Shown here in pieces: positions 1 to 64,000 of a stretch of 64,000 nt of DNA. The first letter of the stretch is position 1. Every line of letters starts with the position of its first letter. The position numbers and the translations under genes are program-made. The notes under the pieces are model-generated. The model ran no database searches, was not told where the DNA came from, and worked only from the letters and a program-made list of their open reading frames with translations. Origin of the DNA: Verrucomicrobiia bacterium (GTDB lineage: Bacteria > Verrucomicrobiota > Verrucomicrobiia > Limisphaerales > UBA1319); NCBI GenBank assembly GCA_963664225.1, contig OY760937.1, positions 736,001-800,000 on the forward strand, in the 5' to 3' direction.

Positions 1-1
1 T

Positions 2-241
2 GGCCTGATCGTGGTTCAGGGCCAGGGTAAGATGAACAAGCTCAATCTGGATTGCCCGAAGATGATCCGCTTCCATGAGATGACCGAGGATGAAGTGTTT
101 TGCACTGAGAACGCGGCCAAGGTTGGTGTGGTGTTTGAAAATACATCCACGGTCGAACCTCTGGTCATGCTCCGCTATTTTGGCCCTGATGCCAATCCGG
201 ACGCGCCGAAGCTTGGTGCGTATAAAACCAACAAGTTCTAA
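2..241 (+). CDS. C-terminal part of a hypothetical protein (5' truncated by window edge)
   Basis: Frame is open from the window start to TAA at 239-241; lies 30 bp upstream of, and co-oriented with, the next gene. Confidence 0.6.
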   Translation, partial: GLIVVQGQGKMNKLNLDCPKMIRFHEMTEDEVFCTENAAKVGVVFENTSTVEPLVMLRYFGPDANPDAPKLGAYKTNKF

Positions 242-271
242 ACATCACCTCTCAAATTAAATCTTGCGCAT

Positions 272-1237
272 ATGAAACGCATCTCCATTGGCACCTGGGC
301 TTTTGTGTTCAATCAAAAGCAGCCCATCGAGTTTTCTGAAATCGTGACCGGGCTCAAGAAGCTCGGTTTCGACGGCTTGGAACTCGGGGGTTTTGGCATT
401 CATCCCAACCCGACCGCAGCATGGACAACAGCCAGTTGGCATCGCGATCCTAAAGCGGCTTACGCGGATATTTGTGCCTCCATCCGGCAAACATGGGAGT
501 CGCAGGGTATGGGTTGCAGCGGTTTGGCGGCTGATTTGTGGGCGGAACGACTCATTACCGCACCTGACAATAAATCCTATCTTGGCACGTTTCGGAAGAA
601 TCTGGATTTTTGCCAGCGTCTGGGCATCAACGTGATTCGCGTGGATTCCACAGAACCGCCCAACGTTTTGGGCAAGGTGCCCGGCGAAAAACCGTTGAAG
701 GACCGCCCGGTGGTTCCATACGACGAGGCGTTAAAGCGCGTGGCGACGACTTGGAGAAAATGCGCTCAGGAAGCCAAAGACAAGGGCGTTCGCGTGGTTT
801 GGGAATTCGAGCCGGGATTTGCCTTTAACAAGCCCTCCGACATCCTGCGTGTTCTCGAAGCTGTGAATCACGAGAATTTCATGATCATGGTGGATACCTG
901 CCATGCGCACAATGTGGCGGTGGTTGGCGCGCGTCAGCCTGGCAAGAAAGAGACGCTCCCGGGCGGGATTCGTGAATTGGCCGAGAAATTGAAAGGGAAG
1001 ATCGGGCGGCTGCATCTGATCGATTCTGATGGAACGCTCAATGAACACGGCACTTCCACGCATCCACCATTCGGTGATGGGTGCCTGAAATTCGACGAGT
1101 TCATGCCGGCATTTGTGGCTGCCGGCTGTCCTGATGACTGGTGGACCATTGACTTGTGTTTCTGGCCGGACGCATGGAAAGCCACGGCCAAATGCAAAAA
1201 GGCAGTGGATAAGCTGAATTCGAAATTCGGCGGTTAA
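272..1237 (+). CDS. Sugar phosphate isomerase/epimerase (xylose isomerase-like TIM barrel)
   Basis: GFDGLELG, WEFEP, MVDTCH, LHLIDSDG and HPPFGDG metal-binding motifs. Confidence 0.85.
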   Translation: MKRISIGTWAFVFNQKQPIEFSEIVTGLKKLGFDGLELGGFGIHPNPTAAWTTASWHRDPKAAYADICASIRQTWESQGMGCSGLAADLWAERLITAPDNKSYLGTFRKNLDFCQRLGINVIRVDSTEPPNVLGKVPGEKPLKDRPVVPYDEALKRVATTWRKCAQEAKDKGVRVVWEFEPGFAFNKPSDILRVLEAVNHENFMIMVDTCHAHNVAVVGARQPGKKETLPGGIRELAEKLKGKIGRLHLIDSDGTLNEHGTSTHPPFGDGCLKFDEFMPAFVAAGCPDDWWTIDLCFWPDAWKATAKCKKAVDKLNSKFGG

Positions 1238-1351
1238 ACGAAATGGAATTCGTTTGTTAGTTTTTGGAGACGTTGGTTCGAACCAGCGTCTCTTTACGCC
1301 TGATTCCCGGTCAATTGCCACGGTCTGCCTTCGATTCAATTGCATAGAGTT

Positions 1352-4300
1352 ATGACTAAGAAAACAAAGCCTTCGGAATGCAACACAGCTTCCTGTGGTT
1401 GCACGAGTTCCGTGACTCGCCGTGATTTTCTGCGACTCACCAGTATTGCGGCGGCGACGTCTTTTGTGGATTGGCAGGCCGTGGCGGGACCGTTTGAGGG
1501 GGCGGATTTCACGAACCTGATTCCCGCCGACAAGAAGCTCAAACCGGAGTGGGTCAAGTCGCTCTATGAACGGGGTGAGCCTACGGTTTATCACGGAGCG
1601 GCACTGGGAACGATTGGGATGCCGGTGAATGGGATTTGCTGCGGCCAGTTGTATCTGGGCGGCGACGGACGTTTGTGGAACTGGGATATTTTCAATGAGT
1701 CCCACGCGGATGGTTCAACGGATTATAGCGGACGCAACTACGCCAAACCACGCAAGCCCGAGTCACCGATCGAACAGGGGTTTGCGATCAAATTGACCAG
1801 CGCAGGAAAATCGCAGGTCCGCTGCCTCGACAACCGCGGGTTTTCGCCGAGTACTATGGGATTCAAAGGGCAGTATCCCTTGGGCGTGGTCGAATACAAA
1901 GATCCGGCGCTGCCGGTTCAAGTTTCACTGGAGGCTTTCGCGCCGTTCATACCGCTGAATGTGGAAGATTCGTCGTTGCCGGTGACGATCATGAATTACA
2001 CGGTGAAGAATACCGGCACGGAAGCGGTGGAGGTGGAGATTGGTGGTTGGATCGAGAACGGCGTTTGCCTGGAAAGCGGCAAAATGAGTTGGGGAAAGCG
2101 CACCAACAATGTTCAGCAGGAGGCCGGTTTGACGATGGTCGTTGGCACGGCGGCATCCGTTCCGGATAACGAACGCCCCGCCATTCAGCCGGACATTGCG
2201 TTTGAGGATTTTGAGAATGGTTTTGGAAAGTGGACGGTGGAGGGGCAGGCGTTTGGCAAGGGGCCCGCAGGGGGGACACTGGCCAATCAGCAGGCGGTGA
2301 GCGGCTTTGAAGGGAAGGGGCTGGTTAACAGCTTTTTTGAAGGGGACGCCACCACAGGACGAATGCAATCGAAGGCGTTCACGATTGCTCGACGGTATAT
2401 CGCGTTCTTGATCGGTGGCGGCAGCCTCAAAGGCGAGACCTGCATGAACCTGCTGATCGATGGGCAGGTCAAGAACACGGCCACCGGCCACGACAGGGAA
2501 AAGCTCGAATGGGCTTACTGGGACGTCAGCCAGTTCCAGGGAAAACAGGCGAGTCTGGAAATTGTGGATAAAGCCACCGGCGCGTGGGGACATGTGAATG
2601 TGGACCAGATCGTGTTCACCGACCAACCGCCTGCGGCACGCATCAAGGCGGAACAACAGCAGGATTTCGGCTCGCTCGCGCTGGCTTTGCTGGGCGATGG
2701 GAAAGATCATTTTGCGCAGTCGGGCGTGAAGGGGGAAATGCCAGCAGCGGTGTTTGCCGAATCGAAGGAATTGGAGAGCAGCCAACCTTTTGGAAAGAAG
2801 CTCATCGGAGCCGTGGGACGCAAGTTTATGCTGGCGCCCGGTGCGGAAGGCAGTGCGACGTTTCTGGTGGCCTGGTTTTTCCCGGGGTTGCAGCGGGGAA
2901 CGATTGGCGGGTTAGAGGGAATTGACAAGCTGCAGCGCGAGTATGCGAATCGATTCGATTCCGCGGCGGCGGTGGCGCGTCATGTGGCAAAGAATTTCGA
3001 ACAACTCGCGGGACAAACGCGGCTCTGGAACCAGACGTGGTATGATTCCACGCTGCCCTATTGGTTCCTGGACCGGGTTTTCGCGCCCATTTGCACGCTG
3101 GCCACGAGCACATGTTACCGGTTTACCAACCGACGGTTCTACGCTTTTGAAGGGGTTTACTGCTGCCAGGGGACGTGTCAGCACGTTTGGAATTACGCGC
3201 AATCGGTGGGGCGCATTTTCCCCGAGCTGGAGCGCGATCTTCGACGGCGCACGGATTTTGGGACGGCCTGGCATGAGAATGGCGCGATTGATTATCGCGG
3301 AGAATGTGACCGGCGCGTGGCGCACGACGGACAGTGCGGGGTGATTTTGCGGGCGTGGCGGGAACATCAAATGGCGCCCGACGATTCCTACTTGCGCGCT
3401 TGCTGGCCGAGGATTCGTAAGTCGGTGGAGTATTTGATCGGTTGCGATGGAGACGAAAACGGACTGATCGAGGGCGAGCAATACAACACGCTGGATGCCT
3501 CCTGGTTTGGGGCCATGGCGTGGATCAGCTCGTTTTACGTCGCCGCGTTGCGCGCGGCCGAGGCGATGGCGGCGGAGACCGGCGATGATGCCTTTTCGAA
3601 ACGGTGCCGGACGATTGCCGAGCGTGGCTCGCAAGAACTGGTCAAACAGCTCTATAACGGCGAATATTTCATTCATAAGCCCGACGCCAAACATCCGGAC
3701 AGCACGAATACGAACGACGGCTGCCATATCGACCAGCTCATGGGGCAGGCTTGGGCGCTCCAAGTTGGACTGCCGCGCGTAATGCCGCTCAAGGAGACGC
3801 ACTCAGCGCTGGAAGCGATCTGGAAATACAACTTCACGCCGGATGTTGGGCCTTATCGGGAGAAATCGTTTATCAAGGGGGGGCGCTGGTATGCCATGCC
3901 CGGCGAAGGAGGCGTGGTGATGACGACCTTCCCGCGAGGTGGGATTGAAAAGGCGAGCGGGAAAGGCGGCTTTGCCTACTATCTCAACGAGGTCTGGACC
4001 GGCCAGGAACACCAATTGGCGGCGCACATGCTCTGGGAAGGAATGACCGACAAGGCGCTGGTCATCACCCGGTATGTGCATGACCGACATCACGCCGCGC
4101 TCCGCAATCCCTACAACGAAATTGAGTGTTCGGATCATTATACGCGGGCGATGTCCAGTCACGGGACGTTCATTGCGGCCTGTGGATACGAGCACCACGG
4201 TCCCAAAGGGCATCTCGGTTTTGCCCCGCGCATTTCGCCGGACCATTTCCGCGCGCCGTTCACTGCGGCGGAAGGTTGGGGGACGTTTTCGCAAACGCGG

Positions 4301-4528
4301 CAGGCTCAGGGCCAAAAGGAAACCATTGCGGTCAAATACGGCAAATTACGTTTGCGAACGCTGGCGTTTGAAATTGCCGAAGGATTCAGCCCATCCGGCG
4401 CGACATTTGCGATCAAAGGAAAGAAGCTGGAGGCGCCGATCAAAGTGGAGGGTCGGCGGGTCATGGTCACGTTGCCCGAGGAAATAGTGATCGTTGACGG
4501 CGAGAGTATCGATTTGGTGTTTGCTTAA
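1352..4528 (+). CDS. Tat-exported GH116 family glycoside hydrolase with an inserted beta-sandwich-like domain
   Basis: TRRDFLR twin-arginine motif; GMPVNGICCGQLYLGGDGRL N-terminal motif; HVWNYAQ, QYNTLD, EVWTG and NPYNEIECSDHY catalytic-domain motifs. Confidence 0.85.
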   Translation: MTKKTKPSECNTASCGCTSSVTRRDFLRLTSIAAATSFVDWQAVAGPFEGADFTNLIPADKKLKPEWVKSLYERGEPTVYHGAALGTIGMPVNGICCGQLYLGGDGRLWNWDIFNESHADGSTDYSGRNYAKPRKPESPIEQGFAIKLTSAGKSQVRCLDNRGFSPSTMGFKGQYPLGVVEYKDPALPVQVSLEAFAPFIPLNVEDSSLPVTIMNYTVKNTGTEAVEVEIGGWIENGVCLESGKMSWGKRTNNVQQEAGLTMVVGTAASVPDNERPAIQPDIAFEDFENGFGKWTVEGQAFGKGPAGGTLANQQAVSGFEGKGLVNSFFEGDATTGRMQSKAFTIARRYIAFLIGGGSLKGETCMNLLIDGQVKNTATGHDREKLEWAYWDVSQFQGKQASLEIVDKATGAWGHVNVDQIVFTDQPPAARIKAEQQQDFGSLALALLGDGKDHFAQSGVKGEMPAAVFAESKELESSQPFGKKLIGAVGRKFMLAPGAEGSATFLVAWFFPGLQRGTIGGLEGIDKLQREYANRFDSAAAVARHVAKNFEQLAGQTRLWNQTWYDSTLPYWFLDRVFAPICTLATSTCYRFTNRRFYAFEGVYCCQGTCQHVWNYAQSVGRIFPELERDLRRRTDFGTAWHENGAIDYRGECDRRVAHDGQCGVILRAWREHQMAPDDSYLRACWPRIRKSVEYLIGCDGDENGLIEGEQYNTLDASWFGAMAWISSFYVAALRAAEAMAAETGDDAFSKRCRTIAERGSQELVKQLYNGEYFIHKPDAKHPDSTNTNDGCHIDQLMGQAWALQVGLPRVMPLKETHSALEAIWKYNFTPDVGPYREKSFIKGGRWYAMPGEGGVVMTTFPRGGIEKASGKGGFAYYLNEVWTGQEHQLAAHMLWEGMTDKALVITRYVHDRHHAALRNPYNEIECSDHYTRAMSSHGTFIAACGYEHHGPKGHLGFAPRISPDHFRAPFTAAEGWGTFSQTRQAQGQKETIAVKYGKLRLRTLAFEIAEGFSPSGATFAIKGKKLEAPIKVEGRRVMVTLPEEIVIVDGESIDLVFA

Positions 4529-4533
4529 TCGAT
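4186..4533 (+). repeat. Copy 1 of ~348-bp direct repeat (3' end of GH116 gene)
   Basis: Aligns without gaps to 8525-8872 (offset 4339). Confidence 0.95.
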
Positions 4534-5086
4534 CGATGAGAAACTGTGATGAAACAGCGGATAATATTCCGTGAGGCACGTTTTTTTGGCGGTCGATTCT
4601 GATTGATTTTGGAAAGGAGTTTGGTGTGCATGGATCTGAAGTCCGCACACCTTTCTTCGGTACCAACACCACAGATTGACATCGACTGCACCTGCCTGAA
4701 TGGAGGATCGTATTTCCACTTTTGATTGTCGCCGCGCAGTGTTTGAGCGACATGAGCGTTGCAATTTAAGGTCGCGAAATGGTGTTCATTTCCAAGCGGT
4801 TTGAATGGTCTTGAGGTTGAAGAAACAGCAGGAGGCTTGACTTGGACCTGAAAGATGATAAGGTTGGCTTAAATGTTACATAAGTAAAACGTATATGATC
4901 ACGCTCAAACAAGTGAACCGCTGTCAGAGGCAAGCTGAGTGCATAACAAGATCCGATCTGGATCATGCCCTGAAGCTGAGGATTGTCTTTGGTTTTTTAT
5001 AGTTACATTCCAATCCGCGCTGGCTAACGCAATTCACCACTCCGGAGAATCTTAAATAAGCCAACTCTTCAACATTCCATTCGCTT

Positions 5087-8080
5087 ATGAAAACTTCCCG
5101 CCTGAATTTTCTTCTATTCTTTGCAGCATTGTTAACAGCAGACCCATTATTTGGGGCAACAGCCACTGTACTTGGCTGGAACAACCTGGGCATGCACTGC
5201 ATGGATAGCGATTACTCGGTTTTCTCGATCCTGCCTCCCTATAACACAATCGAGGCCCAGTTAATCGTTAATGGTGGACTCATCACCAGCGCACAGGGTT
5301 ACTCGGTAACCTACCAGGCCATCGCGGATCCGGATGGATCCATCAATACCACGGCCATTGGCAAAGGCAATTTCTTCACATACACGCCCTACATGTATGG
5401 TTCATTGCCTTTGGACATGGGGCTTGCCGGATGGGCCATGCCGGGAACCAACAACGTTCCCCAAAGCATGCGTTTTGAAACGACGAACAACCCGGCCGTA
5501 GGCGTGACAACGCCAGTCAACTGGTTCCGGGCAGAGGGTATCCCCATTTCCCCTTTTGACGATTCGATGCAGCGCAACGAATACCCGTTAATGAGGCTTA
5601 CCGCGCGAGACCCCGCCGGTGTGGTTCTGGCGACCAGCGATATCGTTTTACCTGTGTCGGATGAAATGGATTGCCGGTCCTGCCATGCCTCGGGGACTCA
5701 GGCAGCGGCACAACCGGCGGCAGGCTGGGTTTTTAACGCAAATCCTGAGCGCGATTACCGGCTCAACATCCTGCGGTTACACGACGAAATTGAGTTCCAG
5801 GCACACCAGCAAACTTATGTGTCAGCGCTGGCCACGCGGGGATTGAATCCGTCCGGCCTCTACGCCAATGTGGCGACCGATGGCAGGCCCATTTACTGCG
5901 CCACCTGCCATACATCCGAGGCATTGCAGGGGAGCGGATTGGCTGGCATTCCGCCGTTAACCCAGTCCATTCACTCGCTCCATGCCGGTGTCACGGATCC
6001 GGTGCTTCATATCAAGCTGGACGATTCAGCAAACCGGGCCTCATGTTATCGCTGCCACCCGGGTTCCACGGCCAAGTGTCTTCGCGGAGCCATGGGAACC
6101 GCAGTGGCTGCCGACGGTTCCATGGAAATGCAGTGCCAGAGCTGTCATGGAAACTTGAGTCAGGTTGGCGCGAGCACGCGCGTGGGTTGGTTCATGGAGC
6201 CCTCCTGCCAGAATTGCCACTCTGGAACAGCAACACAGAACAGCGGACAGATTCGTTTCACCTCGGTGTTCACCACCAACGGAACGGTGCGTGTTGCGGC
6301 GAACCAGACCTTTGCAACCACTCCTAACACTCCTGCTGCAGGCCTTTCACTCTATCGTTTTTCTGTCGGACATGGCGGGCTCCAATGCTCCGCGTGCCAC
6401 GGTTCAACGCACGCCGAATTTACGAGTGCCTTCCGAAACGACAATATTGAAAGCATGGAACTCCAGGGGCATGTGGGCATGATTGCCGAATGCACCGCGT
6501 GCCATGTCACAATGCCTGCGACGGTCAGCGGAGGGCCTCACGGGCTCCACCCGATGGGCGCAACATGGGTCAGCCAGCACCAGAACGCCGCCGAAGGTAA
6601 CCGCGCCCAGTGCCAGACCTGTCATGGGACTGATTACCGCGGCACGGTTCTCTCGGTTATGAAGGCAGACCGCACGATCAATGGTCAAAGCGTGTTCAGA
6701 GGGGCCATCATCGGTTGTTATATGTGCCACAACGGTCCGGGAGGAGACGGAAATCCGGGACCGGCGCCAACGGTTAGCAACGTGACGGCCAACACGGTCC
6801 AAGGCAAACCGGTTTCCATCCTGCTGGCTTCCACGGGAACAAACGTGGCATTGCGAATCATATCGCAAGCATCATTGGGTTCAGTGGGTCTCAGCAACAA
6901 TGTAGCCACTTATTTCCCCGATCCCACGTTCACAGGCGTCGATACTTTCACTTTCGCTGCTTACAATGGGTCAAAGAACTCAAACCTGGGTACAGGCACA
7001 GTGGTCATTGCAACCAGTCCAGGCAGTGTTCCTCCTACCATCACCACGCAGCCGTTGAGTCAAACGGTGGCGGTTGGGACATCAGTCACCTTTACGGTGG
7101 GCGCCACGGGCACCCTGCTATTAAATTATCAATGGCAGAGGAACGGGGTCAACATTTCCGGCGCCACGGGGGCCGCCCTGACGTTGCCCAATGTGACTTC
7201 CACCAGCGCTGGAAGTTATCGGGTTATTGTCAACAACACTGTAGGGTCTGTCACCAGCAGTGCAGCCACGCTAACGGTCAGTTCCGCAGTGGCGCCCACC
7301 ATCACCACGCAGCCGGTGAGTCAGACCGTGGCGGTTGGTGCCACGGTGTCATTCACTGTGGTTGCCACGGGCACGACCCCATTGAGTTATCAATGGCAGA
7401 AAAATGGTGTGAACATCTCTGGCGCCACGAGTGCCACATTGACGTTGACGAGTGTCACGTCCACCAGCGCGGGAAGTTATCGAGTTATTGTCAGCAACAC
7501 GGTGGGATCTGTCACCAGCAGTGCAGCGACGCTAACGGTCAGTTCCGCAGTGGCGCCCACCATCGCCACGCAGCCGGTGAGTCAGACCGTAGCGGTTGGC
7601 GCCACTGTTACATTCACTGTGGTTTCCACAGGCGCGACCCCGTTGAGTTATCAATGGCAGAAAAATGGCGTCAACATTTCTGGCGCCACGAGTGCCACAT
7701 TGACGTTGACCAGTGTGACGTCCACCAGCGCAGGGAGTTACCGCGTGATTGTAAGAAATACAGCGGGCGCAGCAACGAGTACATCGGCGACCCTTACTGT
7801 TAATTCGCCGCCGCTCGCGATCGTGCTTACCAGTCCAACCAACGGAGGCATCTTCGATCAAGAAGACAGCATACGCATCACTGCGACGGTGACACCATCT
7901 GGCAGTGCCCGAAGTGTACGCTACTTTGACGGATCCAAGCTGATTGGTTCGGACAATGAAGCGCCGTTCACGATCAGAGTGCGTTTGAGCCCCGGAATTC
8001 ATATCCTGACCGCTCAAGCCATCAGCCTTACAGGGGCAGTGCAAACATCCGCCCCGGTCCAAATTACAGTGACCCGGTAG
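5087..8080 (+). CDS. Secreted multiheme c-type cytochrome (9 CxxCH) with C-terminal Ig-like domains
   Basis: Signal peptide; CRSCH, CATCH, CYRCH, CQSCH, CQNCH, CSACH, CTACH, CQTCH, CYMCH; three PTITTQP..YQWQ.NG..GSYRV Ig repeats plus two other Ig-like modules. Confidence 0.9.
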   Translation: MKTSRLNFLLFFAALLTADPLFGATATVLGWNNLGMHCMDSDYSVFSILPPYNTIEAQLIVNGGLITSAQGYSVTYQAIADPDGSINTTAIGKGNFFTYTPYMYGSLPLDMGLAGWAMPGTNNVPQSMRFETTNNPAVGVTTPVNWFRAEGIPISPFDDSMQRNEYPLMRLTARDPAGVVLATSDIVLPVSDEMDCRSCHASGTQAAAQPAAGWVFNANPERDYRLNILRLHDEIEFQAHQQTYVSALATRGLNPSGLYANVATDGRPIYCATCHTSEALQGSGLAGIPPLTQSIHSLHAGVTDPVLHIKLDDSANRASCYRCHPGSTAKCLRGAMGTAVAADGSMEMQCQSCHGNLSQVGASTRVGWFMEPSCQNCHSGTATQNSGQIRFTSVFTTNGTVRVAANQTFATTPNTPAAGLSLYRFSVGHGGLQCSACHGSTHAEFTSAFRNDNIESMELQGHVGMIAECTACHVTMPATVSGGPHGLHPMGATWVSQHQNAAEGNRAQCQTCHGTDYRGTVLSVMKADRTINGQSVFRGAIIGCYMCHNGPGGDGNPGPAPTVSNVTANTVQGKPVSILLASTGTNVALRIISQASLGSVGLSNNVATYFPDPTFTGVDTFTFAAYNGSKNSNLGTGTVVIATSPGSVPPTITTQPLSQTVAVGTSVTFTVGATGTLLLNYQWQRNGVNISGATGAALTLPNVTSTSAGSYRVIVNNTVGSVTSSAATLTVSSAVAPTITTQPVSQTVAVGATVSFTVVATGTTPLSYQWQKNGVNISGATSATLTLTSVTSTSAGSYRVIVSNTVGSVTSSAATLTVSSAVAPTIATQPVSQTVAVGATVTFTVVSTGATPLSYQWQKNGVNISGATSATLTLTSVTSTSAGSYRVIVRNTAGAATSTSATLTVNSPPLAIVLTSPTNGGIFDQEDSIRITATVTPSGSARSVRYFDGSKLIGSDNEAPFTIRVRLSPGIHILTAQAISLTGAVQTSAPVQITVTR
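7034..7805 (+). repeat. Three tandem Ig-domain coding repeats, period 261 bp (87 aa)
   Basis: ACCATC(A/G)CCACGCAGCCG recurs at 7037, 7298 and 7559. Confidence 0.9.
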
Positions 8081-8524
8081 GGTCGAATATCCCAACCTGC
8101 CAATCAGGCGAAAGTCGAGCGGTCCATCGTGGATCTGGAACCTTGATACAATCAAGTCACAGGTATTTAGAATCGGCTTTCGCCTGACCTTTGTGGGGCA
8201 TAGAGCAAATTGATGCAATCAATGACCCGGCGCATGAAGTCCGATAATCACACAAATCTTTCACTGCCCAACGACCAGTTTGACACCGAGTTGGAAGACC
8301 ATTGCGCGGCCATCCATGATCCCAGTTTGATGCCAGAAAGGCACTTCATCGGGCGTGGGATTCTTCGTAAAAACAAACCCGCAGGATTCGATCTCCGACA
8401 TCAGCAAAGGAAACAACTTGGAGCTGTCTTCGGTAAATCCAGGTGCTTTCGCATTCGCGTGGTCTTTCGTGAAGGAGCTGGCGCGTACGCCGAATCGAGT
8501 CTTGACAAGTGTGGTGGTAATTGT

Positions 8525-8867
8525 ATACGAGCACCACGGTCCAAAAGGGCATCTCGGTTTTGCCCCGCGCATTTCACCGGACCATTTCCGCGCGCCGTTC
8601 ACTGCGGCGGAAGGTTGGGGGACGTTTTCGCAAACGCGGCAGGCTCAGGGCCAGAAGGAAACCATTGCGGTCAAATACGGCAAATTACGTTTACGAACGT
8701 TGGCGTTTGAAATTGCCGAAGGATTCAGCCCATCCGGTGCGACTTTTGCGATCAAAGGAAAGAAGCTGGAGGCGCCGATCAAAGTGGAGGGTCGGCGGGT
8801 CATGGTCACGTTGCCCGAAGAGACCGTGATTATTGCGGGCGAGAGCATGGATTTGGAACTTGCCTGA
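8525..8867 (+). pseudogene. Orphan duplicate of the last ~113 codons of the GH116 gene (repeat copy 2)
   Basis: YEHHGPKGHLGFAPRISPDHFRAPF... is identical in protein to GH116 until the last ~14 aa; homology starts abruptly at 8525. Confidence 0.85.
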
Positions 8868-8884
8868 TCGATTTTGCCCCTCTC

Positions 8885-8925
8885 AAAAAGAAACCGCCAT
8901 GTCAGGCACAATGCTGACATGGCGG
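8885..8925 (-). terminator. Intrinsic terminator hairpin downstream of glnS (possibly bidirectional)
   Basis: Perfect 12-bp stem CCGCCATGTCAG/CTGACATGGCGG with an A-rich run on the left (U-tract on the minus strand). Confidence 0.75.
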
Positions 8926-8949
8926 CGTTTAGCAAAACTGTTTACGGAT

Positions 8950-10653
8950 TCAGGATTGGTGGGTGGCCTGTTCAATCTTGGCCCAGGCGTCACGCAAAGT
9001 GACCGTACGGTTAAAGACGGGTTTGCCGGGTTTGCTGTCCACCGGATCCACGTTGAAGTAACCGAGGCGCTCAAATTGAAAGCGGGTTCCAGGAGCGGCA
9101 TTGGCCAGGCTGGGTTCCAGTTTGCAATTGGCGAGAGTGACCAGAGATTGAGGATTCAGGAAGGTCTTGAAATCCCTGCCTTCGGCATCCGCATCCGGTT
9201 GTTCGACGGTGAACATGCGGTCGTAGAGGCGCACTTCGGCGGATATGGCCTGCGGCGCGGAGACCCAATGGATCGTGCCTTTGATTTTGCGCCCGCTTGT
9301 GGGGCCACCGGCTTTTGACCCCGGATCGATGGTACAATGCAGTTCGACAACCTCCCCCTGATCATTCTTGACCACCTTTTCACACTTGATGATGTAGGCG
9401 TAACGGAGGCGGACTTCACCACCGGGAACTAGCCGGAAATATTTTTTGGGAGGCACTTCCTTGAAATCGTCCTGATCGATGTAGATCTCCCGTGAAAATG
9501 GAATCTTGCGAGTGCCGGCGGAAGGATCCTCCGGGTTGTTGATGGCGTCGAATTCCTCGGCCTGGTTTTCCGGGTAATTGGTCAGGACGACCTTGATGGG
9601 ATGCAGCACGGCCATGGCGCGGTGTGCGGATTTGTTGAGTTCCTCGCGCACGCAGTATTCGAGGAGGGCCATGTCGATGATGTTTTCACGCTTGGCCACG
9701 CCCACCTTTTCGCAGAAGGCGCGGATGGCTTCCGGCGGGTAACCGCGACGGCGCATTCCGGCGATGGTTGGCATGCGCGGATCGTTCCAGTCGCTGACAT
9801 TGCCCTCGGTGACCATTTGAAGGAGCTTGCGCTTGCTCATGACGGTGTAACCGAGATTGAGGCGCGCAAATTCGATTTGCTGCGGATGACAGGGGGTCTT
9901 CAGGGCGTCGAGAATCCAGTCGTACAAGGGCCTGTGGACTTCGAACTCGAGGGTGCAGATGGAATGGGTTATGCCCTCGATGGAATCAGACAGGCAATGG
10001 GCGAAATCGTACATGGGGTAGATGCACCACTGATTGCCCGTGCGATGATGCTCGGCTTTGCGAATGCGGTAGATGGCTGGATCCCGCATGTGAATGTTCG
10101 GGGAAGCCATGTCGATTTTGGCCCGGAGTGTCCGGGAGCCATCTGCGAACTCGCCTTTTCGCATCCGGCCAAATAGATCCAGATTCTCGTCCACGGAACG
10201 ATTGCGATAGGGGCTGTCCTTGCCCGGCACCGTGGGGGTACCACGGTTGGCTTTAAACTCGTCGGCGGTCTGGTCGCAGACGTAGGCCTTGCCCACGCGG
10301 ATCAATTCGACGGCGAATTGGTATAACTTTTCAAAATAATCGGAGGCGTAGAATTTTTTGTCCGCCCAATCGAAGCCCAGCCAGTGGACGTCTTCCTGGA
10401 TGGAGTCCACGTATTCCACGTCCTCGCGGGTGGGATTGGTATCGTCAAAGCGAAGGTGGCACACGCCTTCGAACTGTCTGGCAATGCCGAAGTTCAGGCA
10501 GATGGATTTGGCATGCCCAATGTGCAGGTAGCCATTGGGTTCTGGTGGAAACCGGGTGACGACTTTGCCCCCGTGTTTACCGGTCTTGTTATCCTCGACG
10601 ATGATCTGCCGAATAAAGTCGAGTGACGGAGTCGTTTCGGGCGTACTGCTCAT
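8950..10653 (-). CDS. glnS: Glutamine--tRNA ligase
   Basis: [15 protein letters not shown] and MSKRKL class I signatures; QFERLGYF. Confidence 0.97.
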
Positions 10654-10796
10654 AATTCCAGCTCTCTTATAAAAATAAAGGTCCGATCAAAAACTATCGG
10701 AATTCATTATGCCCGCATGGGATAATTTGGCCAGAAAATTTGAGCTGGAGAGGCGGTGTGCCGGGAAAGAGGAAGGAATTTAAGGGAACAGAGGGG

Positions 10797-12362
10797 CTAT
10801 TTGGCGTACTCGACACATCGGGTTTCCCGGACCACGGTGATGCGAATCTGACCTGGATATTGAAGCTCTTCCTCGATTTTGTGGGCTATGCTGCGTGCCA
10901 TGGCGTAGGCTTCCTCGTCGTTAACGCTGTCGGGCTGAACCATGACGCGGAGTTCGCGGCCGGCCTGGACGGCAAAACAACGTTCGACCCCAGGGAAGGA
11001 TGCGCCGATCTTTTCAAGCTGCTCCAGACGTTTGATATACGTTGAAATATTTTCTGAACGCGCTCCGGGACGGGAAGCGCTGATGGCGTCGGCAGCACTG
11101 ATGATAAAGGCGAACGCGCTGGTGGGAGGAATTTCGCCGTGGTGTGCGGCAACACAATTGACCACAATGGCGGATTCCCCGTGGCGTTTAATGATATCGG
11201 CTCCTATGATGGCGTGAGCGCCCTCGATCTCGTGATTGACGGCCTTTCCAATGTCATGGAGAAGACCCGCCCGCTTGGCCACGGCAATGTCGAGACCCAG
11301 TTCCGCAGCCATGAGACCCGCCAGATGGGCAACTTCCACCGAGTGGTCGAGAATGTTTTGAGAATAACTGCGCCGATATTTAAGACGTCCGAGCAATTTG
11401 ACAATTTCCAGAGGCAGGGGAGGGATTCCAATTTTGAACACCGCTTCTTCGCCGGCGTGCAAGATGGATTCGTCCATTTCCTGGGAGACGCGAGCGACGA
11501 TTTCCTCAATGCGCGTGGGGTGAATGCGTCCATCCAGGATGAGCCGATGCATCGATTCGTGGGCAATCTGACGGCGAACCGGGTCAAAGGAGGAAAGAAC
11601 GACGGCGTTGGGAGTGTCATCGATGAGCACCGTGACGCCGGTGGCGGCTTCGAAGGCACGGATGTTTCGGCCTTCACGCCCAATGATGCGCCCTTTGATT
11701 TCCTCGTTGGGAAGAGTGATGGCCGCAGTGCTGTTTTCAAACGCGTGTTCGCCAGCGTATCGTTGAATGGCGGTGCTGATGATTTTGCGGGCTTCGTCTT
11801 CGGCTGTGGACCGCGCAGTTTCCAGAATATGCCGGGAAAGGTCTGCGGCATCCTTGAGGGTTTCCTGTTCTATTTCTTTGAGGATGGTTTCTTTGGCTTC
11901 GGTTTCGGTAAGGTGCGCAAGATGCAGAAGCTGATCACGGTGGAGTTGCTTTTGTTGCGCCAATTCAGCATGAGAGGCCTCCAATGCGCGGGCCTTGTCC
12001 TGAATGGCCTGTTGTTTGTCCTGAAGGTTTTTTTCCTGCTGCACCAAACCTTCCAATTGCCGGTTGATGAGCAGATCTCTTTCCGTGAGCCGACGCTCCA
12101 TTTCGATGATTTCCTGCTTTCGAGCGGTGCATTCGGCGGCGGTTTGTTGAAGTTTTCTTTCGGCTTCCTCGGCAGCGGTCTGCCGGGCTTCAGTAATCAG
12201 GGATTCCGCTTCATGCCTGGCATTGAGGAGGATGTCTTTTTCGCTGGCTTCGATGCGGGCCTTTTCGCGCATGCTTCGCCAGCGCCAGAGCCAAAGACCA
12301 GCTATGGCGCCCACGCTCAAGCTGGCGGCCCCTTCCACTAAATTGGTTGCCTCAATAATCAT
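10797..12362 (-). CDS. rny: Ribonuclease Y
   Basis: N-terminal TM helix, coiled coil, KH domain (KGRIIGREGRNIR), HD domain (LLHDIGK), ADAISASRPGAR. Confidence 0.96.
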   Translation of the reverse strand: MIIEATNLVEGAASLSVGAIAGLWLWRWRSMREKARIEASEKDILLNARHEAESLITEARQTAAEEAERKLQQTAAECTARKQEIIEMERRLTERDLLINRQLEGLVQQEKNLQDKQQAIQDKARALEASHAELAQQKQLHRDQLLHLAHLTETEAKETILKEIEQETLKDAADLSRHILETARSTAEDEARKIISTAIQRYAGEHAFENSTAAITLPNEEIKGRIIGREGRNIRAFEAATGVTVLIDDTPNAVVLSSFDPVRRQIAHESMHRLILDGRIHPTRIEEIVARVSQEMDESILHAGEEAVFKIGIPPLPLEIVKLLGRLKYRRSYSQNILDHSVEVAHLAGLMAAELGLDIAVAKRAGLLHDIGKAVNHEIEGAHAIIGADIIKRHGESAIVVNCVAAHHGEIPPTSAFAFIISAADAISASRPGARSENISTYIKRLEQLEKIGASFPGVERCFAVQAGRELRVMVQPDSVNDEEAYAMARSIAHKIEEELQYPGQIRITVVRETRCVEYAK

Positions 12363-12964
12363 CAGGATGCGGCGTGCGGGCTGGCCACGATCCAGCGCTG
12401 TGGCGTCGCTATATAATCTACATGAATATCATGCGGCTCAACAGGGATTTCTGATCGGATTTGTTGTTCATATCCAACTCCGCAACGCAGTCCCTGTGTC
12501 ATCGGCAATAACCGATCGTAATATCCGCGTCCCCGACCCAACCGATAGCCACTAGAATCGAATGCTACTCCAGGCACCAGTATGAAGTCCAGCCGGTTTA
12601 ACGGAATCAAAGGGCAAACGGGACCAGGTTCGCGGACGCCAAAATGTCCCTCGGTAAGGTCCGTGTCCAGGTTTGAGATCGTGGCGGCCTCATAGGCATC
12701 CTTTTGCGGATTGTACCTGGGCAGACAGGCGGTGGCGCCTTTTTGAATGGCGATCTGGATCAAAGGCCAGATATCGACTTCCTTGAGAATGGGGGCATAG
12801 AAGAGAATGGATCTGGAATTCTGCCAGACGGGCTGTGTCGTGATGGTCTGCTGTACTCGGAGGGATTCCCGGGCCAGCCAGGTTGAATCGGCCTTATTAA
12901 ACAGGGATTTTATTTCCCGGCGCAGGGCTTCTTTTGAATTTAAGATGGTGGCTTGGTTGTTCAA
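12362..12964 (-). CDS. ygfA: 5-formyltetrahydrofolate cyclo-ligase (start codon uncertain)
   Basis: K.ALRR N-terminus, VPGVAFD..GYRLGRGRGYYDR, EPHD; the longer ORF-track start overlaps rarA. Confidence 0.9.
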   Translation of the reverse strand: MNNQATILNSKEALRREIKSLFNKADSTWLARESLRVQQTITTQPVWQNSRSILFYAPILKEVDIWPLIQIAIQKGATACLPRYNPQKDAYEAATISNLDTDLTEGHFGVREPGPVCPLIPLNRLDFILVPGVAFDSSGYRLGRGRGYYDRLLPMTQGLRCGVGYEQQIRSEIPVEPHDIHVDYIATPQRWIVASPHAAS

Positions 12965-13013
12965 ATCGAACCGCCTACATGGGCCATTGCGGCCTGACGA
13001 GAGGATTATAACA

Positions 13014-14387
13014 CTAACTTTCGGATTTTGCCAATTTGTCATTAACCATTGCGCGCCAGGTTGCCAGGCGCTCCTTAATCTTTTTCTCAGAGCCTTGATC
13101 CGATGGTTCGTAATAGTGTTTGCTGGAGGGGAAATATTCCTGCGCCACAAAGTGTCCGGGAAAATCATGCGCGTATTGGTAGCCTTGTCCATGTCCCAGC
13201 CTTTCCGCTCCAGAATAGTGCGCATCTTTCAGGTGTTCGGGTACTGCCAGCGTTCGGCCGTTACGGACGTCCTCGAGGGCGGCGTCAATTGCCATGATGG
13301 CGGAATTGCTTTTATTGGCGGTGGCGATGTAGATGGCCGCTTCGGCAAGCGGAATGCGGGCCTCAGGCCAGCCAATGAATTCGGCGGCCGCGCAGGCGTT
13401 CTGCGCGAGAATCAAGGCAAGGGGATCCGCCAGTCCGACATCTTCCGCCGCGCAAATCACCATGCGCCTGGCGATGAATCGGGGATCTTCGCCGGCATGA
13501 ATCATTTTAGCCAGCCAGTATAACGTGGCGTCCGGATCGCTGCCGCGCATGGACTTGATGAACGCTGAAATGGTGTCGAAGTGGGCATCCCCATCCGCAT
13601 CGTAAACCACCGCCTTTTTCTGAATGCTTTGCTCCGCCACGGGCAGGTCGATGTAAATGACTCCATCTGGACCGGGACTGGTGGTAAGCACCGCGATCTC
13701 CAGAGAATTCAAGGCTTTGCGAGCGTCACCATCAGCCATCCGTGCCAGGTGGCAAAGAGCGGGTTCCTCAGCTTTAATTTTGAGAAATCCCAGACCGCGC
13801 CCGGAATCCGTGAGTGCCCGATTCAACAAGGCCAGCAATTCTGATTCTGTCAAAGGGCGGAGTTCAAAGATTTGAGAGCGTGAAACCAATGGAGCGTTAA
13901 CGAAGAAGAACGGATTGTGTGTGGTTGCCCCAATCAACCGGACCACGCCGCTTTCAACGTCAGGAAGCAATACGTCCTGCTGTGTTTTGTTGAAGCGATG
14001 GATTTCATCGATAAAGAGCAGGGTCCGCTGATTTGAGTTGGCGAGGCGATTGGCCGCAGTGGCCAGGACGCGCCGTATGTCCCCAACATTGGACTCCACA
14101 CCGCTAAGGCGCTCAAATTTGGAGCGGGTTTGACCCGCAATTACACAGGCCAAGGAAGTTTTCCCTGTTCCAGGTGGACCATAGAAGATGAGGGACTGAA
14201 TGCGATCCGCCTCAATCGCTCGACGCAGCAACTGGCCGGGAGCCAGAATGTGGGTTTGCCCGGCGATATCGTCCAGGGTTCGGGGCCTCATCCGTGCGGC
14301 CAAAGGGGCATGCTGCCCGGCACTGGGAAGCGCCGCATCAACTGCATCCGAATTTTTTGGGTTAGCGAATAAATCGCCGCTGGACAT
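13014..14387 (-). CDS. rarA: Replication-associated recombination protein A
   Basis: PLAARMRP, GPPGTGKT, FIDEIHRFNK, ISAFIKSMRGSDPDA, EDVGLADP. Confidence 0.95.
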   Translation of the reverse strand: MSSGDLFANPKNSDAVDAALPSAGQHAPLAARMRPRTLDDIAGQTHILAPGQLLRRAIEADRIQSLIFYGPPGTGKTSLACVIAGQTRSKFERLSGVESNVGDIRRVLATAANRLANSNQRTLLFIDEIHRFNKTQQDVLLPDVESGVVRLIGATTHNPFFFVNAPLVSRSQIFELRPLTESELLALLNRALTDSGRGLGFLKIKAEEPALCHLARMADGDARKALNSLEIAVLTTSPGPDGVIYIDLPVAEQSIQKKAVVYDADGDAHFDTISAFIKSMRGSDPDATLYWLAKMIHAGEDPRFIARRMVICAAEDVGLADPLALILAQNACAAAEFIGWPEARIPLAEAAIYIATANKSNSAIMAIDAALEDVRNGRTLAVPEHLKDAHYSGAERLGHGQGYQYAHDFPGHFVAQEYFPSSKHYYEPSDQGSEKKIKERLATWRAMVNDKLAKSES

Positions 14388-14481
14388 GGAGTCAGAATAA
14401 CACGACGCAAAAAAATGCCAATGGACAAACGGGTCGGGCGAAGGGCGGAAGTTTAATTTAGGATGGGTTGCGTACAAAAAA

Positions 14482-14662
14482 GAACCCCACCGTAATGCCG
14501 TGTGTAAACAGTTCCTTTGAACTACTACGAAACAAGTGGAACCGCTCTAGTGGTTTTCGACGTCCAATTAAGGCCTGTCGGCTGCCAGATGAGTTGAGGT
14601 CCCGATTTTTATGTTTTACGGTTCAAGGACTTTGTTTCTTTACACGAACATGGCAGGGTCAA
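14482..14662 (-). ncRNA. ssrS: 6S RNA
   Basis: ~180 nt; on the minus strand the ends pair (ACCCTGCC-ATGTTCGTGT with ACACGGCAT-ACGGTGGGGT) and an internal CCTTGAAC/GTTCAAAGG stem flanks a bubble; lies upstream of ygfA and rny, a known ssrS context. Confidence 0.85.
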
Positions 14663-14900
14663 GTGTCTGTCAAAAAGAAAGTGCTTTGTTAGATCGAACT
14701 AATGACTTCGAACCCTGATTCCAAACCCGGTCAATGGACTGATAACACTCACTTTTTGACAGGCTCACAACTGCTGTCAAAGTCGTCTTCAAAGATCAGT
14801 GGGCCAGCGCCCCGTTCCTGTATTTAATATCGTCCCGACCTCGCTTCGACTCAAGTGGAAATGCAAAAAAAACGAAAATATTTATCAGGCGTTAGGGCGT

Positions 14901-15746
14901 TCATTGGGTGTCACGCGGGGCGGGTGCTTCCGGGGGCAGGTTCGTGGAGGTCGAGTTGGTGTTGGCTGGCAAAGGAATCAGTTGTTCAGTGGTGGCGATG
15001 TCCGTTGACTTTATGGGCAAACTGTTGGTGGTCGTGTAGGGGACGGCATCTGAGCCAACGAGTTCTTCAGAGAGGACGACGAGGGCGATGCGGCGATTTT
15101 TTGCGCGGCCTTCGGCTGTGGAATTGTCGGCAATGGGATGGAATTCTCCATAGCCAACGGCCCCAAGGCGGCGGGGATCCACGCCACCAGATTCACTCAG
15201 AAAACGAACGGCTGCATTGGCGCGGGCGGTGGATAATTCCCAGTTGCTGGGAAAACGGTTTCTTGCAAGGGCTTTGATTGGAACATTATCGGTATGGCCG
15301 ATGACATGGATCTGGCGGTTGGGATATTGCTTGAGGACGTTGGCGATTTGTTGAAGAATTTTTTCTCCTTCGGCTTTGAGGACGGCTTCGCCGGAATCGA
15401 AAAGGATGCGATCGAGAATATTGACGGTGAGTTTTCCCTGGAGTTCGGAAATGGTTATGTCCTTGGATTGGAGCTCGTTGCGCATCTGGTCTTCGAGTTT
15501 CTTTTGGGCCTGGGTGAAGGCATCCTTTTCCTTTTGAAGGTTATCTATAAGTGATTGTTCCTGTGCGAGTTGTGTTTTGAGGAGCGCAAGCTGCGCCTGG
15601 GTTTGATCCGCGACGGTGCGGGCGGTGGATAATCCGGTCTGGGTCTGGGATAATTCGTTGCGCAACTGCCAGAATGACAGGAAGATAAACCCGCCAACCA
15701 CCAGGGCGGAAGTGACGATGGCGAATATCCAGGATTTCTTATTCAC
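14901..15746 (-). CDS. OmpA/MotB-family peptidoglycan-binding protein with TM anchor and coiled coil
   Basis: ILFDSG, GHTDNVP, NWELSTARA, GYGEFHP, NRRI. Confidence 0.9.
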   Translation of the reverse strand: MNKKSWIFAIVTSALVVGGFIFLSFWQLRNELSQTQTGLSTARTVADQTQAQLALLKTQLAQEQSLIDNLQKEKDAFTQAQKKLEDQMRNELQSKDITISELQGKLTVNILDRILFDSGEAVLKAEGEKILQQIANVLKQYPNRQIHVIGHTDNVPIKALARNRFPSNWELSTARANAAVRFLSESGGVDPRRLGAVGYGEFHPIADNSTAEGRAKNRRIALVVLSEELVGSDAVPYTTTNSLPIKSTDIATTEQLIPLPANTNSTSTNLPPEAPAPRDTQ

Positions 15747-15859
15747 GCGGGCGAGGTTAGCGTTTGCGGGGTAAAACAGACAATCAATAATTGCGATTTG
15801 GAGCGTTCAACCGGTTGACCACGGGTTGAACGAAGCGGTCAACCGCCGGGGGCGTCGAT

Positions 15860-16837
15860 TCAAAACAGGAGGAAGGCTGTGCCACCCACCAGGGCGGCGA
15901 TGAGCCAGATGACGAGGACGGCGGTGGTGGGGCTGAGGCCCATGCGGACGAGGCGATGCGAAAGATGGTTGGTGTCGCCGATATAAAAGGGTTGACCTTT
16001 GCTCCACCTGAGGCAAACCACCCAGCCCAGATCGAACAGGGGCAGGGCCAGGACTAAAAGGGGTGTGATGACGGCCCAGCGATTGGGTTGGGAGGCGGTG
16101 TGGAAGTGGGGCAGGATGGCCAGGGTGGCCAGCCAGAAGCCGGTCAGGTGGCTTCCGGCATCTCCGAGGAAGGCGCTGGCGTGAGGAAAATTCCATGGAA
16201 GAAATCCGAGGAGCGCTCCGCAGGAAAGAAAACCGAGCAGCGCCACCAGGTATTGTCCGTGGATGGCGGCGTTCCATGAGAAAAACCAGGCGGCGACGAC
16301 TCCCAAGCCCGTGCATAATCCATTCATGTTGTCCATGAAATTAAAGGCATTGGTGACGGTCAGAATCCAGAGGATGGTGATGGCGTAGCTAAAAAAGAGG
16401 TTGGGAATGAAGAGGGTGATGCGGATTCCTGCAAACGCCACCAGGAATGCGATGGCAAACTGGCCCGCAAATTTGATCGAGGGCTTGAGTTCAAAACGAT
16501 CGTCGAGCAGGCCCAGACCCAGCATTCCCACAGCCCCAAAGAACAGGACGGCCATCTGGGTTTCACGCCGACTGAAACCGTGACGCAGGTAGTCGAGACC
16601 GGGGAGGTGGAGTGGAGGCAGATTCATGGCCAGCCATGCCGCGCACAAAGGGGCCAGAATGCCGGTCATGACGGCAAGACCTCCGGCCAGGGCCATGGGG
16701 GCGCTGTGAATTTTGCGGTGCCCCGGATCGTCCACCAGGCCGATGCGCCAGCAGAAGAACCGCCATAGGGGAAGGGAGGCAAAAGCGGCTATGGCCGCCA
16801 GTAACATGGCGGTGAAATAGATGAACAATATGGCCAC
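15860..16837 (-). CDS. MraY/WecA-family polyprenyl-phosphate HexNAc-1-phosphate transferase
   Basis: DDPGHRKIH, GLLDD, NAFNFMDNMNGL, FLGDAGS, HLSHRL; polytopic membrane protein. Confidence 0.9.
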   Translation of the reverse strand: MAILFIYFTAMLLAAIAAFASLPLWRFFCWRIGLVDDPGHRKIHSAPMALAGGLAVMTGILAPLCAAWLAMNLPPLHLPGLDYLRHGFSRRETQMAVLFFGAVGMLGLGLLDDRFELKPSIKFAGQFAIAFLVAFAGIRITLFIPNLFFSYAITILWILTVTNAFNFMDNMNGLCTGLGVVAAWFFSWNAAIHGQYLVALLGFLSCGALLGFLPWNFPHASAFLGDAGSHLTGFWLATLAILPHFHTASQPNRWAVITPLLVLALPLFDLGWVVCLRWSKGQPFYIGDTNHLSHRLVRMGLSPTTAVLVIWLIAALVGGTAFLLF

Positions 16838-16894
16838 AATGTTCCCTGCGCCGCATCGTCAAGATGCGATTAACGCGCGGTTTTTCAATGGTGT

Positions 16895-19735
16895 CTATTT
16901 TGTCCCGCGCAGTTCATTCAACAAGGCGGAAACCTTCGATGCTTCCGATGTGTTGGGCGGGGCGAACTTTTTATATTGCTCGAAATTCCGAATGGCTGCG
17001 GCGGTATCTTTTCGTTTGATGGCGATTTCTCCCAGTCCATAGAAGGCCCGATAATAATCGGGGATCAATTTGAGGAGCGTCTCGTAATCTCTTTGTGCGT
17101 CGTCCAAACGGTCGTTTTGAAGATTGGCGATGGCGCGGTTTAACCGGGCGGGTTCGTTCTTAGGCTCGGATTCCAGGACGCGGGTCAAGGAAGCAACGGC
17201 CTGGGGGTAGGCTTTAAGCTGGATGCACAGGGCGCCGTGGTTAAACAGGGCCTTCATATTATTGGGATCCAATTTGAGCTGCTGATCGAGAGCGGAGAGG
17301 GCATTGGTGAAATCCCCGGCCTGGAGATAGAGTTGCGCGAGGGTTTCCGGCAGGGAAGGCTCACCCGGATCCCTGCGGCGGGCGTCCTGAAGTATTTTAA
17401 TGGCCTGGGGCATGTTGGTCTTGAAGGTGTAGGCCCAAGCTTCCAGGCGCTCCAATTCATGTTGATTGGCCAGGCTTAATGCGGGCGCGTTGGTTTGCTG
17501 GCGCGTGGCCGCGACGATTTCGAGGGTGCGATCCGGCAGGTGCCATTTTAGATACATGTTGGCCAGCCAGACGGAGGCTTCGAGGTTGCCGGGTTGAAAG
17601 GTGAGCACGCGCAGGAATTGCTGGGCGGACAACCGGATGAATGGCGGATCGGAAAGGGCAAAATTCTCACCCCATTGCATGCAGAAACGGGGCTCGTCGA
17701 AGGGCCCGTTGAGCCGCAAGAGGTCTGTCCAGCGCCGGTATTTCTGACGCATTTTTTCCTCGAACGTGGGTTCCAACTCGACCGCGCGTGTCTGCCCGGA
17801 CGTCAGATTTTGATTGTACTTCTGGTTTACAAAAGCGACTTCATTGTCGGGATTAAAATGAAGCGCGAGTGCAAAGGCCTGGGCTGCGGCGGGCAGAATA
17901 TTGTTTTTCTGCAATTCGACGCCCCAAACGTTGGCGGAACGGGAGAGGAAGAAGGAGGCAAATTGGGCGTCCGGCTGGGCGGTGTCGGCATCCTGTGAGG
18001 ATTTTCCAGCAGGGAAACCGGTTTTGATGCGGTTCCAAAAAGCCTGATTGGCGGTGACTGTTTCAGGGGACAGCGGGGGAGGAGTCACCTGACCCGACTG
18101 ATAAGGCTGCATTCGATAGATCAGCCCTTTTGGCTCCGCGGAGAGGCTTTCCATGAAGTAATTGAGGGGAGGGTGGGCATAGAAAACCTCACCCGTGCGG
18201 GCCTGGGCGGCTGTAAAAAGGTGAACATTGACGGCTGAAATGGGTTCGGAAAAGCGTTCGCCGGTGAGGACGTCGGACCATCGCTCGCCGTAGCGTTTGT
18301 GCAGGAGATGGTGATAGGACTTGTAGTAGAGGCTGCGGGTATCGACGAAGATATGGTTGTTGGGCGCGCCACTCCGCTGGATGGCGGCTTGAATCAGGAA
18401 AAGGTAGATCGGGTCGTCGCTCAAAACATAGGCCCCCTGGGCTGGCAGGCTTTCGGTCATGGCCTGGGCCAATTGGTATAGGGTGGGACCATTTGTGCTG
18501 CGAATGCCGGCCAGATTTTTATAGATGAGACCGGCCGGGACGACGATCAAGGCCAATAAAACCAGGCCTGCCAGTAATTTACCGAGCAGGCGGACGCCCG
18601 GCTGGCTGGCATGGCGGCGTTTTTCGGGTTCGGAACCAAAGACGAGCAGGAAATAGCCGCTGAAATATCCGATGCCCAAGGCGCTCAAGAAGTAAAGGGG
18701 CAGGAAAGGCAGGCCGAATCCACGCACGCGCGGGCTGAAGGGGGGATCAAACATGACCCACAGACAGATGCCCAGGAAGAAGAAGTGCATGACACGGAAC
18801 ATGACGGTGGTGAGAATATTGCCGACGATGCTGGTGTCTCCGACGGTGGAAGGGAAACGAAAACCCATGGCGAAAACCGGCAGCAGGGAAGAAAGCGCGC
18901 ACAACAATAGAACGTAACGGGGAAAATTAAGGAGGGCATTCTTCTGCATCGCAATTTCTGTTTTAATCAGCTGCCAGAAACCGACGCCGGATTTGGCGGA
19001 AATAACGTCCACGAGCGGGAGGGCCAGATAAAGCAACAAACCCAGGCAACCCAGGAAGAACATGCGTGTAAAAAAGCGTCCGCTGAAAAAGGCGACGCCC
19101 TTCATCCAAATCATGGCCACGATGTAGAGGGGCAGGAAGGCGATCATGGCCCAATTGTTGGTGATCGCCAAACCGTACACCAAGGCGGATCTAAAGAGAA
19201 AGCGATCCTCCTGTTCGAGGCGGAATTGGAGGAGCGAGCAAACCACGTAAGCAAATAAAAGAGCGTTGAGCGCTTCGCCGGTGGCAGCGGTGGCGTGTTC
19301 CCACCATGTGAGTTGCAGGCCGCAAGCCAGAACGGCGAGGATGGGAGGGATCCAAGCGGTGGGAATGCTCAGGAGGCTGTAATCGCTGCGTTCGCGAATG
19401 CGCTGGTCGCGAGTCCTGTCGTGTGGGAGAAGGGCGACGGATTTGGCGAGCAATGCCAATGCCCCGGCGGCGCAAAACGCGGAAAAGACATTCAGGATCA
19501 ATAGCTGCCAACTGCTTGGAAGCCAACGGATTGGGTATGTGATAAAATAAAACAGCGGAGCTTGCAGGGTCAATGACCAGGAATCCCATTGGGCGATTTT
19601 GGCCACATTGCCTATACTTGCGGTGGTGACCCAATGGTTAAGGGTGACCAGGTAGATAATGAGAACAGCCAAGGCGGCGAGCCAGGGCAGTATTTTCTCG
19701 TTAAACTCGCAACGCTTATTTGCCATTGTATCCAT
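16895..19735 (-). CDS. DUF2723 (TMEM260-like) multi-pass membrane protein with C-terminal TPRs
   Basis: About 11 hydrophobic segments, YLVTL..., WEHATAA motif, multiple C-terminal TPR-like repeats. Confidence 0.7.
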   Translation of the reverse strand: MDTMANKRCEFNEKILPWLAALAVLIIYLVTLNHWVTTASIGNVAKIAQWDSWSLTLQAPLFYFITYPIRWLPSSWQLLILNVFSAFCAAGALALLAKSVALLPHDRTRDQRIRERSDYSLLSIPTAWIPPILAVLACGLQLTWWEHATAATGEALNALLFAYVVCSLLQFRLEQEDRFLFRSALVYGLAITNNWAMIAFLPLYIVAMIWMKGVAFFSGRFFTRMFFLGCLGLLLYLALPLVDVISAKSGVGFWQLIKTEIAMQKNALLNFPRYVLLLCALSSLLPVFAMGFRFPSTVGDTSIVGNILTTVMFRVMHFFFLGICLWVMFDPPFSPRVRGFGLPFLPLYFLSALGIGYFSGYFLLVFGSEPEKRRHASQPGVRLLGKLLAGLVLLALIVVPAGLIYKNLAGIRSTNGPTLYQLAQAMTESLPAQGAYVLSDDPIYLFLIQAAIQRSGAPNNHIFVDTRSLYYKSYHHLLHKRYGERWSDVLTGERFSEPISAVNVHLFTAAQARTGEVFYAHPPLNYFMESLSAEPKGLIYRMQPYQSGQVTPPPLSPETVTANQAFWNRIKTGFPAGKSSQDADTAQPDAQFASFFLSRSANVWGVELQKNNILPAAAQAFALALHFNPDNEVAFVNQKYNQNLTSGQTRAVELEPTFEEKMRQKYRRWTDLLRLNGPFDEPRFCMQWGENFALSDPPFIRLSAQQFLRVLTFQPGNLEASVWLANMYLKWHLPDRTLEIVAATRQQTNAPALSLANQHELERLEAWAYTFKTNMPQAIKILQDARRRDPGEPSLPETLAQLYLQAGDFTNALSALDQQLKLDPNNMKALFNHGALCIQLKAYPQAVASLTRVLESEPKNEPARLNRAIANLQNDRLDDAQRDYETLLKLIPDYYRAFYGLGEIAIKRKDTAAAIRNFEQYKKFAPPNTSEASKVSALLNELRGTK

Positions 19736-19892
19736 AGGTTGTGGAAATGTGATTTAAACCCAATTATTTGTAATAGCAAGGCTTCCGTGACTTCTTTGTA
19801 ATATATTCAGCGTCGATTCCAAAAGAACAGGGCCACCGGCGATGGTTGCATGACAAAATTCTTCGACAAGGAAGCAAGGGCGATAAAAGGAG

Positions 19893-19950
19893 CCCCTCTC
19901 TCCAGCTCTCTCCCCACTCGTGCCAATTCAGGTTTTGGGGCGAGAGAGAA
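19893..19950. repeat. Dispersed CTCCCC..GGGGCGAG palindromic repeat (empty copy of the IS110 target family)
   Basis: 27 bp identical to 61243-61269; CTCCAGCTCT-CT-CCCCACTCGTGCC resembles the reconstructed IS110 site. Confidence 0.75.
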
Positions 19951-20120
19951 GAATCGCGCGATCGGTTTTTTGGATCGACTGTATTCATTCGCCCTATAAA
20001 CTTCCATGGCCTTTTAGAGACTTTTTCGGCATGCCGAAGGTTTTGTCCAGCGCCCACCAGCGATGTCAGCCCCAGCCACTCGCGGCCTTGTCCAAGAGGC
20101 GGTCGAGGAACAGGACCGGA

Positions 20121-20925
20121 CGGCTCGGCAGGAGCCTCGCCCTACCAGCCTCGCCCTACCGTTTGGGCGGCTCGGCGGGAGCCTCGCCCTACCGCTTGGG
20201 CGGCTCGGCGGGAGCCTCGCCCTACCCGTTGTGCGGCTCGGCAGGAGCCTCGCCCTACCGTTTGGGCGGCTCGGCGGGAGCCTCGCCCTACCAAGTCTCG
20301 CCCTACCGTTTGGGCGGCTCGGCGGGAGCCTCGCCCTACCGCTTGGGCGGCTCGGCGGGAGCCTCGCCCTACCCGTTGTGCGGCTCGGCAGGAGCCTCGC
20401 CCTACCAAGTCTCGCCCTACCGTTTGGACGGCTCGGCGGGAGCCTCGCCCTACCCGTTGGGCGGCTCGGCAGGAGTCTCGCCCTACCCGTTGTGCTGCTC
20501 GGCGGGAGCCTCGCCCTACCAGCCTCGCCCTACCGCTTGGACGGCTCGGCAGGAGCCTCGCCCTACCGTTTGGGCGGCTCGGCGGGAGCCTCGCCCTACC
20601 AGCCTCGCCCTACCGCTTGGACGGCTCGGCAGGAGCCTCGCCCTACCGTTTGGGCGGCTCGGCGGGAGCCTCGCCCTACCGCTTGGACGGCTCGGCAGGA
20701 GCCTCGCCCTACCGCTTGGACGGCTCGGCGGGAGCCTCGCCCTACCGTTTGGACGGCTCGGCGGGAGCCTCGCCCTACCGCTTGGACGGCTCGGCAGGAG
20801 CCTCGCCCTACCGCTTGGACGGCTCGGCAGGAGCCTCGCCCTACCGCTTGGACGGCTCGGCAGGAGCCTCGCCCTACCGTTTGGGCGGCTCGGCGGGAGC
20901 CTCGCCCTACCGACCTCGCCCTACC
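20121..20925. repeat. Tandem array of 22 REP-like units (26-bp core + 7-bp linker, 33-bp period)
   Basis: CGGCTCGGCRGGAGCCTCGCCCTACC repeated; minus strand reads GTAG followed by a GGCTC..GAGCC hairpin; several extra 14-15-bp partial units. Confidence 0.95.
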
Positions 20926-22105
20926 GGTTTTTATTTCGGCGCAGATCGGCCACGCATTCGATATGTTGGGTCTGCGGAAACATATCCACGGGAGTGACCT
21001 GCGCCAGTTCATAGACCTGTTCCCGGCATAAAACGTTCAAGTCTCTTGCCAGAGTCGCGGGATGGCAGGAGACGTAGAGGATCTGACTGACGCCTGAATC
21101 GCGCAAATTCTCCATGCTTTGAGGGGGGCAACCCACGCGCGGCGGGTCGAGAATGACGGTCGTTTTATCTGGAGAGAATTGCCGGAGCAAGGCCGGGAGA
21201 TGCTCTTCGGTTTTGCCGGAGACGTAGGCGCCGTTTTGAACGCCATGCAGCGCCAGATTGCGCTTTGCGGCCTCGACAGCCAGCCGGTCGTATTCCACTC
21301 CCACGAATTCCTTTATGTCACGGGCAAGCGCGATGCTGAAGAATCCGACGCCGCAATAGGCATCGATGAGATAATGGTTGCCGCTTTGCGTGAGGCGTTC
21401 CCGGACGGCCGCGATCAATGGCTCGAGCATGGCGGTGTTGTTTTGGAAGAAAGCGTCCTTGGGGACCTCCCAGCCGGGGGGAGTTTCACGCAAGGTCACT
21501 TTAAGGCCGCCTTTGGGTGGTGGATTGGCGTGGGCGCGGCGGAGTTGTTCGTTGACGCCGGGCATGGCGATGTCGCACTGCTCGACGTCCACCACCAGCC
21601 GGGAATCGGCGCGGATGAAACCGAGGTGCAAGGCCTGGATGGTTTTGTCCCACTGGCTGCGGACCATGATCCGGTTGCGGTAATTGTAATGCTGAGGGCA
21701 GGGAATGGCCGCGGGGACGGGGGGATTCTCGAAGCCGCCGATTCTTTCGAGGATGTCCCTGACCTGTTTTTGCTTGAGCCGAAGCTGGGCGGCGTAGTCG
21801 TAATGCTGGTATTGGCATCCTCCGCAATCGCCATAATATTGGCAGCGTGGTTCCACGCGTTCCGGGGAGGGCACGAGCACGCGCAACAGACGGGCCCGGG
21901 CAAAGCGTTTTTTAACTTCTGTGATCTCCGCCTCTATGGTTTCGCCGGGCAACGCAAAGGCAACGAAGATGACAAAATCCTCAAATCGGGCAACGCCTTC
22001 ACCGCCGAAGGCCAGATCATGAACTTCCAACGTGACCGTGTTTCCGATCTTGAGGGTCGGGCCGGGAATTGGAATGGTCGTGTGCGTGGCAGGCGTATCA
22101 GTCAT
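20921..22105 (-). CDS. TrmA/RlmD-family RNA (uracil-5)-methyltransferase with TRAM domain
   Basis: TRAM N-terminus, CGGCQYQH Fe-S motif, AFFQNN, DAYCGVG, LDPPR, YVSCHPATLARD, DMFPQT.HIE. Confidence 0.92.
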   Translation of the reverse strand: MTDTPATHTTIPIPGPTLKIGNTVTLEVHDLAFGGEGVARFEDFVIFVAFALPGETIEAEITEVKKRFARARLLRVLVPSPERVEPRCQYYGDCGGCQYQHYDYAAQLRLKQKQVRDILERIGGFENPPVPAAIPCPQHYNYRNRIMVRSQWDKTIQALHLGFIRADSRLVVDVEQCDIAMPGVNEQLRRAHANPPPKGGLKVTLRETPPGWEVPKDAFFQNNTAMLEPLIAAVRERLTQSGNHYLIDAYCGVGFFSIALARDIKEFVGVEYDRLAVEAAKRNLALHGVQNGAYVSGKTEEHLPALLRQFSPDKTTVILDPPRVGCPPQSMENLRDSGVSQILYVSCHPATLARDLNVLCREQVYELAQVTPVDMFPQTQHIECVADLRRNKNR

Positions 22106-23636
22106 GAGATGGGTGAGGGGTCGATATCCCTGCAATCAAGCTTTCCACGGTATGGGGCGCCGCTTCAAAATCGGCTTTCAAGTTCAACGCGGTGAGGGCT
22201 TTGGTGGTTTCAGGCCCGATGGAGGCGAGTTTCATTGTGGGAAAGCGATTCAGTAATTTTGGCAGATCGAAACGGGCGTGGAAGTGTTCCACTGTGGAGC
22301 CGCTGGTAAAGGTGATCCAGTCCGCGCCTCCTTCCAATAAACGGACGGACGCGCCGTGAACGTCTTCCTTTTCGGCAACGGTCTGGTAGCAGGCCACATC
22401 ATCCACGATGGCGCCCATGTCCTCGAGCAGTTTTGGCAGTTCGGGACTGGCCACTTCCGCGCGCAGAAGGAGGATGCGCAGGTTTTCGATGCTTTGGACT
22501 TCAGCGATGGCTTCGATGATGTTTTTAGCGATGAACTCCGCGGGCATGGCATCGACCTGGAGCCTGCAATCTTTAACTTTCCGGGCTGTGGCGGGTCCAA
22601 CGGCCGCGATTCGCACGCCCCCGATATCGCGCAAATCCTGGTGGATTGCGAAAAACAAATTAAAGAACTCGGTCACTCCGTTGGGACTGGTGAAAACGAG
22701 CCAATCGTAGGAATTGAGGCTTTGAATGGCGTCCTTGATGGGGTCCTTCTTTTTTGGGGCGACAATTTTGATGGCTGGAATTTCCAGGACATCGGCGCCG
22801 AGTTCCCGCAGCGGCTGGGAAAGCTGGCTGGCCTGTTCCCTGGCGCGGGTGACCACGATGCGCTGGCCGAACAAGGGACGGCGTTCGAACCATTGGAGTT
22901 TCTCACGCAATAGCACGGAATTACCAACGACCAGAATGACGGGGGATTCCAAATCGGCCTTTGCCGCCTGCGCGACCAGGGTTTTCAGGGTGCCTGGAAT
23001 GGTTTTCTGACTTGCCAGGGTGCCATGCTGAATCAGGGCTGCCGGAGTTTTGGCGGCTTTGCCGTGTGCGGTGAGTTCCTTGACGATTTGCTTCAGGTAA
23101 TCCAAAGCCATGAGGAACACCAAAGTTCCATCCAGCGGCGCGAGATGCTCCCAGTCCATGGGACGTCCGCCGGGTTTAAAGGCTGCGTGAGCATCGATCA
23201 CCACATAGAGCGGACCGGAATCCGAAGAAGTCAAAGGGATGCCGGCATAAATGGGAGCGGCCTCGACACTGGAGACGCCGGGAACCATTTCAAAGGGGAT
23301 GTTTGCCTTGGTCAAAGCGAGGGCCTCCTCATCGGTTTCGCTGAAGATGGAGGGATCGCCGGATCTGAGACGGACGATGGATTTGCCTTGTTTTGCCCGG
23401 GCGGCGATTTGTTTGACGAGTTCCTTGACGGGGACCGCCTGTTTCTGGGGAAGATCGCGTTTGCCGCCGTAAATGATTTCGGCTGTGGGTGTGGCCAGAT
23501 CGAGGATGGCGGGATTCACCAGGCCATCATAAATAACCACATCGGAGCGTCGGATTAATTCCGCGCCGCGGATCGTGAGCAGGCCGGGGTCGCCAGGACC
23601 AGCGCCAATAAAATAAACAGTGCCTTTGGCAGTCAT
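22098..23636 (-). CDS. Fused uroporphyrinogen-III C-methyltransferase / uroporphyrinogen-III synthase (CobA-HemD)
   Basis: GAGPGDPGLLT N-terminal domain; PLFGQRIVVTR, FTSPNGV, VGPATA, FTSGSTV, IGPET HemD motifs. Confidence 0.9.
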   Translation of the reverse strand: MTAKGTVYFIGAGPGDPGLLTIRGAELIRRSDVVIYDGLVNPAILDLATPTAEIIYGGKRDLPQKQAVPVKELVKQIAARAKQGKSIVRLRSGDPSIFSETDEEALALTKANIPFEMVPGVSSVEAAPIYAGIPLTSSDSGPLYVVIDAHAAFKPGGRPMDWEHLAPLDGTLVFLMALDYLKQIVKELTAHGKAAKTPAALIQHGTLASQKTIPGTLKTLVAQAAKADLESPVILVVGNSVLLREKLQWFERRPLFGQRIVVTRAREQASQLSQPLRELGADVLEIPAIKIVAPKKKDPIKDAIQSLNSYDWLVFTSPNGVTEFFNLFFAIHQDLRDIGGVRIAAVGPATARKVKDCRLQVDAMPAEFIAKNIIEAIAEVQSIENLRILLLRAEVASPELPKLLEDMGAIVDDVACYQTVAEKEDVHGASVRLLEGGADWITFTSGSTVEHFHARFDLPKLLNRFPTMKLASIGPETTKALTALNLKADFEAAPHTVESLIAGISTPHPSHD

Positions 23637-24025
23637 GCGCGGGGATTTTATGAGGGATTGGGCTTCCGCGCAATGGGAGATGCGGAAAAACGGTTTATCC
23701 CGGATGTAAGACAAAAATCTTTCGCAAGCGAAAAAGGCCATTAAGAGGGCAGGTGAGTAGATGGCTTTTGACGAGTTTATTGCATGGACCAGAGGGACAT
23801 GGTTTCAAAATAAAGAAAAGCCACCTCACCCCGTCCCTCCATCTGGCGACGGAGAGGGAGGAGTATTGGGCGGTTCTGGAGAGATTGGATGGTTTGGGAA
23901 GTGGCCGCCGCGTGGGGTTGGCTGGGGGCAGATTTTTACATGGATGGACAAGATGGGGAAATGGGGAGAATGGAAAATTGACGATGGTCGATTGACAATT
24001 GAGTAGGAACGAAACAGCCGTTGCG

Positions 24026-24098
24026 CGGCTCGGCGGGAGCCTCGCCCTACCAAGTCTCGCCCCTACCAAGCCTCGCCCCTACCAAGCCTCGCCCTGCC
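24026..24098. repeat. Single REP unit plus three partial units, same family as 20121-20925
   Basis: CGGCTCGGCGGGAGCCTCGCCCTACC followed by AAGYCTCGCCC(C)TACC variants. Confidence 0.9.
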
Positions 24099-24127
24099 GT
24101 TGTCGGGGGGAGAGGCGTTTCGTATGT

Positions 24128-25414
24128 TTATTGCAGATCAATAAAGAGCGGGGCGGAGTCCAGGGCAAGGTGGAGTTTGCCCGAGTTCATGGAAAGGGGA
24201 AACGACTTGCCGGTGATGGTTTGGCAGGTGAGTGTCGCCGATAGTTCCAAGCCGGTGTCGATATTCACTTCGTGGATTTCGCGTGTTGTCCAGACGGTGA
24301 GTTTTTGATGGCCTTTTGAATCCTTCCAGATCAGCGCCCAATCCCGGTTGTCATCGAGAGGAATGCTCCGCTTGATGGTGAAGCCTGACAAAAAGCGGGT
24401 CATGCCTTGCACGGCGGTGTAGGAGGGCTTGGGTTTAAGGTCGCTCGTCGTGGTGCCAAAGTTGTGTTCCCTTTCCTTGGGATCGGGACCGTCATTGGTC
24501 CAATCGTACCAGATCGAAATGGGCACGCCATAAAAGAGGTTGGCCATTTGCTGGCGGACGATGAATGCGGCCTGGGTGTCCAGCGTGAGTCCTCCATCCT
24601 GTTGGGTGGCGTAGCCCCATTCGCCGCTGATGATTGGCATTTTGGCCTTCGCAGGGGTGGGGGCGTATTTTTGGATCAGGCCGCGCAGTTTTTGGTAATC
24701 CTCCGCGGCGGTTTCCGGGCCTCGTTTGTAATCGCGATAGGGATGGACGCTGACGGCATCGAGGTGTTCGAGAATGCCCGAGGCGAGGAATTTTTCGAGG
24801 AAGGGCCATGGAAATTCGGAGCTGGCCGGACCGATGATGGCGGCTTCAGGAACGGCCTGGCGCACGGCTTTACAGGTGGCCAAGGCGAGTTCTGTGTATT
24901 GGGTCACGTCGGGTTTGGGTTTCCAGAAGAAAATGTTCGGTTCGTTCCAGATTTCCCAGACGACGGGCTTACCCCGGAAATGCACGGCTGCGGCGGCCGA
25001 CCACCGGGCAAAAGCGGCGACACTTTCGGGATGCTGCGGGGAAGCGGTTTCCTTGCTTTCACCTCCAAAGATGGGGTTTTTCGAGGCGACTTCCTCTTCG
25101 AAAAGAGGATTTGAGTAGTCGAAAATGTAGATGGCACTGAGACCGCGTTTTTCAAGATTGGCGGTCAACTCGTCATAAGCGGACCAATCGTATTCGCCTT
25201 TTTTTCTTTCAATGCCGCCCCAACCGAAATCCATGCGAATGAATTTGAAACCTGCGGCGGCGATCAAATCCAGATCCTTTTCGTGGCCGCGGGTGAAGTG
25301 AATATTCACGCCGACGCCTTTGGGCATGACAAGGTCAGGGATTACGCTTGTGCCAGGGCTGGCATTGGCCATCCAGGGCAACAGACAAAAGGCGAGCAGG
25401 GTTTTAATATTCAT
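24128..25414 (-). CDS. Secreted clan GH-A glycoside hydrolase (GH5/GH39-like)
   Basis: Signal peptide, WEIWNEP acid/base motif, SVHPY, ISGEWG nucleophile motif. Confidence 0.85.
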   Translation of the reverse strand: MNIKTLLAFCLLPWMANASPGTSVIPDLVMPKGVGVNIHFTRGHEKDLDLIAAAGFKFIRMDFGWGGIERKKGEYDWSAYDELTANLEKRGLSAIYIFDYSNPLFEEEVASKNPIFGGESKETASPQHPESVAAFARWSAAAAVHFRGKPVVWEIWNEPNIFFWKPKPDVTQYTELALATCKAVRQAVPEAAIIGPASSEFPWPFLEKFLASGILEHLDAVSVHPYRDYKRGPETAAEDYQKLRGLIQKYAPTPAKAKMPIISGEWGYATQQDGGLTLDTQAAFIVRQQMANLFYGVPISIWYDWTNDGPDPKEREHNFGTTTSDLKPKPSYTAVQGMTRFLSGFTIKRSIPLDDNRDWALIWKDSKGHQKLTVWTTREIHEVNIDTGLELSATLTCQTITGKSFPLSMNSGKLHLALDSAPLFIDLQ

Positions 25415-25455
25415 AGGATCAATGTATTGACGCAGGAAGGTGCGGTTTATTTAAA

Positions 25456-26412
25456 TTATTCCTCGAATGGGGACGCGGGCGTTGATGGCGCTGGTTTACG
25501 CTTTTGCAGGACGATGTAAATATTATCGGCCAGGTTGCATGCGCCCAGGGCGGACTCGGCCAGGCGATAGAGCCATTTTATCGGTTTCAACCATGGATTC
25601 TGTTTGTATCCGGTGGTTTTTTTCAAGAGGCGCGCCCGGTCTTCATCGGGGACCCGATCCACGCGTTTGAAAAAGTCCTGCAGGATCACGATGGGATTAA
25701 AGTGGGTGGAACCCTGGCCCACGACGTCGAATTGAGATGACGCGCGGGCGAAACGATCGAGGGTGGCGGCTGAAAAGTAATTCACGTGATCGGCGTAAAT
25801 GTAGCGGTAACGCCGGCCCAGAAGGCGGATGGCGAGCGAGCGCCAATTCGGCACCAAAATGTAGATGTGACCGCCGGGATTGATCAGGTCCGCAGCTTTG
25901 GCGAGGAATTGTTCTGGATGGGCCAGATGCTCCATGACCGCCCAGAACGTGATGGCATCAAAGTGCTGGCCATGGAAATCGTGTTCCAGAAATGAGGCGC
26001 GCAGAACAGGGACTCCTTTTTGTTCCGCGTAATCCAGCGCGGCCGAGGCGACATCGGCGCCCAGTATCCGATAATTCAGAGGCCAGCGGGTTTTGATCTG
26101 ATACAGGAACGCGCCGGTCGAACAGCCGACGTCCAGAACATTTCCCGAGATGCGAAATTGGCGAAAAATGCGGAGCTCGCGTTCGAAACGCACGGGCGCG
26201 TAGTCGCTTTCCAATTTGTCCGGCGAGCAATAAAAGGGCTTTCCAATGCGGTCGTAGTAGGCGCCCGTGGCCAATTCGTCGGGGATGGGACTGGCATAAA
26301 CCATGGAGCAATTGGCGCATTGGACCAAACGCAGATCGCCTTTTGCGAAAAGAGGCCGCGCCGTCCGCTCGCCGCAGACAGGACACCGACGCTGGCATTC
26401 GGGACCTTGCAT
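25456..26412 (-). CDS. Class I SAM-dependent methyltransferase with N-terminal Zn ribbon
   Basis: CPVC..CANC, VLDVGCSTG, FDAITFWAVMEH. Confidence 0.88.
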   Translation of the reverse strand: MQGPECQRRCPVCGERTARPLFAKGDLRLVQCANCSMVYASPIPDELATGAYYDRIGKPFYCSPDKLESDYAPVRFERELRIFRQFRISGNVLDVGCSTGAFLYQIKTRWPLNYRILGADVASAALDYAEQKGVPVLRASFLEHDFHGQHFDAITFWAVMEHLAHPEQFLAKAADLINPGGHIYILVPNWRSLAIRLLGRRYRYIYADHVNYFSAATLDRFARASSQFDVVGQGSTHFNPIVILQDFFKRVDRVPDEDRARLLKKTTGYKQNPWLKPIKWLYRLAESALGACNLADNIYIVLQKRKPAPSTPASPFEE

Positions 26413-26518
26413 GGTTCTTCAATAACATGATTTGCAGGTTTATGGCAATGATGCGTGAATGGTGAATTGGTGAATCCGAATTGCCAAAACGTTGCAACCA
26501 TGAAGAATCGGGGCGGTC

Positions 26519-27145
26519 ATGAAAAAAGCTCCCCGCATTAAAGGAATCGCCGCGCTGGTCGTGGTGCTGTTCAGTTTTGGGCTGTGGCAGTGGGGACCGT
26601 TTTCCGCGGTATTCGCGATTGCGAATTTAACCGATCCCGCAAAGCTTGAGAAGTTGGGGGACAGGGGCGCGAATCCGCGATTGAACAAGACGGTTTATTG
26701 GTTGGACACGGCTGAACGGCATTTTCTGGGGCCTCACATGGCCATCACCCTGGCTCAAACAATCAACGGCACAGGCGGAAAGAAGGCTGAATTAACGCGA
26801 GATTCCCTGCTGCGGAATTTGAAAATTGCGCACGAGCTGGGTTTGTTGACGGCGGAAAATCGGGAAAAATTGCGGGGCGGCCACGCGGGGATCATCACGC
26901 TGGGGCCTTATGCGGGGGAAACGGTGGAGATCGATCATATCGTGCCCTTCAGCCTGGCTCCCGAGTTGGGCAACAATCTGGCCAATCTGGAAATGCTGCC
27001 CAGGACGATCAATCGGCGCAAATTGGATCATGTGGGGGCGCGCCAGTTGGCGCAGGCGGAGGTGTTTTTTCAGGCCGGACTATTGAGTCCGAAGTCATAC
27101 GAAAAAGTCAAAGCCAAGGCGCGGATCAATCGTGCGGCTTTCTGA
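26519..27145 (+). CDS. Hypothetical protein with N-terminal signal/TM segment and HNH-like motif
   Basis: Hydrophobic N-terminus; EIDHIVP...NNLANLEMLPRTINRRK. Confidence 0.65.
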   Translation: MKKAPRIKGIAALVVVLFSFGLWQWGPFSAVFAIANLTDPAKLEKLGDRGANPRLNKTVYWLDTAERHFLGPHMAITLAQTINGTGGKKAELTRDSLLRNLKIAHELGLLTAENREKLRGGHAGIITLGPYAGETVEIDHIVPFSLAPELGNNLANLEMLPRTINRRKLDHVGARQLAQAEVFFQAGLLSPKSYEKVKAKARINRAAF

Positions 27146-27160
27146 AATCGAACAAGCAAG

Positions 27161-27186
27161 AAAAAAGGCGGGTGATGAACCCGCCT
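27161..27186 (-). terminator. Intrinsic terminator of icd
   Basis: AGGCGGGT/ACCCGCCT stem with adjacent A6 (U-tract on minus strand). Confidence 0.75.
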
Positions 27187-27220
27187 CGAAAAGAACAATC
27201 TGTGATTCTTCAATTGCCGA

Positions 27221-28582
27221 TTACATGTGAGCGATGATGTTGTCGCCGAATTCGGAGCACTTGATTTCCGTGGCGCCGGTCATTTGACGGGCGAAATCGT
27301 AGGTGACGCGTTTTGAATTGATGGCGCCGTTGATCCCTTTCAGGATGAGATCGGCAGCCTCCAACCAGCCCATGTAACGGAACATCATTTCCCCGCTGAG
27401 AATCACGCTGCCGGGATTGACCTTGTCGAGATTGGCGTATTTGGGGGCTGTGCCGTGAGTGGCCTCAAAGATCGCGTGGCCGGTGACGTAGTTGATATTT
27501 CCACCGGGCGCGATGCCGATGCCGCCAACCTGGGCGGCGAGGGCGTCTGAAAGGTAATCGCCGTTGAGGTTAAGCGTGGCAATGACTTCAAAATCCTCGG
27601 GACGGGTGAGGACCTGCTGCAAGGTGATGTCCGCAATGGCGTCCTTGATGAGAATGGCTCCGGCCTTGAGGGCGGCCTTCTGCTCGAGATTGGCCGCTTC
27701 TTCGCCGCCGGCCTTTTTAGTGCGCTCCCATTGGGACCAGGTATAGACCCTGGAGCCGTAGAGTTGTTCCGCAGTGGCATAGGCCCAATCACGGAAGGCG
27801 CCTTCCGTGAATTTCATGATGTTGCCTTTGTGGACAATCGTGACGCTTTTGCGGCCCTGCGCGATGGCGTAATCGATGGCCGATTTCATCAGCCGGGTGG
27901 TGCCGATTTTGGAGACTGGTTTGATGCCAATTCCGACTTGAACGGGTTGTGGCGGAAGGGCCTTGTCCGCGCCAGTCGATTGAAGGAAATCCGTTCCGGC
28001 TTTTGCCGTGCCAAAACGGATTTTGGCAAAGTCCTTGGGGAAATTCTGCTGAATGAAGTCGAGAACCTTTTGCGCTTCAGGCGATCCAGCGGGAAATTCG
28101 ATGCCCGCATAAATGTCCTCGGTATTTTCGCGGAAAATCACCATGTTGACCTTCTCAGGGTGTTTGACCGGGGAGGGGACTCCGGTAAAATACTGGACGG
28201 GGCGCAGGCAGACATAAAGATCGAGCATCTGGCGCAGAGCCACGTTGAGCGAGCGAATGCCGCCGCCGATGGGGGTGGTCAATGGACCCTTGATGCCGAC
28301 CAGATAATCCTTGAACGCCTCGACGGTGTCGTCCGGTAGCCAGTTATCAAATTTCTGCTTGGCGGTTTCGCCCGCGAAGACTTCAAACCATGCGATTTTG
28401 CGCGCGCCCTTGTAGGCCTTTTCGACGGCGGCATCGAAGACTCTCTGGCTGGCCGCCCAGATGTCAGGACCTGTGCCGTCACCCCGGATGAAGGGCATGA
28501 TCGGATGGTTCGGCACATGAAGACGGCCATTTTGAATGGCGATTTTTTCTCCCGCCGGTGGAATCACATTTTGATAGGCCAT
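27221..28582 (-). CDS. icd: NADP-dependent isocitrate dehydrogenase
   Basis: [55 protein letters not shown]. Confidence 0.96.
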
Positions 28583-28613
28583 AGGTTTTATTTTAAATCG
28601 TGGGTCATGGCGT

Positions 28614-30596
28614 TCAAGCCACCGCGATCAAGGGGTTGGCTGCGACTTCAGAAAATTGTTTTTTGACGCGGGTCACAATGGCGGCCGCGGTGAGACCATA
28701 TTTTTCGCGCAAGTAATCCACTGTGGAGGCGTGTTCGATGAATTGATCGGGCCAGCCGATGCGCAAGAGGGGCGTGGAAATGCGGGTGTCGCTGAACAGT
28801 TCGAGGACGTTGCTTCCATAGCCGCCCGGGAGCACATGGTCTTCGATGGTGACGACCACGTCGGCCGCCTGGCCAAAGAATTGTGTGGTGCCCTTATCGA
28901 TCGGTTTGGTGAACCGGGGATTGATCAATGAGACATCGAAACCTTGGGCCCCGAGCTGGCTGGCGGCTTCGCGTCCCACCGCCATCATGTTGCCCAATGC
29001 GAATATGGCCACCTTATGCCCGCCGTTGTTGGAGAAATTCTGGATGACCTCGGCTTTGCCAATCTCCAAAATGGCTGGCTGTTCCTTGATGGCCACACCT
29101 TCACCGACGCCGCGCGGGTAACGGATGAACACGGGCAGCTTCTGATGGGTGGCGGTGAACATCATATCGACGAGTTCATCCTCGTCCTTGGGGGCCATGC
29201 CGATGATGTCCGGCACGCAACGCAGGAAAGAGATGTCGAACAAGCCGTGATGCGTGGGGCCGTCGTTTGCGGACAGGCCGGCGCGATCCATGCAAAAAAT
29301 CACAGGCAATTTTTGCAATGCGACATCGTGGATGATGCAATCGTAGGCTCGTTGAAGGAAGGTCGAGTAAATGGCAACGACAGGATGGAAGCCGCGTGTG
29401 GCCATGCCTGCGGCGAATATGACCGCGTGCTCCTCGGCGATGCCGACATCGTAGCAACGGTCGGGCATGGCTTTCTCCAACAATTTCAATCCCGTGCCGC
29501 TGGGCATGGCGGCGGTGATGCCCACGATCATGTTGTCGCGTTTGCAGAGGCGCACCATGGTTTCACCGAAGACATCCTGGTAATTGGGAGGAGTGCCCGG
29601 CTTAGCCTTCAAAGAATCGCCGGTTTCAACGTCATAGGGGCCGACCCCATGAAATTTTTCCGGCTGGCGAAGGGCGGCCTCATAGCCTTTACCCTTTTGC
29701 GTCACGATGTGAATGATGATGGGATGGTCGCAATTCTTCGCAAATTCCAGCGAATTGATGAGCAAGGGCAGGTTGTGCCCGTCCAACGGCCCAAGATAAC
29801 GCAGCGCCATTTCCTCGAAGAAGACGCTGCTGCCATAGCCACCGCGCCCATCCGAGTCCGTATCGGTGGGGGATTGTTTGAGGCTGGCCTGGGCGACGGC
29901 GCCTTTGAGGGCGACTTCGGCCTTATGACCGAGCTTCAACGCCACATCGCCTTTTGGCATTCTGCGCATCCAACGCTCGAAATCCTTTTGCAGGCGGTTG
30001 TAGGAAGGGTGCGTGATGAGTTTGTTCAGGTAGGAGGCAATGGCGCCCACGTTTTTCGCAATGCCCCATTCGTTATCGTTGAGGACACCGATGAAGCGTT
30101 TGGTGGAGTGGGCAATGTTGTTCAGGGCCTCATAGGAAATACCGTTGGTCAATGCCGCGTCGCCGAAGACGGCGACCACGTTTTCCTTGCCACCCATCCG
30201 GTCGCGGGCCACAGCCATGCCCAGGGCGGCGGATAGGGCGGTGCCGGCGTGACCGCTGCCGTAAATGTCATGCGGGCTTTCCGTGCGCAGGGCGAATCCA
30301 TTCAAGCCGCCTGTGGTGCGAATGGTGGAAAACCTGTCTTTGCGACCCGTGAGCAGTTTGTGGACGTAACACTGATGGCTGACATCCCACACGAACTTGT
30401 CTTCCGGTGTGGCGAAAACGTAGTGCATGGCAATGGTCAATTCGACCACGCCCAGATTCGGACCCAGGTGACCGCCATGTTTGGCCAGCGTTCTAATCAA
30501 TTCTTCCCGGATTTCCTCGGCCAACTGCTGCAATTGCGGCATCGTCAGCTTTTTGAGATGCGAAGGGTGATCTACCATTTCTAAAAAACGGCTCAT
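28614..30596 (-). CDS. dxs: 1-deoxy-D-xylulose-5-phosphate synthase
   Basis: [42 protein letters not shown]. Confidence 0.96.
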
Positions 30597-30600
30597 AGGT

Positions 30601-30885
30601 TCAGGACTCGGCAGTTTCTTCGGAGGGTTTGAAAGGATTGAGGGTCAGTTGTCCCGAAGAGGACTTTTCCAACTGCAGCAGCTTCAACTCCGCGGCATTC
30701 AATTTCGTCTGGCAGAGTTGGGCCAGGCGATGGCCTTCCTCAGCTCTGGCCATGAGAGTTTCCAAGGGCAAATCGTCCGATTCCATCGATTCGACGATGG
30801 ATTCAAGTTTTTGCAGCGCTTCCTCGAAAGGAAGATTCCCACCCTCGGGAGAGTCTGTCGCAGCGTTTTTTTGGGCCTTTGCCAT
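30601..30885 (-). CDS. xseB: Exodeoxyribonuclease VII small subunit
   Basis: FEEALQKLESIVESME..LPLE..C...L..AE; directly upstream of dxs. Confidence 0.9.
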   Translation of the reverse strand: MAKAQKNAATDSPEGGNLPFEEALQKLESIVESMESDDLPLETLMARAEEGHRLAQLCQTKLNAAELKLLQLEKSSSGQLTLNPFKPSEETAES

Positions 30886-30937
30886 GAGTGAAAGCGTAGA
30901 TGAAAGAGGGGGATTCGTCCAGCATGGACTGGCGTGG

Positions 30938-31744
30938 TCACTTTGCGGGCATGCCTGACGCCGTGGGATTGATCGCCATCACCTGGTCCGAACGCACCCA
31001 ACCGGTGCGCTGTTGATGATCACGGATTTGCATCCACTGGTCTTGTCGGTCGATGGCTGTGATTTCCGCACCGTCCTGCAGGGAGTAAAACACACGGGAT
31101 TCCTCGAGTGGGCCGTATTTCACCGGCGCATCCTTTACGATGATTATGGCTGAATCGATGAACCGATCAAAATAGAGTCGAATCCCGAGGCCGGCCACCG
31201 CAATCAAGGTGGCCAACAGAAGGAGCCGTTGCGGCCTGGCCAAACGGGATTTCATTCCGGGTTTGAGCTGATGGGTTACCAAAACGCCCAGCCATGCCCA
31301 CCACGCCACGGCAGCCAAAATGGCCCATTCGTTGAGCGAAAACCAGCTTGTCCATGATCGCAGGAATCCGGTTCCTGGAGGATTGCCTTGATAGGCGCGG
31401 CTGCGAGCCAGTTGCAGATTGGCGCGAATATCCGGATCCCGGGGGGAGAGTTCGAGGGCGCGTTGGTAGTAAACGACCGCCAGGCCCGAACGACCGCCTT
31501 TCAAGCAGGCGTTCCCGAGGTTAAAATAGAGGGCGGCGGAAACGGTTCCGTTTTGCGCAAGGTTCGAATAGGTGTTGATGGCGGGTTCGTATTGACCCTC
31601 CGCATAGAGTTTGTTTGCTTTTTCGAAGGCGTCCGAAAAGCTGTCCGCCCGGGCGCTGGTTAACAAAAGCGCCAGCGATAGGAGCAAAAAGGACCAAAAT
31701 GCAGCGGCGCGGTGTGTGGAGGCGATTTTTGAAATGAAGTTCAT
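30938..31744 (-). CDS. BatE-like TPR + SH3 membrane protein
   Basis: Signal peptide, LYFNLGNA TPR, two TM helices, C-terminal GWV SH3-like domain; follows BatD-like gene. Confidence 0.8.
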   Translation of the reverse strand: MNFISKIASTHRAAAFWSFLLLSLALLLTSARADSFSDAFEKANKLYAEGQYEPAINTYSNLAQNGTVSAALYFNLGNACLKGGRSGLAVVYYQRALELSPRDPDIRANLQLARSRAYQGNPPGTGFLRSWTSWFSLNEWAILAAVAWWAWLGVLVTHQLKPGMKSRLARPQRLLLLATLIAVAGLGIRLYFDRFIDSAIIIVKDAPVKYGPLEESRVFYSLQDGAEITAIDRQDQWMQIRDHQQRTGWVRSDQVMAINPTASGMPAK

Positions 31745-33570
31745 TGGATCGACTCCAGATTCTTCAAGGCCTCCAGGGCGGTTTCGACTTTGGGGTATTG
31801 CGCAAAAAGCCCTTCGTTGATTTGCGGGGGCGCATAGCGGACCTGATTGCAGCGCTGAAATATATCGTGCAATAATTTGAGCATCTCTCCGTCCAGACCC
31901 AGGGGACCGAGACGATCCGTGATGATCGATTCCGTGATGGACGCCGATGGAAGATCAAGCCGCTCACCGATCCGGGCCTGCAACAAACGGAAGGCCTGAG
32001 CGTAGAAGGCCTCTGCGTCATTGGCTTCAGCATGGGCCTTGAGTTTGGGAAGGCCTCGGGCAATCAGGCGCTCGACCTCGATCTGGCGGCGCAAACGCGG
32101 GTTGGCGCTGAGTTTGTCCGCTTGTTTTCGTCGCATCCAGACAATGCCCAATAGAATGACCGGGATGACTTGAATGGCCAGAAACCACGATTTGGCGGCC
32201 AGGGGTGTTTGAACGAGGACCAAGGCGCCGGGTTTGGTCTTGATATTGACGATGTCCTGAGGTGATCCAGATTTGTCCGAGTCCGCCGCATTGGCATTGG
32301 CCACCATGGCAGGTAGGGCTGTGTTTGCAGACGAGCGCACCTGCAAGGGAAACGGACCTTGCCGCAGACTTCGAAAGCTTTTGGTCGCCGGGTCGAAGTA
32401 GCTGAAAACGATCTCGGGCAGGGCCTTGATTTCAGGGGATTGGGGGATGGCTGCAAACTCGAATGACTTGCTGCCTTCCACGCCCAAGGTATCGGTTGGC
32501 TCAATTTTTATTGAAGGGGGATAGGTTTTAAAGGATTTCCAATTCTCAAAAGAGGCCAGGTTGAGCGAGTCGAGGGAACCCTGGCCGGTGATTTTGATTT
32601 TTACGGTGATTGGGTCGCCCACAGCCAGATTCGTCGGGCCTGCGGTTGCGGTCATGGAGAAGGAACCGACAGCGCCGTTGAATTCCGGTGGCACATTCGC
32701 GGTTGGCAATGGCAGAACGCGGATCGTGTTGGTTTCGCTGGTCAGGTTGACTTGACGCAATTGGGCGCGCTGCCCGAAAAATCCAAACGGATCGTTGAAG
32801 GGATCACCACGGCGCTGTTGCCGGGCCTGCGGAATGACGAGGGTGAGGGGGCATTGCGCCGGACCGAGGGTCAAATCGCCGGTTTTGGTCGGCATGACGG
32901 TTGTTTTGAAAACGATCAGGTGATAGGGCTGGTTGCCGACTTGAGTGGAAGTTTGGATCACCTGTGGAGTTTTGCTTAAAACGAAACCGTCCGCCTGCAG
33001 TTGGGGCATTTGCTGGTCCTGGGCATTTAAATAATAGAGCTGAATATCCACAGGCAGCACTTCACCCATGTAGATTTCATTTTTGGGTGTCAGCAATTTT
33101 AAGAACGCCAACTGAGGTCCCGCATTCGTATTCGCCGGGTCCGGGGCTCCCGCCGGCAGCACTTTCAAACGCAGCGGCTTGCTGTCAAATGTCTGGCTCC
33201 CGGAAGTGAATCTGAGCACGGGAATGACATAATCCCCGGCCTGGATGGGAGTGAGAACATAACTGAAGATCACCGTGGATGTGGATTGGCCGTTGACGAA
33301 AGAATACTGGCTGGTTTGACCTCCGTATCTGGCGTTAAGGGCTGGAGGCAGATTTACGCTGGGGGCAGATTTTACATCAATTCCCTCAAACGAGAGAGAC
33401 AGGGTGACGCTTTCGCCCGCAGTCATCGTATCACGATCCAGGGAGGCGGTCAGACCGGGGGCGGCATTCGCGCAGACCACCAGAAACAGCACGGCGCAAG
33501 CCACCACCAGGGCGCGAAGCTTCACAAGCCAGGATTTTTGGAAACCCGGCTGACGGTCTGCAATGCCCAT
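31741..33570 (-). CDS. BatD-family protein (start uncertain)
   Basis: ASLDR..GESVTL, FNGAVGSF, VGDPITVKI.I.GQG, FSYFDP, C-terminal TM, RYAP. Confidence 0.82.
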   Translation of the reverse strand: MGIADRQPGFQKSWLVKLRALVVACAVLFLVVCANAAPGLTASLDRDTMTAGESVTLSLSFEGIDVKSAPSVNLPPALNARYGGQTSQYSFVNGQSTSTVIFSYVLTPIQAGDYVIPVLRFTSGSQTFDSKPLRLKVLPAGAPDPANTNAGPQLAFLKLLTPKNEIYMGEVLPVDIQLYYLNAQDQQMPQLQADGFVLSKTPQVIQTSTQVGNQPYHLIVFKTTVMPTKTGDLTLGPAQCPLTLVIPQARQQRRGDPFNDPFGFFGQRAQLRQVNLTSETNTIRVLPLPTANVPPEFNGAVGSFSMTATAGPTNLAVGDPITVKIKITGQGSLDSLNLASFENWKSFKTYPPSIKIEPTDTLGVEGSKSFEFAAIPQSPEIKALPEIVFSYFDPATKSFRSLRQGPFPLQVRSSANTALPAMVANANAADSDKSGSPQDIVNIKTKPGALVLVQTPLAAKSWFLAIQVIPVILLGIVWMRRKQADKLSANPRLRRQIEVERLIARGLPKLKAHAEANDAEAFYAQAFRLLQARIGERLDLPSASITESIITDRLGPLGLDGEMLKLLHDIFQRCNQVRYAPPQINEGLFAQYPKVETALEALKNLESIQ

Positions 33571-33886
33571 GTTGTTTTGGCTTAACATCAACAAGGAGGA
33601 TTTTTGGGTTCCCGGCCTGCATGGTGCAAGCCAGAAATTCTGCGTTGACGGGGGGCTATTAATTATCTGCATTCCGATCTGCTGTTTTGGCGGGGTCAGG
33701 AAAGCGGAAACCGGCTCTGCCACCTGCGTTTGGGCGGCGTCAATTCAGACAGCCGATTTTACGGCCCTTGTCTTGCTCTTCCAGCAAGGATGACTCTTGC
33801 GCCGCAACCTATAGGCTGAATGATTGGAGCCCGTTCCGGGCTGGCTGGACTATACCGAAAGGGGAATGAACCTCTTTTCCAGACAT

Positions 33887-33935
33887 AAAAAAACGAACCA
33901 AACCGTGATTTGAACCCTTTCAAACCACGGTTTGG
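33887..33935 (-). terminator. Probable terminator of the DUF3494 gene
   Basis: CCAAACCGTG..TTTGAA/TTCAAA..CACGGTTTGG hairpin with an A-run on the left. Confidence 0.55.
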
Positions 33936-33970
33936 CCCGGATGTGATTTCTTAGTTATCGGCTTTTGGCG

Positions 33971-34741
33971 TCAGTCATTGTGATGCCCCGAGACGGTTCC
34001 GCCGGGCTGAGTGACGGCATTCTTCTGTAAGGTTACAGCGGTTTGCGCCAGCGCCCGACCGCTCAGCACTGCGCCGGTGTTCATCGCAACCAATGTTTTG
34101 CACAGAATGATTCCCTTGAAGCTAGCCGTCGTTCCAATGGTCGTTTGGCCGCCGACCTGCCAGAAGACGTTCCTGGCCTGTGCGCCGCCCTTGAGAATAA
34201 TCTGGGCGCCGTTGCCCTCGGTGAGGTTGCCTGCAACCTGGAAGATCCAAACATCATTAGGGCCGCCGGAGAGAGTGACCACAATGGGAATCTGAAGCGA
34301 GCTGCTCCATTTGTAGAGACCCGGAAGGATTGTCATTCCGTTAATATTTCCCGCACCCAGTTCGGTCGCGGTGGGGTTGCTACGCCCGGCGGCGTCGGTG
34401 TAAGCGGTTTGCATGTTGAGGACTGCTGTGGCCAACAAGGCCGGGGCGATGACCGCGCAGGGAGCAGGACCCGCCGCATCGACCGCGTATATTATGCCAG
34501 ACACTTCTGTGCATTTTACAAGGATCGCCGCACCGGTGATAGGGCTGGACCCAATGTTTCCAACAATGGCTGAAGCCGGGACGTCGGTGATTCCGGATTT
34601 CGATAAAATCACGAAATTACCCGCCGATCCGAGTTGGACTGGCGCCGGTCCGCGACCCAGAGTGGCCGCCGTGCCGTAGGAGGGGCTGCAAAGCAGCGCA
34701 GACAGCGCGGCCAACAGAACTAAACTTTTTGTACTTTTCAT
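33971..34741 (-). CDS. Secreted DUF3494 ice-binding-family protein
   Basis: Signal peptide; FVILSKSGIT, AYTDAAGR, PGLYKW, VWIFQVAG, NVFWQVG, GRALAQTAVTL. Confidence 0.92.
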   Translation of the reverse strand: MKSTKSLVLLAALSALLCSPSYGTAATLGRGPAPVQLGSAGNFVILSKSGITDVPASAIVGNIGSSPITGAAILVKCTEVSGIIYAVDAAGPAPCAVIAPALLATAVLNMQTAYTDAAGRSNPTATELGAGNINGMTILPGLYKWSSSLQIPIVVTLSGGPNDVWIFQVAGNLTEGNGAQIILKGGAQARNVFWQVGGQTTIGTTASFKGIILCKTLVAMNTGAVLSGRALAQTAVTLQKNAVTQPGGTVSGHHND

Positions 34742-35093
34742 ATCAACTAACTTTGACTTAGTGCCTTATTGGGGTCACGTCGTCACAATAAGAGCAGCGC
34801 TGGGGCTGTCCATGGGGGGATTCACCCCCTGGCGGCCCCGTCCCAGTGTGGCTGAAAATGGCGATGTGAACGGGTTGCCAGCAGGGGAAGGCCGATGGGT
34901 TTCAATGTGGGAACAGGCTATTTTGTGGGCATTCAGGGGCTGAAACGTGCTTTCAGCCCGTGTCGTGTTTTTGTCCGGTTAACCTTGGACCATTGACCCA
35001 AGCGCAGGGCAAAGTTCTCCTGGAGGAAGGCTGGCGTTTCAAAGCACGGATGGATGACAGGAATCTTCTGGCAACCCCTCCCTCCAGCTCCCT

Positions 35094-35117
35094 TGTATCT
35101 GATTTTCCATCTATTCT
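35094..35117 (+). promoter_or_regulatory. Junction promoter formed on IS110 circularisation
   Basis: Right end TTGCT (36262-36266) + T35094 gives -35 TTGCTT; 17-bp spacer; -10 TATTCT at 35112-35117. Confidence 0.75.
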
Positions 35118-35123
35118 TGTTTT

Positions 35124-35327
35124 GTTTGAAAAGACGGAATAGATGGAACTGTCCTGCCGCCTGCAGGCGGCAGGACAGTGGCGCGAACGAGCTCGCCATT
35201 CCCTGGCATTGGTTTACAGCCAAATGCGTCGGGAGCCAGAGCCGTTCGTGTCTGTGTCCTAAACTCGAACCGTTGCTTGAGCGGCCTACCAAGTCCTGCT
35301 CGTATTTACAAGAAAGAGCCAGAACAC
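35124..35327 (+). ncRNA. Putative bridge RNA of the IS110 element (ends approximate)
   Basis: 5' hairpin 35148-35179; loop 1 has CCATTCCCT/GGGAG (target-like); loop 2 has ACCGTTGCT/TACAAG matching the circle junction ACCGTTG-CT-TGTA. Confidence 0.82.
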
Positions 35328-35328
35328 T

Positions 35329-36255
35329 ATGACCACTATCTACGCTGGCTTGGATATTGCCAAGCTGAGTCTTGATCTCCACCTGGCCGGTCGTTCCCAC
35401 GATCTGCCCAATACCGCCGCCGGTCATCGCCAGCTCGTCGGACTCCTGGCGCAGCATCCGGGCGCTCACGTCATCTGTGAAGCCACGGGCGGCTATGAGC
35501 GTGAGGTGGCTGACGCCCTCCATCATGCCAGCATTCCTGTCAGCATCATCAATCCCGCCCGCGTCCGGCATTTCGCCCGCGCCCAGGGACAACGGGCCAA
35601 AACCGACCGTATTGATGCCGCTGTCCTCTCCGCCTATGGGCAGGCCTTTGCCCCCAAACCCACGCCGGCGCGTTCCGAGGTGGAGGTGCAGTTGACCGAA
35701 CTGGTTCGTCGCCGCAACCAGGTCCTTGAACTGCTCTTTGCCCAACGCAATCAGGCCGAACGCCTCACGCTGCCCAAGTTGCGCCGCCAGGCCCAGAGCT
35801 TGGTGCATCGTTTGGAGCGGGATGTGCAGGGAATCGAAACCCAACTCAAAGCGCTGCGCCAGAAAACCACAGAATTGGATGAGCGCGCAAAGAAACTCGA
35901 GGCTATTACTGGGGTGGGCACAATTACCGCCTTGGCTGTTTTGGCTGAGCTGCCCGAGCTGGGCACGCTCAATCGGGGGCAGGCCGCCGCCTTGGCCGGA
36001 CTGGCTCCACATCCCCGAGAAAGCGGGCAGTGGCAAGGCCGTCGCTCCATCGGTGGCGGAAGAGCCGCCGTTAGACGTGCCCTCTACATGGCTGCCATGG
36101 TCGCTGCGCGCTGCAATCGCCAACTCAAGGAGTTCTACAAACGACTCCGATCGGCGGGCAAGCCCGCCAAAGTCGCGTTCACCGCCGTCATGCGCAAACT
36201 CATTGTTCTGATGAACCAAATCCTCAAAAATCCACATTTTGAACTCTCAAATTAA
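35329..36255 (+). CDS. IS110 DEDD recombinase/transposase, 308 aa
   Basis: GLDIAK, CEATGGYE, KTDRIDA (D-E-D-D); GVGTITA and GLAP...ESG (catalytic Ser region). Confidence 0.96.
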   Translation: MTTIYAGLDIAKLSLDLHLAGRSHDLPNTAAGHRQLVGLLAQHPGAHVICEATGGYEREVADALHHASIPVSIINPARVRHFARAQGQRAKTDRIDAAVLSAYGQAFAPKPTPARSEVEVQLTELVRRRNQVLELLFAQRNQAERLTLPKLRRQAQSLVHRLERDVQGIETQLKALRQKTTELDERAKKLEAITGVGTITALAVLAELPELGTLNRGQAAALAGLAPHPRESGQWQGRRSIGGGRAAVRRALYMAAMVAARCNRQLKEFYKRLRSAGKPAKVAFTAVMRKLIVLMNQILKNPHFELSN

Positions 36256-36551
36256 ATACCGTTGCTCCCCGCTCGTGCCTCGCAGGGCGGGAGAGAAGAT
36301 ATGCGCCCATTCGGTTCACTCGGTTGGTTGGGGCAATTCTCCAGACGTCGGGCGGGGGCACCCGACACGATCAATGACGAACCCCCGTATATACTTTCAT
36401 GGCGTTTCAAGGGTTTTTCCAGTTTGCCAGAGATTTTTGTCCGGCGCCGCATTGACCCGGGCTGGTACGGAGCCGCGGTGTTGGCGATGGGACTTCGGCC
36501 ATAAGATTCACGCGGCGGCACAATGGCGCCGAGGGTGATGATCGAAATGAC

Positions 36552-38354
36552 TTAATCCTCCCAGCCGATTTTGCGGCCCTTGTTTTGCTCTTCCAGCCAG
36601 GACATGAGGGGTTTGAAATATTCGACCATGGCGCGAGTGGAGAGGTCCTCCCCGGTGGCGTCATGGAGGACTTTACGCCAATCCTGGGTGCCGCCTTTTT
36701 CCATGATGCTCTTCAAGAAAGCGCCGGTTTCCTTGCTGTTGGCGTAGTTGCAGGATTGGGGTGGCTGCTTGAGAATGTTGCGCGCGATGTAATCGTTGAA
36801 TTGGAATTTCAGGACGGTTGCCACGGCATAATTGAAGTAATAAGCGGGGGCATCGTTGATGTGGGTCTTGGTGGCGGCGTCGCAATATTCCTCTCCGCGG
36901 TCCGCGGGCGATTCCACGCCCTGATAATCGCGGACGAATTTCCACCAGCGCGCGTTCCACTTTTCCGGAGGCAGGTTTTTGGCATACACCTCGGCTTCCC
37001 AATGTGTGATGGTGCCGGAACTCCAGAAAATGAAGGGAACGGTGTTGGCCAGGGCGTCGTTGAGGAGAAAGGCGGTTTGGTCCACCTGATAATCCTGGGG
37101 CAGCACGCCGACGGTCTTGAGATAGGGGGCCTGGCCGCAGGCCATGGAAATCAATTCGCCCATGCCTTCGTGAAAACCGGTGTTGGCTCCCAACCGGAGC
37201 AGGGGCGGCACTTCAGGGCGGGAATAGGACATGAAATAATAGGCGTGGCCCAATTCGTGGTGGGCTGTTTCAAACCACTGCCAGTTGGGTTCCACGCTCA
37301 TCAGCGAGCGAATGTCACGATCCAGATCGACGTGCCAGCAGGAGCCGTGGGTGTTCTTTTTGCGTGTGGCGTTGGGAGGGAGGGGATAGAGGTCCGATAA
37401 TTTCCAAAAACTTTCCGGCAGGGAAGGGAAGCCAATGCCGGTGTAAAACTTTTCAGCCGTCTTCATGATCCACTCGGGGGACTTGTCCTTGAGGCGGTCG
37501 TCGAAATTCGCGCCTTCGACCAGGCCAACCCAATTCTGGCTCCAGCGGTTATTCAGCCAATGGGCGGGGATTCGATTGGGCACGGGCTGACCGTATTTTT
37601 TGGCGAGTTCATATTTGACCCAGGTGTGGAGTTGCAGATACAGCGGCTTCAAATCCCGCATGAAATCATCCTGGAGACGCAGCATTTCATCGGTGGACAT
37701 GCCATAGCTGGCGACCTGGAGGGTGAAATAGTCATTGAAACCAAGTTCGCGGGCCACGCCGTTGCGCAGCTTTTGCAGTTCAATGAGGCCGGGTTTGAGG
37801 GCGGGGCCGGATTGTTTGGAGGCTTCCCAGACCGCGCGGCGCCCGGCCAGATTGGTGCTGGAGTTGAGAAGATTGTCGATTTCGTTAGCGGTGATGGGCT
37901 TGCCGTCCAATTTAAAAACGAAGGAATTCAAGGTGGAGGCCTGACGTGTTTCGGCGGCAATGCGTTCGGTGGCAAGGGCCGGATTGGTCATTGGGGCCTC
38001 GGCGGCGTTCAAAAGAACCCGTTCCAGCTCAATCACGGTCATGGGTGTTAAATCCTTGCGATCCTTGAGCAATTCGCGGGCCTCCTCGATGATTTTTGGG
38101 TTTCCCGCAAAGGCGGCGCGTGATTTGCCGGCGGTTTCCGAGGCGGCGTCATGCACCGGGGAGACATCGGTGGCGGCCAGCCATTGCGCCTGGCTCTCCA
38201 CGCGATAAACCGCCTGCCAGGTGGCATTGACCAGACCGAGAAATTCAGAGGCGCGTTCCTGAGGTGTCATGGCATGGGTGGGCGGAATCATGGCAAACAG
38301 CATGGATGAAACCGTTGATATCCAAGCGTATCGGAGGATGTGTTTCACACTCAT
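36552..38354 (-). CDS. M2-family (ACE-like) peptidyl-dipeptidase
   Basis: HHELGH zinc motif, GFHEGMGE third ligand, IPAHWL, signal peptide. Confidence 0.9.
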   Translation of the reverse strand: MSVKHILRYAWISTVSSMLFAMIPPTHAMTPQERASEFLGLVNATWQAVYRVESQAQWLAATDVSPVHDAASETAGKSRAAFAGNPKIIEEARELLKDRKDLTPMTVIELERVLLNAAEAPMTNPALATERIAAETRQASTLNSFVFKLDGKPITANEIDNLLNSSTNLAGRRAVWEASKQSGPALKPGLIELQKLRNGVARELGFNDYFTLQVASYGMSTDEMLRLQDDFMRDLKPLYLQLHTWVKYELAKKYGQPVPNRIPAHWLNNRWSQNWVGLVEGANFDDRLKDKSPEWIMKTAEKFYTGIGFPSLPESFWKLSDLYPLPPNATRKKNTHGSCWHVDLDRDIRSLMSVEPNWQWFETAHHELGHAYYFMSYSRPEVPPLLRLGANTGFHEGMGELISMACGQAPYLKTVGVLPQDYQVDQTAFLLNDALANTVPFIFWSSGTITHWEAEVYAKNLPPEKWNARWWKFVRDYQGVESPADRGEEYCDAATKTHINDAPAYYFNYAVATVLKFQFNDYIARNILKQPPQSCNYANSKETGAFLKSIMEKGGTQDWRKVLHDATGEDLSTRAMVEYFKPLMSWLEEQNKGRKIGWED

Positions 38355-38447
38355 GGACGCCAACCTAAACCGTTTCTGACGGGAATCCAAGGCTAAACCG
38401 GCAACGGACCCATTCGCGATTTCGAATAAAAAGCGGTTCTAAAAATG

Positions 38448-38476
38448 TTGCAATAAACGAGGGAGACCCGCAGAAT
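38448..38476 (+). promoter_or_regulatory. Candidate sigma70 promoter for tRNA-Ser
   Basis: TTGCAA-17 bp-CAGAAT just upstream of the tRNA. Confidence 0.5.
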
Positions 38477-38493
38477 AGGCCCATCTACCTTGT

Positions 38494-38581
38494 GGAGAGG
38501 TGGCAGAGCGGTTGATCGCGCGCGCTTGGAAAGCGCGTTTACAGCAATGTAACGGGGGTTCGAATCCCCCCCTCTCCGCCA
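38494..38581 (+). tRNA. tRNA-Ser(GGA)
   Basis: GGAGAGG/CCTCTCC acceptor stem, CGCGC-TTGGAAA-GCGCG anticodon arm, long variable arm, GGTTCGAATCC, encoded CCA. Confidence 0.96.
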
Positions 38582-38626
38582 GTTTGCTTTTTTCGCATTT
38601 TCGCGCTCAGCAAGGCCTCTGTCGGG

Positions 38627-40591
38627 TTATTTTTCAGACTGATTCAACCGAACCGGGCGATACAATAATTGGTCATCCTTCCAGTCAGATTCACGGCTTT
38701 CGGATTGGCGCAGCCAGACGGTTTGTTTCGCCAAACCCCGGTTTGCCAGGGCGTAGAAGGGGATTCCGACCCATGAGCGGTCTTCGCTGATTTTTGCGGT
38801 GATGACTTGAATGCCATTGAGCAAGTCAGGGCGGGATTCGACCTGGAACCGGGGTTTGGCGGGGAGCGTTATTTCGGCCTCGCCATTGTTATCCAGACTC
38901 TCGGTTCCATAAACGAGCGGCCCGCGTTGAATGGCAACGCGACCGCGATTGGCGAGCACTTTTGGATGCGCTTCGATCAATTCCACCGGCATGGGAAATT
39001 CGAATTCAATGCGATCCCCGGATTGCCATTTCCGGTCAATGACCCAATAGCCTTTTTCAAAATCCGGACTTTTCAACGGCTCGCCATTCAAGCTGAGGCT
39101 GGTTGAAGTGGTCCATCCGGGATTGCGAAGAAAGAGTTTGAACGATGTGGCCTGGTCCGGGTGAACCGTGAGTTTGACATGGCCATTCCAAGGGTAATCG
39201 GTTTCCTGAACCAAGCGGACCTGGCGGTCTTTGAGGCGGATTTGTGCGGTGCTGCCCGCGTATAAATTAAGGTAAATGCCCGCGTCCGATTGCGCATAGA
39301 GATATTCAGGCATGCGCAACAAGGTGCGCGAAAGACAAGGCGGGCAACAGACCCAGCAGTTGTCGCGCGCATGATTTTCATCGTGCAGAAGATTGCGGTA
39401 ATAGGTGTTGGTGCCATCGAGAGAAATGCCATGCAGGGCGGTGTTGTATAACACCCGTTCCATCACATCGATGCTGGAGGCTTCGCCATCGATGCGGAAC
39501 ATGCTTTCAGCAAAGTTGATCATTCCACAGGCCGCGCACGATTCGGCATACCCCCCCTGGTTGGGCAGGTCGTAGTCGGGACCGAATCCCTCGTCTTTCT
39601 CCTGAGAGCCGACGCCGCCGGTGACATACATTTTTCGCAGGGTGGCGCTTTGCCAGAGGCGGCGGGCGGCGGCCTGCAATTCCAGATCGCCGGATTCAAG
39701 ACCCGCCTCGGCAACGCCATTTGCGTAAAACAGGGCGCGCACGGCGTGGCCGGTGATTTCATTGACCTTGCGAATGGGCAAATGATCCATGAAATAGATG
39801 CGGGGGGTTTCGCTCGTATAGGCCCAAGGCTTGCCGCGGCGCTCAATCCAATCCCGGGACAGGTCCAGGTAGCGTTTTTCACCGGTCACCCGGTAAAGGC
39901 GCACCAGGGCCAGTTCGAGTTCGGCGTGTCCGCAAACGCCTTCGTGTTTTTCGGTGATAAAATAGCGGTAGATGTGGTCCGCGACGCCCTGGGCCACATG
40001 CAGGAAATTGGTTTTGCCGGTGGACTGATAATGGGCCACAGCCGCTTCAATCAGGTGGCCGGCCACATAGCCGTCATGCTGGCCGTCGAGATTGGCCCAG
40101 GGGATTTTGTTGCGGACGGTGATGAGGGCGTTGCAATAGCCATTGGTCTGTTGCGCGGCGGCCATTGCGGAGATGATGGTGTCGAGATGCCGATCCAGCT
40201 CGGGATTGGACTCCTGCGCGAGGGCATACGCGGCGGTTTCCAGGACCTTGTGCAAATTGGCCTGGTTCCACGGGGTGTCTTCGCCGCGTTTTATCTTTAT
40301 CCAGCCTGCGGCAATTTCGTTGTCCTCAATTTCCTTCTGCACGTATTGCCAGGAATGGGGGATGGTTTTTTCGCGATAAATCTTGAGTTTTGGCGCCCAA
40401 AAGGAATCGGTCACGCGGACGTCAATCTGTGGCACCGGCTGGCGCCGGCCTGCAGTGATCTCAGCGCGTTGGTTGGGAATCCCGGCAGCAGAGACCGTCA
40501 AGGGGCCCATCAAACCCAGACCCAAGAAAAGTGGGGCGAAGCAAAAAATGCTCATAAAGCATCCGCAGAGGATTCCTGACATTCGTTTCAT
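38627..40591 (-). CDS. GH127 beta-L-arabinofuranosidase-like protein
   Basis: GHLIEAAVA, GHAVRA, YVTGGVG, YAESCAA, CCPP. Confidence 0.9.
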   Translation of the reverse strand: MKRMSGILCGCFMSIFCFAPLFLGLGLMGPLTVSAAGIPNQRAEITAGRRQPVPQIDVRVTDSFWAPKLKIYREKTIPHSWQYVQKEIEDNEIAAGWIKIKRGEDTPWNQANLHKVLETAAYALAQESNPELDRHLDTIISAMAAAQQTNGYCNALITVRNKIPWANLDGQHDGYVAGHLIEAAVAHYQSTGKTNFLHVAQGVADHIYRYFITEKHEGVCGHAELELALVRLYRVTGEKRYLDLSRDWIERRGKPWAYTSETPRIYFMDHLPIRKVNEITGHAVRALFYANGVAEAGLESGDLELQAAARRLWQSATLRKMYVTGGVGSQEKDEGFGPDYDLPNQGGYAESCAACGMINFAESMFRIDGEASSIDVMERVLYNTALHGISLDGTNTYYRNLLHDENHARDNCWVCCPPCLSRTLLRMPEYLYAQSDAGIYLNLYAGSTAQIRLKDRQVRLVQETDYPWNGHVKLTVHPDQATSFKLFLRNPGWTTSTSLSLNGEPLKSPDFEKGYWVIDRKWQSGDRIEFEFPMPVELIEAHPKVLANRGRVAIQRGPLVYGTESLDNNGEAEITLPAKPRFQVESRPDLLNGIQVITAKISEDRSWVGIPFYALANRGLAKQTVWLRQSESRESDWKDDQLLYRPVRLNQSEK

Positions 40592-40838
40592 TTTCTCAAT
40601 TGTGTTTGCAGGTGTGGAACGATGCCTCAAGCCTTATGTCAAGCGGTTGCGTTGTCGAATCAATTCGGCGTTACCGATGGTGAATTCGGGAGGGCGTTTT
40701 GGTGTGGCAGATGAGGGAAAACAAGGTCTGAAAGCGGTTGCTGGCCACAAGAAATATTCTCATTTGCGGTTCTGAATTCACTCTTCCGCATTTCAGGCTT
40801 GCCTTTTCAGGCTGCGGCAGGTTGATTTGAGACACTAT

Positions 40839-41609
40839 ATGAGTTCCGATGTCACCCAAACGGCAGGGTTTTATGACTTTTTAGCCTGGCTTGAAGTCAA
40901 TAAGAAGCGGGTAGTCACCATCATTGCGGTGGTGGCTGTTTTGGCGTTGGCCATTTCTTATGTGATTTATAACAAAAATCAACGGGAAATCGCCGCAGAC
41001 GCCGCTTTGTTAAAGCTCGGAATGCCCCTGACGCAATCCGGCGCCGCGCCCACCGCAACCGCCAAGGACTTTGAAAAGGTGGCGATCGATTTTGCGGGGA
41101 CCGGAGCGGCCGAGCGCGCCACGCTCCAAAGCGCGGGACTTCTCTTCTCCGAGGGCCAGTATTCTGAGGCGCTCAATCAATTTAAGAAATTCCAATCCGT
41201 TTACGGATCCGGTCGAATGGCGGGCATCGCCGCAATCGGAGTTGCCGCCTGTTTGGAGGCTCAAACGAATAAGACGGATGAGGCCGTCACCGCCTACAAA
41301 GACGTGCTGGCACGGTATCCCTCGGAAAGCGTTGCCGGACAAGCCCGGATTGCCCTGGGTCGGATTTATGAGGCCAAAAAGCAGCCGGATGTGGCGCTCA
41401 AGTATTACGACGAAGTTTTGAAGAGCAGCGCGCGCTCCGGCTGGGCCAGCGAGGCGGGCCAGTTTCGCGAAATGCTCCTGGCGAAGAATCCCAATCTGGT
41501 TACCAACACCGTTCCCGCAGCGGTGAAGTTGGCGCCTGAGATGAAAGCAGCTCCCGCACTCACGAATGCCCTGAAGTCGGTCAATGCCGCCACAAACACC
41601 GCGAAGTAA
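40839..41609 (+). CDS. Membrane-anchored TPR protein (YfgM-like)
   Basis: Single TM helix followed by TPR-like helices. Confidence 0.7.
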   Translation: MSSDVTQTAGFYDFLAWLEVNKKRVVTIIAVVAVLALAISYVIYNKNQREIAADAALLKLGMPLTQSGAAPTATAKDFEKVAIDFAGTGAAERATLQSAGLLFSEGQYSEALNQFKKFQSVYGSGRMAGIAAIGVAACLEAQTNKTDEAVTAYKDVLARYPSESVAGQARIALGRIYEAKKQPDVALKYYDEVLKSSARSGWASEAGQFREMLLAKNPNLVTNTVPAAVKLAPEMKAAPALTNALKSVNAATNTAK

Positions 41610-41611
41610 CC

Positions 41612-42901
41612 GTGAAGATTTCGATCATCGGAACCGGTTACGTGGGGTTGGTCACGGGAACGTGCTTTGCCGAACTGGGCCACCAGGTGATTTGCGTCGA
41701 TTGCGACGAGAAGAAGGTTGCGATGCTCCGCGCCGGGGGCATGCCCATTTACGAGCCTGGCCTTGAGGAACTGGTTCAGAAGAATGTGGCGTCGGGGCGG
41801 TTAAGTTTCACGGCGAGCACGAAGGAGGGGGTGGAGCAATCCCAAGCCATTTTCATTGCGGTGCCGACACCGCCGTTGCCCGATGGCGGGGTGGATTTGA
41901 GTTTTGTGGAGGGAGTGGCGCGGGAAATTGCCACGGCCATGACCAGTTACAAGATCGTGGTGGACAAGAGCACCGTTCCGGTAAGAACCGGCGAGAAGGT
42001 GGCCGAGACGATCAAACGCTACTGCAAGAACAAGGTGGAGTTCGATGTGGTCAGCAATCCCGAATTTTTACGCGAGGGTTTCGCCGTCGGCGATTTTCTG
42101 CACCCGGATCGGGTTGTGATTGGCGTGACTTCCCAACGCCCGGTTCAGGCGATGAAGGATATTTACGGCCCCTGCGAGGCGCCGATCATCGTGACGGATA
42201 TCAATTCCGCGGAGTTGATCAAGCACGCGGCCAACTCGTTTCTGGCACTCAAGATTTCGTACATTAACGCGCTCTCCGTGATTTGCGAGCAATCCAAGGC
42301 GAATATTCAAGAGGTGGCCAATGGGATTGGCATGGACGCGCGCATTGGGCGTCAATTTTTGGATGCCTCGCTTGGCTTTGGAGGCAGTTGCTTTCCGAAG
42401 GATTTAAGCGCTTTCATCAAGATCAGCGAGCAGTTGGGTTACAATTTCGCGCTTCTTAAAGAGGTCCAGAACATCAATACCCAGCAAATGGAGCGGTTTG
42501 TCAAAAAGATCACCGACACCTTGTGGGTGGTGAAAGACAAAACGATCGGTGTGCTCGGTCTGGCGTTCAAGCAAAACACGGACGACATCCGCATGTCGCC
42601 CGCCATCGATTTGTGTGAGCGACTGCAGAAGGAAGGCGCGCGCCTGCGTGCTTACGATCCCAAGGCGATGGAGAAGGCCAAGGCGGTGCTGACCGGGGTT
42701 GAGTATGTCAATGACATGAACGCGGTGGCGGATGGCTGCGATGCCCTGGTGATTGCGACCGAGTGGCCTGAGTTTAAGAAGCTGGATCTGGACAGAGCGC
42801 GCAGGAAGATGACGCATCCGATTCTTTTCGACGGCCGCAATCTGTTCGATGCTCCCGAGATGGAGCGGCTTGGCTTCATTTATAAATCGATCGGTCGTTA
42901 A
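41612..42901 (+). CDS. ugd: UDP-glucose 6-dehydrogenase
   Basis: GTGYVG, KSTVP, NPEFLREG, GFGGSCFPKD, DGRN. Confidence 0.93.
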   Translation: MKISIIGTGYVGLVTGTCFAELGHQVICVDCDEKKVAMLRAGGMPIYEPGLEELVQKNVASGRLSFTASTKEGVEQSQAIFIAVPTPPLPDGGVDLSFVEGVAREIATAMTSYKIVVDKSTVPVRTGEKVAETIKRYCKNKVEFDVVSNPEFLREGFAVGDFLHPDRVVIGVTSQRPVQAMKDIYGPCEAPIIVTDINSAELIKHAANSFLALKISYINALSVICEQSKANIQEVANGIGMDARIGRQFLDASLGFGGSCFPKDLSAFIKISEQLGYNFALLKEVQNINTQQMERFVKKITDTLWVVKDKTIGVLGLAFKQNTDDIRMSPAIDLCERLQKEGARLRAYDPKAMEKAKAVLTGVEYVNDMNAVADGCDALVIATEWPEFKKLDLDRARRKMTHPILFDGRNLFDAPEMERLGFIYKSIGR

Positions 42902-42905
42902 CCGG

Positions 42906-43316
42906 ATGAAGCCGGTCGAAGTTTCCGCAGGGCTTGTCTTTCGTGGCGGCAAGCTGCTCATCACCCAACGGCGTCCGGGAGATCATCTGGGCGGATTGTG
43001 GGAATTTCCAGGAGGCAAGCGCGAACCGGGTGAGACTTTCGAGCAATGCCTGATTCGTGAATTGAGAGAGGAATTGGGGATCGACGTGGAGGTTTTGGGA
43101 CATCTGGAATCGGTAACGCACGAATATCCTGAGAAGACGGTACGGCTTGAGTTTTTCCGATGTTCCTGGCTGCGCGATGAACCGCGCGCCCTTGGCTGTC
43201 ATGACTTTGCTTGGGTCGAGGCAGGGGATTTAATGCGGTATGTCTTCCCGCCCGCGGATGCGCGCCTGCTCGATCGACTCATTCAGACGCCGGATTTGTG
43301 GCTCGAAAAGAAATGA
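42906..43316 (+). CDS. mutT: 8-oxo-dGTP diphosphatase (NUDIX)
   Basis: WEFPGGKREPGETFEQCLIRELREELGI, FPPAD. Confidence 0.85.
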   Translation: MKPVEVSAGLVFRGGKLLITQRRPGDHLGGLWEFPGGKREPGETFEQCLIRELREELGIDVEVLGHLESVTHEYPEKTVRLEFFRCSWLRDEPRALGCHDFAWVEAGDLMRYVFPPADARLLDRLIQTPDLWLEKK

Positions 43317-43350
43317 AAAACCGTCGTGCATAAGTCATGTTGATTGCACG

Positions 43351-43998
43351 ATGGGAAACATTGATCAGACTTTTGTAGATTTGCTCGCTGAAGTGCGTGC
43401 CTGCAACCGGTGCGCGGATTTTCTTCCCAATCCTCCGAAACCCATTTTGCGCGGTCTGCCGTCGGCGAGATTATTGATTGTGGGACAGGCCCCGGGTCGC
43501 CGGGTTCATGAGACGGGGATTCCCTGGAACGATCCATCCGGGGATCGACTCAGGCGCTGGCTGGGGATGAGTCGCGAGGAGTTTTACGATGAGTCGCGGA
43601 TTGCGATCATCCCGGCGGGGTTGTGTTATCCCGGCACGAAGAACGGAGGCGACCTGCCGCCACGTCCCGAGTGCGCGCCTTTGTGGCATCCCCGATTGCG
43701 CGCTGTTCTTACGCAGATTCAATTGACGCTGTTGATTGGCCGATATGCCCAAGCCTGGTATTTGGGCTGCCTGGCGAAGCCGACGCTTGCGGAGACTGTG
43801 CGGAGTGGCCGGGAGTATGCGCCGGACTTTATTCCATTGCCGCATCCCAGTCCGCGCAATGTCCGCTGGTTTAAAACGCATCCGTGGTTCGATGCGGAAG
43901 TCGTGCCTGAGTTGCGAAAAAGGGTGCGCGCGCTCCTGGACGGACAGATGCCGCAGATGGATGCAGATGGGATTGGGAGAACCGCTAATTGGCACTGA
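43351..43998 (+). CDS. Uracil-DNA glycosylase superfamily protein
   Basis: GQAPG, WNDPSGDRLR, CYPG, LPHPSPRN. Confidence 0.88.
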   Translation: MGNIDQTFVDLLAEVRACNRCADFLPNPPKPILRGLPSARLLIVGQAPGRRVHETGIPWNDPSGDRLRRWLGMSREEFYDESRIAIIPAGLCYPGTKNGGDLPPRPECAPLWHPRLRAVLTQIQLTLLIGRYAQAWYLGCLAKPTLAETVRSGREYAPDFIPLPHPSPRNVRWFKTHPWFDAEVVPELRKRVRALLDGQMPQMDADGIGRTANWH

Positions 43999-44245
43999 TA
44001 AACGGATACGGATGGGAATTCCGAAGTATTTTGTTATGCGAATGATTGGATGGTTTGGGAGGTGGCCGCCGCGCGGGGTGGCTGGGGGGCAGAATTTTAC
44101 ATGGATAGTCAGGATGGACAGGATTTTTGACCACGGATATGACGGATGGCACGGATGGGGAAATTAATTTCGAGACCGTAAGCAGGAGATTGTTTTACAT
44201 CTTTATTCAACTTTCTGAAGAAATTTGTTGCGCGGCCGGCGGAAT

Positions 44246-45607
44246 TTAGGTGGCGGTTTCGACCGCTTCATCCTGGATGTAGGTTTTTTCCTTGTAGAAC
44301 AGGGCGGCAAAGACAAAGAGGATCGATGTCAAAAGCATGGTGGCTGCAAAGAAGAGGTAATAATTGACGCCCGACAGTTTGCTCGTGCCGTCCGGATTTT
44401 GAATGAGGTAGTTGATGGCGGCGGTAAAGGCGTTTCCCAGAGAAATGGAGAGCAGATAGAAAGACATCATGAAGGACTTCATTTTCTTCGGCGCCTGGGT
44501 GTAGGAGAATTCCAGGCAGGTGATGGAGACCATGATTTCCGCGGCTGTGATGATGGCGTAATCGAGGAATTGCCATCCGATGCTGGGCTGTGCGCCCGAG
44601 GCAATGCGGCTTTCGATCCAGGCGGGGATGACGAAAGTGGGCACGGTTAGGAACAGGCCAATGCCAATTTTTCTGAGCGGAGTCAGTGGAAAGAGGCGGT
44701 TCATGGCAGGATAGATCCAGTACGAAAAAACCGGGATGAAGAGGAGGATCATCAGCGGGTTCAAGGCCTGAATTTGAGAGGGGAGCCAGGTGATGCCCAG
44801 GAAATGGCAGTTCATTTTTTCGGCCTGCAACACCCAGGATGAGCCGGTTTGGTTCCAGAGCGCCCAAAACATGGCCACAAAGACGTAGATGCCGCTCAAT
44901 TTTAGGATGCATTGCAGGCCAGTGCGGCTGAATGCCTCCCGGACGAATGCCATGCCGGTGGGCGGAATACGGACGAAGCGCCGACGGCCCAGCCACATCA
45001 CGACGACCGCGGCGATCATGAAGATTCCCGGAACGCCGAAGGCCGCCCTGGGACCGTAATTAACCAGCAGCCAGGGGGTCAGAAGGGTGGAAAAGAAGGA
45101 TCCAAAGTTGACCGCAAAGTAAAACCAGCCAAATACGCGTGATAACAAATGCTGGTTGGAGGGGCCGAATTGATCGCCCACAAGCGCGGAAACGCATGGT
45201 TTAATGCCGCCCGATCCAATGGCAATCAACGCCAGGCCAACAATCAGTCCGAGCCGGGTTTGATCTGCCGCCAATGTAAGCGACCCAAGACAATACACGA
45301 TGGAAAGGGAGATGATGACAGGGTATTTGCCCCAGAGGGCGTCGGCAAAAATGGCGCCGAAAATAGGCAGGAAATAGACCGCGGAGACGAAGAGGTGGAA
45401 CCACGACTTGGCCTGTTCGGGATGCATGACGGCCAATTGGCCATTGGGGCCGAGCAGGTATTGAGTCATGAACACCGTAAGAATGGTGTTCATTCCATAA
45501 AAACAAAACCGTTCGGCGGCTTCGTTGCCGATGATGAAGGGTATGCCGCCCGGCATGCCTGTGGATGTTGCCGGAGCAGTGCGGTAGTTGAGATTGGGAG
45601 CGGCCAT
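44246..45607 (-). CDS. POT/PTR-family proton-dependent oligopeptide transporter
   Basis: [34 protein letters not shown]. Confidence 0.93.
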
Positions 45608-45791
45608 AAGTTCGCGGCTTATATATCACCATGAATGCATTTCAATCAAGCGTATTACCAATCGGGGGCGGGACATGGATGTGGCGAAGAGGAATTAACA
45701 TGGATAGTCAGGATGGACAGGATTGGGAAATGGCGGAGGGGACAACCACAGGCAGGGAGTGGAGAATAACGGGTTATAAACATGGATGGAC

Positions 45792-46004
45792 AGGATAAAC
45801 AGGATGGGGAGTGGATAAGCCAGGGAAATCCGCAGATGCCGTAGAGCGACGCAGATGGGATAGGGAGAACCGCTAATTGGCACTGATAACCGCTAATACG
45901 GATGGGGAGGAAATGGATCATTGACCAGCCAACATCGAACGTGCAATCGGACGGAGAATTTAACCACATAGAACGGGTGGATCACAGAGAAGGAATCGGA
46001 AGAA
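45792..46004 (+). repeat. 213-bp direct repeat, copy 1 (abuts the IS3 end at 46005)
   Basis: Matches 47285-47497 with 3 mismatches. Confidence 0.93.
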
Positions 46005-46046
46005 TGGGCTTGCTTCGATAAATCGGACACAGAAGACACATATAGG

Positions 46047-46889
46047 TTATTTGGATATATTTTCAAAGTCAACAGGAGACATGTAATTGAGTGTGCTGTG
46101 TAAACGCTGTCGATTATAGAAGGTCTCGATGTAATCAAAGATGGCCTGTCGGGCCTGGGCTCGGGTCGCAAAGACCCGGCGATAAACCAGTTCTTGTTTA
46201 AGGGTGCTCCAAAAGGATTCCATGGCCGCGTTGTCATAGCAGTTGCCACTGCGGCTCATGCTCGCCAGGGCACCGGAGGTTTCCATCGCCCGGCGATAAT
46301 CCTGACTGGCATACTGGACTCCCCGGTCTGAATGAAAGAGCAATCCGGGTTCGGGTTGCCGCTGAATGCAGGCCATGTTCCAGGCCGACAGGACCAGTTC
46401 GGTGTCAATGTGCTCGCTCATGCCCCAACCCACGATGCGGCGGCTGTAAAGGTCTTCAATGCCAGCGAGATAGAGCCAGCCTTCATCGGTGGCAATGTAG
46501 GTGATGTCCCCGACCCAAGTCTGATTGCGTTGGTCCGGTGGCGCGGCTTGAGCCAGCCGGTTGGGGGCAATGGGCTGATCATGATTGCTGTCGGTGGTTC
46601 GGACCTTGAAACGCTTTTTAGAACGCGCCTGCAGGCCTTCCTGGCGCATTAAACGGGCGATGTGGTTGCGACCATGGCAGTGCCCCTGGTGCTTCAAGGC
46701 GATCTGGATGCGCGGGCTGCCATAGGTTTTGCGGCTGCCATTGAAAATCGTTGTGATGGTCCCTTTCAATACGGCGTCCTGACGGGCACGCAACGAAGGC
46801 TGGATTTGCCGTCGGCACCAATCATAGTAGCCGCTAAAAGACACATCAAAGGCCTCACAGAGCAGGCGGATGGGATGATCGACTTTCAT
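46047..46889 (-). CDS. IS3 OrfB DDE transposase (probably fused to OrfA by -1 frameshift)
   Basis: WVGDITY, HSDRGVQY, DNAAMESFWSTLKQE; A8 slippery run (T8 at 46942-46949) with the OrfB frame open from there. Confidence 0.93.
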   Translation of the reverse strand: MKVDHPIRLLCEAFDVSFSGYYDWCRRQIQPSLRARQDAVLKGTITTIFNGSRKTYGSPRIQIALKHQGHCHGRNHIARLMRQEGLQARSKKRFKVRTTDSNHDQPIAPNRLAQAAPPDQRNQTWVGDITYIATDEGWLYLAGIEDLYSRRIVGWGMSEHIDTELVLSAWNMACIQRQPEPGLLFHSDRGVQYASQDYRRAMETSGALASMSRSGNCYDNAAMESFWSTLKQELVYRRVFATRAQARQAIFDYIETFYNRQRLHSTLNYMSPVDFENISK

Positions 46890-47239
46890 CGCTTCAACCC
46901 GTTGATAGCGTTGCTCTGGGGGTCCGAAAGAATTCCCAACGTTTTTTTTAGAATCTCCCGCTGCTGGCGCACATAGTCCAGTTCGCGCAACAAAGCGGCA
47001 TTGTCGGCCAGCAACTGCTCACGGGTCTTTGTTTCGGCTCCTTCCCCTGTTGGCAGCGGAACATATTTTGCGCGCCAGGCATAGAGTCGCTCCATTTTTA
47101 TCCCCAGTTCAGCCGCCACGGTGGAGGCCGATTTCCCGCTGGATTTCCAGAGGTTCACGGCTTCCTGCTTAAATGCAGAATCATACTTCGGATGAGTCTT
47201 GGAATCGGGAATCACAGATTGCTTCATACGGTTTTTCAT
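46886..47239 (-). CDS. IS3 OrfA (HTH)
   Basis: KYDSAFKQEAV..VAAELGI..LYAW, coiled coil, EILKK. Confidence 0.9.
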   Translation of the reverse strand: MKNRMKQSVIPDSKTHPKYDSAFKQEAVNLWKSSGKSASTVAAELGIKMERLYAWRAKYVPLPTGEGAETKTREQLLADNAALLRELDYVRQQREILKKTLGILSDPQSNAINGLKR

Positions 47240-47284
47240 TAAGTTTCGCTCCGCTCCTGTGTCCGTCAAATCGAAGCAACCTCA

Positions 47285-47497
47285 AGGATAAACAGGATGG
47301 GGAGTGGATAAGCCAGGGAAATCCGCAGATGCCGAAGAGCGACGCAGATGGGATAGGGAGAACCGCTAATTGGCACTGATAAACGCTAATACGGATGGGG
47401 AGGAAATGGATCATTGACCAGCCAACATCGAACGTCCAATCGGACGGAGAATTTAACCACATAGAACGGGTGGATCACAGAGAAGGAATCGGAAGAA
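47285..47497 (+). repeat. 213-bp direct repeat, copy 2 (abuts the IS3 end at 47284)
   Basis: Matches 45792-46004. Confidence 0.93.
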
Positions 47498-47590
47498 TAA
47501 TCCACATGGATGGGAAGGATGGACAGGATGGGGAAATGGGAAGTATGGATAATTGAGGGGCGGTTTGAAGTGGAAAAAGAGAGCCGTATT

Positions 47591-49027
47591 GGGGCTGTAA
47601 AAATAATTGTGTAAGTGGCCTGAGAGAGATGAAAGGATTAACGACATGGCCATTACCGATGAAGTGCTAAACGAACTGCTTAAGGATTATCAGAAGCCCG
47701 AGGATTTATTGGGCAAGGATGGGATCTTCAAGCAACTGCAGAAGCGGTTGCTGGAGAAGGCGATGAGTGCGGAATTGACGGTGCATTTGGGTTACGACAA
47801 GCATGACCCGGCGGGCCGCAACTCGGGCAACTCGCGCAACGGCACCAGTCCCAAGACCCTCAAGGGAGAGTTTGGTCACCTGGAGCTGGCGACGCCCCGG
47901 GATCGCAATGGAACCTTTGAGCCGCTGATCGTGGCCAAGGGGCAACGCCGGTTCGAGGGATTTGACCAAGCGATCCTCAGTCTGTATTCGCGTGGCATGA
48001 CGACGCGGGAGATTGAAGGGCACCTGTTGGACATATACGGGGTGGAGGTGTCGCCGACTCTGGTCTCGCAAGTGACCGAGGCGGTGTGCGCCGATGTGAA
48101 GGTCTGGCAGGACCGACCATTGGAGGAAGTTTACCCCATTGTCTATTTTGATGCGCTCTGGGGCAAGGTGCGGCAGGACGGTCAGGTGGCCAAGGTGGCG
48201 GTGTATCTGGCGCTGGGGATCACGATGACCGGGCAGAAGGAGGTTCTGGGCATGTGGGCGGCTCACAGTGAGGGGGCCAAGTTTTGGCTGCATGTGCTGA
48301 CGGAGCTTAAAAACCGGGGAGTAAAGGACATCTTTATTGGCTGCGTGGATGGGATTAAAGGCTTCCCTGAAGCGATGGAAACGGTCTTTCCGGCGACCCA
48401 GGTGCAGCTCTGCCTGGTGCACATGGTGCGTAATTCGCTCAGCTACGTGGGATGGAAGGAGCGCAAAGCGGTGGCCGCCGATTTGAAGGCGATTTATCGG
48501 GCGGCGACGGTGGCCCAGGCCGAGCAGGCGCTGGAGGCTTTTGCCCAAAAGTGGGACAAAAAATACCCGTCGATCAGCAAGAGCTGGCGGGCGCACTGGC
48601 CGGAACTGATCACGTTTTTGAAGTATCCTGAAGAGATCCGCAAAGCCATTTATACGACCAATGCGATTGAGTCGGTGAACCGATCGCTATGTAAAATCAC
48701 CAAGAATCGGGGCGTTTTTCCAAACGAGGAATCCCTGCTCAAACTCTATTATCTGGCGCTGGAACGGGCGGCCAAAAAGTGGACCATGCCCATCCACAAT
48801 TGGGGCCAGGCGCTGAACCGATTTGCCATTGAATTTGGGGACCGGATGCCCCAGTTGGCTTGAGCCGCCATGAAAACTGGATACGCAAGCCCATTTAACC
48901 GCAGGGGGCGCGAGCTAAGGCTCAAGGCTCGCCCCCTGCTGGTTCTATCTCGCTGCGAAAACGCAGGGAGTCATAACAACAAAAAACAAAACTAAAAAAT
49001 CACTTACACAGTTTTCTTTACAAAACC
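47591..49027 (+). mobile_element. IS256-family insertion sequence, 1437 bp, 8-bp TSD
   Basis: 27-bp imperfect IRs (GG...TGTAAA....TGTGTAAGTG); GCCGTATT at 47583-47590 and 49028-49035. Confidence 0.95.
47646..48863 (+). CDS. IS256 (Mutator-type) transposase
   Basis: NSRNG, PRDRNGTFEP, YFDAL, CVDG, QLCLVH, YTTNAIES. Confidence 0.95.
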   Translation: MAITDEVLNELLKDYQKPEDLLGKDGIFKQLQKRLLEKAMSAELTVHLGYDKHDPAGRNSGNSRNGTSPKTLKGEFGHLELATPRDRNGTFEPLIVAKGQRRFEGFDQAILSLYSRGMTTREIEGHLLDIYGVEVSPTLVSQVTEAVCADVKVWQDRPLEEVYPIVYFDALWGKVRQDGQVAKVAVYLALGITMTGQKEVLGMWAAHSEGAKFWLHVLTELKNRGVKDIFIGCVDGIKGFPEAMETVFPATQVQLCLVHMVRNSLSYVGWKERKAVAADLKAIYRAATVAQAEQALEAFAQKWDKKYPSISKSWRAHWPELITFLKYPEEIRKAIYTTNAIESVNRSLCKITKNRGVFPNEESLLKLYYLALERAAKKWTMPIHNWGQALNRFAIEFGDRMPQLA

Positions 49028-49104
49028 GCCGTATTGCGAGTTCTGGGTTTATTGCACGGTTTGTGCCCCACGAAACAAGGTGTGCTCCGTGAGGTGCATA
49101 CGGT

Positions 49105-49626
49105 TTATCTGACCATAAACTCAGCAGGGAGATGCCGCCAGATGAACATGAAGCCCGAGGCGAAATCCGAGGGTTTTTCCTGAATCCAACGGGTGATCTG
49201 AGCTGGCATGAACCAATCACCGCGCTCGATCTCCTGCGGATGCAGATGAAACGGTCCTTCGTGGATGGCGTGGTAAACCCTGACGAATTCGCAGCCTGTT
49301 TCGCTGCAGGCGGAGATTTTAAAAAGGAACCTGGGTGTTGCAGGCAGCACGATGCCCAACTCCTCTAATACCTCGCGAAGAGCGCATGCGTCGTATGTTT
49401 CACCGGTATCCAGATGACCGGACGCGGAGGAATCCCAAACCCCGGGAAAAGTGTCCTTCGATTGTGACCTTTTTTGCAGGAAGACCTGTCCCCGCGCATT
49501 TGAGATCAAGACATGGACGGCCCGATGTTTAAGCCCCAGGCGATGGACCTCGGAGCGGGGTTTCTGCCCGATGACCTCGTCGTTCTCGTTGACGACATCA
49601 AATATTTCCGCAGAGCAGTCGTTCAT
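49105..49626 (-). CDS. NUDIX hydrolase (IDI type 1/YfcD-like)
   Basis: HRAVHV, LQKRS, SASGHL..GE...ALREVLEELG. Confidence 0.85.
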   Translation of the reverse strand: MNDCSAEIFDVVNENDEVIGQKPRSEVHRLGLKHRAVHVLISNARGQVFLQKRSQSKDTFPGVWDSSASGHLDTGETYDACALREVLEELGIVLPATPRFLFKISACSETGCEFVRVYHAIHEGPFHLHPQEIERGDWFMPAQITRWIQEKPSDFASGFMFIWRHLPAEFMVR

Positions 49627-50450
49627 TTTAGGGACAAAGTTTTTGCAAGTTGCACGAATTGTTCGAGACGAACCGTTTCGGCGCGGGCTTGCAGGGGAAT
49701 CTCCGCCTGTGAAAAAGCGGCGCTTAATTCGGCTTCCGAGGCCATATTCTTGAGCAGTTTAAACATGACCTTGCGCCGCTGGGAAAAACTTTGACGGACT
49801 ATTTTCCCATACATTGGCTCCAGTGCGGGAGGCAGCAACGGGTCCGCGCGGCGTTCCAGGATGACGCAAGCAGAGTCAACGTCCGGTTCCGGAAAGAAAC
49901 ACGATGCGGGAACCTTGAAGGCGCCCAGCGGTTGATAACGCAATTGCACCAGGAGCGATAAGAGGCCGTAATTGGGGTCATCGGCGTGGGCGCGCAGACG
50001 CAGGGCCACTTCCTTCTGCAAGGTGGTCACAATGCGCCGCGGCCCATTGGCATCCATGGCCAGGGAGACAATCAAGCGGGATGCGACGGAGTAGGGGAGA
50101 TTGGACACGAGTTTGTAAGCGGACCAATCGCGCCCGGGTTGCATGAGGTATTCCAAGGCGTCCGCATGAACCAATTCAAAGTTTTTCGAATCCGCAAAGC
50201 GTTTCGCCAGGATTTCGCAGAGGCGACCATCTTTTTCGACGGCCAGCACACGACTGGATTTTTCGATGAGCAGTTCCGTCAATGGTCCCAGGCCGGGACC
50301 GACCTCCAGCACGGGGTCGGATGGCTCCAACGCGGCCGCATCGACAATGCGACGCAACTGGTTGCCATCATGCATGAAATTCTGACCAAGTGATTTGGTC
50401 AGTTGAATCCGGTTTTCGACCAGGATTTGTTTTATGTCGCTCAGTTTCAA
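49623..50450 (-). CDS. rsmA: 16S rRNA m6,2A dimethyltransferase
   Basis: KSLGQNF, LEVGPGLG, SNLPY, QKEVA, F.QRRK, RAE. Confidence 0.95.
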   Translation of the reverse strand: MKLSDIKQILVENRIQLTKSLGQNFMHDGNQLRRIVDAAALEPSDPVLEVGPGLGPLTELLIEKSSRVLAVEKDGRLCEILAKRFADSKNFELVHADALEYLMQPGRDWSAYKLVSNLPYSVASRLIVSLAMDANGPRRIVTTLQKEVALRLRAHADDPNYGLLSLLVQLRYQPLGAFKVPASCFFPEPDVDSACVILERRADPLLPPALEPMYGKIVRQSFSQRRKVMFKLLKNMASEAELSAAFSQAEIPLQARAETVRLEQFVQLAKTLSLK

Positions 50451-50470
50451 TGGGTGCGCATCAGCGGCTA

Positions 50471-51850
50471 TTAAGTTCGCATTTTAACAGCCAACAGAAG
50501 TCCGAGACACTGCACGCAGTCGCGCAACTGTGCCAGAGAAATTGTCAGGGGGGGTGTGAAGCTGACGATGTTACCGTGTTCGCCTTCTGGAAGCAGCAGA
50601 TAGCCGTGGCGGAGCAAATCCTTGATGATTTTCATGGTCAGCGAGGTGGCGGGCAGGCCATTGGGCATTCGAATTTCCAGCCCTGCCATCAAGCCCAGAC
50701 CGCGCGCTTGGAGATGACCGGGAAAGCCCGGTTCCAGGTGTTTCAGGAGGTCCAACAACGTCAGACCAAGGCGCGCGCTGCGTTCGACCAAGTTGCGATT
50801 GGCGATTTCGGCGATCTGGGCCAGGGCCATGGCGCAGCCCACAGGGTGACCCAGGAAGGTGCTTGTGTGCAGGGCTTCGCCATTGGAAGGAGGCCAGGCG
50901 CGGTCCATGATGTCAGCCCGGCCAACGCAGGCGGAAAGAGGGAAACCGCCTGTGAGGGCTTTGCCCAGGCAAATAAGGTCAGGAATGGTCTGGGCATGCT
51001 CGCAAGCAAACCACCGGCCCGTCCGACCAAAGCCGGTATAAATCTCATCGGCCACGAGCAGCAGGCCGTATTCGTTGCAAATCTCGCGCAATTTTGGAAG
51101 AAACGCAGGAGGGGGAATGTTGATTCCGCCACGGCCTTGAACTGGCTCGACCAGGATGGCTCCAATGGGCTGTTTTCGGAGAATTCGCCGGATGGCCGAT
51201 TCGGTTTGCACAAGGTCGAACTCGTTTTGCGGGAACGGCACAAAATGACCGAATTCACGAATCTGCGAGGCAAACGGGGTTCTGAAATACTCGCGATTTG
51301 TGACATTCAGCGCGCCATAACCCAGACCGTGATAGGCTTTCTCAAAAGCAATGACGCCGGGTTTGCCGGTGGCCAGGAGCGCGGTTTTTAAGGCGGCTTC
51401 GACGGCCTCGAATCCCGAGTTGCAGAAGATGGTTTTGCCGGTGAGCAGTTTGTTTGCGGCATCCTTGTTGAATGAGCTCCAACGTTCAAAGGTGATGCGG
51501 CTTAATTCGCGCGCCAGTTGGGCCTTAAGCGCGTGGGGATGGACATCGCCCATGGCATGCAAAAGAATTTGCATCTGGCGCTGGCCGCTTTTGACCACGC
51601 GGGGATTTGCATGACCGGCGGCAGCCACGCCAAAGGCCGCCGTCATATCGAGGTATTGCGTGCCGTCTTCGTCCCAAACGTGAACGCCCCGCGCCTTTTT
51701 CCAAACCACGGGCCACGAGCCATCCGGATCGATGTGGGTCACGTTGCGCGATTCGTATTGGCGGAGCAAGTCCAGGGTTTTGGACGAGACTTTTTTAAGA
51801 GAGGCCTTCTTCTTTATAGGGAGATGGGATGAGGCAGGGATTCGATGCAT
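50471..51850 (-). CDS. Class III PLP-dependent aminotransferase
   Basis: SGFEAVEAALK, YHG, EPVQGRGG, DEIYTGFGRTG, GKALTGG. Confidence 0.92.
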   Translation of the reverse strand: MHRIPASSHLPIKKKASLKKVSSKTLDLLRQYESRNVTHIDPDGSWPVVWKKARGVHVWDEDGTQYLDMTAAFGVAAAGHANPRVVKSGQRQMQILLHAMGDVHPHALKAQLARELSRITFERWSSFNKDAANKLLTGKTIFCNSGFEAVEAALKTALLATGKPGVIAFEKAYHGLGYGALNVTNREYFRTPFASQIREFGHFVPFPQNEFDLVQTESAIRRILRKQPIGAILVEPVQGRGGINIPPPAFLPKLREICNEYGLLLVADEIYTGFGRTGRWFACEHAQTIPDLICLGKALTGGFPLSACVGRADIMDRAWPPSNGEALHTSTFLGHPVGCAMALAQIAEIANRNLVERSARLGLTLLDLLKHLEPGFPGHLQARGLGLMAGLEIRMPNGLPATSLTMKIIKDLLRHGYLLLPEGEHGNIVSFTPPLTISLAQLRDCVQCLGLLLAVKMRT

Positions 51851-51853
51851 GGG

Positions 51854-52621
51854 TCAAACTCCTCGAGCTTCCGAAGGCCAAATAACCTTGTGCATCTGGA
51901 CCTGGAAACGGACAGGCAGGGCGTCCGCGATGATTCGATCAGCCAGTTCACGCTGGGTGATCGGCGTTTGATTTGCTGGCGCGGGTTTGACGACGGACTT
52001 CACACTGGATGGCGGCACTGGATGCGCCCAGGACAGGAGAATGGGGCAAATGTCCAGCAGCCGATGTTCAGCAATGCAGTTTTTGGTCCATTCGTAATCC
52101 TGGCGGGAGGTGATCACAAATTTGACTTCGTCTGTCGAACGGAGCAGGGGAATGTTGTCCCACCGGTTGCGTTCGGATTCACCGCTGCCCGGGCATTTGA
52201 TGTCCATGATCCGATGCACCCTGGGATCCACGGGACCGATGTCCAGCGCGCCGCTGGTTTCCAAGAGCACGGTGTAGTTGCGGTCGCAGAGGTCGCGCAT
52301 TAGCACCAGTGAGTTGGCCTGGAGCAGTGGTTCGCCACCGGTCAATTCGATAAGAGGAAGATTGTGAGGCAATCCGGCAGGGCTGGCCTTCGGGCCCATG
52401 GACACAATTTTATCGAGGATTTCATCCAGTCCCATGGGACGGCCTTCGCCAAAGGCATAGGTGGTGTCACAATAGGAACAGCGCAAATTGCAGGCCGTGA
52501 GGCGAACGAAAATACACGGCAAACCCGCAAAGGTGCTTTCCCCTTGCAGGCTGGCATAGATTTCGTTGACGATCAGTTGATCCGCGCCTGATGCGTTTTT
52601 CGTGTCATCCACCGAGGGCAT
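51854..52621 (-). CDS. queE: 7-carboxy-7-deazaguanine synthase (radical SAM)
   Basis: SLQGE, FVRL..CNLRCSYCDT, TGGEP, ETSG, QMHK. Confidence 0.9.
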   Translation of the reverse strand: MPSVDDTKNASGADQLIVNEIYASLQGESTFAGLPCIFVRLTACNLRCSYCDTTYAFGEGRPMGLDEILDKIVSMGPKASPAGLPHNLPLIELTGGEPLLQANSLVLMRDLCDRNYTVLLETSGALDIGPVDPRVHRIMDIKCPGSGESERNRWDNIPLLRSTDEVKFVITSRQDYEWTKNCIAEHRLLDICPILLSWAHPVPPSSVKSVVKPAPANQTPITQRELADRIIADALPVRFQVQMHKVIWPSEARGV

Positions 52622-52624
52622 AAA

Positions 52625-54220
52625 TTATTTCCACAGGTATTTCCATCCGCGTGACTCAATATCGATGTTTTGGCCATTGATCTCAACTGATGCGGAAGAA
52701 TTATTGAAGTTTTCGATCACCCAACTGTGATCGGCAAACAGATAGAGCGAAACGCCATTGGGCGCTTTGAAGGTCGTCTTGAAGGGTTTGAGGAACGGTT
52801 CCCGCAGAGTGGCGAGGTCATCGGCGGATAAGGTGAGCAAGGACTTGGGATCTCCCGAGACTTTCAGGATGTGAACATTGGGCGCATCCAGTGGGATTTG
52901 CGATTCAATGCGTTTGGCAAGACCATCGGTCAGGAGCACGGGTTTCTTTGACGCAATATAGGTTTTAAGCTGGTCGATAAAGTGGGGGTCCTTCAGGGCG
53001 TGAATTGAAAAGAAGGCGGCGGGGGCCTTCGAGGGAAATTCGTGGCAAGGATCGAGAGGCAGACCGAGCATGCCGACAAAATCAAAGACGCGGGCTTCCT
53101 TTTCCGGATGACTATTGGCGGGTTTATAGGCGGCGATGCCGGTCAGTTTGCGTTTGCTGACTTCCCTGGCGACCGTGATCAGTTCTGGAACATTGGCGCG
53201 AAAGGCCACCACATCCTTGGGGCCGGTCTGACTTTGCAGGCCGCCGTAACAGAAGAGGAACGATTCGCGCGCGCCGCCCAGGATCGTTTGCCGGGCTTGT
53301 TCGACATAGGTCTGTTCCGTTGTGCCGAGCCAATCGAACCAGCCGCCGCCGCATTTGGAACCGCCAATGCCACCGAGCCAGCGCATGATGAAGAAGCCCT
53401 CGTATTGGGGGGTGCCGCCCCAGTTCTTATTCGTATAATCGCGGGTCTCGGTGCCAACCCAGATGCGGTCGAAATCCGCCGTTTCACGGACGACCTCGTA
53501 ACCTCGATCCTGGAACTGGTCGTACCATTGCGGGTATTTAATGATGACCTTGCACTTTGGATTTATGGCTTTGGAGGCAGCGAGGACGTTGAGACGGGAG
53601 AGTTGAACCATCAGTTCGCAACGGTAGTCTTCCCAGGTATCCCCGGACACGGGAAAGGATGCGGAACCAATTTTAACGGTCTTCGACAATCGGGCGGCGG
53701 AGCAGTCAGGGCATTTGCAATCGGTAAACCAGAAGTCGTCGATCATGATTTCATCGAAGAGACCGGCGGTGTATTCAAAGATGGATTTGAGGCGGTTTTG
53801 TGTGGGGATATCCGTATAGCAGGAGATCGTATCTTTCGAGGCCGAGGAGGGTTTGCCAACCTGGGTGGTGGTGACACAGCCGGAAACAAGAAAACCTTTT
53901 GCCGTAAAACGATCACGGGCCGCGATCATGGTTTCGCGGGGCGCCTGGTAGCCATCGCGAAAGGTTTCCAGAAAAACATGGGTCACGCCTGTGGCATGGC
54001 ACCAGTCGATGGCCTTATCGATGCCGACGTCGTTCGACAGGCTGTCGCGCATGTCCTGCGCTGTGAACAGCGTGGCAAAGCGATGGATATTGACCTGCTT
54101 CGACGCGAGAGTCCACAGGTCACCGGAGGCATTGGTCGATTCGGCGGGCGCGTTTTGAGGAAAGAGTCCGACGCAAATCAGCATCATGCCACAGAGGAAG
54201 CAATGCAGGTTGTTTAGCAT
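52625..54220 (-). CDS. Secreted hypothetical protein, possibly a glycoside hydrolase-like TIM barrel
   Basis: Long ORF with signal peptide; DEIMIDDF and C.C..C motifs; family not recognised. Confidence 0.6.
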   Translation of the reverse strand: MLNNLHCFLCGMMLICVGLFPQNAPAESTNASGDLWTLASKQVNIHRFATLFTAQDMRDSLSNDVGIDKAIDWCHATGVTHVFLETFRDGYQAPRETMIAARDRFTAKGFLVSGCVTTTQVGKPSSASKDTISCYTDIPTQNRLKSIFEYTAGLFDEIMIDDFWFTDCKCPDCSAARLSKTVKIGSASFPVSGDTWEDYRCELMVQLSRLNVLAASKAINPKCKVIIKYPQWYDQFQDRGYEVVRETADFDRIWVGTETRDYTNKNWGGTPQYEGFFIMRWLGGIGGSKCGGGWFDWLGTTEQTYVEQARQTILGGARESFLFCYGGLQSQTGPKDVVAFRANVPELITVAREVSKRKLTGIAAYKPANSHPEKEARVFDFVGMLGLPLDPCHEFPSKAPAAFFSIHALKDPHFIDQLKTYIASKKPVLLTDGLAKRIESQIPLDAPNVHILKVSGDPKSLLTLSADDLATLREPFLKPFKTTFKAPNGVSLYLFADHSWVIENFNNSSASVEINGQNIDIESRGWKYLWK

Positions 54221-54266
54221 GAATTGAGCATAGCCAATATGGGGTTTCTGCGGCAATATTATACTT

Positions 54267-55250
54267 ATGAAACGCATGGTGGCGATTTTGGCAATGGGAC
54301 TTATTTGCGGGTTTGCTTGCGCGCGATCGGCGGAGCGTGTCTCTGAGCCGACCGTTTACAAGGGGATGAGCGACGCTTCGGGCGCGGTGCCGTTGGGGAA
54401 TCGTTATTTTGCGGTGGCGGACGACGAGAGCAATCCATTGCGGATTTATCGGCGCGATGTGGGAGGCCCGCCGGTCCAGGAAGTCGATTTGTCGGGGTTC
54501 CTGGGATACGATCCCAAGTTGCGCGAAGCCGATTGGGAAGCGGGCACCTTGATGGGGAACCGGGCGTTCTGGATCGGATCGCATGGCGCCAACCGGGAGG
54601 GTAAAAACAAACCGAGCCGACACAGGCTTTTTGCAACCGAACTTCAGATTGACGGGGACAATATCAAGCTGACCCCTGTGGGCCAGCCTTACCAGAGCCT
54701 GTTGTCCGACCTGATTCACGCTCCACAACTTTCCGCGTTCGATTTCGAAAGGGGCGCCGAAAAGCCCCCGAAATCCGAGGGGGCATTGAATATCGAAGGT
54801 CTATGCGCAACGCCGGACAAACAGTTATTGATCGGTTTTCGCAATCCCGTTCCTCAAGGCAAGGCGCTGATTGTGCCGCTGAAAAATTCGGACGAGGTCA
54901 TATTCGGAAAGGCCGCACAACTTGGGGATCCCATCCTGTTGGATTTAGGTGGATTGGGAATACGGGATATCGCGTATTACGACGGCACGTATGTTATCAT
55001 TGGCGGGTCCTACCATGAAGGAGGAGCGTTTAAGTTGTTTTTCTGGAAGGGGCCCGGGCACGAGCCCAAACACATCAAACATCTTTCCTTCAAGGGGCTG
55101 AATCCGGAGGCCATCATCATTTATCCCGACAAGGGATTGAGCGAGATTCAACTACTGAGCGATGACGGGACAAAGACCGTCAATGGCATTGCCGCCAGGG
55201 AGACGCCATTTGTGGATCGGCAGTTTCGCGCCATCTGGGTCAAGCCCTGA
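54267..55250 (+). CDS. DUF3616-like secreted protein
   Basis: Signal peptide; VADDE, WIGSH, LNIEGL, IGFRNP, LGGLGIRD. Confidence 0.7.
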   Translation: MKRMVAILAMGLICGFACARSAERVSEPTVYKGMSDASGAVPLGNRYFAVADDESNPLRIYRRDVGGPPVQEVDLSGFLGYDPKLREADWEAGTLMGNRAFWIGSHGANREGKNKPSRHRLFATELQIDGDNIKLTPVGQPYQSLLSDLIHAPQLSAFDFERGAEKPPKSEGALNIEGLCATPDKQLLIGFRNPVPQGKALIVPLKNSDEVIFGKAAQLGDPILLDLGGLGIRDIAYYDGTYVIIGGSYHEGGAFKLFFWKGPGHEPKHIKHLSFKGLNPEAIIIYPDKGLSEIQLLSDDGTKTVNGIAARETPFVDRQFRAIWVKP

Positions 55251-55263
55251 GGTCGCCCGGAGT

Positions 55264-55638
55264 TCAATGTTTTTTTTGCGATATGGAGATGGCCTGCTGG
55301 GTGAGGCGTTTCTGGATGCTTCCGCAAACATGCTCGCACAGTTCGAAAATGGTGGGGTCCGAAATAAAATAATAGACGTTTAAACCGCTTTTTCGGCGGG
55401 AGAGGATTCCGGCCTGGGTCAGTGTGCGCAGATGGCGGGAGACATTGGCCTGCTGGGCGCCGGTATCCGCGATAAGTTCGGAGACGTTGCGTTCCCCATC
55501 TTTAAGGGCGGCAATCAATTTGAGGCGCATGGGCTCACCCAGGACGCGGAAGCGATCGGCGATCAAGGCGAGGGCATCCTGAGACAAAGGGAAGGGTGAC
55601 TTTCCATCGTGGATGGACTTGTTCGAAATCGTTTGCAT
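55264..55638 (-). CDS. ArsR/SmtB-family transcriptional regulator
   Basis: FRVLGEPMRLKLI, QANVSRHL, VYY, C-terminal CEHVC. Confidence 0.92.
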   Translation of the reverse strand: MQTISNKSIHDGKSPFPLSQDALALIADRFRVLGEPMRLKLIAALKDGERNVSELIADTGAQQANVSRHLRTLTQAGILSRRKSGLNVYYFISDPTIFELCEHVCGSIQKRLTQQAISISQKKH

Positions 55639-55645
55639 AATACGT

Positions 55646-55665
55646 ATATGACTATATAGTAATAT
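55646..55665. promoter_or_regulatory. Candidate ArsR operator palindrome
   Basis: ATATGACTATATAGTAATAT: 20-bp dyad with one mismatched pair, between divergent arsR and the efflux operon. Confidence 0.55.
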
Positions 55666-55743
55666 TAACGCTCAGGGCAGTCTCGTCAAGCGCGGGTGCG
55701 CGGGAGGATGGTGAATCCGGGGTGTTCGCGAAAAATACATACT

Positions 55744-55944
55744 ATGAAATTGGAGAGCGCAATCAGGATTCTGGCCGGGTCGCTGGTTTTGATAAGCCTG
55801 GCACTGGCGCATTGGGTCAGCCCGTATTGGTTGTGGCTGACGGCGTTTGTCGGGTTCAATCTGATTCAGTCGGCCTTTACCGGATTTTGTCCGGCCGAAA
55901 TTATTTTCAAGAAGTTGGGAGTTGGGAAACGGGACAAAAACTGA
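55744..55944 (+). CDS. DUF2892 (YgaP-like) small membrane protein
   Basis: IRILAGSLVL..FVGFNLIQSAFTGFCP. Confidence 0.85.
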   Translation: MKLESAIRILAGSLVLISLALAHWVSPYWLWLTAFVGFNLIQSAFTGFCPAEIIFKKLGVGKRDKN

Positions 55945-55967
55945 CGGTCTTGCCCGCAAGGAAAATC

Positions 55968-57002
55968 ATGAATCACAAGGGATATCGGGTATTGGTCATC
56001 TGGTTGTCGATGGCTGTAGTTTGGGTGTCGGGTTGCTCCAAGTCGGATTCACTCTCCTCCGCAACCACCATTGCTCCGATGCGCGTCAAGACAGCGAAGG
56101 CGACTTTGGAACGACGTCAGGCGATTGAGGAAGTGGTGGGAACGGTGCGCCCCAAACTCAGCGCTGTGATATCCGCGAAGATTACAGGAGCCATTGAGCA
56201 GGTGGCCGTGGTTCCCGGACAGGCTGTGAAAACGGGCGAATTACTGATCCAACTCGATGCGCGTGAGGCCCGGTCGCGGGTGGACCAGGCTTCGGCGGTC
56301 CTTGAGCAGACCCGCAACGATATTGGGCGGTTCGATCGCCTGCTTGCCGACAAAGCGGTGACCCAGCAGGAATATGACGTGGTAAAGGCCCGGCAACTTG
56401 TGGCACAGGCCACCATGACCGAAGCGGAAACGATGCTCAGTTATACGCGCATCACCGCGCCATTCGATGGAGTGATCACGCGCAAGCATGCGGATGTGGG
56501 GGATTTATCCGCGCCGGGAAAGACCTTGCTTGAAATGGAAGCACCGGGGGAGTTGCGTTTGGAGGCGGATGTGTCCGAAGCCGCAATGGCGCGTGTCGTT
56601 CAGGGAGAGAAAATGATGGTGAACATACCCGCGGCAACGGCTCAATTGGAGGCTACGGTTTCTGAAATTGCACCTGCCGCAGATGCCGGAAGCCGCACGG
56701 TGCTGGTCAAACTGGACCTTCCAAAGGTCTCAGGCATCCGCAGTGGACAGTTTGGAAGGGTGTTTGTGCCTGTGGCGGATGTGGAGGCACTGCGGGTTCC
56801 AGCGGAGTCCGTGATTCATCGGGGACAACTGGAGATCCTGTTTGTCGTGGCCGATCAGAAGGCTCAAATGCGGCTGGTGAAAACGGGCAAGAAAATCGGG
56901 ACGCAAGTGGAGGTGGTTTCGGGATTGATGCCGGGTGAAACCTATGTGGCGGATGGAGCGGCGGCATTAACGGACGGCCAGGCGGTGGAGGCACAGCCGT
57001 GA
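55968..57002 (+). CDS. RND efflux periplasmic adaptor (lipoprotein)
   Basis: VSGC lipobox, lipoyl-like halves, [14 protein letters not shown]. Confidence 0.9.
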
Positions 57003-60000
57003 CGCAAAAAGAGACACCACGGCTGGGGATTGCCGGGCGAATAGCACATGCCTTTGTCGATTCCAAACTAACGCCGCTGATTATCGCCGCCTCGGTATTG
57101 CTGGGATTGGGAGCCGTTTGGCTGCTGCCCCGCGAGGAGGAACCGCAAATCAAGGTGCCGATGATCGACGTCCTGGTTTCGATGCCTGGCGCGGAGGCCC
57201 GGGAGATTGAGGAGCGCGTGACCCGACCCATGGAAAAACTGCTCTGGGAAATTCCGGGGGTTGAATACATTTATTCCACATCCAGTCCCGGACAGAGCCT
57301 GGTCATTGTGCGATTCCTGGTGGGTGAAGATGTCGAGCGCAGCCTGGTGAAGTTGAACCAAAAGCTGCAGATGAATTTCGACCGTATCCCACACGGTGTT
57401 TCACAGCCTTTAATCAAGCCTCGCACCATCGATGACGTGCCGATATTGAGCCTGACTTTTCATGGAGAGCCATACGATCACCTGATGCTCAGACGCGTGG
57501 TGGCCCAGGTGGACGATGCGCTCAAGCAGGTGCCATTGGTATCCGAAACGACGATCATCGGCGGGGCGCGCAAACAGGTGCGCGTGCAATTGGATCCCGC
57601 CCGGCTGGCTTCACGGAACCTGAGTCCCTCGGGACTCATCCCGATGCTGCAGCAAGCCAATCGGCAGTATGCGTCCGGGCAGTTGACCACCTTGAACAAG
57701 GAGGTCGTGATTGAGACGGGCGGATTCCTGACTTCGGCGGAGGACGCGGGGCATGTGGTCGTGGGAGTGTATCGGGGGAAACCGGTTTATTTAAAGGAAG
57801 TGGCGGATGTGGTGGATGGCGCCGAAGAACCCTCACAGTATGTGTTTTACGGTTGGGGTGCGGCCTCTGGCGGTCTTGCCAGCGAAGAACCGGCTGTCAC
57901 GCTGACGCTGGCCAAAAGGCCGGGTGCCAATGCAACCGATGTTGCGCATCAGGTGTTAAAGAAACTGGACACTTTGAAAGGGCGAATCATTCCCGCATCC
58001 ATCCAAGTCACCGTAACAAGGAACTATGGTGAGACAGCCGCCGAGAAATCGAACGAGCTTTTGCTCCACATGCTGATTGCCGTGGTGGGGGTATCGCTGT
58101 TGATCTTGTTTGTCCTGGGCTGGCGGGAATCTCTGGTTGTGGGGATTGCCATTCCATCGACTCTGGCGCTGGCGTTGCTGGTTTTTTACCTCTACGGATA
58201 TACGCTCAATCGCATCACCCTCTTTGCGCTGATCTTTTCGATCGGCATCCTTGTGGATGATGCCATCGTGGTGATTGAGAATATCGTTCGGCACGCCCGC
58301 CTGCCGCATAATCACGGACGCAGTATGGCGGAGATTGCGGTTGAGGCGGTCAACGAGGTGGGGAATCCAACCATACTGGCAACCTGGGCTGTCATCGCGG
58401 CCATCCTGCCCATGGCCACAGTGGGTGGTTTGATGGGACCGTATATGCGGCCGATCCCGATTGGCGCGAGCGCGGCGATGTTCTTTTCATTGGCCATCGC
58501 ATTTATTGTCACGCCATGGGCCGCAGTGCGGCTGTTAAAGGGATCGCATGTGACGCCGCCGGTAGCGAACAAGGAAACTGCACAAGGGCCTTCGATGGCA
58601 GACAAGCCTTTTGCTCATGAAGAGGATTGGTTTACCCGGCATTATCGTGCGGTGATGGGGCCGTTGCTCTCGCATCGCGGTTGGCGCTGGGGTTTTCTTG
58701 GAGGCATCACCTTGTTATTCATAGGGGCCATGTCGCTGGTCCTCATTGGATGGGTGAAAGTCAAAATGCTGCCATTCGATAACAAGAGCGAATTTCAAAT
58801 CATCTTGAATATGCCCGAGGGTAGCGCGCTGGAACGCACGGCGCAGGCCGCCCGTGAAATCGCGGCGGCCATCCGTAGCGAACCCGAAGTCACCGACTAT
58901 CAGATTTACACCGGTGTGGCGTCGCCTTTTAATTTTAATGGGCTGGTGCGCCATTATTTCATGCGGCGAGGGGCTTATGTGGCGGATATACAAGTGAATC
59001 TGGTCGGCAAAGGCCAGCGCAAGGCGAAGAGTCATCAGATCGCGGTGCGGGTAAGACCGCGTGTCGCGGCCATAGCCGCCAAATACGGGGCGAGGGTGGC
59101 GGTGACTGAAGTGCCACCGGGACCTCCGGTTCTTCAGACACTGGTGGCCGAGGTTTATGGACCCGATGAGGCGTCAAGACTGGATCTCTCAAACAAGGTT
59201 CGGGAAATATTCCAACACACGCCGGGCGTGGTCGATGTGGATTGGTATATGGAGGCTGACCAGCCCAAAGCGCGGTTTGTCATTGATAAGGAAAAGGCGG
59301 CGTTGCATGGCATCAGCGCGGAGACCATCTCGCAAACCTTGAAAATCGCGGTCGAGGGTATTTCCGTGGATCTGGTGCATCAGCCCAGAGAAAAAGAGGA
59401 TGTGGACCTGGTTCTGGAATTGCCGCGTTCCGCCCGAACCACACCGGATGAATTGCTGGCGCTGCGAGTTCGTTCCGGAGACGCCAACGCCCTTACGGAG
59501 CCCGGTTCGGGTGGCGTCGCGCCGCTGGTGCCATTGCGGGAATTGGTGCGTGTCGAAAACACCATCACCGACAAAAGCATTTATCATAAGAACCTGATGC
59601 CCGTGCGGTATGTGATCGGGGATGTCGCCGACGCCATCGAAAGCCCGGTGTATGCCATTTTCAAGATGAACACAGAGTTAAAGAAGCTCAGCTTCAACGA
59701 GGGTGGAAGCACCAATGGCAGGCTGCGTATTTACAACGCGAGCCAGCCGTTCAGCGATATTCAGCCGGGACTCAAATGGGACGGCGAATGGCACATCACG
59801 CTCGAAGTCTTTCGTGATTTGGGCACTGCATTTGCCGCAGTGCTGGTGCTCATTTACATCTTAATGGTGGGGTGGTTTCGCTCATTTCTGACGCCGCTGG
59901 TGGTGATGATGGCCATACCGTTTTCGCTCGTGGGCATCATGCCGGCGCATGGTCTGATGGGCGCCTTTTTTACAGCCACGTCCATGATCGGCTTTATGGC

Positions 60001-60307
60001 CGGGGCTGGAATTGTGGTGCGTAATTCCATCATCCTGGTTGATTTCATCGAACAGCGCATTGCCGAGGGAATGCCCCTGGCCGAGGCGGTGGTCGATGCG
60101 GGCGCGGTTCGATTTCGCCCCATGCTATTAACGGCCATGGCCGTTGTGGTGGGTGCGGCGGTGATTCTCGCGGATCCCATATTTCAAGGACTGGCCATAT
60201 CGCTGATGGCGGGAGAAATCGCGTCACTGTTCATCAGTCGAATGGCGGTGCCGGTGCTTTATTTCATGGCCTACGATAAAAAGCAGCAGCGCAGCGGATC
60301 GGTTTAA
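56999..60307 (+). CDS. RND efflux permease
   Basis: [43 protein letters not shown]. Confidence 0.95.
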
Positions 60308-60338
60308 TGAGAGGCGCGATGGAATGCCATTTGGAATG

Positions 60339-61154
60339 CTATTCCATGCCGCGCGTTTGAATTCTCAGCTTTTTTTCGATCGTGGGACGGTCCACTGCGG
60401 CGAGGGCGTCCAATAAGCGGACTTGAAAAGTCCCGGGAAGCGGTGTGCCTTGGGCGGCCAGTTCGCCCGCGATGCCAAACACACCCAGTGCGGCCGTTGC
60501 AGCGACAAATGCCTCTTTTTCCCTGGCACAAAACGCGGCGGTGATGGCGGAAGCGGAGCAACCGGTGCCTGTGATTCGCCCCATGAGCGCATGGCCGTTT
60601 GCGATCAAAGCGACACGCTGACCGTCCGTGACAAAATCTTCAGGACCGGTCATCGCCACCGTCACTCCATATTTTTTGGCCAGCGATCTGGCGGCGGCGT
60701 GAGCCGTGTCCATTGCGTCCTGGGAATCCACCCCACGCGTGCGGGATGGCTGGTCAGAAAGGGTCAGAATTTCAGAGGCGTTTCCGCGGATTACGGCGGG
60801 CTTGAGTTCCGCGATAAGGCGTTTGGCGGTATCCGTTCGAAAATGGGTCGCACCCGCCCCAACAGGATCCAGAACGATGGGAATCTTGAGCCGATTGGCG
60901 GCCCGGCCCGCCAGCAACATGGCATCGATCCAGGGTGTCGAAAGGGTGCCGATGTTCAGGACCAGGGCCCCGGATAATGCAACCATTTCCTCCACCTCTT
61001 CCGGGGCATGCGCCATTACAGGCGAAGCTCCCAATGCAAGCAGCACATTTGCGGTGAAATTCATCACCACGAAGTTGGTGATATTATGAATCAACGGCGG
61101 ATTGTTGCGAATGGCTTCCAACAGATCCGCCGTTTTTGCGGGCCAATTACTCAA
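60339..61154 (-). CDS. thiM: Hydroxyethylthiazole kinase
   Basis: HNITNFV, GASPVM, NIGTL, LDPVGAG, RGNASEI, TGTGC. Confidence 0.95.
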
Positions 61155-61217
61155 GCGGTTTCCTTTGAAAAAAAACTGGACGTAAGTGAAAAAGCTTCTG
61201 GGAGGACCATTGTTGAA

Positions 61218-61270
61218 CCCCTCTCCTCATTCCTCTCCCCGTTCGTGCCAATTCAGGTTTTGGGGCGAGG
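61218..61270. repeat. Second empty copy of the CTCCCC..GGGGCGAG repeat
   Basis: TCGTGCCAATTCAGGTTTTGGGGCGAG identical to 19918-19944. Confidence 0.75.
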
Positions 61271-61322
61271 AGGTAGAACGCGCGTTCGGGTCATTCCGTT
61301 GAGTGAGGGCGTTTTCCGGACG

Positions 61323-61345
61323 CCGGGTGAGGGCACCCGGCCTAC
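61323..61345. repeat. Single GTAG-type REP of a different sequence class
   Basis: Minus strand GTAGG-CCGGGTG-CCCT-CACCCGG: GTAG foot plus 7-bp hairpin. Confidence 0.55.
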
Positions 61346-61438
61346 AGGGACAAAGCCTCGGACGCAATTTCATGTCGTTTTAAAGTTATATTCGGGTTCC
61401 TGAAGAATTTGTCGTGCGCCCAGAATTAACGTGTTTAA

Positions 61439-62173
61439 TCAATGAGACTTGCGTTTTTGCTCCAGAAGCCAGGTGTAGAGCTTGGGATTATTGTAGGTCT
61501 CCGTCCATGAATCATGACCCGCCTCGGGGTAAACAGTGAACTGCACGTTGCCTCCAGCCTCTTTGATGGCCTTGACCATGCGCTCGGACTGTTCCAAGGG
61601 AACCGTATTGTCCTTGCCGCCGTGGAACACCCAGATGGGGATATCCTTCAATTTGGACGCATCAGCCGGATTGCCACCCCCGCAGATGGGCACCAGGGCT
61701 GCGAAGCGCTCCGGATGAGCGGCCCCCAAGGCCCAGGTTCCATATCCGCCCATGCTCAGTCCGGTGAGATAAATGCGATCCTTGTCCACTTTGTATTTGG
61801 CAACAATATCGTCAAGAAGCGCATTCAGCACTTCAGGGTTCCAGCCGCGGCCCGAACTTTGCGGGGATACGAGGATGAACGGGAAGTCCTTTTTGGTTTC
61901 AACGATCTTGGCGGGACCATGTGCCTTGACTTTCGACAGGTCGTCACCCGATTCGCCGGATCCATGCAGAAAGAGCATCAGCGGCCATTGCTTGTCGGTC
62001 TTGCCATAATCCGTGGGCAGGAAGAGGAGATACTTGATGCGCGCCTTGGACTGGATGTCCTTTTCAAAAAGGTTTTCGCTCTGGCTTTGACCGCGAGCGG
62101 GCAGGGTGGATAGCGCGGTTAAAACGACCGCAACCATCAGAGATCCCAGTATCCGGGAACAGTTTGTTTTCAT
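61439..62173 (-). CDS. Secreted alpha/beta hydrolase (esterase/peptidase)
   Basis: FLHGSGE, GLSMGG, FHGGKD, GHDSW. Confidence 0.9.
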   Translation of the reverse strand: MKTNCSRILGSLMVAVVLTALSTLPARGQSQSENLFEKDIQSKARIKYLLFLPTDYGKTDKQWPLMLFLHGSGESGDDLSKVKAHGPAKIVETKKDFPFILVSPQSSGRGWNPEVLNALLDDIVAKYKVDKDRIYLTGLSMGGYGTWALGAAHPERFAALVPICGGGNPADASKLKDIPIWVFHGGKDNTVPLEQSERMVKAIKEAGGNVQFTVYPEAGHDSWTETYNNPKLYTWLLEQKRKSH

Positions 62174-62202
62174 AGGGCGTTATTTTTTAGAGGCCAGTTT
62201 GT

Positions 62203-63999
62203 TTAGTGACGAGCGCCAACACGAACACGTATGACGGAAAAAGGCGGCAATTCAAGCGAGAAATGATCGTCTGATACATCAATGCTCGAATCCACCGGCC
62301 TTATCCTGTCGGGTGCCTTGCTGGAATTGGCGGCCCACGGAGCCTCGGCGGCGAGGGTGGTCATGTCGGCCTTGTCAGCGGCCTTGAAATCCCTGAGGGC
62401 GATATCCAGATGCATGGGACGATCTGAACCCCGATGCACGATGGACAACAACAGGCTGCCATCGGGTGCCAGAGTGGCCAGGGCGTCCACCGCGCCGTAT
62501 GTGGAACCCGTGGAAGCATTCTTTAACTCCGGCAGGACCATGGGTGCGGCGATCATCGGCGCTTTGATTTCCACGCTCACCGGGGTGGTTTCCGCGAAAG
62601 CCGCAAAGGTCGATTGCGCGAAATAACAGGGATTGGCATAAACCCGCTCCTGTTCCTTGCGCAGACCACCGCCGTGATTCACGGTGGCCGAGTGGGTGAT
62701 CATGTTTACAAAAGGAGCCAGTCTCACCGCCGCATGGTATAAGAGAATATCATAAAGCGCCTCCCCATGAGTCGCCGGAGTCACCAGGTTTTCGCGCGTC
62801 AGGCGCACCGGAAGATTTTTGTCCGATGCAGACTCCAGGTGTGCGAACATTTGCAATTCCGTGACGGCGAGATGGGGTTGTTTGACGCCGCCGCGCAGCA
62901 TGTCCTGCCGGAGCGCGGCCCATTTTGTTTCGAGCACTTCGGGGACGGCCATGAAGTCCCGATACACGTCCATGGGATCGGTTGCGGAGGAGACATTGCC
63001 GCCGATCAGCGGGTGATCTGTAATGGTTGCGATCTCGTTGGCAGCGCCCGCAATCAGGGTATCGTTCCAATTCTTACCCCAGAAAACGGGTGCTCCGCAT
63101 GCATAGAGTTGGATGGAGGAATCGGCTGCGAGAAGGACGGGTGCAAATTGATGGTATCGGTCCACGTAGCCCGACGCGGTCGTCCAATGAATCTGCCAGC
63201 GGCCCCAGAGTTCATTGCCCACTTCCCAGTGTTTGACATGGTAGGGTTCGGGATGGCCATTGGCGGCGCGCAGGGCGCCCATTGGCGAGTTGGTTGGGCC
63301 ATTGCAATACTCGACCCAACGGGCTGCTTCCTCTGGCGAGCCGTCACCGGCATTGACGCAGATCATGGGTTCGCATCCGATCTCGCGGCAAAACGCGATG
63401 AATTCGTCGGTTCCAAAAGTATTGGGTTCGACACCGCCCCAGGCGTAATTGGGTCGTGTGGGGCGCTTTTCGAGAGGGCCGACGGCATCCTGCCAATGAT
63501 AGCCGCTGACGAAATTGCCACCGGGCCATCGCAAAAGAGGGAGTTTGGAATCGCGCAGAAACCGCACCCCATCCGGGTCCGCTCCATGCACATGGTCGGC
63601 GGGGCGGAGAAAAATCCGGCTGACCACCCACTGGCCTGGAGAATCTGCGGTGATGGATAAACGATGCAAGGCGTCGGCCGATTCATCCATTCCCAGTTCG
63701 AGTTTTCCGTGGAACCATTGCCATTGAGCGTTCAGGCCTTTAATGGAAGCGGAGGCTCCGGGACGGTCTGAGCCTTTCTGATTCAAGGTTAAGGTCAGTG
63801 AGGCCACATTGGGAGACCGCGCAAAGATATCAAACTCGTATTGACGCGTACGGTGTAACGGCATGTAAAACCATTGTGCGATCCCTTGTCCTGAAGCTTT
63901 GCATTCGATGCGCTGGGCGCGGCCCGCGTTGGGGCCGGCATCGGGACTCACTTGGACGGCGTCGCGGGGGCCCTCCCGCACCCACCAGCAGGCGAGGCC
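62203..63999 (-). CDS. GH51 alpha-L-arabinofuranosidase-like protein (5' truncated by window edge)
   Basis: RWPGGNF, FGTDEF, WVEYCN, WEVGNE, VTE; frame is open to the window end. Confidence 0.9.
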   Translation of the reverse strand, partial: GLACWWVREGPRDAVQVSPDAGPNAGRAQRIECKASGQGIAQWFYMPLHRTRQYEFDIFARSPNVASLTLTLNQKGSDRPGASASIKGLNAQWQWFHGKLELGMDESADALHRLSITADSPGQWVVSRIFLRPADHVHGADPDGVRFLRDSKLPLLRWPGGNFVSGYHWQDAVGPLEKRPTRPNYAWGGVEPNTFGTDEFIAFCREIGCEPMICVNAGDGSPEEAARWVEYCNGPTNSPMGALRAANGHPEPYHVKHWEVGNELWGRWQIHWTTASGYVDRYHQFAPVLLAADSSIQLYACGAPVFWGKNWNDTLIAGAANEIATITDHPLIGGNVSSATDPMDVYRDFMAVPEVLETKWAALRQDMLRGGVKQPHLAVTELQMFAHLESASDKNLPVRLTRENLVTPATHGEALYDILLYHAAVRLAPFVNMITHSATVNHGGGLRKEQERVYANPCYFAQSTFAAFAETTPVSVEIKAPMIAAPMVLPELKNASTGSTYGAVDALATLAPDGSLLLSIVHRGSDRPMHLDIALRDFKAADKADMTTLAAEAPWAANSSKAPDRIRPVDSSIDVSDDHFSLELPPFSVIRVRVGARH

Positions 64000-64000
64000 A

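Follow-up and report, generated by a model that had tools for sequence, protein, structure and literature searches.

A compact verrucomicrobial IS110-group element with a probable IS621-type bridge RNA in its left end

The element and its closest described relatives

The closest described system to the element analyzed here is IS621 of E. coli (Durrant et al. 2024, PMC11208160; Hiraizumi et al. 2024, PMC11208158). In the bridge RNA of IS621, each left guide repeats the top-strand sequence of the left half of the DNA site together with the core, whereas the right guides complement the core and the right half (PMC11208160). The published consensus has a 5' stem-loop, after which come two internal loops, the first variable and the second conserved, and by covariance models reported in the same study a bridge RNA is predicted for 85.7% of the elements in the IS110 group (PMC11208160). 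The roles of the catalytic residues of IS621 have also been described (PMC11208158). In addition, REP-type repeats are used by IS110 elements (work in the reference list of PMC11208160; 10.64898/2026.03.19.712850).

Here, we examined an element of 1,173 bp (35094-36266, with CT on either flank) in a 64-kb window, that is, the whole stretch of verrucomicrobial DNA that was analyzed (64,000 nucleotides; G000:C1:736001-800000). As judged from comparative sequence evidence, it is most likely an intact IS110-group insertion sequence whose 235-nt left end encodes an IS621-type bridge RNA, of which ∼181 nt were modeled (35148-35328); we assign this reading a probability of roughly 0.88. The predicted RNA would consist of a 5' stem-loop (the palindrome described below), a target-binding loop and a donor-binding loop. 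Its donor-loop strands, ACCGUUG-CU and UACA-AG, would recognize the junction of right and left end in the excised circle, and the RNA-bound 308-aa DEDD/Ser recombinase would exchange strands at the CT core, so that the element would be inserted at NNNNN-CT-NNNNN sites selected by the target loop. Expression, RNA-recombinase binding and the chemistry of strand exchange are presumed by analogy with IS621.

The likeness to IS621 extends to the protein architecture and catalytic residues, the placement of the RNA in a long left end together with a short right end, the CT core, the order of 5' stem-loop, variable target loop and conserved donor loop, and the four-guide strand rules (PMC11208160; PMC11208158). 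The initial annotation of this locus had read the loops by these same rules, with left guides identical to the top strand and right guides complementary, in agreement with the published scheme for IS621 (PMC11208160). The donor sequence ACCGTTG-CT-TGTAT is close to ...ACAGTTG-CT-TGTATC in the supplement of PMC11208160, and a 4-bp subterminal inverted repeat (ATAC in the right end, GTAT at 35095-98) corresponds to the ATA/TAT given in that paper. Unlike IS621, the 5' stem-loop here is an exact 32-nt palindrome, and the host is verrucomicrobial. The recombinase has 308 aa, compared with 326 aa in IS621, and is distant in sequence (phmmer E = 1.6e-37), and the target guides deduced from covariation comprise 7 nt on the left and 7 nt on the right, whereas those of IS621 comprise 9 nt and 4 nt, respectively (PMC11208160).

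The features of the locus are listed in Table 1. The left junction reads ...CAGCTCC-CT|TGTATC and the right junction ...ACCGTTG-CT|CCCCGC. A CT core was present at both junctions in all five genomic copies (see below), the noncoding left end (235 nt) contrasts with a right end of 11 nt, and no long terminal inverted repeats could be found. The element ends had been predicted from the window, and they proved to be common to all five copies. A metatranscriptome contig from a relative departs from the element sequence just past 36268. Both IS110 Pfam domains were detected in the ORF (PF01548, E = 1.6e-19; PF02371, E = 3e-20), and residues D9, E51, D93, D96 and S232 were aligned opposite D11, E60, D102, D105 and S241 of IS621. 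The only PDB sequence matches obtained with phmmer were IS621 (8wt6, E = 1.6e-37) and the second solved relative, ISCro4 (9t56, E = 3.6e-37), whose chain has 341 residues against 308 aa here. The earlier description of an intact, compact recombinase is thus upheld by the open reading frame, the alignment of the catalytic residues to IS621 and a second copy of 100% identity in the genome. In the full-text literature on IS110, bridge RNA and Verrucomicrobi, no paper naming this subfamily was found. The 14-nt donor junction was absent from the readable part of the supplements of PMC11208160, which may still describe the subfamily.

Table 1 Features of the element and of its predicted bridge RNA (positions in the window)
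Feature	Position	Strand	Evidence or details
Occupied target, left half: REP-like repeat of the genome, ending in the CT core (35092-93)	35065..35093	+	
Noncoding left end, 235 nt, opening with the right-donor bases TGTATC	35094..35328	+	TGTAT[CG] start in 5/5 copies and in relatives
Hairpin 1 (CCATCTATTC.../...GAATAGATGG), between donor end and modeled RNA, outside model R1	35106..35147	+	Fold
Predicted 5' stem-loop of the bridge RNA, perfect 32-nt palindrome with centre CCTGCAGG	35148..35179	+	Covariation
Predicted target-binding unit	35180..35253	+	Outer stem 35180-89/35243-52 and 35191-94/35239-42; inner hairpin 35206-35227
Predicted left target guide CCATTCC-CT; effective portion ATTCC-CT (35198-35204)	35196..35204	+	Flank covariation
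Predicted right target guide UCGGGAG, complement of CT-CCCGA	35229..35235	+	Flank covariation
Candidate handshake bases CC of the target loop, the first C being a possible partner of donor G7	35236..35237	+	Inference only
Predicted donor-binding unit	35254..35327	+	Outer stem GUGU/ACAC, CU/AG, CUC/GAG; inner stem 35279-85/35294-35301
Predicted left donor guide ACCGTTG-CT, equal to right end and core	35269..35277	+	Sequence identity
Predicted right donor guide UACAAG, complement of CT-TGTA (core and left-end start)	35307..35312	+	Sequence complementarity
Recombinase gene, 308 aa, the sole long ORF of the element	35329..36255	+	PF01548, PF02371, IS621 alignment
Right end, 11 nt past the stop codon: left donor ACCGTTG (36258-64) and CT core (36265-66)	36256..36266	+	
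Right half of the target repeat (CCCCGCTCGTGCCTCGCAGGGCGGGAGAG...)	36267..36297	+	

Structure of the leader and its conservation

All strings and stems quoted in the initial annotation could be located at their coordinates: CCATTCCCT (35196-35204) and GGGAG (35231-35235) in the target loop, ACCGTTGCTTG (35269-35279) and TACAAG (35307-35312) in the donor loop, and the outer stem GCGAACG/CGTTCGT (35183-89/35243-49). The inner stems are also as described (GCATT/AATGC and GAGCGG/CTGCTC, the latter with one G-U pair), and the 32-nt reverse-complement palindrome at 35148-35179 is perfect. The 181 nt upstream of the ORF comprise the 5' stem-loop, the target-binding unit and the donor-binding unit. 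Folding of 35095-35335 gave -103.5 kcal/mol (z = -7.25), and none of 200 shuffled sequences was as stable. When folded alone, the target-binding unit had a z of -5.05, and the donor-binding unit was no stabler than its shuffles (z = -0.19). An Rfam scan of 34500-36800 (E ≤ 10) revealed no family at the gathering threshold; all 11 matches were far below it, and these sub-threshold matches were hairpin look-alikes of the 5' palindrome. The additional hairpin at 35106-35147 is kept in close relatives, where RNAalifold indicated some compensatory pairs.

Homologous elements were collected in several ways. A contig scan of genomes identified nine loci, all in Verrucomicrobia-type assemblies except one that was otherwise labeled, and a protein search of 401 genomes of the phylum gave matches at E ≤ 1e-40 in 24 genomes, the own genome included. 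In a metagenome scan, 543 of 597 candidate stretches were confirmed, and the best 80 (49-79% identity) were retained. A covariance model, R1, with 181 positions and 53 pairs was built from eight leaders, its structure (5' stem-loop, target unit and donor unit) being specified by hand. At E ≤ 1e-20, a single full-length sense match to R1 directly 5' of the ORF was observed in 75 of 75 sources, so the layout of a 5' stem-loop and then two stem-loops that contain large internal loops is conserved across orthologues.

In the R1 alignment, 94.9% of cells were paired, compared with 76.2% in shuffles and 34-40% with slid partners; it should be noted that the alignment was fitted to the model and is biased toward the structure, a concern that the slid-partner control meets in part. 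Changes on both sides, that is, compensatory ones, were found in 42 of the 53 pairs. They affected all 14 pairs of the 5' stem-loop (98.6% of cells paired), 11 of 14 pairs of the target outer stem (helix 2) and 9 of 9 pairs of the target inner stem (helix 3). The donor unit was mostly invariant, with both-side changes only in helix 4 (three of four pairs) and in three distal pairs of helix 7. The leader layout is that of the published consensus and is supported by this covariation of the stems.

Guide strands, element ends and insertion sites

For the donor loop, the left guide matched the right end and core at nine of nine positions, and the right guide matched the core and the start of the left end at six of six. 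This agrees with the earlier proposal that the left donor strand equals the circle-junction sequence and that TACAAG is the reverse complement of CT-TGTA. The 9-mer ACCGTTGCT occurs three times in the window, compared with 0.45 expected, and two of these occurrences are the right end and the loop strand. Among relatives, the right end is ACCGTTG-CT wherever it could be located, except for one variant end (L089), and the left end starts with TGTAT. The donor ends hardly vary among relatives. In most relatives the right donor guide is GCAAG rather than ACAAG, pairing being kept via a G:T wobble. Opposite the core, the left donor guide has CT here (35276-35277) and AT, CC, TT or AA in relatives; in the relatives with these other bases, the element end is still CT.

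The target loop could be compared directly with host DNA. The 79 best sense rows of the first cmsearch were used, loop strands and flanks being taken per row; the flanks were positioned from the conserved ends TGTA[TC] and CCGTT[GC], without reference to the target loop. Rows without a flank were left out for the arm concerned, and L035 and L081 were left out of the right arm, which resulted in 54 unique left and 47 unique right guide/flank pairs belonging to 34 and 33 guide classes, respectively. In the leaders of L035 and L081, the right target guide is lost through an 11-nt deletion, and the ORF is still open in both. At positions 3-7 of the left guide, cognate pairs agreed at 3.88 of 5 positions, compared with 1.95 ± 0.18 after shuffling, and the five non-core positions of the right guide agreed at 4.33 of 5, compared with 1.64 ± 0.19; in neither arm did any of 10,000 shuffles score as high, although these permutation figures overstate the support and are indicative only, because the relatives share descent, even if the effect is large. 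The target loop thus covaries strongly with the flanks in homologues, and the result that would have counted against the initial annotation, a lack of covariation between loop and target, did not occur.

No target signal could be observed at left guide positions 1-2 or right position 8 in this test, and the target is therefore read as 5+CT+5 in these elements. Accordingly, the 9-mer that had been named as the left target strand is retained for 35198-35204, whereas its first two bases (CC, 35196-97) had no target signal; on the right, GGGAG lies where it had been placed (35231-35), but the effective strand is 7 nt (35229-35235) rather than 5. A left-guide register using GAGCTCG was rejected, because GCTC/GAGC is a covarying stem (GTTC/GAAC in relatives). 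The suggestion that the system is potentially reprogrammable is supported for the target loop only, where natural variation has placed 34 left-guide classes on one scaffold; the donor loop shows no variation in step with its donor in these elements.

We also looked at the bases adjoining the guides with the published concept of handshake pairing in mind (PMC11208158). In the target-loop alignment of relatives, a C follows the core-binding AG in every intact row, and G occupies donor position 7 in all cases in which a right end was identified, with the exception of one variant end. By analogy, the first C at 35236-35237 could form such a pair with donor G7. For the AA that follows the right donor guide, pairing to target positions 6-7 is seen in variant B (TT; see below), but not in variant A (CC), and no family-wide covariation of handshake bases was apparent by eye across the aligned relatives.

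The DNA search revealed five full-length copies in the own genome, which fall into two variants. Variant A comprises the window copy and a second copy of 100% identity, and variant B comprises three copies of 92-94% identity. All five have CT|TGTATC and ACCGTTG|CT at their ends, and their donor-loop strands and ends are identical. In variant A, the left guide is CCATTCC-CT, the right guide reads CT-CCC, and the sites are ..GCTCC-CT-CCCC and ..GTTCC-CT-CCCT. In variant B, the left guide is TTTCCTT-CT, the right guide reads CT-CCT, and the sites are ..TCCTT-CT-CCTG (twice) and ..CTTC-CT-CCTC. The two leaders differ at 19 of 235 positions, and the differences are concentrated in the guides (10 of 13 non-core guide positions vs 9 of 222 others; Fisher p = 2e-10). 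At the third base to the right of the core, both A sites carry C and all three B sites carry T, which fits G and A, respectively, in the guide. The two variants may conceivably represent a natural retargeting by a 2-nt deletion and a 2-nt insertion that shifted the guide register. In copy c4 of variant B, the left guide matches its flank at two of five positions; CAATTCCCTCCC and CCATTCCCTTCC, which lie 30-60 nt upstream of this copy (L004), are near-perfect variant A predicted targets. The other variant B copies, c3 (G000:C1 1738419-1739591) and c5 (3172066-3173224), look decayed, one having an internal TAG stop in the recombinase gene and one being 18 nt shorter. A second IS110 family is also present in the genome, with five copies that are ∼70% identical over parts (for example, G000:C1 2332285-2333289; L006-L010). 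Its target loop is TTCCAAT-CT, reading CT-GCCGTA, and agrees with the flanks at 4-6 of 7 left and 7-8 of 8 right positions.

With regard to genomic context, the window copy was inserted in one of ∼26 copies of a REP-like palindromic repeat. Its right flank is found at 25 additional genomic positions, and many of these have the same ...C[AG][AG]CTC[CT]-CT-CCCC site unoccupied. The repeat (CCCCTC[CT]CTCC..CTC[CT]CTCCCCGCTCGTGCCTCGC.GGGCG.GAG) is scattered across the genome and occupies 35065-35093 and 36265-36297 of the window. Insertion into such a repeat resembles ISPpu10 and other REP-inserting IS110 elements (10.64898/2026.03.19.712850); the other four copies of the genome were inserted in other sequences. 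The flanks of many relatives are of a CCCTC...GGGGCGAGGG palindrome type. The best variant B site, the 12-mer TCCTTCTCCTGG (the variant B target with one mismatch), occurs dozens of times in the genome. In one run (G000:C1 about 5625040-5625729), its copies follow one another at intervals of ∼134 nt, suggestive of a tandem array or of another repeat family.

Alternative explanations and significance

It is conceivable, though unlikely, that the bridge-RNA element is genuine and that the variant A copy is functionally impaired or silent, persisting as a passenger. Of the 10 non-core positions of the variant A guides, only 6 and 7 match at the two insertion sites of this variant (plus two and one possible wobbles, respectively), against a mean guide-flank match of ∼8.2 of 10 among relatives, and the genome contains no exact copy of the predicted variant A target, only 23 one-mismatch sites, which are unoccupied. 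Moreover, no sigma-70-like promoter could be identified on the + strand of the integrated copy, and the computed junction of right end and left end contained no promoter-like site at 8/12 or better; both searches were based on the E. coli consensus, from which the promoters of this phylum may deviate. A candidate promoter, TTGCTT-17-TATTCT, was discarded, as it reached only 7/12 and was not kept in distant relatives.

Two metatranscriptome runs, in which ∼5% of sampled words were present, yielded three contigs that span only 35506-35960 and 36169-36268, none of them over the leader, and such contigs are no proof of transcription. Among the joints listed for the RNA runs, none corresponded to the circle junction. 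A joint that skips the element (35091->36265; runs X3 and X4) was rejected as a sign of excision: its likeness is 85%, and the simplest explanation is a paralogous empty copy of the REP-like repeat. What argues against impairment is that the two variant A copies are 100% identical at different sites, which implies recent movement, that the ORF and the catalytic residues are intact, and that the donor loop fits the ends perfectly. Besides, the promoters of the phylum may escape a search with the E. coli consensus, and off-target and half-match insertion has been reported for IS621 (10.64898/2026.08.31.748434).

Another possibility is that the leader functions at the DNA level, or as a 5' UTR in cis, for example through sub-terminal recombinase-binding repeats or translational control, and that the matches to ends and flanks are protein-DNA sites. 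The left donor strand directly copies the right end, as a repeated protein-binding site would, and the 5' palindrome behaves like a palindrome at the DNA level, G-U pairs making up 1.3% of its paired cells. However, the two target-unit stems make frequent use of G-U pairs (13.1% and 8.7% of paired cells), which points to RNA rather than DNA. In each loop, one strand is identical and the other complementary to the DNA, as in the IS621 scheme, and hypervariable host flanks are tracked by the loop, which would be unexpected of protein sites. Considering also that the closest solved relatives are RNA-guided, we regard this explanation as very improbable. That the matches merely reflect chance similarity within a structured leader can practically be dismissed: each match is only 5-11 nt long and pyrimidine runs of low complexity make up the targets, but none of 10,000 permutations equaled the cognate pairing, the A/B differences are concentrated in the guides (p = 2e-10), and the donor 9-mer is found three times against an expectation of 0.45.

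While the bridge-RNA reading is retained for the leader as a whole, the 5' palindrome may conceivably be more than an RNA stem-loop, although we consider this doubtful. The 5' stem-loop was found in 59 distinct versions, and in 36 of these it is an exact reverse-complement palindrome, including the self-complementary centre (TGCA, GGCC or GCGC), and an exact palindrome of 30 or 34 nt was present at the same place in 2 of 14 more distant loci; the sequence itself varies widely among relatives (alignment A5, columns 1-34). If the hairpin acted only as RNA, G-U pairs and a loop that lacks palindromic symmetry should be tolerated, and for this reason the near-exact DNA symmetry stands out. The low G-U share and the symmetry suggest that both DNA strands, or else a self-complementary duplex, are under selective constraint. 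The palindrome may form a hairpin that acts in a single-stranded DNA circle intermediate; alternatively, it may mediate the pairing of two bridge-RNA molecules within one synaptic complex.

Overall, the element is very probably an ordinary, well-supported addition to the bridge-RNA system described in 2024, and the known picture of bridge recombinases is unchanged. It adds a compact verrucomicrobial orthologue (308 aa, 1.17 kb) to the bridge-recombinase family, in which the putative guide geometry, a 12-bp target of 5+CT+5 and a long right guide, is legible from natural variation. In addition, the co-resident variants A and B, with different target loops on the same scaffold, would provide a natural guide-swap pair for tests of programmability.
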